Part shown: piece after piece, positions 1-64,000 of the stretch
Layout of the letters: the number at the start of each line of letters is the position of its first letter
How positions within the stretch are numbered: position 1 is the stretch's first letter
DNA from: Octopus vulgaris
Lineage: Eukaryota
Reading direction: 5' to 3'
Assembly (NCBI GenBank): GCA_951406725.2
Contig: OX597816.1
Location: forward strand, 88,102,001-88,166,000
Length of the DNA stretch: 64,000 bases
Notes under the pieces: generated by a model
What the model was told of the DNA's origin: nothing
The model's input: only the letters and a program-made list of their open reading frames with translations
Database searches by the model: none
Made by a program: the position numbers and the translations under genes

Positions 1-96
1 ATGCATACATGCATATATACATGATTGCATACATACATACATACATACATACATACATACATACATACATACATACATACATACATACATACATAC
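1..96. repeat. (TACA)n microsatellite
   Basis: Directly visible tetranucleotide array; similar arrays at 381-538, 27270-27400, 35866-35912, 36195-36350, 36466-36780, 57645-57704. Confidence 0.95.
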
Positions 97-99
97 TAA

Positions 100-381
100 C
101 ATATTCATACCAATAATAATTGGAGCACTAGGTTTTGTTTGTAAATGCTTAAAGGGGAATCTGGATAAACTGGGATTTTCAGAAAGAGAAATCGACCGGC
201 TAATTTGTATATTACAAGTGCAATCTGTGAATGGAACAGTAAAAATATGCAAGACTTTTCTCAAGTTCCAAATGTGAATCTGTTTGTGTTAACTACATCT
301 CAAAGATGGAGCCGTGTCTCTTTGTTGGAAACAGGCTCCTTCTTCAGTGGAAGATTTATAATAATTAAAAAATAGAAGAGA
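100..381 (+). mobile_element. 3' end of an RLE-type (R4/Dong-like) non-LTR retrotransposon, 5'-truncated, between (TACA)n arrays
   Basis: Translates IFIPIIIGALGFVCKCLKGNLDKLGFSEREIDRLICILQVQSVNGTVKICKTFLKFQM*. PxxIGALG is the typical C-terminal motif after the RLE domain. The 3'UTR has a GGAGCC...GGCTCC stem-loop and runs into (TACA)n. Confidence 0.75.
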
Positions 382-720
382 CATACATACATACATACAT
401 ACATACATACATACATACATACATACATACATAAATACATGCATACATACATACATACATACATACATACATACATACATACATACATACATACATACAT
501 ACATACATACGTACGTACATACATACATGCATACATACAAGCTGATTCGAAGACTACAGATGCAAGCCATCGCTGGAACTGTAAAAATATGTAAAACTTT
601 CCAGAAGTTTATTATTTAAGTATATACGAACCTGTTTAGATATGCAGCTTTATGCATGAGAAGACATACATAAAACAAAGCATACAAATCTGCACATATA
701 CTTACATACATGCAAAAATA

Positions 721-2688
721 GGATCTAGGACAATTCGCTGTAAGGCATTTCGCCGTAGGACAATTCGCCGTAAGACAATTCACCGTACGGATATCTTGCC
801 GCAAGGACGTTTTGTAGTAAAGCAGAAGAAGAGAAGGATAAATAATAAAGATAAAAATAATGAAGGTCATACACTTGATTTAAAAAATTAGGCTAAAAAA
901 CTAAAACGCTAAGATTCATGTAAGTTCATTGAAAATGCACGCGAATAATGTTTTTGACAATGCTTAGTTTGCACTAATAAGCATCTTGGTATTTTTATTG
1001 GTTTTTAGTTTCTTCTCTTGCAGCATCGTTCACCTTCTTTTTAGAAAGGGACTCTTCATTGTCAAGGCATTGATAAGTTTCCATAAATTTGGATGAGTAT
1101 TTGTAACGGATGCTTGCAGCGCATTATGGAAACCTTCTAATCCATTGTTGGCATTAGCCAGCTGATTTAGGGTTCTTTCATACATATTCCAAAGACCGAT
1201 AGGAAAAGTAGGAAGAACTCTACATCTACGAGCTCCTCTGCCTCTCTCCTCACCAATGTAATGCGTTTCAATATATGCCACAAGTTCTTGCGGCAAGTCA
1301 TCGTCATCCACAAGCTCTATAAATGCATTGATGGTGGCTGGAGGCAGGATGAATGCAAGAGCCGTAAGGCACTTTACTTTTGTGTTAAAATCACAATCAG
1401 TTTAATATCGCACCTCAAGATCAATATCTGTCACCTTTTTGTAAATATTTTTAAAGAAATGAAAAAAAAAATTCTGTTATATTTACAAATGGAAAATTGT
1501 CAAAAAAACTTAGGAAACTAGCTTGTTCAAAATCAATCATTAGATTTTCCAGTCTTAGGGATTGGAGCAAACATTTAACCTTTTGAAAAAAACCAATTGT
1601 ATGAGTCAAGAGTTTCATTCGGAAGGAGACCTTAAATTCGAGAGATGCATGCATGTCCTATGTTGTCATGTAGAGTGTAATTGATAATACTTTTCTGGAC
1701 AAACCTTAAATGTTGCATCACATGCCCAATTCTTATATACTTCTAGATCGTGCAACCCTGCAGTCGTACCAAAATTCAACATTGTATTTTCGTCTTCCAC
1801 CCCACTATCGTAGAGTAAAATCTTTCTGTTTTGTAGCCACGTAAATTCTTCGGGAATTACATAGCCGATTCTTGATCTAGGTATAGGAAGGGCCTTTTCT
1901 TTCATTTGTCCCCATCTTCTAATGTTTCTTGATAAACATGAAGTTGATGTTCATAAGAGAGAGTCCATCATCCTCTAATTCCTCACATGCGGCACCGATC
2001 AAAGATCTTGAAGCTAACTGGAATTTAAGTGCATTTTCTTTCATATTCGCTATTACTTCTTGCATTTTTGGTTGGCTAGGATTCGATGGATGTGTATATT
2101 CACTTACATGCAATTTTACAAATAGAAATCACTTCACTATTCAATTTTGTATGAGCTCTTGCTTTACAGTTTCTTATCAACAGACTGCCAATAAACCTTG
2201 CCCCTATATTTTCTTTCTTGCCTATAAATAAATTTAGAATCGTCTACGAGCTTATCACAACCTCTGTTGTTTTTAATAGTGTACGGCATCGTAAGGGTTT
2301 AAGTTTCAACTTTTAAAGAAAAATAATGTAAATAATGTAAACGGTCGTGGTAACCTCTGAAAAACAAGCCTTTTGCTTTTGAATTTTCAAGAAAAGCTTG
2401 TTATTGTTAAATAAATGTTAAACGACCTTTCTGATTTGAAATTACTACTTCAGCATTAACGGTGCAGTTTCAAATTTAAAATACCTTTCTGTCTTTAAAT
2501 TATCATTTCAGTAATTACCGAAAATGACTGCTGTAAATACTATTACTTTATCTATCTTATTTAATTACCGACGCAATTTCAAAGTGTCCTTGCAGCGAAA
2601 CATCTGTACGGTGAATTGTCTTATGGCGAATAATCCTACGGCCAATTGTCCCACGGTGGATTTGTTTACGGCAAATTGTCTGGTCACC
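721..2688 (-). mobile_element. Mutator-like (MULE) DNA transposon with TIRs
   Basis: Imperfect TIRs ~721-810 / ~2584-2688 built from ~15-bp subrepeats (GACAATTCGCCGTAA), GG...CC termini, and a degenerate 9-bp TSD GCAAAAATA (712-720) / ACAAATATA (2689-2697). Confidence 0.85.
909..2289 (-). pseudogene. Frameshifted FLYWCH-MULE DDE transposase
   Basis: Fragments in order on the minus strand: MPYTIKNNRGCDKLVD (start 2289), YTHPS, WACDATFKVCPEKYYQLH (DGTF motif), MIDFEQA, NNGLEGFHNAL...HPNLWKLI. These are standard MULE motifs, broken by stops and frameshifts. Confidence 0.88.
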
Positions 2689-4810
2689 ACAAATATATCC
2701 TGTTGTTGATGTTGAAATTCCAATGAAGGAGCATTGGATCTAGGTTAGAAACCAGCTCTTTCTCTATTGGCAAGAAATCTTGGAATAAATGACATACATG
2801 ATTCTTGGAAAGATCTGTCGGTATGTTTATCAAAGAGGATAAAATGATACAGGAACAACACAAATATTCAACATTTATTGTCCGGAATCTCTTATTATTC
2901 CCACTAATTTTTCACTAATATATACAGGCACTTGTATTTCATCTAATTATTTAAGTAAAGTTTAATGATTGTTTAATTAAGAATGTGTAGACGAAGGTGA
3001 TCACCTTTGGTTCGGGAAAAAACATAAACCCGAAAAGTCTTCGGAACCAAAGGCACTGAAAAATCAATGTGGTACATGTATTGTGATACCCAACCATTTA
3101 GAATTCAGTGCAAAGCAGCTACGCCACGAAGCCATATTCTTTGAGAAGAAATATACTGCACTTCTCAGAAAATAAACAACCCATTAATGTGAATGGTAAA
3201 TAACAGTATCAAGCACCCAGTAGATTCTGCCCTTGAGAAAATTACTAAAAATTTGAACTACAACGAAAACAAAATCGATAACAATAACACAGAGTTAAAG
3301 TTGCAGCCATTTAACAGAAAAACTTTAGCCGCTACCGAATAGATCGAAACGAGTGAAGAATACAAACAAGTAAAAACACAGCTAACAACTCGCAGCAGGA
3401 TTTGAGGAGGCCCTCATTATTTACATCAAGCTACAAAATAGAAGACTGATTACAGTCAATAGAAAACCTAACGATTTCATGTTATGTTATCCGTAATTGA
3501 TCAAGTTGATTAAAACTATCATGTATAAATTCAATTTCACAGTATTCAGACACTGAACTGTATGTTATTGTAGTTGCCAATCTCCAAAAGACGGAGATAT
3601 CTAAGACTGCCTGAACCTATCTTTTTATCGTGGTCATTAGTTACTCTAGATTAGCAGTCTTCATGACAACCTGATCAAGCTTTGATGACAATCTAGTTCT
3701 TCGTGGACTAAGCTACTATACTCGAGCCCATTACAATCTTTCTTCCCCCTCACTGAAGTTGTCTTTGCCATCAATTGCTTCTCCAATGGTGTGGACGTGG
3801 GTTCTTGGATTTGCTCTGAGTGCACTAACCTGTTTGTTGTTTACCTTGAAGCCCAAATTGTTTCATAAGTCCCCGTCCCAGATTTATATGGTTATAATCT
3901 GTATAATGGCATCACTTTACCTGAAAAACACGCCCATCTCTTTCACTACCTCCATTAATCACTTTCCTTTTATATTTCCAACTCTTAACACTTAACCAAC
4001 TTCTTTGACATCTCAGTTTCACTTAATCACCCCAAACTCTCCACTAATCTCTTTTATAAACCTGCAGACCCTCATTCATACTTCATTTCTCTATGTCTCA
4101 TGTCATTTGCTCTAAATCAGGCAAGGACTTCTAAAAGTTTTGCCCAGTCTATGCTCTCTGTAGCTAGACTCTGATTTCAAGGTCAGGTCTCACCAAATGG
4201 TCTACTTTTCTCTCCAACGAGCATACTTCCAGTCAGTGGTATGTGTCCTTACCTACAATTCCATATTCCCGACAACACCCATCCTATTCTCTCCTCCATT
4301 CACATTTTATCCCACCACTCAACCTCTACACCGCGCCATTAGAATGTGACATATGTCTATGTCTATGACATTAGACATATGTCTCCCCCAAACTGACTTT
4401 ACCACTGTCATTCCTGAACATATTCATTTCTTCAAACACTACTATAGTAACCATAGAGATTTAATATTCTCCCACAATCTGTCTTATTCAACATCAAACA
4501 CTTGCCTTCTTCCTCGTTTACCTTGAGAAAAATGTCACTTCACTCGGTTTCCTGACAAGTCTCTTTGTTGACTGTCCATGTTACTAAGCGTTTACTTATA
4601 TCTCTAAATTATTGAGTCTATGGAATTAAATTGTAATTCTGTGGCTTATTACAAATATAAGAGAAAGGATTTTGACTGGAAGGTTTTAAGATCATGTACT
4701 GAATGTCCGGCTAGGTAGCAACGGTCCATTTAAACCCACTGCTGGCCTCTTTCAACTTTACAAACCTCACTTCATTCTCTTTATCTTGTTTGGCGTCTCC
4801 AATAACACCG

Positions 4811-5070
4811 TGAGTGGAACCGTGTGACTTAGCAGTAGGGATGCTGCCCTCATGATCGTAAGGTTGTGATTTCGATTCCTAGACCGGACGTGCGTTGTAA
4901 TTTTGAATAAACATTTTACTCCAAGTTGCTCCGGTCCACTCAGCTGGCAAAAATGAATAATCCTGTGAGGGACCAGTGTCCCATCCAGGATGAGGTGGGG
5001 AGTATAGACACCAAAGAAACCGGAAAAACAGTCTTATGAGTTTATATGTCTCGATGTAAAGCACTAGACC
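4811..5070 (+). mobile_element. tRNA-derived SINE, group B tail 1 (degenerate)
   Basis: A/B-box-like head and core GTTGCTCCRGTCCACTCAGCTGGCAAAAATGA; homologous to 34639-34901. Confidence 0.7.
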
Positions 5071-6582
5071 TCTTCACAACTAACAAATATTACTTCCTCG
5101 CTCCTGGTGATGTCAATAATTGATTACTTTTTCTTTACTCCTCCAGTAAAAATAAAAGACCTCTCATACATCCTCCAACAGTTTCGCTCCTATCATTATT
5201 CCACCGAAAATATTTGTTACTAAATAACCCCACACTCACTCACTCATTCACACAGTCACACACCCACGTAGGTATTCACAATATTTGTCTTGATTCATTC
5301 GCATCGCTACTTTCTATTACATATTCCGCTCACACCCACTAAGAAAACTACTCAGACACCAAGTTCTTTCAGCGTATGGCCACAATATATTCATCTCACA
5401 CAACGCTTTCCTTTACTCTTTCCAACTTCCGTTTGCTGTGTAGCTCACATATACATTTTTCATTATCAAGAATTATTCTCACTTCATCTCTAGCAATGAA
5501 TCTTGAAAATGGAGACTTTGTCCGAAACGTCGTTATTTACTCTTTTTTTTCGCAGTGTATTGACTGTTTTACTGTTGATTTCTGCTTCCTTTCCTTCATA
5601 ATTTATCCCTATCTTAAGTATCACCACCGGATTATAACCAACTGCGCCTGCAATCGAATGATAATGATGATGACTAGCTTTTTGACATGCAAGTAAAGGA
5701 ACCGCAGCCTGGTTGATTGCTCTGCCACAAATAGCATTCAATTTCTTCTCAAATAAAAGAAAGGGATGGGGATAATAAAGGATTCAATGCCATTGATCAT
5801 CGTTACGTTCGTTCAGAACAAAAAATGGGATTATACAACAACAGTAATAAATGCATTTTTGAAATTAAAAGATTCCATAATGAGAATAGTCAGACATTTC
5901 TAGGTGCAATTTCAGTAAAAACCCGAGTGATTTATTAACAATGATAGTTGCTTTTGACCGCCTACATGGCTAATGTACTTCCAAGAAGTTAGCCATTGGA
6001 AAACAAGTCATCAAACGTCCACAGACGTCAATTCACACGTACACAAACATGCTCACACACACACGCACGCACACGCACGCACACACACACGCACACACAC
6101 ACAAGCACACACATGTATATGCATAGATATATTTATATATATATATATATATACACACGCATACATACATACACTAATTCTTCTGTCTTCAGCAGCACTG
6201 GTAGACACAAGTTATACATAATTTGATATTTAAAAAATCTTAACCGTTTACATTATAGCTAATTACAATACATTTCCTGGGGCTGCTTAGTCATAAAAAT
6301 AAGAGATTGTCAGTGTCATAATGGATTGTGTCAGACGATAGCAACAACAGCATATCAGCTGGTTGTTAAGAAACTAGCAAATTGTATAATATTTTCATGT
6401 GACGTTGCGAGGAGACTATATTATTAAGCTCAACCACAAATGATTTATTTGCTTTTGTTATAGCCAAAGTTGATCCGGGTCTACTTGTCTACATGTATAC
6501 ATGTATGGTCATTCTGCAAGCAAGTTATAAATGGTTCGCGCCCTGTCGTGCGGTCTATTTTATGTATCCTAAACTGTAATCG

Positions 6583-6679
<97 letters not shown>

Positions 6680-6681
<2 letters not shown>

Positions 6682-6890
6682 AATGTTTTGCGTAACAAGA
6701 TAAAAAAAACCAAGGCTGTGTAGATATTAAAGCATTTATAGATAGAAGGCCTTACAGCTGTTTCTAGAATATTTATTAATTATATCCCTTCATCGGAGAC
6801 GGTGTGAGAGGATGGTTAAGTCATAGTTAGTTTAGATGTGTTACAAAATAGAGAGTGAGGTGGAGGAAAGAAAATAGATGCAATTGATAT
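6680..6890 (-). mobile_element. PLE-derived terminal fragment ending in (TA)n, containing an HHR motif
   Basis: Abuts the (TA)n array at 6588-6679 and carries the hammerhead motif at 6749-6800. Confidence 0.5.
6749..6800 (-). ncRNA. Minimal type I hammerhead ribozyme motif (U4C substitution)
   Basis: Minus strand: GTCT-CCGATGA-AGGGATATA..TATTCTA-GAAA-CAGCTG-TA-AGGC. Stem I GUCU/AGGC, palindromic stem III ACAGCUGU, GUA cleavage triplet. Confidence 0.6.
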
Positions 6891-6892
6891 GA

Positions 6893-7195
6893 ATGACCAT
6901 GACATTGTACCTAGAAACTGCCTCTCCTAGGCACAAGTCCAAACAAGGTTGTTTTTATGGAAGACCAACAGTCGCCCATGCATACCAGCTTCCCCTCTCC
7001 ACACCACCGATGTTATCCAAGGGAAAAGCCGATGCAGCTTGGCACCAGTGATGTGGCAACTCATTTCTACAGCGGAGTCAATTGGAGCAACGTGAAATAA
7101 AGTACCTTGCTCAAGAACCAACACACAAACCGGTTCAGGAATCCAAATAATAGCCTCGTGATAGTGAGCCCGAGGCCCTAACCACCGAACCATGC
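6893..7195 (-). mobile_element. tRNA-derived SINE, group B tail 2
   Basis: tRNA-like head at ~7195-7130, shared CACGTTGCTCC..AGCTG/GCGG core; tail homologous to 25060-25400. Confidence 0.8.
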
Positions 7196-7206
7196 ATCTT
7201 CATATA

Positions 7207-7565
<359 letters not shown>

Positions 7566-8199
7566 GTGTGTGCGTGTATGTGTGTGTGATGTAGGTAAGG
7601 AGAAGATCCAAACTGTGTATGTAGCTGTTGTCATTGTTATATTAATTTGAGGTATTTTTCAGATTCTTGTTTTTATACTAAAATGTGTGTGTGTGTGTGT
7701 TTGTGTGTCAGCTCGCGCGGGTGTGTGCATCTGTCTTTGTGTGTGTTTGTGTGATATGGCGACTGATATTATGCAGCATAAAACTCCTATCTCTTGGACA
7801 GCGTTAGCAATTCAACATCGAACATTGCCACATAGGTGACAGGTAAATTACGACTGCTTGCTATATATTGTGTGCCCTAAAGTGAGAGGAAGCCACCGAA
7901 GTGGCAGTATTACAATGTTGCGGGTGGATACGGTAATTTATCCAGTGCATCAAATAGTCTGCCATTTATTACTACGTCCCAAAATGCTTGCGTCTTGACA
8001 AATGCTTTAGTTACAAAACACAAAAATACAGAAAAAAGCAAAAACAAAAAAAGCAAAAGTACCTGTGTATCACATTTTACACTGACATTTGCTTAGCGAC
8101 TCTATAAATATTTCACTCATAGTAAGAGTTTGTAATATTGAATTTATTTCCGTTCTCTATATTCGCACTGTCTGTATCTTGCATAATATATATCATTTT

Positions 8200-8375
8200 A
8201 AACCGGTAAACTCGACGCATTTTTCTCTCTCTCTATTTTTTTCCTCTCATCACGTTTCTGTCGAAGAGCGTAGGCTTGAAAAGTCAAAGACTTTTAAATT
8301 ATTCTCGAGCGTCAAACTAATACACTTGTTTGTTGTTCCCTCACTTGTTTTCGTCTTTTGTTTTCTGCAGATTTG

Positions 8376-8378
<3 letters not shown>
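8200..8378 (+). mobile_element. Family A HHR-bearing repeat with decayed HHR at 8254-8289
   Basis: TTT-CTGTCGA-AGAGCGTAGGCTT-GAAA-AG-TC-AAAG; downstream tail shared with the 10760 and 30277 copies; ends at (TA)n. Confidence 0.65.
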
Positions 8379-8430
<52 letters not shown>

Positions 8431-8988
8431 CATTTTTATACTCCCACACACGCACACACATTTATGTGTGTATGTATGTATGTATGTATGTATTTATGAA
8501 TGTATATATGCATGCATGTATATATTTATGTATAGGAGAATTTATTTTGACAGAAACTACGTCATGCACTACGACAGAAATTGTAAATAACTCTTTTTTC
8601 ATTCTCTCTATCTTTTACACTTTCTTACTTTTTTTAAATAAAATCTCAGTGCGACTAAACGTTCAAACATGTATATTTGTTATGATCTTATATCACTATC
8701 TAATTCCGTGAAACTCACTGGAATTTCTGTGAACATTTTAATATTTGATCGTTTAAAAATTGTTTTTCCGAATTTAACCTTGTAACTTTAAACTCTCCAA
8801 AACCCCTTTGATATTTTTTGTACATTAATGGTAATTGATGTACAAAAAATATCGAAACTAGTTTGGTATTTGAATAAATCTATTGCGAAATTAAAAACGA
8901 CTACACGTTTTGAGATTCAGGTACATTTTTCAACCCCCAAACAAACTCTCCTAGTCTTTTTCAAGCGTGGGAATGCTCTTCTTTTCTC

Positions 8989-9080
<92 letters not shown>

Positions 9081-10014
9081 ACACATATATAATCCGAATA
9101 AAGTGACAAAGAAAATACTTTAACACATGCATAAGCACATGAAACACGCATAAACACACACAACACACACAAACGAAAATAACTTTAGCCCACATATACA
9201 CACTATACACAGGCTCACTATATGGTCACAGAGATACACACATACACACACACATATACCCAGGTGTACACATCACGTGAAAATTCCCACATCAACTGCT
9301 ACACACGTTACACAACCACACACATACACACACGTCAAATTTACTCGCCCCTATTCACACATTGGACAGAGATTGGACAATGTTTGAGCCCCAAGGCTTC
9401 TTCAGAGAGTCCAAATGTTAAGAAACTAACATGTGGGAACTTACTTTCCCACAATGTTTGTTCATCCCTGTATATCACTGACATGATGAGGATAACTTGG
9501 AAGATTTGGCTGCCTCATGGAAGAAACGGGTGTAAGAGTTTAGTATTTGTACACTCATCTATTATTCATTTGTTTCTATACATGTATCTCTTTACGCATT
9601 TATTGACTTATTTCATTTGTTTACTTGAATCACACATATGTTTGTAATCAATTAATAAATAGATATAATTGAATGTCTACTGGCTGATGTTTGTCGATTG
9701 TTTATCCCCTCCATTTTCTTATTTGCCTTATAAATTCTGGGTAAATTTCTAATTTACCCCCACCCATACTTAGTATTCAACTGCGATATTGCCATGCAAT
9801 AGTAAGCACATTGTTATAAATACGTAGGTACGCATCCAGTAGTATATTGGATATTTAATATATATATATATATAAATGTCCAGTGTCCTTAGATGGTCTA
9901 TGTTTTCGTTTCTCATTGTGTTCGACGTCCTTTTGGTGTCCTGTACTCATACAGATATGTACACACACACACACACACACATGTTTATACACACACACAC
10001 ACACACATTTTACC

Positions 10015-10075
<61 letters not shown>

Positions 10076-10540
10076 GAGGTGTTTTCTGTTAAGAACTTAG
10101 ATTAGAAATAGAGCTCGTTCACCCTTAGAATTCCCAAATAGCCGCTCGAATAATTATGGTATGCTACCAATTCTAGTCTTAGGTATTCCTCTTGTGTGAA
10201 AATATATATGCATATATGTGTGTAGGTGTCTCTGCATGTGAGTGTATGTGTGTGTGTGTATGAAAACATTCAGAGATGTATAGTATATCGGTGTGTAAGT
10301 GACTGTATAAGTATGAGCTAATCGATGAGTGTATTTTTCGTGATAATACAATTAGGCATGTGCAGAATAACATATGGAACTAAATAAATAAACAGACAAC
10401 GTGCTCATTGCCACTCATGTCGAACGTGATAACATACTCATAGCGAACGGATTGAAACCGTCAGCATTTGTTAGCTTCAAAGGAACCATAGATGTAATAG
10501 CATTAAAATCAAGATTTACTTACGGAGACAGCGAGTAAAT

Positions 10541-10675
10541 ATCACCTGAGGAGATACGTATGGAGCTTATTATACAGGTAAATCGTTACCTAATTTAATT
10601 CAATTTAAATTTAAATTTAAATTTAAATCCTGTATTTATACGTCGATCTATATGTATCGAAATATTTGTAGTGAT
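10541..10675 (+). ncRNA. Hammerhead-like motif with very long stem II
   Basis: ATCAC-CTGAGGA-GATACGTAT...ATATGTATC-GAAA-TAT-T(TGTA)-GTGAT. 9-bp closing stem II plus inner ATACAGG/CCTGTAT pairing; stem I register interrupted by 4 nt. Confidence 0.45.
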
Positions 10676-10759
10676 CATTAAAAAGCTGCCTAACCGTACT
10701 TTCTCTTCCTTTTGACTCTTTGACTCTTTACTTTATATATATATATATATATATATATC

Positions 10760-11088
<329 letters not shown>

Positions 11089-11111
11089 TGTGTGTGTGTG
11101 TGTATATAAAC

Positions 11112-11305
11112 TGGCATTCCGTCGGTTGTGACGATGAGGGTGCCAGTCGATTCTATCTACAGAACAGCCTGCTCGTGAAATTAACACACAAGTGGCTGAG
11201 TACTCTACACACACGTGAACCCCAGGGAGATTCAAAATAACACAGAGTGTGACAAGGCTCGACATTTGAAATGCAGGTACTACTCATTTTTTCCCGCTCA
11301 GTGGA
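11112..11305 (-). mobile_element. SINE group B tail 3, 5'-truncated
   Basis: Homologous to 42750-42925 and 43870-44087. Confidence 0.75.
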
Positions 11306-11581
11306 CTCATATACATACATATATGTGTGTGTGTGCGCGCGTGTGTGTGTGAGTGACTTTATATGCACACATTGCAAACCATCATATCTAGTTCACTGTA
11401 AGTGTCTCTGCTCCTCTGAACTAACCAAATACATACTCAATCCACGTTGGCTCATATATAAAAACACACCTTGTAGAACTTTCACCTCTATATCTGATGT
11501 ATCCACCGCATCTACTTGCGACTGTAGAAAATTCTCATAGTAGTCTACTCAGTCAATCTCCCTTTTTTCTCTCGCTCGCAG

Positions 11582-11654
<73 letters not shown>

Positions 11655-11738
11655 TATGTAAAGGTATATTTTATATATATATAGATATAGATATATATAG
11701 ATAGATATATGCATTTACAAACACACATATATATATAT

Positions 11739-11783
<45 letters not shown>

Positions 11784-13104
11784 TAATATACGTACATATA
11801 TTTATATGTATGTATATATTGAACTGCAAAAATGTGTACTGAACACAGGCAGAGTGAAGTGGATAAACAATTCTTTTTAATAGAATTGCTGTTACTTCTC
11901 TGAAACCTATGTTTTCTGCTGACAGAGTTCAGCGTTTTCTTAAGCGAGAATTCAAAACACGAATGTCACCCCGTCAGTTTTCGTGGGAGAATATGGTTCG
12001 TATTTTGAATTCTGGTTGGAAAAGAAAAAAAAAATAATGGTGATGTATGTTAGCAGGAATACATTTCTACTAGAGAAGTAACAAAAAACAAAAATTCTAT
12101 CAAAACCTACGTATCTATATATGTATGCATGTATGTATATATGTATATACGCATGCATGCGTATATGTATCTATATATGCATGTATGTATGCATGTATGT
12201 ATTTATGTATGTATGTGTGTATGTGCATATGTAATGTATGCGTGTTTGTATCTCTGCATGCATGTATTATTATGTATGTATATTTATATATATATACATA
12301 TATATATATACACAATATATACACATGTATATATACGTATATATATATATATATATATATATCCGTATATACACACATATATATACGTATATATACATAT
12401 ATATATACGTATATATTCATACACCCCCAAACACACATATATATATATGTATAGATTGATAGATAGATTGATACATTCGTGTATACATACATATGTACAC
12501 ATATACGCATCTATGTACATGCGCGTGTGTATATGTTACTGCATGTACGTGTGTATAAAGTGTTTACATAAAAACGAAATATATTAGCAGTTCACTGTTT
12601 ACTAGAAATTCAATGAATTTAGCTGTCATGGGAAGTCAGCAACATATATAAAACTATTGTTGAAAACTCTCTAACATCAGAGTCATGTGTGTATGTACCT
12701 CTGTCTGCTTTTATACGAGCAGTCGTGTACGTTTGTACGTATTTGTGTATTCTCCTTTCAGAATAGACCGGGTGAAAAATAAATTAACATTTATGCTGCA
12801 AACCAAATGAATAAATAAATGTATTTACACATAGACTTCTCTATATATATAAAATGAGTTTTGAAAAACTCTCCGGTAATCGTAACAATTCTTCATTCTC
12901 AAAAATATAAAATACACCCAAGGAGGTGTCGACGTATGGGTTTAACTTTTCGTCCGTCAGGGGTCGATGGAAACATATATACCAGTCACGAACGTAATGA
13001 GATGGTTACATTTCGTCGCACTTCCACGCAAAATTTTTGGCCGTCTGCCTATATGCAAAATAATCATCATCGTCATTATCATCATCAACATCATTGTCAT
13101 CGTC

Positions 13105-13325
13105 GGCTTTGTGTTGTGGCAGCGATGGCGGTGCTGGCGTGGCAGTTGCCGTTGTGGCGTGGCGGTTGCGGTTGTGGCGTGGCGGTTGCGTTTATAGCGT
13201 GGTGGTTGCCGTTATAGCGTGGCGGTTGCGGTTATGGCGCGGTGGTTGCGGTGATGGTATGGTGATGGTGGTGGAGTCGAAGGCGGAGGTAGCGTCGTCG
13301 TCGTCGCCATCGGTGCAGCGACAGT
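13105..13325. repeat. GC-rich ~20-bp degenerate minisatellite (GCGTGGCGGTTGCGGTTRTR)n grading into triplet repeats
   Basis: Directly visible tandem units. Confidence 0.75.
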
Positions 13326-13334
13326 GACATCATC

Positions 13335-14490
13335 GTTAGGATGTAAAAGATGCGTGTCAGCATATGCCTGTCGACGTCACCGTAGTAGTCTCGGATCTTA
13401 AACACATAGGAATGATCGGCACCGCTCCCAGAGACGCGGTTTCAGGAGCGACAATTAATCAGGAAAAATCAGTGGGATTGCGGCTCGGCATCTGGAGAAA
13501 CATGTCCATGCCGTCAAACTGCGTCGTTGGGTGCTGGATGGACGGACCGGTTAAACTGCTCGGGATCTGTTTTGGTCCGGACCTCAAGATGGATAAAAAC
13601 TGAAACGAGATAACAGAAAGGGTGACTACTCTCACCTAGAAATAGGCCGAGAGAAATCTATCCCCGGAAGGTTTGGCAGAGATGGCTAACGCATATATCG
13701 CGTCCGTTATCTACCATCACTTGACCATCGTGCCTTGTCCTGACCACCGACTGATTACGCTGAGTCGTATACACTTCCGCTTCTTGTGGAAGGGACATGT
13801 CCCGATGGTGAGGTGGTCGATCAGCTGTCAGCACCCGCTGCTAGGTGGCCTGTGCGTTGATGAAGCGCAGGCATGCGCTGAGGCTACGACATCTCCAGTG
13901 CTTCCTTGACGGTGAACAGGTGTGGTTGCCGTTCGCCAGGCACGTATTTTCTTTAAAAATACAGGCAGCTGGTTTCTTTAACGGAACTGCAGTCCTAGGT
14001 AAAACAGAGACCGATGGGGAGCATTTGGAAAGTGGAATGCCTTGAAGCGCTTACAGCCCTCAACCAATCAGACAGTGCTATAGGTGGAACGTCCACTTTA
14101 GCCTAGTATAGAGGATTAGTGGAGGAAAAGTTCAACGACGTTCTAGGGGAAACCTTGGGCGTCGAAGATCAGTTAGCCGCTCTTTTCCGGGGAACTTTCG
14201 GGCCGGGACTGAAGGATAATTTCCAAAACTCTCTGGCCCGGCAGTATTACCGGGGAGCTTTGTCTGTTCGAGATAAAGTTTTACAGGCACAGAAGTGCCA
14301 TCAGCCGAGCATGGTGAGGTGGTCGATCAGCTGTCAGCACCCGCTGCTAGGTGGCCTGTGCGTTGATGAACTGCTGTTGCATGTGGGACAGATCCGGCTC
14401 TTAACTGAATCCATTGTGAAAATCACTCCGCCGCCTTCCTTTAACCGGGAAAGAAAGACTGTTTTTATATGCCTGGTGGCCTTGGCGAAA
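13335..14490 (+). pseudogene. L1/Tx1-clade LINE ORF2 fragment (RT C-terminal half), decayed
   Basis: SAYA(DD)VTVVVS-like motif, GATINQEKS, GPVKLLGICFG, CQHPLLGGL and RGALSVRDK are typical Tx1/L1 post-RT motifs; multiple stops and frameshifts. Confidence 0.8.
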
Positions 14491-14666
14491 TTGTTAGTCA
14501 CACGTAAAACCCTCACAACAACATACACTCCCACACATACGCACATACATTCTTTGTTTTGTCCTCTGCTGTCCATAATGTTTTTCTTAATGTAAGCTCT
14601 TGTGGCTAATAAAGAAATCATTATTATAGTGATCACTATTGTCATTAAATATTTCTTTTCATTACA

Positions 14667-14727
<61 letters not shown>

Positions 14728-15251
14728 GCCGTCAACCTAGCAAGCTTCGCTTGATCTTGCTTCGTGGATTTTATAAAGAAAAATACATAATACCTGTACT
14801 TGCACCCTACAAGTTTGTACTATCGTGGATAGCAGGTTAATTGCTGTCGAGTGGTTGAGTTTATTTTCCTGTTTTGTCCCCCATAACTGGGGGACAGGTC
14901 AATCGATTTTGCTTTTCAGTGAAAGTTGTTTGCGTTTCCCCCATCAATATGCAGAAATCACAATGAAACACGGTGATGCTTATATGTGAGAGAGGAGGAG
15001 AGAATGAGGTGCGTCACCAAACGTTAATAAGAGAGAGAGAGGGAGAGAGAGAGAGGGAGTGGCTCGCTGGAAAAAAAAAACAGACGATAGCTGTATTTTT
15101 GCTGAATAAAAAGAACAAACAAACAGCAGGGCCAATTTTTTCGAGAAAGATCTTTTAATGAATCTATAGGAAAACAACGGTTCCTTTTTCGACGACATTC
15201 TTCGAAATAAAAAACAGCAATTTCGAAAATGTAAACAATGGGGCTCCTTTC

Positions 15252-15900
15252 GTGAGCGAAGCGATGGACAATGTGAGTACAAGTTTCAACAGAAACAGCA
15301 GTAACGACAGAAGCAAGAACTACAACAACAGCAACAACAACAACATCAGCTGTAGTAGTAGTAGCAACAACAACAACAATAAAAACAATGATGGAACTGA
15401 GAAACAAGCTGGTGCAACGGCTTGGAATAACTCTAAACTTTTCTTTGCTAGAGTTACCAAGTCATTTCTTCAGAGAATACAATTCTCCGAAGAGGAACTT
15501 AAAAATGCCAGACTGCTAGTCGAGAGAGATGGGTTAGATGTAAAGGTAAATATCCTCTTTGAGACTATCCAGGATACGATACACCACACAATGGCGTACC
15601 ATACAATCGGATTAAAATCAAGGAAGGTAGACAGAGCCACAGAAGCTCAAATACAAAAAGCTTTAGGTTCCGTCTGGAATCTAAAGGAATATATACAGAG
15701 GGGAAGGTGCTATGGGCTGGTGGAGGTCAGATTCCACACAGAGGAGGAAGTGAAATCTCACAATCTGAATACCTTTAAAAACGAGGAGCTGTTGTCGATT
15801 CCTGTTCACTGCAGCCAGAGACTGGCCAAAATCATCATTCAACAGGTGCCGCCAGAAATAGCCATTCTTTGGTTAATTGCTTGGTTAAAGGCATGGAGGA
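15252..15900 (+). pseudogene. LINE (Tx1/L1-type) ORF1-like RNA-binding protein fragment
   Basis: YIQRGRCYGLVEVRFHTEEE...IPVHCSQRLAKIIIQQVPPE aligns by eye with FISRGR*FRTVEVRFASEGE...LPTYCGQRVVRVRVGRVPPE at 53.8-54.0 kb, which carries a zinc knuckle. Confidence 0.6.
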
Positions 15901-17899
15901 AAACTCGAAAATCCTCGAAGCTTATCAGACCAAAAAGAGAACTATTCAAGACACTCTCACTTCTAGGTAATTTTTTTGATTTTGTTTCAAAATAACATGA
16001 ATTTTCGCCCAAGTCTGGGCAAAAACAAGAAAGACATTTCAATCTTTATTTTTGTCAGTTGATGTTTAATGTAGAAACGCCCACCACTAATCAAGGAAGA
16101 ACCCTGACAGCTGAAAAAAAAAAAACAACAAACACACACACACACACATAGACGAAAAAACGTAAAAGCAAATCAACAAAATACTGCAAACGAAACTGCC
16201 AATATTTTGAAGCAAACGAAAAAATATGTTTCTTTGGATTTTGACATGAAAGAGAACGACTTCTGTAACTCTCTAAACTACATCAACAATGGTAAACATC
16301 ACTATCACAACCATCATCACTGCTATTACCACCACAATCACCAACACTACCACCATACCCATCACCACTACTATCACCACCATAACAACAATATCATGCA
16401 ACTTTGCATACATTGCCATGCAAATATTGTTTCCAATAAAGAAATTTTTAGATATAGACCAAGTGCGGTTAGAGGAACAAAATTGGCAGGAGTGTGCCAT
16501 TAAGGAAAATGTATTCTGATCACAGGGAATTTACTCTAGTGCTACAAGAACACTGACCTATTTCTGCCTAAGAAAATAGCATAAATCTCTGTGCCCTCTT
16601 AGTATGATTTGAAGGAGATCCTGATAGATATGTAGGAGATATCTTGCACACTGAGTGGGGAAAAGCATGGCGTAGTGTTTGCAAGCTTTCCAAGACTAAA
16701 GACTAAGGAATATTGCATTTAAAGAGAAAAATCACACATACCTACCCATAATTTATGAAATAGAGGTAGTGAGATACGCAGCTATTCATAAAGTTTCATA
16801 TTGCCTAGCAAGCACATAGCTTTTGATTTGTAGCCGTTTCAAATTGAACCACATACAATTAGCACGATAGTAAGTCGGTGGGTCTCGGTACGTCGCTGTA
16901 GTTTAGCTGGAATATTTCGTTAGCTGCGTGAATAACTGAAGCAAACTCGCGAACATTTAGTTGAAATATTCTTTGCCTGGCATAAAGATATTTGGTGTTG
17001 GCCATTTACAATGAACAATATTAACAACTGCTGACTGCGAGGAAGAAAAAAACCGCTTTTAAATTATAAAACTATCCTTGTAACAACATGCGGTCGGTCA
17101 CAAAAGTACGACAAAAATATATGAAGTTATCTGCGCAAACCTTCTTGGTGAAAGAAGACTGTTGCCTGTCTACGATCTAAGGTACGCACCAAACTATTTT
17201 TATAGGAGAGAAGCGGTTTTACTCAAGAACAACTGAGAAAACTATATCATGCCACAGCCTCACGCGGATTGTTCGATTTATAGACTGATCATGTGAAACT
17301 AAGGTGGTTCACTCGTGGTGTCAGACCAAGCAGCTAGCGGCTAAGTTTCGAATCACTGCTAAAATGTTTTGGCAAGACAGATTACATCCAGAAATCGCAA
17401 ATCTGTGGTTATAAAAAAAGAAAACTAACGCTGGGGTATTTGACAGAATCGTTTGAACATGGGATGAACCTAGACTTATATATATATATATAAAACATTA
17501 TTATACTATTCATACTTTTATGCTGGAATCGTGCCAGTCTAGAAAGTGGCTTGAACACAGAATGTATATTGAGAGTAAATCAACTACATCGTAGAAGAGC
17601 CATTCTAGCCATTTAGTAACTCACAAAACCTGCTAAAATCACATTTTATTTGTTACAGGAAGTGAAAAAATTGCACAACACTAACTTTTTTCATGGACAT
17701 GGAACTGTTTGAAAATTTGGTTAATGATCAGTTCTTATATAATTCAGTTTTCTTTTATTTGCCTTGACATTTTGATTCTTTATCTTCCGTAATGAAATAG
17801 ACGTTTTGGCTGCTGAATTCATGTGGACATCACTCGTCTGTAGGCCTTCGTTAGTCATTTACAATTTCGATTTTCTTTCTTTTTTCATTGTCAGCAACA

Positions 17900-17938
<39 letters not shown>

Positions 17939-18639
17939 TATCTGTCTGTCTGTATGTATGTATAAATGTATGTATAAATCTTTGTTAATCCAGAAGTGAA
18001 ATATTACAGGACTCAATACAAATGAAGAACATTTTTAGATACATTATAACTGAAAGTCACTAATTTCCAGTACTCTGAGTAGCTCGTTTCCGATCATCAG
18101 CTGGTAAACCGAGTCTGGTTTCTTTTGAATACCCACTGTCTGAATATCTTTTATAAATTTGAAATAAAAGCTTGAAGAATTTGTTTGCCGTTATGTACTC
18201 TCGTTTAAAAACATTTGTGAATAACGTGTACGAAAACGGCTGCTTCAAGTTCACGCTTTTTATCTCATTTCTGGTTCTACTGATTATATTATTATAAACA
18301 TCACAAACTCCATACAATAGAAGTCATGAAATCACACTGCTGTTTAAGCATTGTTCCAAAATAATGCTTTTAAATAATACTTTTAATTAATACATTTAAT
18401 TAATGTTCTTTTCAAAATCAATGTGTGTGTGCGGGCGTTCACTTTGCATGCTCCTGTGCAGACGCATAGATATGTACACATGTACACTCATAGGCACACA
18501 CATATACACAAAAATATATATATTGCTACATACATATATACATACATATATACATATACACATATGCTTATATACATATACTCACATATAGACGGAGACA
18601 TACATATTAAAACATTAAACATATACCAATAAAACCTAT

Positions 18640-19260
18640 TAATTAAACATTTCGTCAGCTAAATTTTTTTCTGAACGAGAATGAAATTCAAAGAGATTTG
18701 TATTTGCATAAAAGATACTTAGCCGTTTGCATACAAGGCGTTAACAGTTCGTTTCTTTTCTTCAAACTATCGGTGCCTTGAGCCAAATTTTCTCAGTTTT
18801 TCGCTCAGTCAAGGCCACACTGCAGCTTTAATTTGAAGCTCCTGTTCCTGTAACGCTGCGTTTTAGCTACAACAGAACAGATCATTTTGAATTCCTGTGG
18901 ACCTGTCTCACGTAATAACTATACAAACATCGAGAGCTGTAGCACATTTTCTGCCCAGGCTGACAAATGAATGCTTACGCTTGTAATAACATTTATTTTT
19001 AGTGCGATTTCCGTTGCCCCAATATATGTATACTATCGACCTTACCAGACAATTACCATCAGGTGGACACTTCTCACGAATTCTACAATTGCATGATACC
19101 TGTTGGCTAGGTGTTTGCATCTCTATTGTATTCTGATATAACACCTGAAATATTTGCAAACTGAATACCTAACCTTAACACAGTTCCTATTCAATATTTT
19201 CCTATACTTATACCCAGGCGGAAAATGGTGATCTATTAAATTCAGAAGTTCTCTAGCTAG
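18640..19260 (-). pseudogene. Penelope-like element 3' ORF fragment (linker + GIY-YIG endonuclease, Naiad-like)
   Basis: LLNLIDHHFPPGYKYRKILNRNCVKVRYS, SCNCRIREKCPPDGNCLVRSIVY, YYKRKHSF...ATAL, LKKRNELLTPC..KYLL. The CxC..CP..GxC linker and EN tail are typical of PLEs. Confidence 0.8.
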
Positions 19261-20261
19261 AGAAAATTAAAAGGAATATCATGGGAGAATTGAAGAATTG
19301 CAACATTTATGTAAGTTCTAATGTATGCTTTTATTCATTTAAACGCTCCAGCCCTAAGGCCGTGACCATGCTGTGTATATATGTGTGTAAATATATATAT
19401 ATATGTACACTCCGCCATATATATATATATATGTATATATATACTGTCCCGTGTAAAAAGTGATTTCTTCGAGCATTAAGTGTTTATATTTTTTTTTCAA
19501 GCGTAAAAAAATAAATAAACACTTTTCGACTTTTTAAACATCTCTCGATTAATTGATTCTTTCTTAAAATGATTATTTAGAATGAATGTATTTTTGCAAA
19601 GTTGCCATTTATATAGTTATTTGAAGTTTGAAATTCAAAGTAGCTCCAGTCCCAAAGTAACAAAGTGCGGTACGCACCACACTAGACGTTAAACACAATG
19701 GCGTAAACAAATAGCCTACTGTTGGACCCCCTCCAACCCCAGAAAAAAAACTCACATAAATACAACAAAATTTCACAGACTTGGAAAGTATAATAGATGT
19801 GAAAATTAAACAGACAGCGCAACAAGCATAAAGATTTGCAGTTGCACAATGGGAAACACAAAAGCGATTAGTGTTAGAAACATTAATTTAAAGTAATGGT
19901 AGTAGTAGTAGTAGTAGTAGTAGATAATAGAAAACGTGTTGGTAGAAAAACAAATAGATAAGAATCCGGTGAAAAGTTATAAATAAAACATTTAGTTGCT
20001 CCTTTAAACCGCATGTTGTTTCCTCTTGTATAAATATTCATGGGTTATATTCTACTTTGTACGTTAGTTTTTCCACGCTGGATGAAATAAATACATAACT
20101 GAAGATGTAGAAGAACAAATATTGTGTATTAAAGGAAGTTATATCAAAGAGGGTGAGAGAAAATTGAAAGGAATGTCATGGGAGAATTGAAGAATTGCAA
20201 CAGTTATGTGTGTAGTAAAATACGTATGTATGTATGTATGTATGTATGTATTATTTTATTC

Positions 20262-20485
20262 TTTTACTTGCGGCCACGCAGAAGCACCGCTTTGAAGGGT
20301 TTTAGTCTGACAAATCGACCCGAGGACTTTTTAAGCCTAGTACTTATTCCATCGGTCTCTTACGCCGAACCGCTTGTGTGTTACGGGGAGTTAAACACAC
20401 CTATACCGGTAGTCAAGCGGCTTTGGTGGTGGTGGTGGTGGGGGGCAACACAGACACAGACAGACAGACTGACATACACACAAAT
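20262..20485 (-). mobile_element. SINE group D, 3' half
   Basis: Homologous to the 35470-35680 portion of the full copy. Confidence 0.7.
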
Positions 20486-20689
20486 ATATGTATATCATGA
20501 CTGCCACTTTCGGCTGTTTACGGTCGCTGTCAATATGTATGTATACAATTATGTGCGTTGACTGCAGCATCAGAGCACGTCGGCTCTTATTTCTTACACT
20601 GTAGGTTTTTTAGCACCCTATGTGATATTTAATGACAATTATAGCTTTCCACTTAGGTGGTACATTTCTAAACTGCTGCCTAATTTAAT

Positions 20690-20725
<36 letters not shown>

Positions 20726-20908
20726 AAGTAATTAAGGGTTTAGCAACGAATTGCCTCACCAACACACCGAATTTAGAAATAGCAGTCAAAGAGATATAGC
20801 TATTCCTTCTACTAAAAGGGGGATCTCAGTAAAAACACAGCACTTGAAAGGCAAACACAGACAGGTAAGAAAGAAAGAATGAAATGACGGCAATCTATCA
20901 TGCAATCT

Positions 20909-20976
<68 letters not shown>

Positions 20977-21021
20977 GAGAGAGAAAGAAAGAGAGAGAGA
21001 GAGATACGATGAACTTCTTTC

Positions 21022-21123
21022 ACTCACAAGGCTTTGGTCTGCTCGAGATTACAGTAGAAGACACTTGCCAAAGGTGCTACCTAGTCGGACTGAACCTGCA
21101 ACCATGTGATTTGAAAGCCATTC

Positions 21124-21125
<2 letters not shown>
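21022..21125 (-). mobile_element. SINE group D, 5' fragment
   Basis: CACTCACAAGGCTTTGGTC...AGAAGACACTTGCC...GGACTGAACC matches the group D head. Confidence 0.65.
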
Positions 21126-21193
<68 letters not shown>

Positions 21194-23512
21194 TTGTTGT
21201 CTACTCTTGATGCAGACTTTGACCACCTCCTGTACCTACACCCTTGAACCATCATGGCATCTGATGTGGCTTTTAAACCAGACAATGTTCTGAAAAGACA
21301 CCCACATAGATTGCATATTCGATTTGGACCACCAATAGCTGCAGATTAGTTCTGATCTTTGTGAATCTTAAAATGTTTTTTGAGGCCTCCGTTAGGTTCG
21401 CAAACCTTCTAGCATACATTGCATTCAAAGGTGTGCACAGACATATAGGCAGGATAGTTGGTGGAAGTTAGTTTTCCATGGGTTTGCAAATGAGATTTTA
21501 GCCCAGCAAAAGAAACGCACGGTCATTGTGATTCACCTTCTAGATTGTAACATTCTTCCTTAAATCTCTTTTGAGTTTTATCTCACCACAATATCTTTTG
21601 AGATTTCGACTACTGTAAGAAAGTGGAATTTCTTTTATCTTTTTTCTTTCCAGCACCTTTCCCTCAGTTTTTTCTTTGCAGCATCTTTCACTCGTTTTTT
21701 TTTTAGCTGTTGTAACTTAATTGTTACCCGACTTTTAAGGTAGCACACAACGCAGCACTTTTTCTTTTCATTGTACTAAACATTTTTGTTAGCACTCTTG
21801 TTTGTTTTGTTTTGTTTTGATTTTTGAAAATTTAATATCTTCTTCATTTAGGTATTACTTCCAGATATTCAGCCTGTCTTTGTTTTCTGAAGCTAATTCT
21901 ACGGGGTTCAATATACCTCTCGGTGCTGGCTCTTCAAATATATCATAGACAACTTCTAATAATATTACACTTCGTTCTTCTGTATGGCTCATCTTTGACT
22001 GAATGAAGTTAGGAAGCTGGTTTTGGTCTTAAAATGACCATAAAACTTCCTCTATTCCTTTCACATACGTAAAATTATTCATTTATGTATGCATGTGAAA
22101 GATGAAAGAACGACTGCGTGATTCTCATTTTGTAGAATATACCAGTACTACGAAACGGTTCACCGCATTGCATATTTTAGCTATAATACCTAGAAAAAAA
22201 ACATACAGAGACCCCCTACAAAGGCATTGTTTGTGTTTTAATATACTAAGGTAAGTACCTTTAAGAAGTAAGACAAGAAAGTAAGATAACAGCCCATTAG
22301 CTTTATGATGGTAACGAGGAATATTAGAAAGCCGTAACATCTCGAAAACGATACAGGGACCACACCAAAGTTATTGATTGAGCGTTTGTGCTTACGATGG
22401 TGTGTTACTAAACTCTCCGATCCGAGTTTGGGTGAGAGAGCGTCGTATCAATAGCGTCGAGGTACAATTTTTTCAGCCGGATTTTCGACCTTATTACAAG
22501 CCTCACCGGTTATTCTTCCCAACTTTTTCGGATTGTAGAGGTCGGGACAAAAAAGAAAAAAAAGAAAAAAAGAATGACATACTAACCTCAAAAATAGCCG
22601 AAGTGGCGCTTATGACACTTACTAAATGACTCATTTAAAACTGTGTATGATGTTTCCAACTACACAGTACATGTACATTTTTTTTACATTTTTTATTTTT
22701 AGTGGTGATAAGGTTGTTGTTTATTTTCCCTCAGGTAAACCATTTTTGAGCAAATTTATTATTGAAGGTATTTCCTCAATGACAATCATATCTCCCTAGA
22801 TACATCTAGGACTATATTATCTGATGTGGCTTCTATTATTTTAATATGGTGTGGTCTGGCTTCAAGGAGATTTGGCTGATATTATCAACAGGGTGAGTAA
22901 CCACGTAACATCGGCCCGTTTGGTTTGTGCTTCTTTAGACAAATATCTGTTCTATATAAGATACTATCCTGTTACAGGTAACTTTTCCAGAATATCTGTT
23001 TTTCTTTAGAAAAGTTTTTTCATAACTTTAACTCCTAATTCTCTTTTAGACAAAAAGAAACCTGGCTTCCAGTCTCTATCTGTGTCTATGGCTCCAAGAC
23101 AATTTACATTCCGCAAAAAATCAAGTTCCCGAGCTGAAAATATGTGGTGTAGGCTGGATCAATGAATAGCGATATTGTTCTATAACTGATGAAGATTTTC
23201 GTAAACTTGCTTACCTGAGTAGAAATGTTTTTGATAGCGTGCATTTATTGTTGTTTTATAGCCCTAGATCAGTCATCATTGAGTAGACTTGTGATCAATG
23301 TGTGATCAAAGGCATTTCAATAGAGACCTTCGTTACTTTTCGTCTAACCTGAACTATATTACCCGAATGTAGGGAACGATATGAAGAAGGTTCGGTTGGT
23401 ACTTTATATAATCGAACATGTAGATAACAGATGTGAAAAACACGTTGTTTTTTAACTCTGTGCCCCAACCCAAAAGTTGAAGAGAAGCCTAAAAAGTTTC
23501 AGCTAATATTAT

Positions 23513-23607
<95 letters not shown>

Positions 23608-24024
23608 ACAAGCACACACACACACACACACACACACAAAACACACACATACAGACGCACGCACACACACACACGGACGCACGCACGCACACACACAAAC
23701 ATATATATATGTATACGCATACATACATATATATATGTGTGTGTACATATATAAGCATACACAGACACATATATAGGTATATACATCCATATACATTTTT
23801 AATATATTACAAAACTACCAGCCTTAATACATGACGCCAATAAACTTAACTTGTATATGATTATATATTAAACAAATCACAGTCCATTATATATACACAC
23901 CTTATATATACACATACATATTTACATATACCCCACAGTTATAATATAAATAATATAATGTGTATCACGTTAGTATTTTATTTTCTCTTCAATATATATT
24001 TCATTCTATAATGCGTATCACACA

Positions 24025-24146
24025 TTAATATATACGATACTTTTAGTTTTATTACGTGTTAGATAGTGGTGATATCAAAAATTCAAAGACAAATCTAATT
24101 ACGATAAATCTCTTTTAAGAATTCCTCCCGGACATCATTGATGCCG
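24025..24146. repeat. Unclassified dispersed repeat, second copy at ~26905-27027
   Basis: Shared TTCAAAGACAAATC..AAT..GATAAATCTCTTTTAAGAATTCCTC.CGGACA.CATTGA. Confidence 0.6.
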
Positions 24147-24590
24147 AGAATAATAATAATATTGAAGTCAATTATATACATGTATACACACACATACACA
24201 CTCACACGCACACACGCACGCACGCGCACACACACAAACCCGTACATACACATATAACTCTAACATATATATATATATATCTGCATACACACACGCATAT
24301 ACATATATGTATGAATGTGTGTGTATGATTGTCTGTATTATTTATGTATGTCGTTTATTTCCACCCATGTTATGTTGCTGCACATAGGTATGTCCAGTTT
24401 TCCTTGCAGAATATTAGGGTTTCTTTTTTTTCTTTCTAACTAAAATAATTGTTTGCTCCATCGCAAAACTTTCTGAATTCCTTAAAAAAAGGTAGAAAGG
24501 AAGTGAACGTGTAGTTTATCAATGGTCCTTCTTAGAGTCTAACGTAGACGATTCTGAGAGAAAGATGGGGGGGGAGAAAGACACCGACAC

Positions 24591-24643
<53 letters not shown>

Positions 24644-24800
24644 AAGAAAGAGGGAAAGAGAGAGAGAGAGAGAGTAAGAGAAAGACAAAAAGAAGAAGAG
24701 AGAAACAGAGAGAAATGGAGAGGAAGATAGACAAATTTCACACAATACTTATTTGATACTTTAGTTACCGAACTCACAAACAGGAAATTGAGAAGTGGTT

Positions 24801-24842
<42 letters not shown>

Positions 24843-25059
24843 TCACATATGCTTTAAAATAGATTTCCTTTTTTGCTGTCTTTCTGGAATCGAAGGTTTC
24901 TTACTGACGAAAATCACTTTTTATTTAAAAGGATTCGTAATAGAAACGACAAGATTTTAAGTCTCGTGAACTCCAAAAACTTCATTACAAAATTCCTTTA
25001 CACAGCTCTCCGGTGTTGAGTGCTCTCCACTAACTTCGTTACTAATGTAAGTATCAAAA

Positions 25060-25400
25060 CAGGGTAAAGAACCCCTTCGGTCATGAATGACCATGGGATT
25101 GTACTCTGAAAGTTACCCCTCCAAGGCACAAGTCCGGGAAAAGGTTGTTTGTGAAAGACCAGCAGTCGCCCATGCATACCGGCCTTATCTCTCCCCGCCA
25201 CCGATATTATCCAAGGGAAAGATAGAAGACGATACCTCTTGGCGCCAGTAACGTCGCAACTCATTTCTACAGCTGAGTGAAACAGAGCAACGTGAAATAG
25301 TGTCTTCGTCAAGAATACAACACAACACATAGCTCTGTCCGGGAATTGAACTCACTGTCACATGATTGTGAGCCCGACACTCTAACCACTGAGCCAATCA
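25060..25400 (-). mobile_element. tRNA-derived SINE, group B tail 2
   Basis: Head TGGCTCAGTGGTTAGAG...GAGTTCAATTCCC (A and B boxes); colinear with 6893-7195. Confidence 0.85.
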
Positions 25401-25412
25401 GCTTCACAATGT

Positions 25413-25475
<63 letters not shown>

Positions 25476-25498
25476 CATATATATGTATGTATGTATAT

Positions 25499-26130
25499 AT
25501 ATCAAATGGGTAATCTGAAATATTAGAAATTTCCATTAACATTGGCCTAGCGTGAAAGAAATTTTTTCATTCCATTCGAAATTTTATCCCTTATAGTGAT
25601 TTGGAATTTAACTGTCCCCTCTAGCGTGCATGTAGTCCTATGTTGGATACCTCTTTTGTGTTTAAATGTACACTGTATTTATATGAATAATATATAGTCT
25701 ATTAACGCAATTTTTTACACGCTAGGCCACTGGTAATGGAAATTTCTAATATTTCAGATTACTCTTTTGATATTATTAATTATTGATAAATTTTTCTTGG
25801 ATAATTTTTGAAATGAGAAAGCCGGCATATTTATTTACTGCCGACAGGGAGCTACACTTGCACGGGCCATATACTGGATTGCCTCGCGTATATATATTTA
25901 ATCTAAGGTGTACCTGCTGAAGAAGGCTTCGCCTAGCAAATTATTTTATTTGCTAGAAAAAAAAAAGTCTGAAACCATTGGTCCAGGAGTTAAATGGCAA
26001 ATATTTTTATTTTCCATTCCATTCGAAATTTTATCCCTTATAGAGGCTTGGGATTTAACTGTTCTCTCTAGCGTGCGGGTAGTCCCATGATGGATACCTC
26101 TTTTGTGTTTAAATGTACACTGTATTTATA

Positions 26131-26135
<5 letters not shown>
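25499..26135 (+). mobile_element. Non-autonomous PLE/retrozyme-like element with direct and inverted repeats, in (TA)n
   Basis: Direct repeat ~25566-25688 / ~26014-26135, inverted repeat ~25499-25560 / ~25711-25773, and canonical HHR at 25913-25987. Confidence 0.7.
25913..25987 (+). ncRNA. Type I hammerhead ribozyme, canonical core
   Basis: CCTG-CTGAAGA-AGGCTT..(CTAGCAAAT/ATTTGCTAG)..AAGTCT-GAAA-CCATTGG-TC-CAGG. All three stems pair; GUC triplet with predicted cleavage after 25983. Confidence 0.8.
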
Positions 26136-26169
<34 letters not shown>

Positions 26170-26179
26170 GTATACATAT

Positions 26180-26249
<70 letters not shown>

Positions 26250-26253
26250 CTAT

Positions 26254-26460
26254 ATATGTGAATTAATGTAGACTCACCTTGTATTCAATATTTTGGAGTT
26301 ATGACCCCATTTTCAGGAAATTGACAAATATTGCCGATGCGCATGTGTGTGAGACACATGCTCACACACACGTGCATCGGCAACATTTGTCAATTTCTTG
26401 AAAATTGGATCATAACCTCGAAATATTGAATACAAGGTGAGTCTACATTAATTCACATAT
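26254..26460. repeat. ~100-bp-arm fold-back inverted repeat in a (TA)n-flanked element (element extends to ~26563)
   Basis: ATATGTGAATTAATGTAGACTCACCTTGTATTCAATA... and its reverse complement ending at 26460. Confidence 0.9.
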
Positions 26461-26561
26461 TTGTTTTCTTGTGATCTACCTTGCATTTACTTCACATTGC
26501 TTTGGCCTTACGCACGATCCAATATACAATATATTCTATTCAATGATTTTTAGTAATTATT

Positions 26562-26608
<47 letters not shown>

Positions 26609-26614
26609 CATACA

Positions 26615-26648
<34 letters not shown>

Positions 26649-27193
26649 CATACATACTTATATACATACATCATACATATATATATATGTATATATAAAT
26701 CGATAATAAAGTAAATTGGTAAGTATTTAGTGAATATTATTCCAAGGTGAACGTTTAATTGTTTTAGGTCAAGGAATTCCCCTCGTATGAGTGGGAAAAT
26801 TACTAAAAGTAAATGTTAAACGCCATGGAAGTAATTTGTGTACGTAGACTAAAGATTTATGAATATCGATACAAACTGATGGTGGTGTAAATTTCTAGTG
26901 TTTAATTAATATCTACGATACTTTGAGTTTTATTGTGTATTGGTATGTAGACAATATCTACATTTCAAAGACAAATCCAATAATGATAAATCTCTTTTAA
27001 GAATTCCTCACGGACAACATTGAGGCCACTTCGACAATTACCTGCTTAAATTCGGTGAATTTACACAATGCCACACCATATCATTTCCAACATTACTCTG
27101 ATATATTTATCTAATAAATATTTGTCTGTGTGTGTGTAGGTATGTATAAATAAATTTGTAAATATATATATATGTATATATGCATAAACATAC

Positions 27194-27275
<82 letters not shown>

Positions 27276-27802
27276 ACATACATACATACATACATACATA
27301 CATACATACTTACATACGTACATACATACATACATACATACATACATACATACATACATACATACATACATACATACGTACATACTTGCATACATACATA
27401 TGTGAGATCCAGAGATGTTCAATATAGAACTCACATAGTAGTGCTCAACTTATCAGGATTCTGCCGATCTTTCCATCTAGGTTGAATAACCTTCAATGTT
27501 TGCACTATCCAACTGCCAATTATGAACATTACAACTATTACGCAACCACAAGCCCCGAGAAATAACTGTCTGACTTAAAATACCATGCTTTCACCACATA
27601 GTCTTCTGTATGTTTTGTACGTCATGTAGATCTATTTATTTTGTCATATATAAATATATATATGCTTATGCATCAAGTATTCACCTTCTGAGCATGTTCA
27701 GCTTTTGTTTCTCTCTCTCTGTATATCATTATATATATTCCAATGTGTATATGTACGTATCTAGATTTTATATATGAAGCCCAAGCATAATTATCTGTAT
27801 CG

Positions 27803-27846
<44 letters not shown>

Positions 27847-27936
27847 ATATATATATATATATATGAGTGTGCGTGTGAGTAGATCGTCAGAGAGAGAGAG
27901 AGAGATATACAGACAGGCAGATAGATTGATATGTGC

Positions 27937-27980
<44 letters not shown>

Positions 27981-28007
27981 ACTTACATATATATATATGT
28001 GTGTGTG

Positions 28008-28210
28008 TGTGGACTTGTGGTAAGAATCTTGCTTCCCAATCAAATGATTCCGGTTTCCGTCTCACTGCATGACACTTAACGGTTCGGCAAAAGAAAAGGA
28101 TAGAATATGTACCAGGCTTGAAAAAGAAGAAATGGGTCAATTCATTCGTCTAAATATCCAAGGGGTTATCCCAGCATAGCCGCAATCTAGTGACTGACAC
28201 TAGTAAAAAA
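28008..28210 (+). mobile_element. SINE group D, internally deleted degenerate copy
   Basis: Head TGTGGTAAGAATCTTGCTTCCCAA and tail CGGTTCGGCAAAAGA..GATAGAAT..CCAGCATAGCCGCA. Confidence 0.6.
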
Positions 28211-28641
28211 AAAAAGAAGAATGTAATATACATAAACGTATTTGCGATGAGGTCTGGTGTTACGTTTTGTTTCCCTTAAAACAAAACGAAACACCACACC
28301 TCATCTCAAAATACTACCGTATAAATAATAGTAACTAACGTTTTTTTAGTTCTGTACATCCTCAAGGATAATTTCTTAATTCTATCACGCAATACCGTCA
28401 ATGTTCCCGAGTATCAGTTAAAAAAAGTGTTCACTACTGTAAGCACTATTAGAAACAACAAAACAATTTAATTATGACTACATTTAAGCATATTGGAGAA
28501 GTAAATTTCTAATATCACGAAACATTAATTGCTTACAATACCGAGCACTTTTTGACGTGGTATTTGTGTAGCCAAAAAAAACACCGAAAATAAAAACGCT
28601 GATACATCCATTTAAAACGCATTTGCCTTAATATACATAGA

Positions 28642-28783
<142 letters not shown>

Positions 28784-29199
28784 TGGATGTGTGTATGTAT
28801 GTATGAATGTATGTGTGTGTGTGTGCCTATTGTCTTGTTACGTTGCCGATTTGAAACTGTCTTAAAACATATATTACTTTACTTTGAGAAATTTCTCCTA
28901 CAAGGAAATACAATCTCACTTTGCAGTTCACTTCAAATAATTTATATATTTCATTATTTCAAAACGACATTTTCAGCAAGTTTTCCGTAGTAGTTATTAA
29001 ATTTACTTGCATGGTTTTTATGTGTTTATTGTGAATTGAAATATGTGTTATTTGCTGTGTTCCTGAGTGGAGTGTGTGCGTGAGAGTGGGATTTTCAGGT
29101 GTGCGTCTGTGTGTGTGTGTGTGTGTGCGAGTATGTGTGTAATTTTATTGGAGTGATACTTTTTTATAATAGGGAAAGGCATGTGGACGTATCTTTATA

Positions 29200-29720
29200 A
29201 TCTGGAAACAACCGCTCAGTTCAGAGACTGGTAATGTATAAGTTCAAAATCCAGGGATCAGCATAGAAAGACATGTTCCTTATTTGTGGGAGTAGCAAGA
29301 ATATCAATCGCACGGATCTTCTGGAACGTCGCTGTATCGTGAGCTGTGAACAGTCCATTGAGACACACAGAAGCCATAAATAACCCATTAAGAAGGAGTA
29401 ACCAAACGATCTAAAGACGATCTGTATTCACCATAACAACGTGCAACTACACCCAACTCCTCCAGTAAATTACGAAAAAGGTGTATTGGACTCGCCAGTG
29501 GTTCCCAAATCCACCACACGGCTTGGATTTGGCACACTCCAGTTTCCACCTGTTTAGGCCTAAGAATGACAGCCTTCGTTGTCAGAGATTCGATGACACA
29601 GGCGAAGTGAAAAAAAGAAAAAGGACGCAAAGATATAGTTACAAGAAAACATCCAGAGATTCGAAAGCAAGGTTCAACGATGGTTCAAATGCAACAGCTT
29701 CAAGCAGTCCGTAGAGGATA
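29200..29720 (+). pseudogene. Mariner (DD34D) transposase remnant
   Basis: IHHNNVQLH (cf. LHHDNARPH) and PNPPHGLDLAHSSFHLFRP..DSLRCQRFDDTGEVK (cf. HPPYSPDLAPSDFHLF...RF...EVK). Confidence 0.75.
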
Positions 29721-29911
29721 TAAAAAAAACAACTTTTAAGAACAATAGTGGCTTATTGGAACAGAAGGCTGTAAATTTTTCCTGTATCGAAGTACGATAA
29801 GCTGAAAAAGGTTATTTTATACTTCACGGCTAAGAAACATTTATAGCCTGAATTTTATCTACTCCATTCCTTGATTTTTTTAATTTTTATACATACATAC
29901 ATACACCCCCC

Positions 29912-29943
<32 letters not shown>

Positions 29944-30057
29944 CACATGCGTACATTTATGTATATGTACGTATATATGCATATGTATATATATATATAT
30001 ATTGTAGAAATACATAAATCCGGAGGAGAAACACACTCAAAGATATAGAACAGTTAA

Positions 30058-30229
30058 TATTATAGCTGGATAGGCTGGTTTATGGGTTACCCTAGGTTTC
30101 TCGCTCATAAGGGGTTTAGCCTTACGGCGTATCTTCACACCTCAATCTCTGCTGGCCTGAAGATACTCGGTACGGCTAAATCCTTTATGAGCGAGAAACC
30201 CAGGGTAACACCATAAACCGGCCTACCCT

Positions 30230-30238
<9 letters not shown>
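30058..30238. repeat. ~80-bp-arm fold-back inverted repeat between (TA)n arrays
   Basis: TAGGCTGGTTTATGGGTTACCCTAGGTTTCTCGCTCATAAGG... versus ...CCTTTATGAGCGAGAAACCCAGGGTAACACCATAAACCGGCCTA. Confidence 0.9.
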
Positions 30239-30276
<38 letters not shown>

Positions 30277-30277
<1 letters not shown>

Positions 30278-30475
30278 CGGGAAGCTTTATGAAAATAAAC
30301 AAAAGACGAAGGCAGGTGGAATACAAACAAACAATTGTATTAGTATGGCGCTCAGGAATATAAATAAAACAAGTCTTTTACGTTTCGAGCCTACGCTCTT
30401 CAACAGAAAGATACACAGAAAAGAAACACGGAAAGAAACAAGGAGAGAAAAAAATGCGTGCAGAAGCTAGCGAAT

Positions 30476-30480
<5 letters not shown>
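30277..30480 (-). mobile_element. Family A HHR-bearing repeat, (TA)n on both sides; HHR motif at 30374-30411
   Basis: Minus strand TCTTT-CTGTTGA-AGAGCGTAGGCTC-GAAA-CG-TA-AAAGA (A6U variant). Confidence 0.7.
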
Positions 30481-30524
<44 letters not shown>

Positions 30525-30560
<36 letters not shown>

Positions 30561-30574
30561 TAATAATAATAATG

Positions 30575-30672
<98 letters not shown>
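30525..30672. repeat. (TAA)n microsatellite
   Basis: Visible; others at 14668-14727, 33513-33570, 56270-56428, 56935-57013. Confidence 0.95.
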
Positions 30673-30673
<1 letters not shown>

Positions 30674-30676
30674 TAA

Positions 30677-31066
30677 ATAGTATATAAATATATGCATGTA
30701 TACATATATGTGCATACTCACATACATATGCATATATACATGCATATATGAGTACAGGATATCAAAACAACGAAGACACAATGAGAAACGAAAACATAAA
30801 GATAAAACATAGAAAATGAACTTTTTGTCGAACAACGAAAAAAAAACAGAGAACCGAGACATGCAACATAAAGAAAATTCCCTTCATCAGTTGTCAGTGT
30901 TTCATTTCCTCCGCATTTCGAAAAAAAGTTCGTTTTCTATGATTTTGTTTTCGTTTCTCATTGTATCTACGTTTTATTTTCGATGTCCTGTTCCCATATA
31001 TCATGTATATATGCATATATATGTAGGTATGTACATATATGTATATATGCATATATTTATATATTA
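30677..31066. repeat. Imperfect inverted repeat element (arms ~30677-30826 / ~30920-31066)
   Basis: CAATGAGAAACGAAAACA..CATAGAAAATGAACTTTTT versus AAAAAGTTCGTTTTCTATG..TGTTTTCGTTTCTCATTG; a related fragment is at ~9898-9960. Confidence 0.75.
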
Positions 31067-31113
31067 TTGATATTATTATATGATCGAACGCCACGCATCC
31101 TTTTCTATCTAAG

Positions 31114-31141
<28 letters not shown>

Positions 31142-31147
<6 letters not shown>

Positions 31148-31293
31148 AAATAGTCAGAATGTTGGATGATTATATATTTTAAAAAATTTATTTTCATCTT
31201 TTTTACATTTTTAGGCATTCTTCCTTTAATGCGCTAAAAATGTAAATACGATGTATATATATATACTCATCCAATATTCTGACTACCTTATTA
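31142..31293. repeat. Imperfect fold-back repeat in a (TA)n-flanked element
   Basis: TAGTCAGAATGTTGGATGA / TCATCCAATATTCTGACTA and TTTACATTTTTAG / CTAAAAATGTAAA. Confidence 0.75.
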
Positions 31294-31328
31294 TCCTAGA
31301 TATACAATATCTGTACATTACTTTAAAC

Positions 31329-31402
<74 letters not shown>

Positions 31403-31419
31403 CAGACATAATACTCATT

Positions 31420-32200
31420 AATGCATCAGACTTAGTGTAAGAATTTACAAAAAATATATAAATAAATAAATAAATTGAGTATGAAAATCTGAAAGTAACC
31501 AGGCTAGTATAATTCTATTGAAAATATGAATGGTAGTACAATAAACCATTATTTCATAAGCTTTATGTAATTGAGGATTTGTGTGGTGATTTGGAAATTC
31601 ACTAAAAGAGAATGATTATTTTTGCTGAAGGTCGTTAATAAAAAATTGTAATATAGACTTAGATATAAGTTGTTAAAATTAGGGAAAGATAGAAAGTTAA
31701 TGAGATATACATGCAAGAGAATATAGGAATGAATATTATAGAAAGTGAATACGCAGATAAATAAGCTAAGTTGTTAAAAGGCAATTTATGGGTAAGAAAT
31801 ATTTGGAACAATTACAAGTGAAGCTATAATAGTTTGTATGGTTTATCTATTTCAAGAAACGTACATAGACGTATAAATTTATGTTGTCAAAAAAAAAAAA
31901 AAAAAAGAATTCGGTGAGTATGGAATGCAGGTGTAGGACTAATGAGTTAATATAATTAATATATTTTAGAGTAGGTGGTATTGTTGAATATTTGTGAATA
32001 CAACGTGTGTGGTGACTATTGAAGTAAATTGCAAAGTCAAAATGCATTGTTCAACATGGATTGGTGTCGGCTTTTATGATTTGTTGTTCAAGTAACTAAT
32101 AATAGCGTGAATTACTGAGTAACTTGAAGACTGGTGGGTGTTTTTTATGTATATATACATGACATTGGTTGGGTTCTTCGTATTTAAATATACCATCTGA
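31420..32200 (-). pseudogene. Highly decayed PLE RT thumb-region remnant
   Basis: YFNSHHTRCIHKYSTIP...LHLHSILT resembles the PLE motif YLxFxSHHPxHxKxSIP...RLxxI; ends near (TA)n. Confidence 0.45.
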
Positions 32201-32751
32201 CGGTACAATCTATGATCGATCTTAATTGGTGATAATTGCTAAGTATTTATTCATCTTGATTACCAGTCGCAGAAATGAAAGTAATAAAACAAAATAAGCG
32301 AAATATCAGCAACTTGCCTCCAGGCATTCTCACAACACGCCTACGCATGCACACACACACACACACACATGTATATATTCAGGAAGAGAGATAGAGAGAG
32401 AGACAGACAGACAGACAGACAAACAGTCAGAGACAAATAGAAGAGTGGCTACAGCCTTCTTAGATTCGTTTAGCAAATTATAAGGACAACATTTTCATTA
32501 TTTGTGTAGGTCGTCCTTAGAATAAAAGATAAACCTGCCTATGATAGGATTCGATCTCCGAAAGCCAAAGGGTGTAAATATATGCCTGAACGTATTTTGT
32601 CTGATGCTTTACTGATTTTGTAAATCCATTAATGCCTAAACACAGCTTTATTTTGGCGACACATAAGTGATTTACTGTATATTATGCTATATACTTTCAG
32701 GCAATATGACAACAAAAAATCTTATATAGAAATATATATACATATATATAC

Positions 32752-32830
<79 letters not shown>

Positions 32831-33240
32831 CACACACACTCATATATATATATATATATATATGTATGCGTATGCGCGTGTGTTTTCTTTCTGAGTCTTC
32901 TTATATGTATGTATGTATGGATGTATGCGAGTGTGTTAATGTACGCATACGTGTGTTAGATTCTGCTGTAACTTTGATACAATAAATGGGTCGAAGATAT
33001 AAGATTTTAAATATATTCCCCAGTTAAAGATAAACAGCATAAGATAAAAAGTTGTACAATATGGGGAATTAGAGATTAAGAGGAAACAAAAATAAGATCC
33101 AGATCAATAGGCCATATAGCTTAGCTTACAAGATTAAATACTTGTACAATCTGTCCTCTTTATCAAATATTTGTTTGTGTGCGTGCGTTCACGCGTGCGT
33201 ATATCGTAGCTATACATATGCATAATAAATACGTATATTA

Positions 33241-33288
<48 letters not shown>

Positions 33289-33420
33289 TAGTATGTGTGT
33301 ATATATATATTTATAAAGATATATATATATCTATGTATATAAAAACATATATATATATACATATATATTTATTGTCATCTATATATATGTATATATACAT
33401 ATATTTATAGTCATATATTC

Positions 33421-33459
<39 letters not shown>

Positions 33460-33511
33460 AAGTGGTAGAGAAAGACTGACAAACTGAGAAAGAGCGATAG
33501 AGTGTGAAGAG

Positions 33512-33570
<59 letters not shown>

Positions 33571-33907
33571 CATCATCATCCTCCTCCTCATTATTATTAT
33601 TTTGACGCCAACGCCTTTACGATAAGTTTGATAGCAAACTCTCAAAATACCTTTATGGTTTTTGTAGCATCACTAGCGCATCTCAATGGTATTGGAAGAC
33701 AAAACCAGAAGAGAAATGATAAGAATACTCCGTGGGAATCACTTATAAAGTCGGTGCTTCATTAGAAGGAAACGACGAAATTGAAATAAAGTGTTTGAAA
33801 GACTACCGAAATTCTTCTTTAGATCAAGTTTAGGACTTAGGAGGTCGTTTTTTTTAAAGATCCCGTCCCAATTATTACGGCATAACGTTCAATTAAAATC
33901 AGCTGTG

Positions 33908-33948
<41 letters not shown>

Positions 33949-34638
33949 AACCCACCGTTCGCGCGCACACTTACACACGACCATGCACATACATACTCAG
34001 TATCAGACACAGTCAGATCGTCATACTAATCACATCAAATATAAGCGCACGCACACGCCCGTATATAAGTGTATAGATATGCATGTATGTATATATGTAT
34101 GTATGCTTGTTTGTATGTATGTATGCATGCATTATTCATATATATATATATATATGTGTGTGTGTGTATGTGAGTGTGTGTGTATGTGCGTGTGTGTGCG
34201 CGCGCGCGTATAACTGGGTGTATATATATATATGTGTGTGTAAGTTTATGCACATAGATACACTCACAACTAAATCCACACACACGCATACATACATGCA
34301 GAAATAAACGTATACACGCGCCTACACATATGTGTATGCTTGCATGTGTCTGTAAAAGTAAATACGTTTTGCGTGCGTATGCGTGTGCGCGTGTGTGTTC
34401 GTGCGTGTATGCGTGAGTCTGTGAGTGTAAACGTGAAAGAAGACATATATTTGATTGTCTCGTTACTTCAAAGTGTTGTGAGTTCTGGTTGTATATACTG
34501 CTTTATATTATCCTAGTTGTTTTAATGTCTATGTCAGTGAGTCTCAGATTAATCCCAAAGATGGCTGCTGTATAGGTTTTACTCTAATATAGAACACGAT
34601 AGTTCTAAGAAATAGTCTGGAAAATGTATGTGAAACTT

Positions 34639-34901
34639 TAAAAAAATAATAAATGCGCCCTTTTAAAGCCTAGCCAGGTTCATGGGCCCGGTTTCCCGGT
34701 TTCAATGGCGTATGTGTTCCCCAGCTGGATGGGACGCTAGTCCATGGCAGCGTTACTCATTTTTGCCAGCTGAGTGGACTGGAGCAACGTGAAATGAAGT
34801 GTTTTGCTCAAGAACACAACGCGTCGCCGGGACCAGGAATCGAAACCACAATCTTACGATCATGAGGCTGATACCCTAAACACCAAGCCACGCGCTTCCA
34901 C
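34639..34901 (-). mobile_element. tRNA-derived SINE, group B tail 1, full length with TSD
   Basis: 11-bp TSD ATGTGAAACTT (34628-34638 / 34902-34912); B box GGTTTCGATTCC. Confidence 0.88.
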
Positions 34902-35205
34902 ATGTGAAACTTACTCTGATTATTTTGCAGGTGATACAAAGTGAGTTTCTCCTGTTATCTCTGAGAAACAATGCTGCCCTTCTATAAAAACACTGTATTG
35001 ACTATCACGTTATTATATGTCGTGTTGTGTTGTAGCGCACAGGTAAAAACACTCAAACTAGCACACGATTATATGTGAACTGCTATATACATACTAGAAA
35101 TTTACATGTACACTAATAATAATCGGTATGTTTGGTTTTGTATGTAAATGCCTAACTGTCAGTCTGTATAACCTTGAATTTTCAGAAAAAGAAATAAAAA
35201 TGAAT

Positions 35206-35686
<481 letters not shown>

Positions 35687-35884
35687 ACCGGCTCGCACAC
35701 TACAAATACAATCTGTAAGTGTAAGAGTCAAACTACGTAAAGCTCTTCTCGGATTTAAAATGTGACACTGTTTTCGTTATGGATGGAGCTTTGTATCTTT
35801 GTTAGAAGCTCGCTCATTCTCAAAAAGAAGAATTTAAATAATTAAAAGCAGAAAAGAACACACAAACATACATACATACATACA

Positions 35885-35917
<33 letters not shown>

Positions 35918-35918
<1 letters not shown>

Positions 35919-36242
35919 AACCTGCAGTTACTCTATCCAGATTACGAGTTCAGGTTTATACCTGTAATTATTGGGGAACTGAGACATGTAACACACTGCC
36001 TAAATACTAATCCTGAGAAATTAGGCTTCTCAAAAGCTAAATGGAGAAAGCTGATTCGAAGGCTATAGATCCAATTCATCACTTGAACTGTAAAAATCTG
36101 TAAAACTTTCTAGAAGTTTATCATTTAAGTATATATGAGCATGTCTATGCATGAAAAGCCATGCGTAAAATAAAACATACAAATCAGCACGTATGCATAC
36201 ATACATACATACATACATACATACATACATACATACATACAT

Positions 36243-36277
<35 letters not shown>

Positions 36278-36462
36278 TACATACATACATACATACATAC
36301 ATACATACATACATACATACATACATACATACATACATACGTACGTACATATAAAAATACCCTGCTGATGTTTAAATTCCGATGAAGAGGCCTTGGATCT
36401 TGATTAGAAACCGGTTCTTTCTCCATTGGCAAGAAATCTTGAAATAAAACTGAATAACGACA

Positions 36463-36465
<3 letters not shown>
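35918..36465 (+). mobile_element. RLE-type retrotransposon 3' end in (TACA)n, with internal (TACA)n in the 3'UTR
   Basis: NLQLLYPDYEFRFIPVIIGEL..KLGFS..RKLIRRL..TVKICKTF; same family as 539-2792; TACA arrays on both sides. Confidence 0.8.
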
Positions 36466-36496
<31 letters not shown>

Positions 36497-36541
36497 CATA
36501 CATACATACATACATACATACACACACACATACATACATAC

Positions 36542-36572
<31 letters not shown>

Positions 36573-36590
36573 CATACATACATACATACA

Positions 36591-36624
<34 letters not shown>

Positions 36625-36718
36625 CATATTTACATACATACATACATACATACATGCATACATGCATACATACATACATACATACATACATACATACATG
36701 TATACATACATATATACA

Positions 36719-36752
<34 letters not shown>

Positions 36753-37179
36753 CATACATACATACATACATACATGCATGCATGCGCATTTCCTCACTTC
36801 GTGATGACCTCCCTTGAAAACCTCATACTCTTATCATCCGAATTCCAGCAAGAGGGTTTTATTTCCTCTTCCTTATAATTGTCTTGAGTAGTAGCTTTCA
36901 GCTAGGCTCCATATGACCCTTGCGGGTTCTTATAAGGTTTTGTTGTTAAAATTTATGTGCAATAAATTGGTTGAACTTTTACAATACAGAAACTGTTTTA
37001 ACAATTTTTTATGCAATTTGTAATAAAGCTTAATTATGAATATTAGAGTATGGTTTTTCTTAAACATACCTAATGTCTATGAGCCTCTGCCCGAGTAAAA
37101 CAGTAATCAAAGGGATCCATAGGTACAATACAGTTTAGAGGAAGGGACTGCGCGCAAGACCTTTGAAAATCCTTTGACA

Positions 37180-37500
37180 ATGGTAAACTTGATGTCAATA
37201 GTGTTCCATTTGAAATGCTGCATGTCAACATTTAGGAGAAAAACATAACCAGGAAGGAGATTCCAGAATGACGTGGTGACATGTTGGTCATTGGTATATA
37301 AAAGGATTGATGTGTGGACGAGAAAAAGAAATCTGGAGTATACTGGGGTTGATTGAAAGTGAGTCAGAAAGAACTACTTCAAGACATAGTGAGATAGTGC
37401 TAATAAATAGGAATTTTTCAATAGATGAGAGATGGATGGAGATCGTAAGTAGGAAACTTTGATAGGAAATTTGCTTGTCAGACACATTGAAGGATTTTTA
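37180..37500 (-). mobile_element. Decayed CR1/Jockey-group LINE 3' fragment
   Basis: ...TSFWNLLPGYVF...MQHFK resembles the WNxLP C-terminal motif of CR1/L2/Jockey ORF2. Confidence 0.4.
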
Positions 37501-37654
37501 TATATTTAGAGCAACGACATTGCTTTTACTGAACTTGCCTAACATGAAAGCTTACTGGTGAGTGGCAAAAGCTTTTAGATTTCTGACAGATCTAGTTCTG
37601 CTGTTTCAAATTTTGGCAGAAGCCCAGCAATTTTAGGGGAAGAAGGCTACCCTG

Positions 37655-37790
37655 TGACATCGATTGGAACTTATTTTATGGATCCAAAAGGATGAAAAGT
37701 GAATTCGACCTCGACGGAAATTAGAACGTAACGAGTCGGAAAAATGTCGTTAAGTACATTGAAACGCTAAAGTTTCTGTCAGCTCGCCAC
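37655..37790 (-). mobile_element. SINE group E (Meta-like core), degenerate
   Basis: AAAAGGATGAAAAGTGAATTCGACCTCGACGGAA..AGAACGTAAC..CTGTCAGCTCGCC. Confidence 0.65.
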
Positions 37791-37878
37791 GTTGATTTCA
37801 CAGACAATAACAGCGAATTAAATGATGATTGTTAAAACAATGTATCTGATTTGGTATTTCTATATATATTCAATTCGG

Positions 37879-38673
37879 CCAGGTCGACTCGAAATAATAA
37901 CCCAGGCCTGCGACCAAAAAATTTTACACATTTATTGTGTAAAAGTGATCAATTTTTATCTGCTGATTTAAAAAATTATTAAGACATCGTCCACGTAATT
38001 TCTGCTCCAAATCGATTGTTGCATTTCACCATTATACCTGAATTTGGCTATTATTTTCTTTTATTACTATCAATTGCCATATCTAAATAAATTATAACAG
38101 TATAGCTAATAGGTGTAACTTCCGAATTAAAAAAAATACTTTGATCTGAAATTAGGCGACTTATATAAGGTCTGCTCAATTTGTGTTGAAGAATTAAAAG
38201 GATGGACAAAATATACAAAGAAATCTGTTTGTTCCAATCATATGACGAAGGCTAAAAATCACGATAACTGCTACTTTACCTCATCTGGATGATTTGCGGC
38301 GACTTGAAAAAAATAAGTATACTGCTTGGACAACAGTCAGGCTACACAAAGTTTCCTTGTTTCTTGTGTGAATGGGACAGTAGAACCTCCATTTGCCTAA
38401 AAATATATAGAATTCCTAAGTAGGGATAGCTTACATCAGGTACAAAGAAAATCCTTCGAGAAAGTTTGTTTATCCGAAAAGTGTTATTTAGCCTTCTGTA
38501 CATATAAACATTAGCCTCATGAAGCAATTGGTAAAAGCTTTGCCACGGGATAGAGAGAGATTCAGGTTGTAGGAAAGAACTTTTTTGATATTTCAAATTA
38601 ACACCACAAAAATATATAAAGTAACATGCAATTATCAAAACTATTTTCAAAATGTTCCATTTCGAGACCTGTG
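37879..38673 (+). mobile_element. Chapaev3-like (CMC) DNA transposon, internally deleted
   Basis: WMICGDLKKISILLGQQSGYTKFPCFLCEWDSR (38287-38385) and a frameshifted LHIKLGLMKQxVKALP-like motif. The right end GAGACCTGTG has a partial match in CAGGTC..TCGAAAT at ~37880. Confidence 0.75.
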
Positions 38674-39515
38674 TAATGGGTTCCAAAAAATACCATCCTC
38701 TATTATACAACGTTTTACCTTGCTATAACGCTTATATATACAACCATGCAAACTGGGAAATCGAGACCTAAAACAGCATTGCCGATGTGAAAGAAATTGT
38801 CGAGTCTTTGGCTGACAATCAAACGCACTAAACATTCACCCAGATGCAATTGTTAGCCATAATTAAACAGTACATTGAATCAACAATCCTTCAATCTAGC
38901 TGGAGACTGCGCCTCACCGTGGGTAGTAAAGTGTCATGTTTTTAAATTATATATTTAAGCAGTCAGAAAGTCTGAATGTTTTAGAGTTTGAATGATTCTC
39001 TTTATCATACATCTTCATTGCTGCATAGCATTTTATTTTTATTTTCAAACATTATAAGCTTTTGTTCTCGGTTCTGATAACTGCGTAGTTAGACTGGTAG
39101 ACTCAGTTGGTGTCTAGTAGTTTCAAATCCTCGGGGCTTCATACACCGGATTAATGAGAAAGATATTTTCCTTTAACAAACATTAATTAATACTTGTTGC
39201 AGCCAATTATAAGTTACCATGGATATATGTGCGAGAAGCAATAGACGCGTTCTTCTTAGGATTTATAGTATTTAATGGTTTAAAAACCAAGAAACATCTG
39301 TAAAAATACAAAATAGCTGATTAATCTTTAAGCAAATTACTATATGCAAAATATTTTCAAGCACGATCACGACACTAACAATAACAACATCATTAAAAAC
39401 AAAACAATAACGTTATTAATAATACATTTAAAAAAAATAAAATTCGTCATTATACTGTTTTTGTTTTAAAATCTCAACAGATAGTGTTTTTGAAATTATT
39501 TAGTTTATCAATATT

Positions 39516-39516
<1 letters not shown>

Positions 39517-39551
<35 letters not shown>

Positions 39552-40416
39552 CACTACTACAACTACTACTACTACAACTGCTGCTGCTACCTCTAACACC
39601 GCTACCACTATTACCATCAACATCAAGACCAACATCACCGCCAATACCACCACCACCACCACCAACACCACCACCACTATCATCACCACAACTACTACCA
39701 CCACACTACCTCCACCACTAGCACCCCACCACTACTACTACTAGCACCACATCGACCATCACCACCGCCACCACCTCTACCACCACCGTTACTACTACTA
39801 CTACTACTACTACTACTACAACTACTACTAGTTACTGCTGGTGCTTTTGTTACTATATTACTAAACATTTTATTGCATGCACTCTGTATCTTCCTTTGCA
39901 GTCCCCAGTCGCATTTCTAATTCCATAAACTAACCAACTAACCAACCAACTAAATAAATAAACGAAAGGATAATGGAACAGTATTTACCTGCATAAAATA
40001 TTACATATATGTAAATATTCATGTTGAAATGTTTAAGTGAATTGTGGAGGTAGGAAATGTAATAGCCATTAAACCAGGTAACTAAATGGCTATTGCTGTA
40101 CAAAACTATCTAATTCAGCGCTAGGTATTGTACGTATTCTTTCGTATTTCGGACAGATTTCAATTGTCAAGGATTTTTCCAAGTATTAGTAGCCCCATTT
40201 TTGCATTCCTTTTTGTTTTTTTCTTTCTTTTATATTGTTAACTTAAGAGGAGATACTACTTGTTAGTGAGCCTATTGTTGTTGTTGTTACCTAAATCAGT
40301 AAACAATAAAACGTCCAAATCCAAGCACTACTACTACTACTACTACTACTACAACTCCTCCTCTACTACTACTACTGCTGCAGCTGCTACCACTGCTACT
40401 ACGACTAGTTCTGCAG

Positions 40417-40480
<64 letters not shown>

Positions 40481-40838
40481 AGCTGCTACCACTGCTACTA
40501 CGACTAGTTCTGCAGCTACCACTACTACTTCTACTATTACTACTACTACTACTGCTGCTGCCGCTGCTGCTGCAACTACTACTACTACTACTGCCATCGC
40601 CACCACCTCCACTACTGCTTTTGCTGTTAGTGCTGTAGCTACTACTATTCATACTACTACTACTACTACTATACCACCACTACTGCTGCTGCTGTAACTG
40701 TTGTTCCTCCTCTCCTCCTCCTACAACAACAACAACTACTACTACTACTACCACCACTAATGCTGCTGTTGTTACTGCCGTTGCTACTACTACTAACACC
40801 ACCACCGCTGCTGTGGTTGCTGCTGCTACTACTACTAT
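39517..40838. repeat. Two long compound trinucleotide tracts (ACT/ACC/GCT)n at 39517-39835 and 40326-40838
   Basis: Directly visible; source of the poly-T/V/S ORFs. Confidence 0.9.
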
Positions 40839-41534
40839 AAAGTTACCTTTTTTTTGCTAATTTGTTTTGTTGAATCACTTTTCACTTGAAAAGTTAATCA
40901 TATGTTGAACCACGAGGGAATTAGTGGCTAAATGTACATTAGTCTGAATGTACAGGCTGGTTTTTAAATAAAGCAAAAAATGTTGGAGAATAATGTCAAA
41001 AGAAATATTCAAATAGTCTGTGTTATATGAATACAAAGTTATATGGCTGGCATTGGAAACAAGCAGAAAGTTAGTAAATCACTCATTTGAAGAGAGATGA
41101 CAGTATAGACTCGTTGTTGTTGTTGTTGTTGGCTTCGGGTGTATCCTGGTCGAGTAAACTCATGATCAAAAGAATTCTAGTCATAAACACATTTATCATT
41201 TCTTTTACAGACAATGTATCCAAATCTGTCATCCTATGCGCTCTTTATTTTTAGGCGATAGCTGTCTGATTTAGAGAAGGTTTGCCTATCATTTCTAGTA
41301 GAGTGAATGACTGCGTATAGACTCCCTGTTTAACTCAAACCGTAGCAGCACTGAGTGAGCATGGGTGACAACTGGCTGTTCTTGATAAATGCATATCTAT
41401 AATAAATGGTGTTTCTGTAGTATCGTAAAAATGTTCTACTTATACATACCAATCTTCCACGTAGGTGTTCTATGACTGTGTCCACTAAAGAAAGGGTATC
41501 GTAAAAATGTTCCAGCTTATACATACATACACAG

Positions 41535-41675
<141 letters not shown>

Positions 41676-41719
41676 GATATATATATATATATATATATAT
41701 ATAATGACATATATATATA

Positions 41720-41758
<39 letters not shown>

Positions 41759-41759
41759 A

Positions 41760-42060
41760 ATCAAATTAATAAACATTGAAAAGAGCAACAAAGGATGAAC
41801 AAATTTTTTTTTTTAAATATGGGAATCATTTCATATTTTATCTATTAAAAAGTTTTTAACGTTTTGGATATGAGTATTTCCTCAGAAAGAATAACTAAAA
41901 GAGAAGCATAGGGTGAGGGAGGTAGAGAGAGAAATATGAGTATACAAAACTATAAATATGCGACAAATAATGTAGGAGGTAAGTGAAAGGTAGAAATCAC
42001 GAAAAAATATTTGTTTGAGAAAAGTTGAGAAAGGTGAGCATGTTTTGCATGCAGTGTATT
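41760..42060 (-). mobile_element. Possible PLE-derived terminal fragment with decayed HHR at ~41853-41890
   Basis: Minus strand TTT-CTGAGGA-AATACTCATATCC-AAAA-CG-TT-AAAA (G12 lost); 3' end in (TA)n. Confidence 0.35.
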
Positions 42061-42154
42061 TCCTCTTTCTCTTTGCCACTCTCACTATATATGTATGTAT
42101 ACAGACAGGCATGGATGCATCATGTATCAATGTATGTGTATATATATATGCTTT

Positions 42155-42692
42155 TGAGTGCTACTGGTAACATGTAACCCAGTACAACCTGTTGCATGGT
42201 CGGGCCGTCGGTGACTAAACCAGCAACCCCACCAAGCTTGCTTGGTGAGGAGGGTGTTTATTGGACACCCTGCGGGATGAAAAACAAAACCCGTCAAAGG
42301 ACGGAGGAACTCTTGAGAGTCAACGGCCATCCAATAAATGTCTTAAGGCTGGATCATGCGCGGGGACATAGAAATAATCGGACTGAATACCCGATCGCGC
42401 AGTTAAACCATTGGGAGTGAAGGACTCTTAGCCTTTGTTAGGGCATCCTTCTTGGAGAAGGTAACTCAGGTAACTGGGATAACTCCGATATAAAACCTGC
42501 GGCTCAGTGGTTACCGATGATGTTGACTTGTTCTTCTTTTCGGATTATGGCTGCAGTTGCTTAGTGAGTGGGATTGACTCAGTGCACAGCCTTTCCCCAC
42601 TTTAAAAAAAATCTTCTTGCACAGGCATTGCACGATAACAACATTGATTAAGCTTCGTGCAATGGCCATACTCGATAACGAGGGGGCAGCCA

Positions 42693-42694
<2 letters not shown>
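42155..42694 (+). mobile_element. RTE-related non-autonomous element (RTE 5'UTR-like)
   Basis: TTAGGGCATCCTTCTTGGAGAAGGTAACTC...TAAAACC resembles the conserved RTE 5'UTR motif (TAGGGCAACCAGTCTAGGAGAAGGAAAACTC); no ORF; recognised from memory. Confidence 0.5.
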
Positions 42695-42749
<55 letters not shown>

Positions 42750-42750
<1 letters not shown>

Positions 42751-43125
42751 TGGCACTCCGCCGGTTACGACGACGAGGGTTCCAGTTAATCCGATGGAAC
42801 AGCCCGCTCGTGAAATTGACATGCAAGTGGCTGAGCATTCCACAGACACGCGAACCCTTAACGTAGTTCTCGGGGAGATTCAGCGTGACACAGAGTATGG
42901 CTGGCCCCTTGAATTTGAGGTACATCAGGAACAGGAAGAAAGAGTGAGAGAAAGTTGTGGTGAAAGAGTACAGCAGGGTTCGTCACCACCCCATGCTGGA
43001 GCGTCTTGGAGCTTTTTGATGTTTTCATTCAATGAACTCTCACATAGCTCGGTCTGGGAATCGAAACCGCGATCCTACGACCGCGAGTCTGCTGCCCTAA
43101 CCACTGCGCCGCCATTGCGCCTCCA
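42750..43125 (-). mobile_element. SINE with tRNA head, distinct middle and group B tail 3
   Basis: Head GCGCAGTGGTTAGGGC..GGTTTCGATTCCC; tail homologous to 43910-44087. Confidence 0.8.
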
Positions 43126-43138
43126 CATATATATATAT

Positions 43139-43690
43139 ATAACTTATAAAATAAGTGCAAAAGAAAAATTCTAATGCCAAATATGCCGAAAATAGACAAA
43201 ATTGTCAATAACATATATTACATATATAACATATAATAGTGTTCACTTCCGGAATCTATCACTTTGTGAAAGTTTCTAGTTCGAATCACACGTGTCTCGA
43301 GATGTGCTGAAGATTTTCTATTTTGGATATATTTGAGGTACTTAGGTCTGCTCAGGACTTAGTGCTTGATTTTCCCATGGGCATGAGTAAGTATTTCATT
43401 TATGTCTCACGTATCTATCGCTGAGGAAGGGAAAATTGTTATGAATTAACTCTGAAATTGGGACCAATACGGTAATAACGTAAATTTTAAGTAATTCTAT
43501 CGGCTTGTTTCGAGTCGCATAAATTATCATGGTTATTGACAATTTTGTCTATTTTCGGCATATTTGGCATTAGAATTTTTCTTTTGCCTTTATTTAATAA
43601 GTTATTTATAAATTAACCTTTAAAGGTATTTTATAATATGCTGGCCATTGATAAATTTTTTTTCGAAAAATGTTATCCTACATAAGATGT
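43139..43690 (+). mobile_element. (TA)n-flanked PLE-like element with inverted repeat (43139-43212 / 43532-43606)
   Basis: AAAAGAAAAATTCTAATGCCAAATATGCCGAAAATAGACAAAATTGTCAATAAC and its exact reverse complement; internal HHR. Confidence 0.7.
43416..43474 (+). ncRNA. Type I hammerhead ribozyme, canonical core
   Basis: TATCG-CTGAGGA-AGGG..CTCT-GAAA-TTGG-GA-CCAA-TA-CGGTA. Stem III AUUGG/CCAAU with a 2-nt loop; AUA triplet. Confidence 0.75.
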
Positions 43691-43744
43691 ATATATATAT
43701 ATATATATATACATTCATACATAAGTATGTGTATATATATATAT

Positions 43745-44087
43745 GAGGGTGCGTGGCTTAGTGTCTAGGGCAATCGGCTCACGATCGTAGGGTGGTGAGT
43801 TCAATTCCCAGCGACAAGTTTTGTTCTTGAGCAAGACACTTTGCTCAATGGACAAAATATACAAGACACGTTGCTCCAGTCCACTCAGCTGGTGAAAGTG
43901 AGTAGCACCTGTATTTCAAAGGGCCAGCCTTCTCAAACTCTGTGTCACGCTGAATCTCCCTGAGAACTACGTTCAGGGTACACGTGTCTGGGGAGTGCTC
44001 AGCCACTTGCACGTTAATTTCAAGAACAAGCTGGTCTGTTGATCGCATCCGCTGAGACCCTCGTCGTCGTAACCGACGGAGTGCTCC
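43745..44087 (+). mobile_element. SINE group B tail 3, full length
   Basis: A box TGGCTTAGTG, B box GAGTTCAATTCCC, core CACGTTGCTCCAGTCCACTCAGCTGG. Confidence 0.85.
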
Positions 44088-44260
44088 TATATATGCAAGC
44101 ATATGTATAAATATAATTTAGAGTAATAATAAAATCTTGTGTAAAATAATTTGAGGGTAAAAGTATGTGTATATGTGAACGAAAGTTAAGAAAAAATTAT
44201 TTAGGTCGAAAGAAAGCAACAGCATAATTTTTAAAATCCCTATTTTGGTATACAACACGA

Positions 44261-44319
44261 AATTTTGTCAGTGAACAGGTCGCGGTCTCAAAGCGACGAA
44301 AATATTTTGGCAAATTAAA
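44261..44319 (+). ncRNA. Hammerhead motif with compensated G3-C8 core
   Basis: TTTGTCA-GTGAACA-G-GTCGC-GGTCTCAAA-GCGAC-GAAA-ATAT-TT-TGGCAAA. 7-bp stem I, 5-bp stem II, palindromic stem III AAUAUU. Confidence 0.65.
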
Positions 44320-44954
44320 TTTAAATGTGGAAGTGAATCTAACGGTTTTTGTGTGTGTTTCTTAAATGGCTTATAAACACCTTTCACGCTGTTTTTCGTT
44401 CCAGTACACGATCTTAGATCACGTCACTTGCTATGCAAGTACATCTCCGTAATATTTTGGTATATTTTGATAAAAATATTGCCTTTTTGATATCTTGAAT
44501 TATTACTTTGTTCCAAAAACTATACATCATCTTCTACATTTCTGAACAAGTGTGATCAATTCATCTCCTTTTTTTGGTTCATATTTTTAATATAGATCCA
44601 CTTGTTTGCCTCTTTGGCTAATCTATCACTAACGTTTTCTGTAATGGCACTATTGTTATTATTATAATAAAGAAAGGAAAGAAATATTGCTCATGTATAA
44701 GAACTAATCAAAATACTTTTATTTCACCTATTCAATTTCGTTCCAATTTTATTCTATTTATTTGTTACAGTCATTTGATTGCGTCCGTACTGGAGCACCA
44801 CCTTTAGTCTAACAAATCGACCCCAGTACTTATTCTATTGGTTCTCTTTTGCTGAATCGCTAAGTTACGGGGACGTAAACACACCAACATCGGTTGTCCA
44901 GCGAGGATGGGGGACAAACACAGACACACAAACACACACACACACACATATATA

Positions 44955-46216
44955 CAGAGGTTGTACAAAATAATAGAAACACCTTAAAATTTCAAACAAA
45001 TATATTTCGATATAGAGTAGGACCGCCTTTGGCAGTAATAACAGCTTGAATTCTACGAGGTATGGACTCGTACAAAGTTTGAATTGTTTACGAAGGAATT
45101 TTTGTCCATTCTTCAGCTAAAGCAGTCTCCAGGTCTTGTAGTGATGATGGTGGAGGATATCGACTACTTACGTGTTTTTCTAAAATGTACCATAAATGTT
45201 CAATAATATAGAGATCTCGGGATTGTGGTAGCCAGATAAGATGTTCAACTTCACTAGAATGTTCCTCGTGCCATTCAATAACAACTTTAGCTGCCTGCAT
45301 GAATTGGTGCTTTATCATCCTGAAAGATTATGCAACCATAGGATGAATTTCATCAGATAAAATGCTTAAATAGTCTTGACTATTAATTTTGCCATGAAGG
45401 GAAACCATTGGGCAGGCGGATTTCCAATACATAGCCCCCACCCACCAGATCACAGATCCTCCGCCTTGTTTAACAGTTGAACGAAGTCAGTCTGGATCAA
45501 ATGCTTCTTTTGGCTGCCCCCACACGCATACTCGGTCGGTGATCGGAAATAAGGTAAAGGATGACTCGTTCGAGAAAATAACATGGTTCCACTGATCTAG
45601 GGAACAATTCTGTAGGTTTTTATTCCACTCTAAACGCTTTGCAACATTTGTTTTTGAAAGTAATGGTATTCTGATTGCAACCCTCCCGTGAAATCCGGTT
45701 TTGTGTAGCTCCCAGCGAACAGGTTTTGTGGAAACTGGGTTCTCGAGGTGGTCATTATACTCTGCAGTAATTTTGGGTTCTGCACTTTTGTGATCCTTTC
45801 TAGCAATTCATGTAATAAGAGTCTGACGGTCCGTATGTGAAAGTTGTGGTTTTCTTCCGGAGTTTTGTTTCGACGAGGAGGTTTTTTCCTTCTTTCTCAA
45901 AGGCTGTCATTACTTTCGGGACAGTACTTCTTGATACACCAAACATTTCAGCTGTTTTCGCTACGCTAGCGCCTGCCATACTAGTACCAACAATTTGACC
46001 TCTTTTAAAGTTTGATAGATTTGTCATTTTAATGAATTTTAATTACCTTTTTCTGATAATATCTAAACAGAAACTGCAATTTTAGCAACACATAGTAAGC
46101 AACACTAATAATAAATCAAAAGCATAAAAAATAAGCAAGCTTTTCACAGTTTTATAGATATTTCAAAATTAGTATGCTGTGATGCTAGGTGTTTCCATTA
46201 TTTTGTCCAACCCCTG
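44955..46216 (-). mobile_element. Full-length Tc1-family transposon
   Basis: TIRs CAGAGGTTGTACAAAATAATAGAAACACCT / AGGTGTTTCCATTATTTTGTCCAACCCCTG; TA TSD on both sides. Confidence 0.92.
45010..46027 (-). pseudogene. Tc1 DD34E transposase pseudogene
   Basis: MTNLSNFKRGQIVG..AEMFGVSRSTV (HTH), VIFSNESSFTLF, WLPQSRDLYIIEHLW, SIPRRIQAVITAKGGPT; frameshifts present. Confidence 0.9.
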
Positions 46217-47320
46217 TATATACGACGGACTTCTTTCAGTTTCCGTCTACCAAATCCACTCACAAGTCTTTGGTCGGCCCGAGGCTATAGTAGAAGGTAG
46301 TTGTTCAAAGAGCCACGCAGCGGGACTGAACCCGGAACCATGTGGTTGGTAAGCCAACTACTTACCACGAAGCAACTCTTGGACACTCTTTTAAGATAAT
46401 GGGATGTTTTGAAAGTGGTTTCATTGTAGTTTGATTTCATTCTTTCTTGTATATGTTTAAAGGTCATTTTGCAAAATTTTTCTTTGCTTTTTCATGTTTT
46501 GATATTTTATAAAATTTGATCTTTTAAATGTTAGGAAAGCACATAGTTTACAATATGATATACATACATACAGACAGACACGTGCGGGTGCACACACATA
46601 TGAATTCATATTTGTGTGTGTGTATATGTGCATGTATATGCATATCTTTACTATAAAAAGGAAAGCTACGTATTAATTAATGTGGAATATATAACTTTTG
46701 TTAAAAGAAAGTAATTATTAAAGCCTACACTGTCTCACTTCTTTTATCATTGAAGATTTCAACTACAGAATACTTATTCATTACGAGATAGCAATTTTTA
46801 AAACTACAAAATGGCTTTCCCTCTTTGTCCTTTCTTTTTATCTGTTTCTTTGTCTCTCTGTCTCTCTCTGTATTTGTCTCTTTCTGTCTCTGTCTTTGTG
46901 TTTCTCTCACTCTCTCTGTTTGTCTCTGTCTGTCTGTTTGTCAGTCTGCCTGTCTCACTTTCTTTCTTTTTCCCTCCCTCTCTCTCTCCCCCTCTCTCTC
47001 TTGCACTCAGGACTATGATATGAAATATGTTACATATTTCCGATAGGTAATTCTTTTGCTGAGATAATAGTCCATGTTATCGTAGTTCATAAGATAAACT
47101 GGAATAACTAAAAATATCATTTCTCATCTCTGCACATCTGTAATCATGTGTGTACATATGTTATTTATAAAGTGCACAAATCTCTCTCTCTCACACACAC
47201 ACGCAATCTCTCTCACTCCCTTTCATCTTCTCTACCTCTTTTTCTCTCTCCATATGTATGTATGTACGTATGTATGTATGTATGTATGTATGTACGTTTG
47301 TATGTGTGTGTATATATATA

Positions 47321-47368
<48 letters not shown>

Positions 47369-47369
47369 T

Positions 47370-47583
47370 ACTCTTTTACTCTTTTACTTGTTTCAGTCAT
47401 TTGATTGGGGCCATGCTGAAGCACCGCCTTTAGTCGAGCAAATCGACCCCAGGACTCATTCTTTGTAAGCCTAGTACTTATTCTATCGGTCTCTTTTGCC
47501 GGGGACGTAAACACACCAACATCGGTTGTCAAGCGATGTTGGGGGGACAAACACAGACACAAACACACAGACACAAACACACA

Positions 47584-47629
<46 letters not shown>

Positions 47630-47800
47630 CATATATACGACAGGCTTCTTTCAGTTTCAGTCTACCAAATCCACTCACAAGGCTTTGGTCGGCCCGAGGC
47701 TATAGCAGAAGACACTTGCCCGAGGTGCCACGGAGTGGGACTGAACCCGGAACTATGTGGCTGGTAAGCAAGCTACTTACCACACAACCACTCCTACGCC
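47370..47800 (-). mobile_element. SINE group D, full length
   Basis: Reverse-complement match to 35206-35686. Confidence 0.9.
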
Positions 47801-47854
47801 TATATATATATATATATGTGTATATATATATATATAAGAGAGATAGAGAGAGAT

Positions 47855-47912
<58 letters not shown>

Positions 47913-50639
47913 TAGGATATAAACACACACTCACATAGTTAAGCAAGATTGTGATAAAAACCTTGTAGAATGCTATGAAAAGCTCCTCCGCAGTTATTAG
48001 CTACCTGATGTCATCATACAATGGCATGCTCCTGCGACTGGATATGCATCAGGAATTCAATAGTATCTTTAAAAATCACTATTGCTTCGTCATATTTTTA
48101 AATCTGTAGTACATTAGTGAGATGTTGTGTAATCATTAACATCCATTCAAGGTGTAAAACGCGCCTCCTCAGTTGATTCCTTAAGTAAGTCAGTCCTTCC
48201 TTAGATCCTACCGTCACTTCACTAAGTGTGAGAATACATACCCAATGTGATGTTTAATTTTTAGCAGTTTACAGACAAAAATTAAACCCATAGATATGGT
48301 GACTGACAAAATACAATTATAATCAAAATACAAAATACAGAAATAAAGAAACGAACAAACAGAAAGAAAATATTTAAAAAATAAGGGGAAAAAAGCATTT
48401 TATGGAGAATACAGATATTTTGTATATTTAGAACTACATAATGAAATGCAACTTTCACTTTTTAAACGGCGCGATGTAATCTGAAGGCAATTTGACTGAT
48501 ATTTCTAGTAGGTTCAGCAATTTCTTAGATGCCCTCTTATTGCTCTATTAGAGAAAAAATATTCTGGTTTTAAATTGTCAAATGATTAACCCACCTCCTG
48601 TAGTAAATACATTCAATCGAATCTAATAATGTTAAGATTTAAATTTAGAGTAGTCATATTCGGTTTCCCCCAATATGCTACCCTCATGATACTTAATAAC
48701 AACAGAAAACAAGGATATAATATTGAGATATAAAATAAATAAATGAAAAGACAGAAAAAGCAAAGAAAAACGTATAATATGAAACGAAGGCAAGATGGAT
48801 ATAAAAACTATTCAGCTGATTAGATTTATGGCAGGTGCTTACATGTTTTACATTGCAATATTGGACAAAGATTTATTATTTCCTTTCTTATTGTTGATGT
48901 ATGCGTGTGTGAGTGTGAATACGTCTAAAGAAATCTTATCAGTAGCATTGAAATAAAATTCTTTTCTTCATACTTGATCTGTAATATTTCATAAAACAAA
49001 ACGAAACGAAACAAGACACGTCTTTTCTTTTGAGCACGAGTATCGCTTGTTTTGTTCTGATGTTTTAATAATTTTTATATACGTTTTAACACCACACACA
49101 CACGCACATGCGCACGCACACACACACAGATACGCAAGTGTGTGTGGGAGCGGTCTGTGGTGTATATTGTGAGTATGTTATATTTCCATAATGTATTTTT
49201 CTTTTGACTCTTGCTTGTGTCCGGGCTGGTGCTGTCGTCGCAGCTTCTACTTCAACCGATGTCGAGGCTGTGTAGTTCTTGTTGTTTTTCTTGCCCAATA
49301 AATCTAAAATTGTTGTTATAATGTACATCAATAAAATATATTAATAAAAGACAAGATAAATGTCAACATTCACAACTGTTTTTGTTATTGCTTTTATTTT
49401 CGATTTGTTTGTCCATATTTATTTTTTTTTTATATTAAAAATGAAAACAGAAATTCCGTTCGTATTATGTTTATTTTTTCCTTCAAATTTTCTTTTCATT
49501 TCGGAATTTTGCTTTTTTTTGATTCATCTCTATAAACAAACGAAGAAAAAAGAAGCACAAAGAAAAACACACACAAAAGTATAAAATGGAAAAAAAATTA
49601 GACAAAGAAAATGAAAATCAAAAATCTAAAGAGCTCTTTTAAAATATTAATTTACCCGAGTTCAAATTTTTAGGGAGAGACGAATAAATCCGTTGATGTT
49701 TAAGTGTTTCCTAAGAAAAATAATAAATATAATAAAATGTGTCATGAATTTAACTCGGTTCATCTCGGGAGTTTAGCACTGATCTACAGCACTGGCTGTT
49801 TGAAGTAGTTTAGAGTACAGGATTAAATGTTAGATGACATTTAGTTCTGCTCTCTCTAAGTTCCAAATCCCACTTAAGACTTTTTATGCCTATCACGATT
49901 TCAGTTATCGATAAAATAAAAAATAAAATTACACACTTGAGTCAAACTATCTGATTAAACATACTCTACAGTATCAAAGCAAGAACTCTACCAAAGATGA
50001 AGCTTCTATAGGATCGGTCAATCTGCTAGAAATACCAGTAATTCTCGCTCGAGTTACACCTTGTCATCTTTTTTTATAAATGTTTATATTAGTTTATGTA
50101 CGTTTGAAAGAAGACGCAAACATCACAGAGGGAAAGTCATTTATCATAGGTCTCCTCAATCAGGAATGACACGAAGCTAAGCAACGTCAGCTACATCAAA
50201 TCATTTCTGATATATTTTCAAGGATAACAATATTATTATCTTTGTAATAGCAGATTGAATCAAATTCTGTGTATTACTGGTACTGATTTTTAGCTACATG
50301 CAAGGCTTTCTTATTAATACGAAGCTAAATAGAATTTGGGCTCTGATTTTAGTTTTAGAAAAAATTTTCTTGCGAAATTATGAGTTTGGAGAATCGGAGT
50401 GGTCAGTAATCGAAATATGTCTCTGAGCTCAATTTTGTCGTTTATTTCATTGATCTCTGATAATCAATAAATGGAACAACGTGTATTTTGATTTTGGTAC
50501 AGATGGACGTGAGCTCTAATTTATAGGGCTGTGTTTATTTAGGAATTGAGGAAAATTCATACATTTATTTCTATACCACCAGTTAGTGATTTTAATGATT
50601 GTGTTAGTAGAGCTTCTATTTTGACTAGCATATCCATGT

Positions 50640-50960
50640 GGCTTATGTAAAACGCGGGACTATTGCCTTTTCCCGGTTCTTTTCGTTCTGGGTTCAAATC
50701 CCACCGACGTCAACATTGCCTTTAACCATTTCGCGAGTTGATGAGACAAAGTACTAGTTAGGTACTTGACGAATGGTATTGACTAATCCACTCCTCTCAA
50801 AACATCTGGCCTCGTGCCTAAATCAGAGACAAATATAGCAGTACTAACCTTTCCCAGCTCTTTTGAGGAAAACTATTGTACTGGTCAAGTACTAAAGTCG
50901 ATGATACGGAATATACCACTTCCCTCAATATTGCTAACCTTGTGTCTTAATTAGAAACTA
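50640..50960 (+). mobile_element. Degenerate SINE group E copies
   Basis: GTTCTGGGTTCAAATCCCACCGACGTCAACATTGCCTTT and a second core/tail remnant. Confidence 0.55.
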
Positions 50961-50979
50961 TCAATAAAGTGCTATAAAA

Positions 50980-51545
50980 GGCGTCGAACTGGCAGAAACG
51001 TTAGCACGCCGGGCGAAATGCTTTGTGTTTCGTCAGCCGCTGCGTTTCCGCCGAGGTCGACATTGCCTTTCATCTTTTCGAGGTCGATAAATTAAGTAGC
51101 AGTTAAGCATTGGGGTCGATATAATCGACTTAATCCGTTTGTCTGTCCTTGCTTGTCCCTTCTGTGTTTAGCCCCTTGTGGGTAGTAGAGAAATAGGTAT
51201 TTTGTCTGTCTTACGTTCTGAGTTCAAATTCCGCCGAGGTCGACTTTGCCTTTCATCCTTTTCGGGGTCGATATATTAAGTAGCAGTTAAGCACTGGGGT
51301 CGATATAATCGACTTAATCCGTTTATCTGTCCTTGCTTGTCTCTTCTGTGTTTAGCCCCTTGTGGGTAGTAGAGAAATAGGTATTTTGACTGCTGATACG
51401 TTCTGAGTTCAAATTCCGCCGAGGTCGACTTTGCCTTTCATCCTTTCGGGGTCGATAAATTGAGTACAAGTTGCGTACTGTGGTCGATCTAATCGACTAG
51501 CCCCTTCCCCCAAAATTTCGAACCTTGTGCCTAGAGTAGAAAGGA
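50980..51545 (+). mobile_element. Composite of three SINE group E (Meta-like core) units
   Basis: Core GAGGTCGACTTTGCCTTTCATCCTTTCGGGGTCGATAAATT.AGTA occurs three times (~51053, ~51236, ~51421); resembles the Meta domain shared by MetaSINEs and Sauria SINE. Confidence 0.85.
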
Positions 51546-53044
51546 TTATTAAAATACTATCATTGCTTACGACATCGAAAGGCAGTAGCCCGTGTGTGGT
51601 TGATCAATTTGTTAGATCCTCTACCGTATTAAAGAAGGAAAATGCTCTTTACTAAATGCAGTAAGAGACATACCGTAAGAGGTGAAGTGGCTATGGGCAA
51701 CATGACTTTGATCATAATCTTAAATGGTAAGGTCTGAGTAAACAACAGCAATATTTGCAAAGCCCGTTAGGAGCTATGGCTATTAGTACAATTATATGAA
51801 TTGAGTTAAGTGTTAGCATTAAGTGTCTTTGGTATAAATTCATTTGAGAGTAGATATTGATTTAGACATAAGACAATTTTTATTTAAGACGGTACAATGT
51901 GGTTTGAGAAATTCGACTTGCATATTATGTACAGGAATAGCAACCATTTTTTAAAGTTAGTAGGATGGTATACACAGGAACTTCGGCTGCTATTTCTGGC
52001 AGGTTAAACAAACACATGACGATTCACAACAGAACTTAATTTTCAACATAACTGGATAGAAGGCCCTGTTTTGAAAACATCCAAGAAACAAAAGACACAC
52101 ATATAACAAACTCAAAGATTACCTCCTTCTGTGAAATCTTTAGATTTATAAAAGAATTAACGTGTCAGACTGAAACTGAAAAATAGGACGCCCCAGCTTG
52201 GCCAAAGTCCAAAAACAAAGAAATAAAAGATAAAAGTTATACTCCAAAACACAAAGGGGAGTGTACATTTATATAAATATTTTTATATCCTTTTTACTGC
52301 ATTTGTGAAGTCCTTTATTATTTCATTGAAGAAATGAGAATAAGACCTAAAAATATCCACAAGCTATCTCCAATACATATATAAATCATTCATTAGATAT
52401 CATTATTTTTCTCCGTTGCCTACTTATTTCTTGTTAGTTTTCATCATTTTAATGCTATGTGCATTTTATGTGCTAGCAGTAATTAACTGTACTCTATAAT
52501 GCGAATGAGGTCCCTAGATGTCTTAATTTCTAAACGAAAACAATAATTTGACCCCGATTTCTCTAATTTTGTATATATATCTTTACTTTCTTCTCCTCAT
52601 ATTTATCTTGGTTTCTAACGTCACAGTTTACATCCACACATTTCTTTCAAGGCAACTTGTATCTATAATCATGTATAGTTATTCGCACTACGCATTTTCT
52701 TTCATTTGTGGATTTGTCACTGTAAACATTTGTCACTCTACGTGTGCATCTGTGCGTGTCCGCGCGAATGTGTATCCATGCATGCATAGACGAGCACACA
52801 CACATTTATGAGTATATGCACCCCCACCCCCACCCCCACACAAAATTAATATAAACCTCAGCTTGCAATGTTTCGCCAAAAAGAAGAATTATGATTATCA
52901 CTAAATGTGACTAGGATATTACAAAACACCTACATTGCTTGAAATAACAGCTAAACCACTCTAATGCTGTAGTTAACGCAATTGAATGAAAACATATACA
53001 CCAACAGGGACCGTAATAGTCCGAAAAGTGCCGATGGAGAATTC

Positions 53045-53091
53045 TTAATACTGACGTCAGTTTCGGCAATGTCTATTGCCTCATCAGTTAA
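53045..53091 (-). ncRNA. Type I hammerhead ribozyme, perfect core and stems
   Basis: TTAA-CTGATGA-GGCAAT-AGAC-ATTGCC-GAAA-CTGACGTCAG-TA-TTAA. 12-nt perfect palindromic stem III ACUGACGUCAGU; GUA triplet. Confidence 0.88.
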
Positions 53092-53169
53092 ACCTGTTCG
53101 ATTGTTCAGCTCTTTTCGGATTCGCTTCGCCATTAGTTTTCGTCATCCAAATTCTTGGATGATCTCGTG

Positions 53170-54400
53170 TTCCACTCTTGACGCCACTTCTTCCATTTCG
53201 GTTTGTGTGCTGTTTCTTCTCGTTGCTGTTCTACTGAAAAAAACCTTTCCAAATATCCTTGTTTGTGACTCCCCCTCCCCCTCCTCCTCCTCGTCCTCCT
53301 CTATAACCTCATTCTCAACCTCCTCTTCTACCTCTTTCTTGATTTCGTTTTCAGCATTCTTTACGACTTCTTCCTCAATCTCCTTATCTGCTTCTTTTTT
53401 CGTTTTCTGCCTTTCCGACGGAGAGCACTTCCGCTTTCTTTTTTAACCACTTCAAATTCCTTCTCTATTCGTGATGTCTCCTCATCTTTCTGTTCCACAT
53501 CGTTCACTCTATCCTGTTCTTCAGACTGTTCCATTTGTTGCTCTTTCTCTTATCTCTGGGGGCACCTCGCATTCATGTAGCTTTCTCGCCACACAAGAAG
53601 CATATGGGAGGCCTGCCCTCTACCACCACTCTTAATCTCACATCTTCGGGTAATATAATTTCTTCTAGAATCTTATTCATATCACTCACAGTTGTCTGCA
53701 CTGCCCTCTCGATTTCGTAACCCCATTAGTTGACTCTTTTCGTTCTTGTTACTCTCAAGATCATCGCCTCCTCCTCCATATTGTACATGGCTGCAGCAAC
53801 CAGCCATGTTTCTTCAATTCTGGTGGTACTCTTCCCACCCTAACTCTGACAACTCTCTGTCCACAGTATGTCGGTAGGAGCACCCACACTTCTGTATTTA
53901 TGGTATCAGTGGAATGCTTTATCGCTTCGCCTTCGCTTGCGAATCGCACCTCCACAGTGCGAAATCATCTTCCTCTTGATATAAATGGCGTAACCTTTTT
54001 GACCTGTTTCAGACACTTCTCTATCACTTCTATGGATGCAATTTCGATTTTCTTTGTCGATACTTTCAGTGCTTTGTAAATCACTGCTTGTTTCTTCACA
54101 TTTGATAACTCGAGCGGGGGCTTCAATTTAAGGTTTTGGCCTTCCTTTTCTAAAAGTTTGCCGCGTTCTTTCAGCTTTTTCGGCTCAAATTTAACTTCTT
54201 GAACCTCCAAAGTTTCTACTTCAATTCCTCTGCCAGTTGCAGCCGCATAAATGTGGCTCTTCGCTGGTTCAGTCTCCGTTACACTTCTTTTCGCTGGTTC
54301 TCACATAAATGGGAAGAAAAAACAGAATTCAACAAAACCTCGTTCGTACAAACAGCAATTTCAGCAACGAACAAACGTGGTACACCCACGAGGGGAGACC
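53170..54400 (-). pseudogene. Tx1/L1-type ORF1 (RRM-like + zinc knuckle + E/K-rich tail) with 5'UTR, no ORF2
   Basis: VEVRFASEGEA...VRVGRVPPE, then VVVEGRPPICFLCGEK(fs)..RCP (CCHC-type knuckle), then an acidic/basic low-complexity tail. Confidence 0.7.
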
Positions 54401-54586
54401 GTTAACAATTATAACAATATCACGACTTACTTCAACGTAATCGTAAAAAAGACTGCCACAACCAAAGAATTTCTCGCGGAATGATCTAGTGATTCGCGAT
54501 CTAGTTATTCGGAATAATCTAGTGATTCTTGGATGATCTAGTGATTCGCGAAGTGAGTGCGGAAGGAGCCGAACAATCGAGCGGGC

Positions 54587-54632
54587 TTAACTGATGAGGC
54601 AACGGAAATTGCTGAAATTGACGTCAGTATTA
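54587..54632 (+). ncRNA. Type I hammerhead ribozyme (second arm)
   Basis: TTAA-CTGATGA-GGCAA-CGGAAA-TTGCT-GAAA-TTGACGTCAG-TA-TTA. Stem substitutions relative to the left copy give G-U pairs. Confidence 0.8.
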
Positions 54633-55127
54633 TCAGCACTTTTCGGACGATTCTGGTCCATGTTAGTGTATGCTTTCATAGTTCTTATTCCTAGCGATGT
54701 AGGTGTTTCGTAACAACATAGTCACATTTAGTGACAATTAAATGTGTGTATGTGTGTGCGCGCGCGTGTGTGTGAGGTTAGTATTTGAAAGTAAATTTAA
54801 GAATAACAATGGAACATTTATTGCTGGTGACGAGTCAATTGTTGGAGTAGATTTATATTTGTTATGAGATTCGATTTGTGTGGAACTTGAAGGTGAGCAC
54901 ACAGTAAATGCGGCAGTGACTAGGTCAGAGTAGTGAGAGAAAAATATTGATATCTCATGAAATAAATTTAGATTGAAAAGTAATTTGATAAATGTGAGTA
55001 TTAAGAAGTGTGCATAACCGATGTGCAACAATGAAATTGCTTCAGTTTTAGCAGCCGAAATTTCTCATTTCTGGAACCAGAAAGTCTTGTTAGGGACTCA
55101 TGCAAACTCTGCTTTAACTAATATATT

Positions 55128-55174
<47 letters not shown>

Positions 55175-55175
<1 letters not shown>

Positions 55176-55600
55176 AACATTCAGGTTGAAAGGGTAATAG
55201 AAGCTCGGTCTGATTTAGTAGCAGTAGATAAAGAGAATAGAAAGTTCGAGATAATTGACTTTACAGTCCAAAATGATGAAAAAAATCAATATGAGAGGTA
55301 TAGAAAAAATAGCAAAGTACCAGGACCCAGCCATTGAATTGCGGAGATTATGGAAAGTGGTGATAAAATGTACCCCAGTAGTTATAGGTGCTTTGGGAAC
55401 TATCCCTAAATATCTGAACAGATGAACAGATGAAATAGGCATAAAATCCAGTTTAGTACAGCTCCAGAAAACAGTGTTATTAGGGACAGCTAGAATATTT
55501 AGGAAGGTTCTTGGCATCTAAGGTTACTTGTTATAGCCCGATGTTAGAATTTTTTCTTCTTTTCCATCTATTGTGTGTATATAAAAATAAATAATCATAA
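55175..55600 (+). mobile_element. R4/Dong-type retrotransposon 3' end (RLE domain)
   Basis: IEAR(S)DLVAVDK..IIDF..EKIAKYQD.AIELRRLWK..PVVIGALGTIPK..LQKTVLLGTARIFRKVL*; begins after (TAG)n and ends in a TAA-like tail. Confidence 0.88.
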
Positions 55601-56110
55601 GCGCAGCACAGCCCATCCAAATGAGGGCAGATAGACTCCTCCAAGCTTGATGAAGCTATGACGAAATCACTCCTTGCCAGTAAGGTTAAAATGGACGCTT
55701 CATGCAACATGCAGACTGGAAACAGATTACACCGCATCGTCCATCATGCGGGTTGCCAAAGGACGCGTCCCTCAGTGAGGAACCAATGCGAGGTCGAAAA
55801 TTTGAAAATTGAAACAAACTCCAGGGAAAATGATCCTGAGGGAAATCAGAACCGAGAAATCAGGCAAACACCAAATAATACAAACTCCGAAAGAACCATT
55901 AAAGATAGATGGACGAGAGAGGTGTATAAGGAAGACACGACAGCATTCTACACAGCACTGAACCAAGCAGTACTTAAAAAAGCTGAGTTGTGTTTCAATA
56001 GCAGGAGAGATATGATAAGGGACGGCACGCGTGATTATATCGATGCAAACAAATTAGCCAACGTACGCAGATACATCATGCCTAATAACCGTCAAGACTC
56101 AAACAATTGT
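55601..56110 (+). mobile_element. R4/Dong-type retrotransposon 5' portion
   Basis: RWTREVY..AFYTAL and DANKLANVRRYI..NNR resemble the N-terminal region of R4/Dong ORFs. Confidence 0.6.
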
Positions 56111-56300
56111 GTTGACATCAACCGCCTACATTCTTAGGAAGTTTCTCTCCATCTAATATATACGTGCCTTAGGTCTCTGGTTGAGAACCCGGTCAGATGA
56201 AATAGTGCAATTCAATCGGAAAATGATGACGATGATGACGACGACGACGACGATAACAGCAACGACAACAATAATAATAACATTATTATTATCATTATTA

Positions 56301-56412
<112 letters not shown>

Positions 56413-56429
56413 TAATAATAATAATAATC

Positions 56430-57009
<580 letters not shown>

Positions 57010-57013
<4 letters not shown>

Positions 57014-57322
57014 CAAAGGTAATAAACCAGATATTTTTGTGAAAGACCAAAGCAATAAAATCTGTTTATTGGTTGACATGAGCATACCTTGTGATCATAA
57101 TATATCGACAAAAGAATTTGATAAGCGCAGAAAATATAAAGATCTGCTGACAGAAATCGAAAAAAAAATGTGGCATCTCAGGGAGATTATAATACCAGTG
57201 ATTGTATGAGCGCTTGGAATGATCAGAAAAGAAACTGAAAATTATTTAAGAATGAACCCTAGTTTACCATCCATGCAGAAAGTGCAAAAGATTGTCTTAA
57301 CTGGTACGTCACACGTACTGAA
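57010..57322 (+). mobile_element. R4/Dong-type RLE domain fragment after (TAA)n
   Basis: NKPDIFVKD..CLLVDMSIPCD..KEFDK..KYKDLLTEIEKKMWHL..IPVIV*ALG..VQKIVLTGTSHVLK (PD..D..K catalytic motif). Confidence 0.88.
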
Positions 57323-57530
57323 GGCGTTGTGCTGTCAGAATCGTTAGCATTGTGGGCGAAATGCTTGGCGGTATTTCATGTTTTTACGTTTTGAGTTCAA
57401 ATTCCGCCCGGGTCGACTTTCATCCCTCCGGGATCGATAAAATAAGTACCAGCTGAGTACTGGGATCGATGTAATCGACTTACCCCCTACCCCAAATTTC
57501 AGGCTTTGTACCTATGATAGAAAGGATTAT
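57322..57530 (+). mobile_element. SINE group E
   Basis: GAGTTCAAATTCCGCC.GGTCGACTTT..GATCGATAAAATAAGTACCAG. Confidence 0.8.
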
Positions 57531-57703
57531 TATTTTTTTTTACGAGGAGCACCATATATTCATACGCATATATATGCATGCTCACATATTTACGTACATA
57601 CAAACATACATGCACACATCCAGCTATCCATCCATCCATCCTTCCATACATACATACATACATACATACATACATACATACATACATACATACATACATA
57701 CAT

Positions 57704-57810
57704 ACCCTGTTGTTGATGTTGAAATTCCAATGAAGGAACCTTGGATCTAGATTAGAAACCGGGTCTTTCTCTGTTGGCAAGAACTCTTGAATTAAACTGA
57801 ACAATGACAT
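57704..57810 (+). mobile_element. Terminal 3'UTR fragment of the (TACA)n-associated RLE element
   Basis: CCCTGTTGTTGATGTTGAAATTCCAATGAAGG..TTGGATCTAG.TTAGAAACC matches 2699-2792 and 36360-36465. Confidence 0.75.
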
Positions 57811-58469
57811 ACATATATTAATATATATTTATATACACATATATCATCAACTATAAATACGTACATACCAACACATATATTCATATACTTGCATGCTTAT
57901 ATGAACACGCACAGATACATATACATGCATATATATATACATGTGTGTGTGGCATATACACTCACATTCAAACATGCGCACGTGTGTATATCTGTGCATA
58001 TGGAAAATGAGAGCTTGTAGCGTTTATATGCATGTGTGAGAGAATGTACAACTATTTCTGTTTTTTCTTTGGACCGAGAACGTAGGCGATGTGGGTATAA
58101 AAATTTGCTCCTAATCGCTATTGTCTCCACAAGTTGACTTACACTACATAAGACTTCGCAAGCAGCTGGCTGAAGCTGCCTCTCGAATGTGAGCTCTGAC
58201 ATAGACAGTTGCCGTCTTTTTCTCTTTCTCGTTTCTCTCTTTGTCTTCATTTCATACTCTCCTCTAATTACTCTAATGCTATTTCTGTTGTTCTTACTTG
58301 TTCATATTTTTCCCGTAAGACTTTTCGTTACTCTTGATCTCTCTCTCTTTCTCTCTCTCTCTCCCTCTCTCTTCATCCTCTTTTTTCTCTTTCCCCTTAG
58401 TCTCTTTCTCTCTTTTCAAAATGTTCAATCAAATTTTCACTTGCAAAAAGAAAACTAGTTAAAGTATAA

Positions 58470-58920
58470 TCTATTATATAAAATCCATTCTGTCTGTCTG
58501 TGTGTGTGTCTTCTAGGATCTCGTGCATCCTTCATCCGATTGCACTCAAATTTGATATGTAGATACCTACTGTATCAGGGCGTGTATAAATCTTGAAAAA
58601 ATTACAAAAATCGATTCCAGGTGAGAATGCGATCCATAAAGCTGTGGGAACGTGCATTTGTACGCGCAAGTACATCAGCTGTTGCGATCGATACTACGCG
58701 TACGCGAGAAAAATGCACGTGCAGTTTGCGCAAAAAAGCCGGCTGGCTTGAAATAATGCCACAAAATGGAACGGTCGGACAAGTTGTTTTGAGAAAATTT
58801 GGTTTAAATGTTTGACAATTCAGCACCGTCCATTGGACGGGGGGCGTTTTGCTCGAGAAATATAAAACAAAATGCAAAAGAATTATTGGTGCACATTTGA
58901 ACGGTGTATATAACAGTGAC
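58470..58920 (+). mobile_element. Helitron-like non-autonomous element, 5' part
   Basis: A|TCTATTATATAAA start, short (TCTG/TG)n, then CCGATTGCACTCAAATTTG, which is typical of metazoan Helitron 5' ends; 3' CTRR end not found. Confidence 0.55.
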
Positions 58921-59107
58921 TTGCAATCAATACCACTCACACACATATACACATTCAAACACACAGATGCATATATTTGAACACACCCGTATTAAAAATA
59001 AGAAATATATAAAAGAAAAGAAACTAAAACAAAACCAGCCAACGGCACAACTACATCTTTATATTTGAGGGTTTAGAATGTGCGAGAATATGTAACTCTA
59101 CTCATGT

Positions 59108-59320
59108 ACATGCCCACAAGGGGCTAAATATAGAGGGGACAAACAAGGACAGACAAAGGGATTAATACATCGACCCCAGTGTGTAACTGGTACTTAATTT
59201 ATCGACCCCGAAAGGATGAAAGGCAAAATCGACCTCGGCGGAATTTGAACTCAGAACGTAACGGGAGACGAAATACCGCGAAGCATTTCATCCGGCGCGC
59301 TAACGATTCTGCCAGCTCGC
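59108..59320 (-). mobile_element. SINE group E with 10-bp TSD
   Basis: TSD CTACTCATGT at 59098-59107 / 59321-59330. Confidence 0.88.
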
Positions 59321-59529
59321 CTACTCATGTTCTGTGTGGAATACAAACCTTGCTGAGGTAGTTTTTCTTGTTTAACTCCCAGTCAGACATGTCGCAGACA
59401 ACAACGATCAAATGTGCTTTGTTCGGAGCTATATATTGAGGTATAGTTCACGTTATCTATTCATTTTTGAGATGGATGGATTCGATTCTCTGATAGATTG
59501 TACTCTGATATTGTAGATTTGACATTGGC

Positions 59530-59548
59530 TAGTCTGTCTGTCTATCTT

Positions 59549-59593
<45 letters not shown>

Positions 59594-59648
59594 ATATATA
59601 TATATCTATCTATCTATCTATCTATCTACTTATCTATCTCTCTATCTC

Positions 59649-59724
<76 letters not shown>

Positions 59725-59760
59725 CATATCTTTCTATCTGTCTGTCTGTCAGTCAGTCTA
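59530..59760. repeat. (TCTA)n/(GATA)n microsatellite
   Basis: Visible; others at 11022-11088, 28718-28782, 47852-47912. Confidence 0.95.
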
Positions 59761-61434
59761 CATTGTGTGTTTGTGTGTGTGTGTGGTGAGGTGAAGGAGT
59801 ACTTTCAAAATATCCTGATGCAAATATTCTACACACATGCACAGAAAGGCACCCCCTCACGCACGCACACACACACAAATACACATACATATCTATAAGA
59901 TATCATTAAGATATCTATAAGATTTCATTACAAGGAACTCACGCAATGATTCAATAAATACTGAAGTTATTATTTTTTATTGCGAAACCATCTGAGTCAA
60001 GAAACGCGAAAACGTACTTTTTAATATACACATAGAGTGGAAGTGTCGGAATGAGAACAATTACACTTTCTACATACTTAATAAGAAATACAATCCACTA
60101 CTATAGGACTATATGGAGATGATGGAATAGCCGCATGCAATAATAAATGTTGTCTTTACATTATTCACACATTTTCTGTATTTTGTAACGACAGGAGAAA
60201 GATAGGTGCACATTTTATACCTCTCTAAAAAACACTACAAACTGAAGTCGAATATAATAGTTTCAGATAAGCTGGGAAATTGTCCAGAGAATTTGTTAAG
60301 TCGAGGAAATGACAATTTAGTACCGTACCTACACTGATCGATCTATATGTAATGTGTCAAGGACAAGTTGAATAACGTGTCCTTTTTTGTTTTCGTTTTT
60401 CTAATTCAGCATAGCTTGAAATGAGGGAGATCTTGGTAGTGGTTTTTGCGAGTCTAGCGACCACATGCAGTTTGTTTGTTCTTCGCTGCCTCGAAATTAG
60501 TTATTTTCTCAACACTGTCTAATTTGTTTTCATGTTTGTCTAAAATACCTGCCGATGGAAAAAAAAACAGTCCCCCCTTACTATAGGCTAAAGGAAATAT
60601 TTTTCAATGTAGAAAACTTAATTGGTGTACATGAAAATGTATCTCCGTATAAATCAGTTTAGGTTTCTCATCAATAGATTTATATATATATATGAATGTG
60701 TATTTCAGATGTTTATATTTGTCAAATGACATAAATGTCCAGCTTTGTTCTTGTTAAGTGTATTTAAGTCTAATCAGAGATATGCGTATTTCCTTTTACG
60801 TTATACTATACCCTGGAATTGAAGAATTAGTATTAATATATTTACAGCTGAGAGCATAAAAATGATAACTGGAAATAAGCGTAAAGAAAAAAAGGCATTA
60901 GCTAATATTATCTTGAGATAAGTTAGAGGAACAACCCTGGATATATTTTGGCCTTATTATGACAATCCTAAGCGAAGTATATGGTTCACAATACATACGA
61001 AAATAATTCTGCCAGCAATACTACACCTAGTGAAATAAAAGTACAGACATCTGTCTGGCGCGCAGTGACCGACGACAGAATGTTATAGTTAGTCTACTGC
61101 GTTTCTGACAATATAATGCCTACCTTTTAAGGTTTATTATGACATTCTGTAACCCCTTTGAGCGTGTGCATTTTTCAATTCTAGTACAATATGCATTGGT
61201 TGTTATAGATAAATGGAATTGTTTTTAGAGAATATATGTCACAGAGCCATCATCTTCCTGAAAATCTTTTACTTAAGTAATTGCTAACAACCGATATAAA
61301 ATGCATCAAGATAGTACACGGAAATGTACATAGGTAGGGTTAGGAGAGTTTATTAATCATTAACTTATTTTGATTCTTACAGCAAATCCACCTTGAAACT
61401 CCCTGCGTATCGGTACATTCAGAGATGAGTTTAT

Positions 61435-61803
61435 ACTTTTCTACTCTAGGCACAAGGCCCGAAATGTTAGGAGAGGGGGCCAGTCGATTAGACCGACCAC
61501 CGTATGCAACCGGCAGTTAATTTATTGATCCCGAAAGGTTGAAAGGCAAAGTCGACCTCGGCGGAATTTGAACTCAGAATGTAAGGACCGACGAAATACC
61601 TATTTCTATTTCTTTACAAGGGGCTAAACACCGAGAAGGCAAACAAGGACAGACAAACGGATTAAGTCGATTATATCGATCCTAGTGCATAAACGGTACT
61701 TATTTAATCGACCCCGAAAGGATGAGAGGCAAAGTTAACTTCGGTGGAATTTGAACTCAGAACGTCGCCCAACGCGCTAACATTTCTGCCAGCTCGCCGC
61801 CTT
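61435..61803 (-). mobile_element. Two-unit composite of SINE group E
   Basis: Two Meta-like cores joined at ...GACGAAATACC|TATTTC... Confidence 0.82.
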
Positions 61804-61964
61804 GAAATGAGTTTTATATAAACAACAATGTAGTCTCGTGATGACAGTATAAGCACTGTTGGTCTTTTATCTAATATTCTAGCATATAATAATGGGCTTT
61901 AACTGACATTCACTTAAATTTTGTGTCCGTATCGGGATACAGTTTGCACTGATATAGTAATACC

Positions 61965-62191
61965 TATTTCTTTATTACCCACAAGGGGCTAAACACAGAG
62001 GGGACAAACAAGGACAGACATAGGTATTAAGTCGATTACATCGACCCCAGTGCGCAACTGGTACTTATTTAATCGACCCCGAAAGGATGAAAGGCAAAGT
62101 CGACCTCGGCGGAATTTGAACTCAGAACGTAACGACAGACGAAATACCGGTAAGCATTTCGCCCGGCGCGCTAACGTTTCTGCCAGCTCGC
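61965..62191 (-). mobile_element. SINE group E, young full copy with 16-bp TSD
   Basis: TSD CTGATATAGTAATACC at 61949-61964 / 62192-62207. Confidence 0.9.
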
Positions 62192-62721
62192 CTGATATAG
62201 TAATACCGTACACTTGAAAGCTCTCAGAAAACCAGCTGGACTGTTAATGACTATTGTTGTCATGACAATTATGTGGACCAACTTATGCTGAATACATTGG
62301 TATAACTTATTTTCAACATAAGTCATTAGTGGCTGAAATGACAGTAATGTTGGGTGAGTTGGAAGTATCTGCGAGGCACGTTCGGTGTGTTTATGAGCTA
62401 GATATTTATCTTGCAGTAGAAATTTCGTCTATCTCTAAATGGAAATCAGTCGATAGAAATGACAGCTTATACCTAGTCGTTTATAGTTCTAGGTTCAAAT
62501 CCCCATGTCATCAATCGCTTACTACCACTTGCGTGACCATCGTTCAAAGTTAAACTCGCTAAAATGAAATAAAAGGGTTGTTCCTTGAAACATATGTACT
62601 CATAAGATGTTTTGCCTTCTATCTTACTGTACACAATGCCCTAAAATATCATATATGGTAAGGAATATTCGTAGTATTTTTCTTCCTGTCTTTTTACGAG
62701 TATGAACTTACTAGGAAGAGA

Positions 62722-64000
62722 AGATTCCCGGTCCCTTCGCTCCCACCCCTTTTAGTCGCTTCTTATGCCACGCAGGGAATACAATGATTGCATTCTACCG
62801 ATACCCCCCAGTCGCAAGTGTTGCGGTTGTATGGAGTAGATGGTAGATTGTTGAGAGCTGTTCAGAGTTATTATAGAGAAAATAAGGCATGCGTTTGGGC
62901 GAGTGGTGAAGCGAGGGGTTTGATGTGAAGGTGAGGATTAAGACAGGGTTGGGTGATGTCTCTGGGGCTGTTTAATTTCTATATGGATGGTGTGGCGAGA
63001 GAGGTAAATGCTAGAACCTTTGGCAGGGGAACACAAATGGTGGGAGAAATGGCATGTGAGTCGGTTGTTCTTTGCTGATGATACAGCTCTGGTGGTAGAT
63101 TCAGAAGAGCAACTGAGGAGACTGGTGGCAGAGTTTGGAAGAGTGTGTGAGAGGAGGAAACTGAAAGTGAATGTAGTTACGAGTAAGGTGATGAGATGTA
63201 CGAGAGATGGAATGGCTGGTAGCTTGGATGTGAGTATAAATGGTGAGATGTTAAAGGAGGTGAGTGTTTTTAAGAACCTGGGATCACATGTGACGGCGGA
63301 TGGGATACAGAGTGAGGGAGGGGAGTAAGATACTTGAAGTTGTGAAAGGTATTCTGAAAGATAAAAGGTTGAGTATGAAAGCAAAATGAGGTGTGTATGA
63401 GGGCGTGATTTTGCCGACAATGTTATATAGTGCAGAGACGTGGGGGCTGAGAGAGGCGGAAAGGAAGCGACTAGATGTGTTTGAGATGAGATGTCTCAGG
63501 GATATGGTTGGTATGACACGGATGGACAGGATAAGGAATGGAGAGGTGCGCAGGAGAGCAGGAATGAGAGAAAACTAACAAGCAAAATGAATGGACGAAT
63601 GTTGAGGTGGTTTGGCCATATGGAGAGGGTGGATGAGGAGCGGATGGTAAGGAGGGTGATGAAGGCAGAAGTAGTAGGCAGCAGAACCAGAGGCAGACCT
63701 CGGTTTGTGAGGATGGATGGAGTGAGGAAAGCTTTGGTGTTAGAGGTGTTGGGGTGAGAGAGGTAAGAGAGTTTATAAATGAGAGGAAAGCTTGGAGAGT
63801 GTTTGTGGATGGATGAGTGAATTTGATGTTGCTCAAAGGGTTACGGAACCAACATGACGCGGCGGGGGTAAGCCAGCATATGCTGTCGGGTTCCGCTGCT
63901 GATACTGGGGTTGTGTTCTATGCCTTGACCTGAACATAGAACGGGGCCCGCCACTTTGAGCTGCGAAATGAATGGAATGCTTGGTGTGTGTCTTGTTGTG
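62722..64000 (+). mobile_element. RTE-clade LINE: RT/C-terminal fragment and 3'UTR, with an apparent inverted 5'-end segment (62722-62810)
   Basis: LRQGWVMS..LFNFYMD, LFFADDTALV, LPTMLYSAETW, FEMRCLR, LRWFGHMER, RGRPR are RTE ORF2 motifs; frameshifted; runs to the window end. Confidence 0.9.

What the first reader, a model, noticed from the sequence alone, without database searches (positions are those of the whole stretch)
52898..54736. 1.84-kb unit: two outward-facing hammerhead ribozymes in inverted terminal repeats enclosing an RT-less gag/ORF1-like gene
Seen: inverted arms of about 190-230 bp each contain a complete type I HHR, at 53045-53091 (minus) and 54587-54632 (plus). Stem III is a 12-nt palindrome, perfect in the left copy. 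Between the HHR copies, differences are mostly G-U-compatible stem changes or in the stem II loop region, while the rest of the arms has indels. Inside lie a Tx1/L1-type ORF1 pseudogene with a zinc knuckle and a short GATCTAGTGATTC tandem array (~54480-54550); one unit of it also appears at ~53151-53172. Established: palindromic-stem-III HHRs mark Penelope-like pLTRs and cleave as dimers, and inverted pLTRs occur in PLEs. Inference: this is either a new composite non-autonomous element (ribozyme ends plus an RNA-binding ORF1, mobilised in trans) or an ORF1 insertion into an inverted-pLTR pair. Transcription in either direction would meet one sense HHR near the 3' end.
Basis: partly seen in the sequence, partly recalled or inferred. 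Interest (0 to 1): 0.82.

Follow-up and report, generated by a model that had tools for sequence, protein, structure and literature searches.

The report
Penelope fold-back pair enclosing LINE ORF1
Two ribozyme-bearing ends of an abundant Penelope-type jumping gene face outward around a decayed gene for an RNA-binding protein that likely came from another kind of jumping gene, and the whole is probably a dead one-off insertion of a known layout, not a new element family.

Summary
The anatomy is real. There are two complete type I hammerheads with a 12-nt palindromic stem III, in inverted arms 84% alike. Between them lie a decayed RRM-RRM-CCHC (type I LINE ORF1-like) gene and a four-unit array. 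Named homologs are octopod.

The arms are not private terminal repeats. In four DNA runs they match far more contigs than the interior (85-114 and 47-66, against 15-28), and contigs join left arm to right arm without the ORF1. The left arm carries a one-sided tail of at least 26 nt and a 20-nt palindrome at its inner end. This is the published Penelope insertion layout, which is known to carry unrelated cargo in trans (PMC3846280).

Both cargo junctions look near single-copy, and a 19-23-nt direct repeat brackets the cargo.

Best reading: a one-off, dead Penelope-driven capture of a LINE 5' half (0.42). Later nesting gets 0.30. A recurring ORF1-carrying Penelope parasite is not excluded (0.18), because no genome was available. 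The two ribozymes lie on opposite strands and cannot dimerise in cis; a read-through RNA is predicted to bury the sense one in a long duplex.

The parts
52868..52893 (-). One-sided 3' extension ('tail') of the left arm, absent from the right arm; outer limit not fixed (52850-52868)
   Evidence: 49-76 contigs per run carry a variant at 52893; 12-20 contigs per run have loose ends at 52898 whose 30-letter consensus resembles window 52868-52897; alignment
52894..53130 (-). Left arm: pseudo-LTR-like end of a high-copy Penelope-type repeat, sense with the ORF1
   Evidence: 85-114 contigs per run with a variant at 52940
53045..53091 (-). Type I hammerhead, intact core, perfect 12-nt palindromic stem III, predicted cut after 53049; the ATG of the core opens a frame of about 80 codons with 2 stops
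53143..53162 (.). 20-nt quasi-palindrome (8-bp stem, 4-nt loop) at the inner end of the left arm; most of it is shared with other family copies
   Evidence: sequence; loose end at 53137 in 12 contigs of run X1
53151..53172 (+). Left copy of a 19-23-nt direct repeat that brackets the cargo (pLTR stub or target-site duplication)
   Evidence: 4 of 1500 random zone pairs match as well
53173..53280 (-). Linker between the ORF1 acidic tract and the arm; an open frame runs through it but has no detectable homology; near single-copy
   Evidence: bin 53183-53269
53281..54306 (-). Decayed type I LINE-like ORF1: two RRM-like domains, a CCHC knuckle (broken by a frameshift near 53580), Lys/Glu-rich tail; several stops and frameshifts; no ORF2
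   Evidence: model of homolog P0003; Atlas
54307..54476 (-). 5' leader of the ORF1, shared with other copies to about 54420
   Evidence: 11-22 contigs with a variant at 54401; listed pieces end at 54419-54423, one (record 8, X1) running on for 276 nt that do not fit the window
54477..54547 (+). Four-unit tandem array; its outermost unit (54525-54547) is the right copy of the direct repeat; single-copy level where covered
   Evidence: row 54507 (1 contig each in X4 and X8)
54548..54738 (+). Right arm: inverted, shorter copy of the same pseudo-LTR-like end, running into a (TG)n tract
54587..54633 (+). Type I hammerhead, intact core, stem III palindrome with one mismatch, stem I cut to 3 bp by an 11-nt gap; predicted cut after 54629
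   Evidence: 47-66 contigs per run carry the palindrome-matching letter at 54618

Best explanation
This is a decayed head-to-head pair of hammerhead-bearing ends of a high-copy repeat, likely Penelope-type pseudo-LTRs, around the broken ORF1-like gene, and it likely arose once, when a Penelope-like enzyme copied in trans an RNA that ran from a LINE 5' end through ORF1 into a pseudo-LTR and then folded back. Shown: the arms, ribozymes, tail, palindrome, ORF1 fold, direct repeat, high arm abundance and ORF1-free arm-to-arm joints. Inferred steps: (1) a precursor in which a pLTR had landed in the 3' part of a LINE ORF1, cutting off ORF2; (2) transcription from the LINE leader; (3) priming inside the pLTR at two start sites, which gives the one-sided tail as in the Anolis element PAc; (4) template jump and fold-back at the RNA 5' end, giving the inverted arm. 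On this reading the 23-nt repeat and the array are the stub and slippage scar of the upstream direct pLTR. The unit is predicted to be inert. ORF1 is broken. The ribozymes prefer inactive folds as monomers, could pair only in trans through stem III, and are buried in a read-through RNA. Confidence in 'one-off composite' of any route is about 0.75; the figure below is for this route.
For: The layout matches the published one: inverted repeats flanking the unit, a tail on one side only, and a palindrome at the pLTR 5' end (10.1101/2021.04.23.441226 passages; PMC3846280 section 6). pLTRs are documented to carry unrelated cargo in trans: an NRPS gene, 0.9-1.5-kb spacers and non-coding stretches. 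An ORF start at the ATG of the ribozyme core and the two-start origin of the tail are documented for PAc; the same ATG opens a frame here. Arm family: 85-114 contigs with a variant at 52940 and 47-66 at 54618, against 15-28 at 54251 (ORF1), 1-2 at 53418 and 53433, and 1 at 54507 in the two runs that cover it. Rough summed-depth ratios to the unique flank are 586-925 (tail), 168-295 (left HHR), 8-18 (just inside), 0.8-1.7 (53183-53269, three covering runs) and 20-37 (best ORF1 bins) (the tool warns that this is no copy number). 3 of the 15 listed joints (129 more not shown) skip from left arm to right arm on one strand. The firmest, 53096 to 54575 with a 52-nt side, is in 2 of 4 runs. The cargo keeps a whole leader ending near the family boundary, and no frame of the flanks looked like ORF2. 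Folding: monomer active fold -5.3 against MFE -12.2 (left) and +0.3 against -9.2 (right); stem III self-duplex -19.3 and -14.7; arm-arm duplex -228.
Against: The direct repeat is as easily read as a target-site duplication. No convincing outer TSD was found, only a 6-nt AT-rich candidate that overlaps the arm. No autonomous partner was found, so the link of the arm to an RT/GIY-YIG element rests on architecture (empty; the ribozyme of Hydra-1_Obim differs). The route needs two unseen events, the precursor and the loss of most of the upstream direct pLTR. The cargo 3' part is partly low-complexity and may simply fall under the 80% cut-off in relatives. Contigs show presence, not absence, and two of the three arm-to-arm joints have sides under 30 nt. 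An open frame runs 99 codons up to the palindrome, as expected if ORF1 natively ended there.
Confidence: 0.42

Rival explanations
1. Later nesting. An ordinary head-to-head pLTR pair existed first. The ORF1 piece then entered next to the central palindrome, either as an ORF2-less LINE copy inserted by a LINE (possibly Tx1-type, target-seeking) endonuclease or as filler during repair of a cruciform break. The 19-23-nt repeat is the target-site duplication and the array is reiterated copying of the target.
For: A direct repeat sits at both inner boundaries, matched by 4 of 1500 random zone pairs. Removing the cargo leaves an arm-to-arm joint like those seen elsewhere. The loop letters of the palindrome here match the right copy of the repeat rather than the loose-end consensus of 12 other contigs. 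L1-Tx1 families are recently active in O. vulgaris (PMC13282606).
Against: The insert has no poly(A) or ORF2 3' end. The extra repeat units lie at its 5' side. The insert keeps an intact leader, whereas LINE copies are usually 5'-truncated (established knowledge, recalled).
Confidence: 0.3
2. A recurring non-autonomous element. A leader, ORF1 and hammerhead pLTR form one unit that spreads with Penelope enzymes and supplies an RNA chaperone, the Penelope counterpart of HeT-A or HAL1. The inverted arm is its usual 5' insertion product.
For: ORF1 is sense with the longer, tailed arm and has an open frame up to the palindrome. The interior is multi-copy (15-28 contigs at 54251). None of the 25 hit proteins scanned with Pfam, out of 82 hits, carries an RT or endonuclease domain. 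Two O. bimaculoides gene models hold tandem or partly tandem ORF1 pieces (P0024, P0006). Both ORF1 copies in this window are 5' halves without ORF2. A PLE with a zf-CCHC upstream ORF and a hammerhead exists in Chara (Chlamys-2_cBra).
Against: The arm-proximal part of the cargo is near single-copy while the ORF1 core is multi-copy, the reverse of a 3'-anchored family. No homology links 53281-53140 to the C-termini of 6 homologs. The one other ORF1 copy in the window (15162-15995; 29% identical, 3'-truncated) has no arm or ribozyme beside it. One paralog contig runs on for 276 unrelated nt at the 5' side.
Confidence: 0.18
3. Chance pile-up: two independent pLTR fragments landed on either side of an old ORF1 remnant.
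For: Arm fragments are very common. A 70%-identical piece lies at 20518-20643 and hammerhead-like relics at 43421-43469 and probably 54821-54850. The arms differ by 16% and two gaps.
Against: It does not explain the direct repeat and array at exactly the two inner junctions, the matching outer ends with a one-sided tail, or two intact ribozymes when a relaxed family pattern finds no others in 64 kb. The arm divergence is like that between the ORF1 and paralog pieces (about 40-55 differences in 300-330 nt), which fits one old event.
Confidence: 0.05

Closest known systems
pLTR-framed cargo mobilised in trans by Adineta vaga Penelope elements (Pen3a-NRPS, Pen1 spacers; Arkhipova, Yushenova, Rodriguez 2013, PMC3846280; read: abstract, sections 6, 9, 11)
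   Same: Unrelated sequence between pLTRs, an inverted 5' pLTR shorter than the tailed one, a palindrome at the pLTR 5' end, cargo of about 1.3 kb, no RT in the unit
   Different: The cargo here is a LINE ORF1 remnant. The upstream direct pLTR is missing except possibly a 23-nt stub. No clear outer TSD or empty site was shown, and the host is an octopod.
Canonical EN+ Penelope-like insertion unit (Craig et al. 2021, 10.1101/2021.04.23.441226 / PMC8557442, read: passages and supplement searches; Frangieh et al. 2024, PMC11167929, read: parts 1-2 of 4)
   Same: Inverted repeats flanking the unit, a one-sided tail, a hammerhead in the pLTR, an ATG in the ribozyme core, steep enrichment of the 3' end
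   Different: No RT or GIY-YIG ORF. The parent element is not identified, and the octopus Hydra-1_Obim ribozyme is a different sequence.
Metazoan PLE hammerheads (Cervera and De la Pena 2014, PMC4209133; read: parts 1-2 of 4)
   Same: Type I topology, short stem I, palindromic helix III, likely dimeric activity; opposite-strand pairs 100-700 bp apart were already reported
   Different: Stem III is longer (12 nt; 14 nt in some copies), the pair is 1.5 kb apart, and it encloses a coding remnant
ORF1-only non-autonomous LINEs HeT-A, HAL1, Ag-Sponge (as summarised in Kojima 2018, PMC5786205; read: passages)
   Same: Leader plus ORF1 without ORF2
   Different: Those keep the 3' end of their LINE partner and are families. 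Here the 3' end is a Penelope-type arm and recurrence is not shown.
Animal non-LTR retrozymes (10.64898/2026.07.22.740005, read: part 1 of 5) and Terminons (via review PMC6431247, passages)
   Same: Type I hammerheads in PLE-derived repeats; Terminons place ribozyme repeats next to accessory ORFs
   Different: Retrozymes are non-coding direct tandems. Terminons are giant, RT-encoding and telomeric.

Membership tests
Type I hammerhead of PLE kind | Conserved core with stems I-III and a cleavage triplet | tested here: met
   (descriptor; strict shuffles 0.0 per window); Rfam gave no hit
Type I hammerhead of PLE kind | Palindromic helix III allowing a dimer | tested here: met
   self-duplex -19.3 and -14.7 kcal/mol; palindrome-matching letter in 47-66 contigs; a centre insertion that keeps the palindrome in 3-15 contigs
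Type I hammerhead of PLE kind | Self-cleavage | not testable with these tools
   monomer MFE folds are inactive
EN+ Penelope-like element (autonomous) | RT plus GIY-YIG ORF between pLTRs | tested here: not met
   the interior encodes only an RRM-RRM-CCHC remnant; no RT seen in the flank frames
PLE insertion product (pLTR pair) | Inverted, shorter 5' copy and one-sided 30-40-nt tail | tested here: met
   tail at least 26 nt, outer limit not fixed
PLE insertion product (pLTR pair) | Palindrome at the pLTR 5' end | tested here: met
   53143-53162, shared to 53159 with 12 contigs
PLE insertion product (pLTR pair) | Arm is the terminal repeat of an RT-encoding PLE of the same genome | tested here: inconclusive
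   arm peptide search empty; no match in the Craig supplement; no genome
PLE insertion product (pLTR pair) | Outer target-site duplication (optional in PLEs) | tested here: inconclusive
   only a 6-nt candidate that overlaps the arm
Type I LINE ORF1 | RRM domain(s) plus a CCHC knuckle | tested here: met
   zf-CCHC above cut-off in 2 of 25 scanned hits, CCHC-type matches under cut-off in 2 more; model of homolog P0003 hits tandem RRMs; definition from PMC5203782
L1/Tx1 clade | Linked APE-RT ORF2 of that clade | tested here: inconclusive
   no ORF2 here; type I ORF1 also occurs in other clades
ORF1-only non-autonomous LINE (HAL1/HeT-A kind) | Recurring family with a LINE-derived 3' end | tested here: inconclusive
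   no poly(A) at 53173; junction near single-copy; absence cannot be shown with contigs
   both junctions near single-copy and ORF1-free arm pairs present; full count not possible
Non-LTR retrozyme | Direct tandem non-coding units, each with a hammerhead | tested here: not met
   units are inverted and enclose a coding remnant

The most novel reading that the evidence does not exclude
Octopods carry a family of RT-less elements made of a LINE-type RRM-RRM-CCHC ORF1 joined to a Penelope hammerhead pseudo-LTR, spread by Penelope enzymes: a cross-class hybrid parasite that would supply Penelope RNPs with an RNA chaperone, perhaps the protein that helps their weak ribozymes fold and cut.
Probability: 0.18. 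Interest if true: 0.68.

Novelty: new member of a known kind. Interest (0 to 1): 0.3.

Why it matters
On the best reading it matters modestly. It is one more case, in an octopod, of Penelope terminal repeats framing foreign DNA, here a piece of another retroelement class. It also points to an abundant hammerhead-bearing repeat and an RRM-RRM-CCHC ORF1 family whose parent elements I could not find described (searches; none addressed them). If the ORF1-pLTR unit recurs, it would be a Penelope counterpart of HeT-A/HAL1. It would also offer a direct test of an open question: PLE hammerheads cut poorly alone and the PAc ribozyme needs protein, so one could ask whether this ORF1 protein assists cleavage.

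Tried and rejected
- No genome is held for the window, so the decisive count of loci could not be run.
- Pattern and protein scans of metagenome, prokaryote and viral collections found nothing, as expected for animal DNA.
- Two alignment-based locus searches could not run for lack of conserved columns.
- The Terminon paper was not held.
- The supplement of PMC13282606 was listed but not read; its repeat library may already hold the arm family or this ORF1.

Empty or weak searches:
- Rfam has no hammerhead match.
- The word-index protein search with the read-through ORF1 piece and with the arm peptide found none; the profile search gave only 4 octopus proteins.
- Pfam on 6 window fragments found nothing meaningful. 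Pfam on 106 frames (100 of 146 listed frames plus 6 others) found one RT relic and Tc1-type transposase pieces only.
- VIA-align gave only middling RRM/ferredoxin-like Z scores (best 8.2) and did not list L1 ORF1p; this does not exclude it.
- No RNA holder was listed; this says nothing on expression.
- Uncovered places (54507 in X1 and X6; 53183-53269 in X8) are not used as evidence.

Ideas rejected:
- Selection on the ribozyme inferred from G-U-compatible changes (p = 0.65).
- A coding constraint on the arm (differences 3/3/8 by codon position, best of three frames, 14 sites).
- ORF1 natively ending at the palindrome by C-terminal homology (no significant match to 6 homologs).
- Identity with Hydra-1_Obim.
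- DIRS-like ITR element (recalled model): not tested beyond the absence of an RT/YR ORF.
- A recalled 23-bp TSD for Xenopus Tx1L could not be confirmed in print and is not used.
Full report
SETTING. The window is 35.6% GC and rich in microsatellites. No genome is held. Of 20 protein hits looked up, the 16 that carry an organism name are from Octopus sinensis, O. bimaculoides, O. vulgaris or Argonauta hians, so the host is very likely an octopod (inference). Penelope-like and L1-Tx1 families are both abundant and partly recent in O. vulgaris (PMC13282606, part 1 of 3 and passages; PMC8967140, passages).

Inverted arms lie at 52894-53130 and 54548-54738. They are identical at 160 of 191 aligned columns, 21 of 31 differences are transitions, and the right arm has gaps of 11 and about 33 nt. 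A type I hammerhead descriptor gave 3 loose hits in the window, two being the reported ones; 100 shuffles gave 0.07 loose and 0.0 strict hits per window. Rfam does not detect them. Stem III is a perfect 12-nt palindrome on the left. The right mismatch is private, since 47-66 contigs per run carry the matching letter at 54618, and 3-15 contigs have a two-base insertion at the centre that keeps the palindrome. The ribozymes are no better conserved than the rest of the arms (6 of 47 against about 25 of 144, p = 0.65).

THE INTERIOR. Broken minus-strand frames match many of the stored homologs from about 54315 to about 53281. A paralog in the window at 15162-15995 is 29% identical over 148 residues (E 1e-15); searching with it gave 82 hits. 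Pfam found zf-CCHC above cut-off in 2 of 25 scanned hits and no RT or endonuclease domain in any. A model of the full-length homolog P0003 (mean pLDDT 61.8, core about 90) matches tandem-RRM proteins (28 Foldseek matches at E <= 0.001). The Atlas places homolog P0012 near CCHC and ZCCHC3-like clusters (0.90-0.92, a lead). RRM plus CCHC defines type I ORF1, which occurs in L1/Tx1 but also in other clades (PMC5203782 passages), so 'Tx1/L1' is plausible but unproven. No frame of the flanks looked like ORF2. The stretch 53281-53140 has an open frame but no significant likeness to the C-termini of 6 homologs.

THE ARMS ARE A COMMON REPEAT, THE JUNCTIONS ARE NOT. Contigs of four DNA runs (X1, X4, X6, X8; three organism codes) were laid at 80% likeness. 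Contigs bearing a variant letter number 85-114 at 52940 (tail), 47-66 at 54618 (right ribozyme), 15-28 at 54251 and 11-22 at 54401 (ORF1 5' part and leader), 1-2 at 53418 and 53433, and 1 at 54507 (array) in the two runs that cover it. Summed depth over the unique flank, which the tool says is no copy number, falls from 586-925 in the tail to 168-295 at the left ribozyme, 8-18 just inside it and 0.8-1.7 at 53183-53269 (three covering runs). It rises to 20-37 in the best ORF1 bins. That is a 3'-anchored gradient for the arm with a dip at the cargo junction. Of 15 joints listed (129 more not shown), 3 go from left arm to right arm on one strand and skip the interior: 53096 to 54575 in 2 of 4 runs with a 52-nt side; 53064 to 54556 and 53091 to 54712 in 3 of 4 runs with sides under 30. 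Head-to-head arm pairs without ORF1 therefore exist. Other copies continue past 52898 like the left flank, so the left arm has a tail of at least 26 nt that the right arm lacks. 12 contigs continue inward from 53137 through most of the 20-nt palindrome at 53143-53162. Against my reading: contigs cannot prove absence, only the best rows were shown, and a fast-diverging cargo 3' end would also look single-copy.

THE INNER DIRECT REPEAT. 53151-53172 and 54525-54547 are a direct repeat (21 of 23 columns); 4 of 1500 random zone pairs match as well. The right copy is the outermost of four array units. It can be a target-site duplication of a later insert, or the stub of an upstream direct pLTR. The only outer duplication candidate is 6 nt and overlaps the arm.

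WHAT IS KNOWN. Craig et al. describe an inverted 5'-truncated copy that gives inverted repeats around the whole insertion, with a 30-40-bp tail on one end, and a Chara element with an upstream zf-CCHC ORF and a hammerhead (passages). Arkhipova et al. 2013 describe palindromes at pLTR 5' ends, inverted pLTRs 37 bp shorter, 0.9-1.5-kb captured spacers and an NRPS gene moved in trans between pLTRs (sections 6, 9, 11). Cervera and De la Pena report opposite-strand hammerhead pairs 100-700 bp apart, no monomer activity and low dimer activity (parts 1-2 of 4). Frangieh et al. show that the PAc ORF starts at the ribozyme, that the tail lies between two RT start sites, and that the ribozyme needs protein and is dispensable for insertion in vitro (parts 1-2 of 4). 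Here the core ATG opens about 80 codons with 2 stops on the left. ORF1-only LINEs (HeT-A, HAL1, Ag-Sponge) are known (PMC5786205 passages). Searches for octopus hammerheads or ORF1-bearing non-autonomous PLEs returned no description of this unit. The library lacks most subscription papers, and I did not see Repbase or the O. vulgaris repeat library. The octopus Hydra element has a different ribozyme.

HOW IT LIKELY WORKS. Shown: the anatomy, the abundance contrast, ORF1-free arm pairs and the direct repeat. Inferred: a pLTR that had cut a LINE at the end of ORF1 gave a leader-ORF1-pLTR transcript; a Penelope-like RT/endonuclease primed inside the pLTR, copied to the LINE 5' end, jumped and folded back, leaving the inverted arm and the array scar (0.42). 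Alternatively the ORF1 piece entered an existing pair (0.30), the ORF1-arm unit is a family (0.18), or the neighbours are chance (0.05); about 0.05 is left for other routes. Present activity is unlikely. The monomer active folds are 7-9 kcal/mol above inactive ones. Stem III can pair only between two RNAs of the same sense, and the two ribozymes are on opposite strands. A read-through RNA is predicted to form an arm-arm duplex of about -230 kcal/mol against about -50 for the arm alone. Only a transcript starting inside the leader would present the left ribozyme free.

VERDICT. A real, well-spotted structure whose layout and probable mechanism are already described. The LINE ORF1 cargo is a new instance. 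Interest 0.3; the family reading would deserve about 0.68 and can be settled by one genome-wide count.

Noticed in passing
window 15162-15995 (+): Second, distant copy of the same ORF1 family (29% identical), 3'-truncated near 15970, with no arm or ribozyme beside it. Two ORF1 5' halves without ORF2 in 64 kb is odd for LINEs (recalled expectation).
   Followed up: partly
window 20518-20643 (+): 70%-identical fragment of the arm's tail without the ribozyme, between microsatellites.
   Followed up: partly
window 43421-43469 (+): Third hammerhead-like motif of another family (stems 5/4/5, near-palindromic stem III); loose hits are expected 0.07 times per shuffled window.
   Followed up: partly
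window 54770-54850 (+): Repeat just outside the right arm. 11 contigs of run X6 continue from 54820 with a hammerhead-like core, and the window has a decayed look-alike there.
   Followed up: no
window 53054 (table 4): 3-15 contigs per run have a two-base insertion at the centre of stem III that lengthens the palindrome to 14 nt, hinting that the palindrome is maintained in the family.
   Followed up: no
window 54310-54362 and 15068-15224: The leaders of the two ORF1 copies share two short A-rich motifs (17 and 13 nt) in the same order on the + strand although the ORFs face opposite ways; may be low-complexity chance.
   Followed up: partly
proteins P0024 and P0006 (O. bimaculoides gene models): Hold tandem or partly tandem copies of ORF1 pieces; the DNA context could not be fetched.
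   Followed up: no
window 55122-55520 and 56940-57344 (+): Decayed frames resembling the C-terminal endonuclease region of Dong/R4-type LINEs (motif recalled; no Pfam hit).
   Followed up: no
window 45490-46042 (-) and 63008-63325 (+): Tc1/mariner-type transposase HTH pieces and a weak RVT_1 relic.
   Followed up: no
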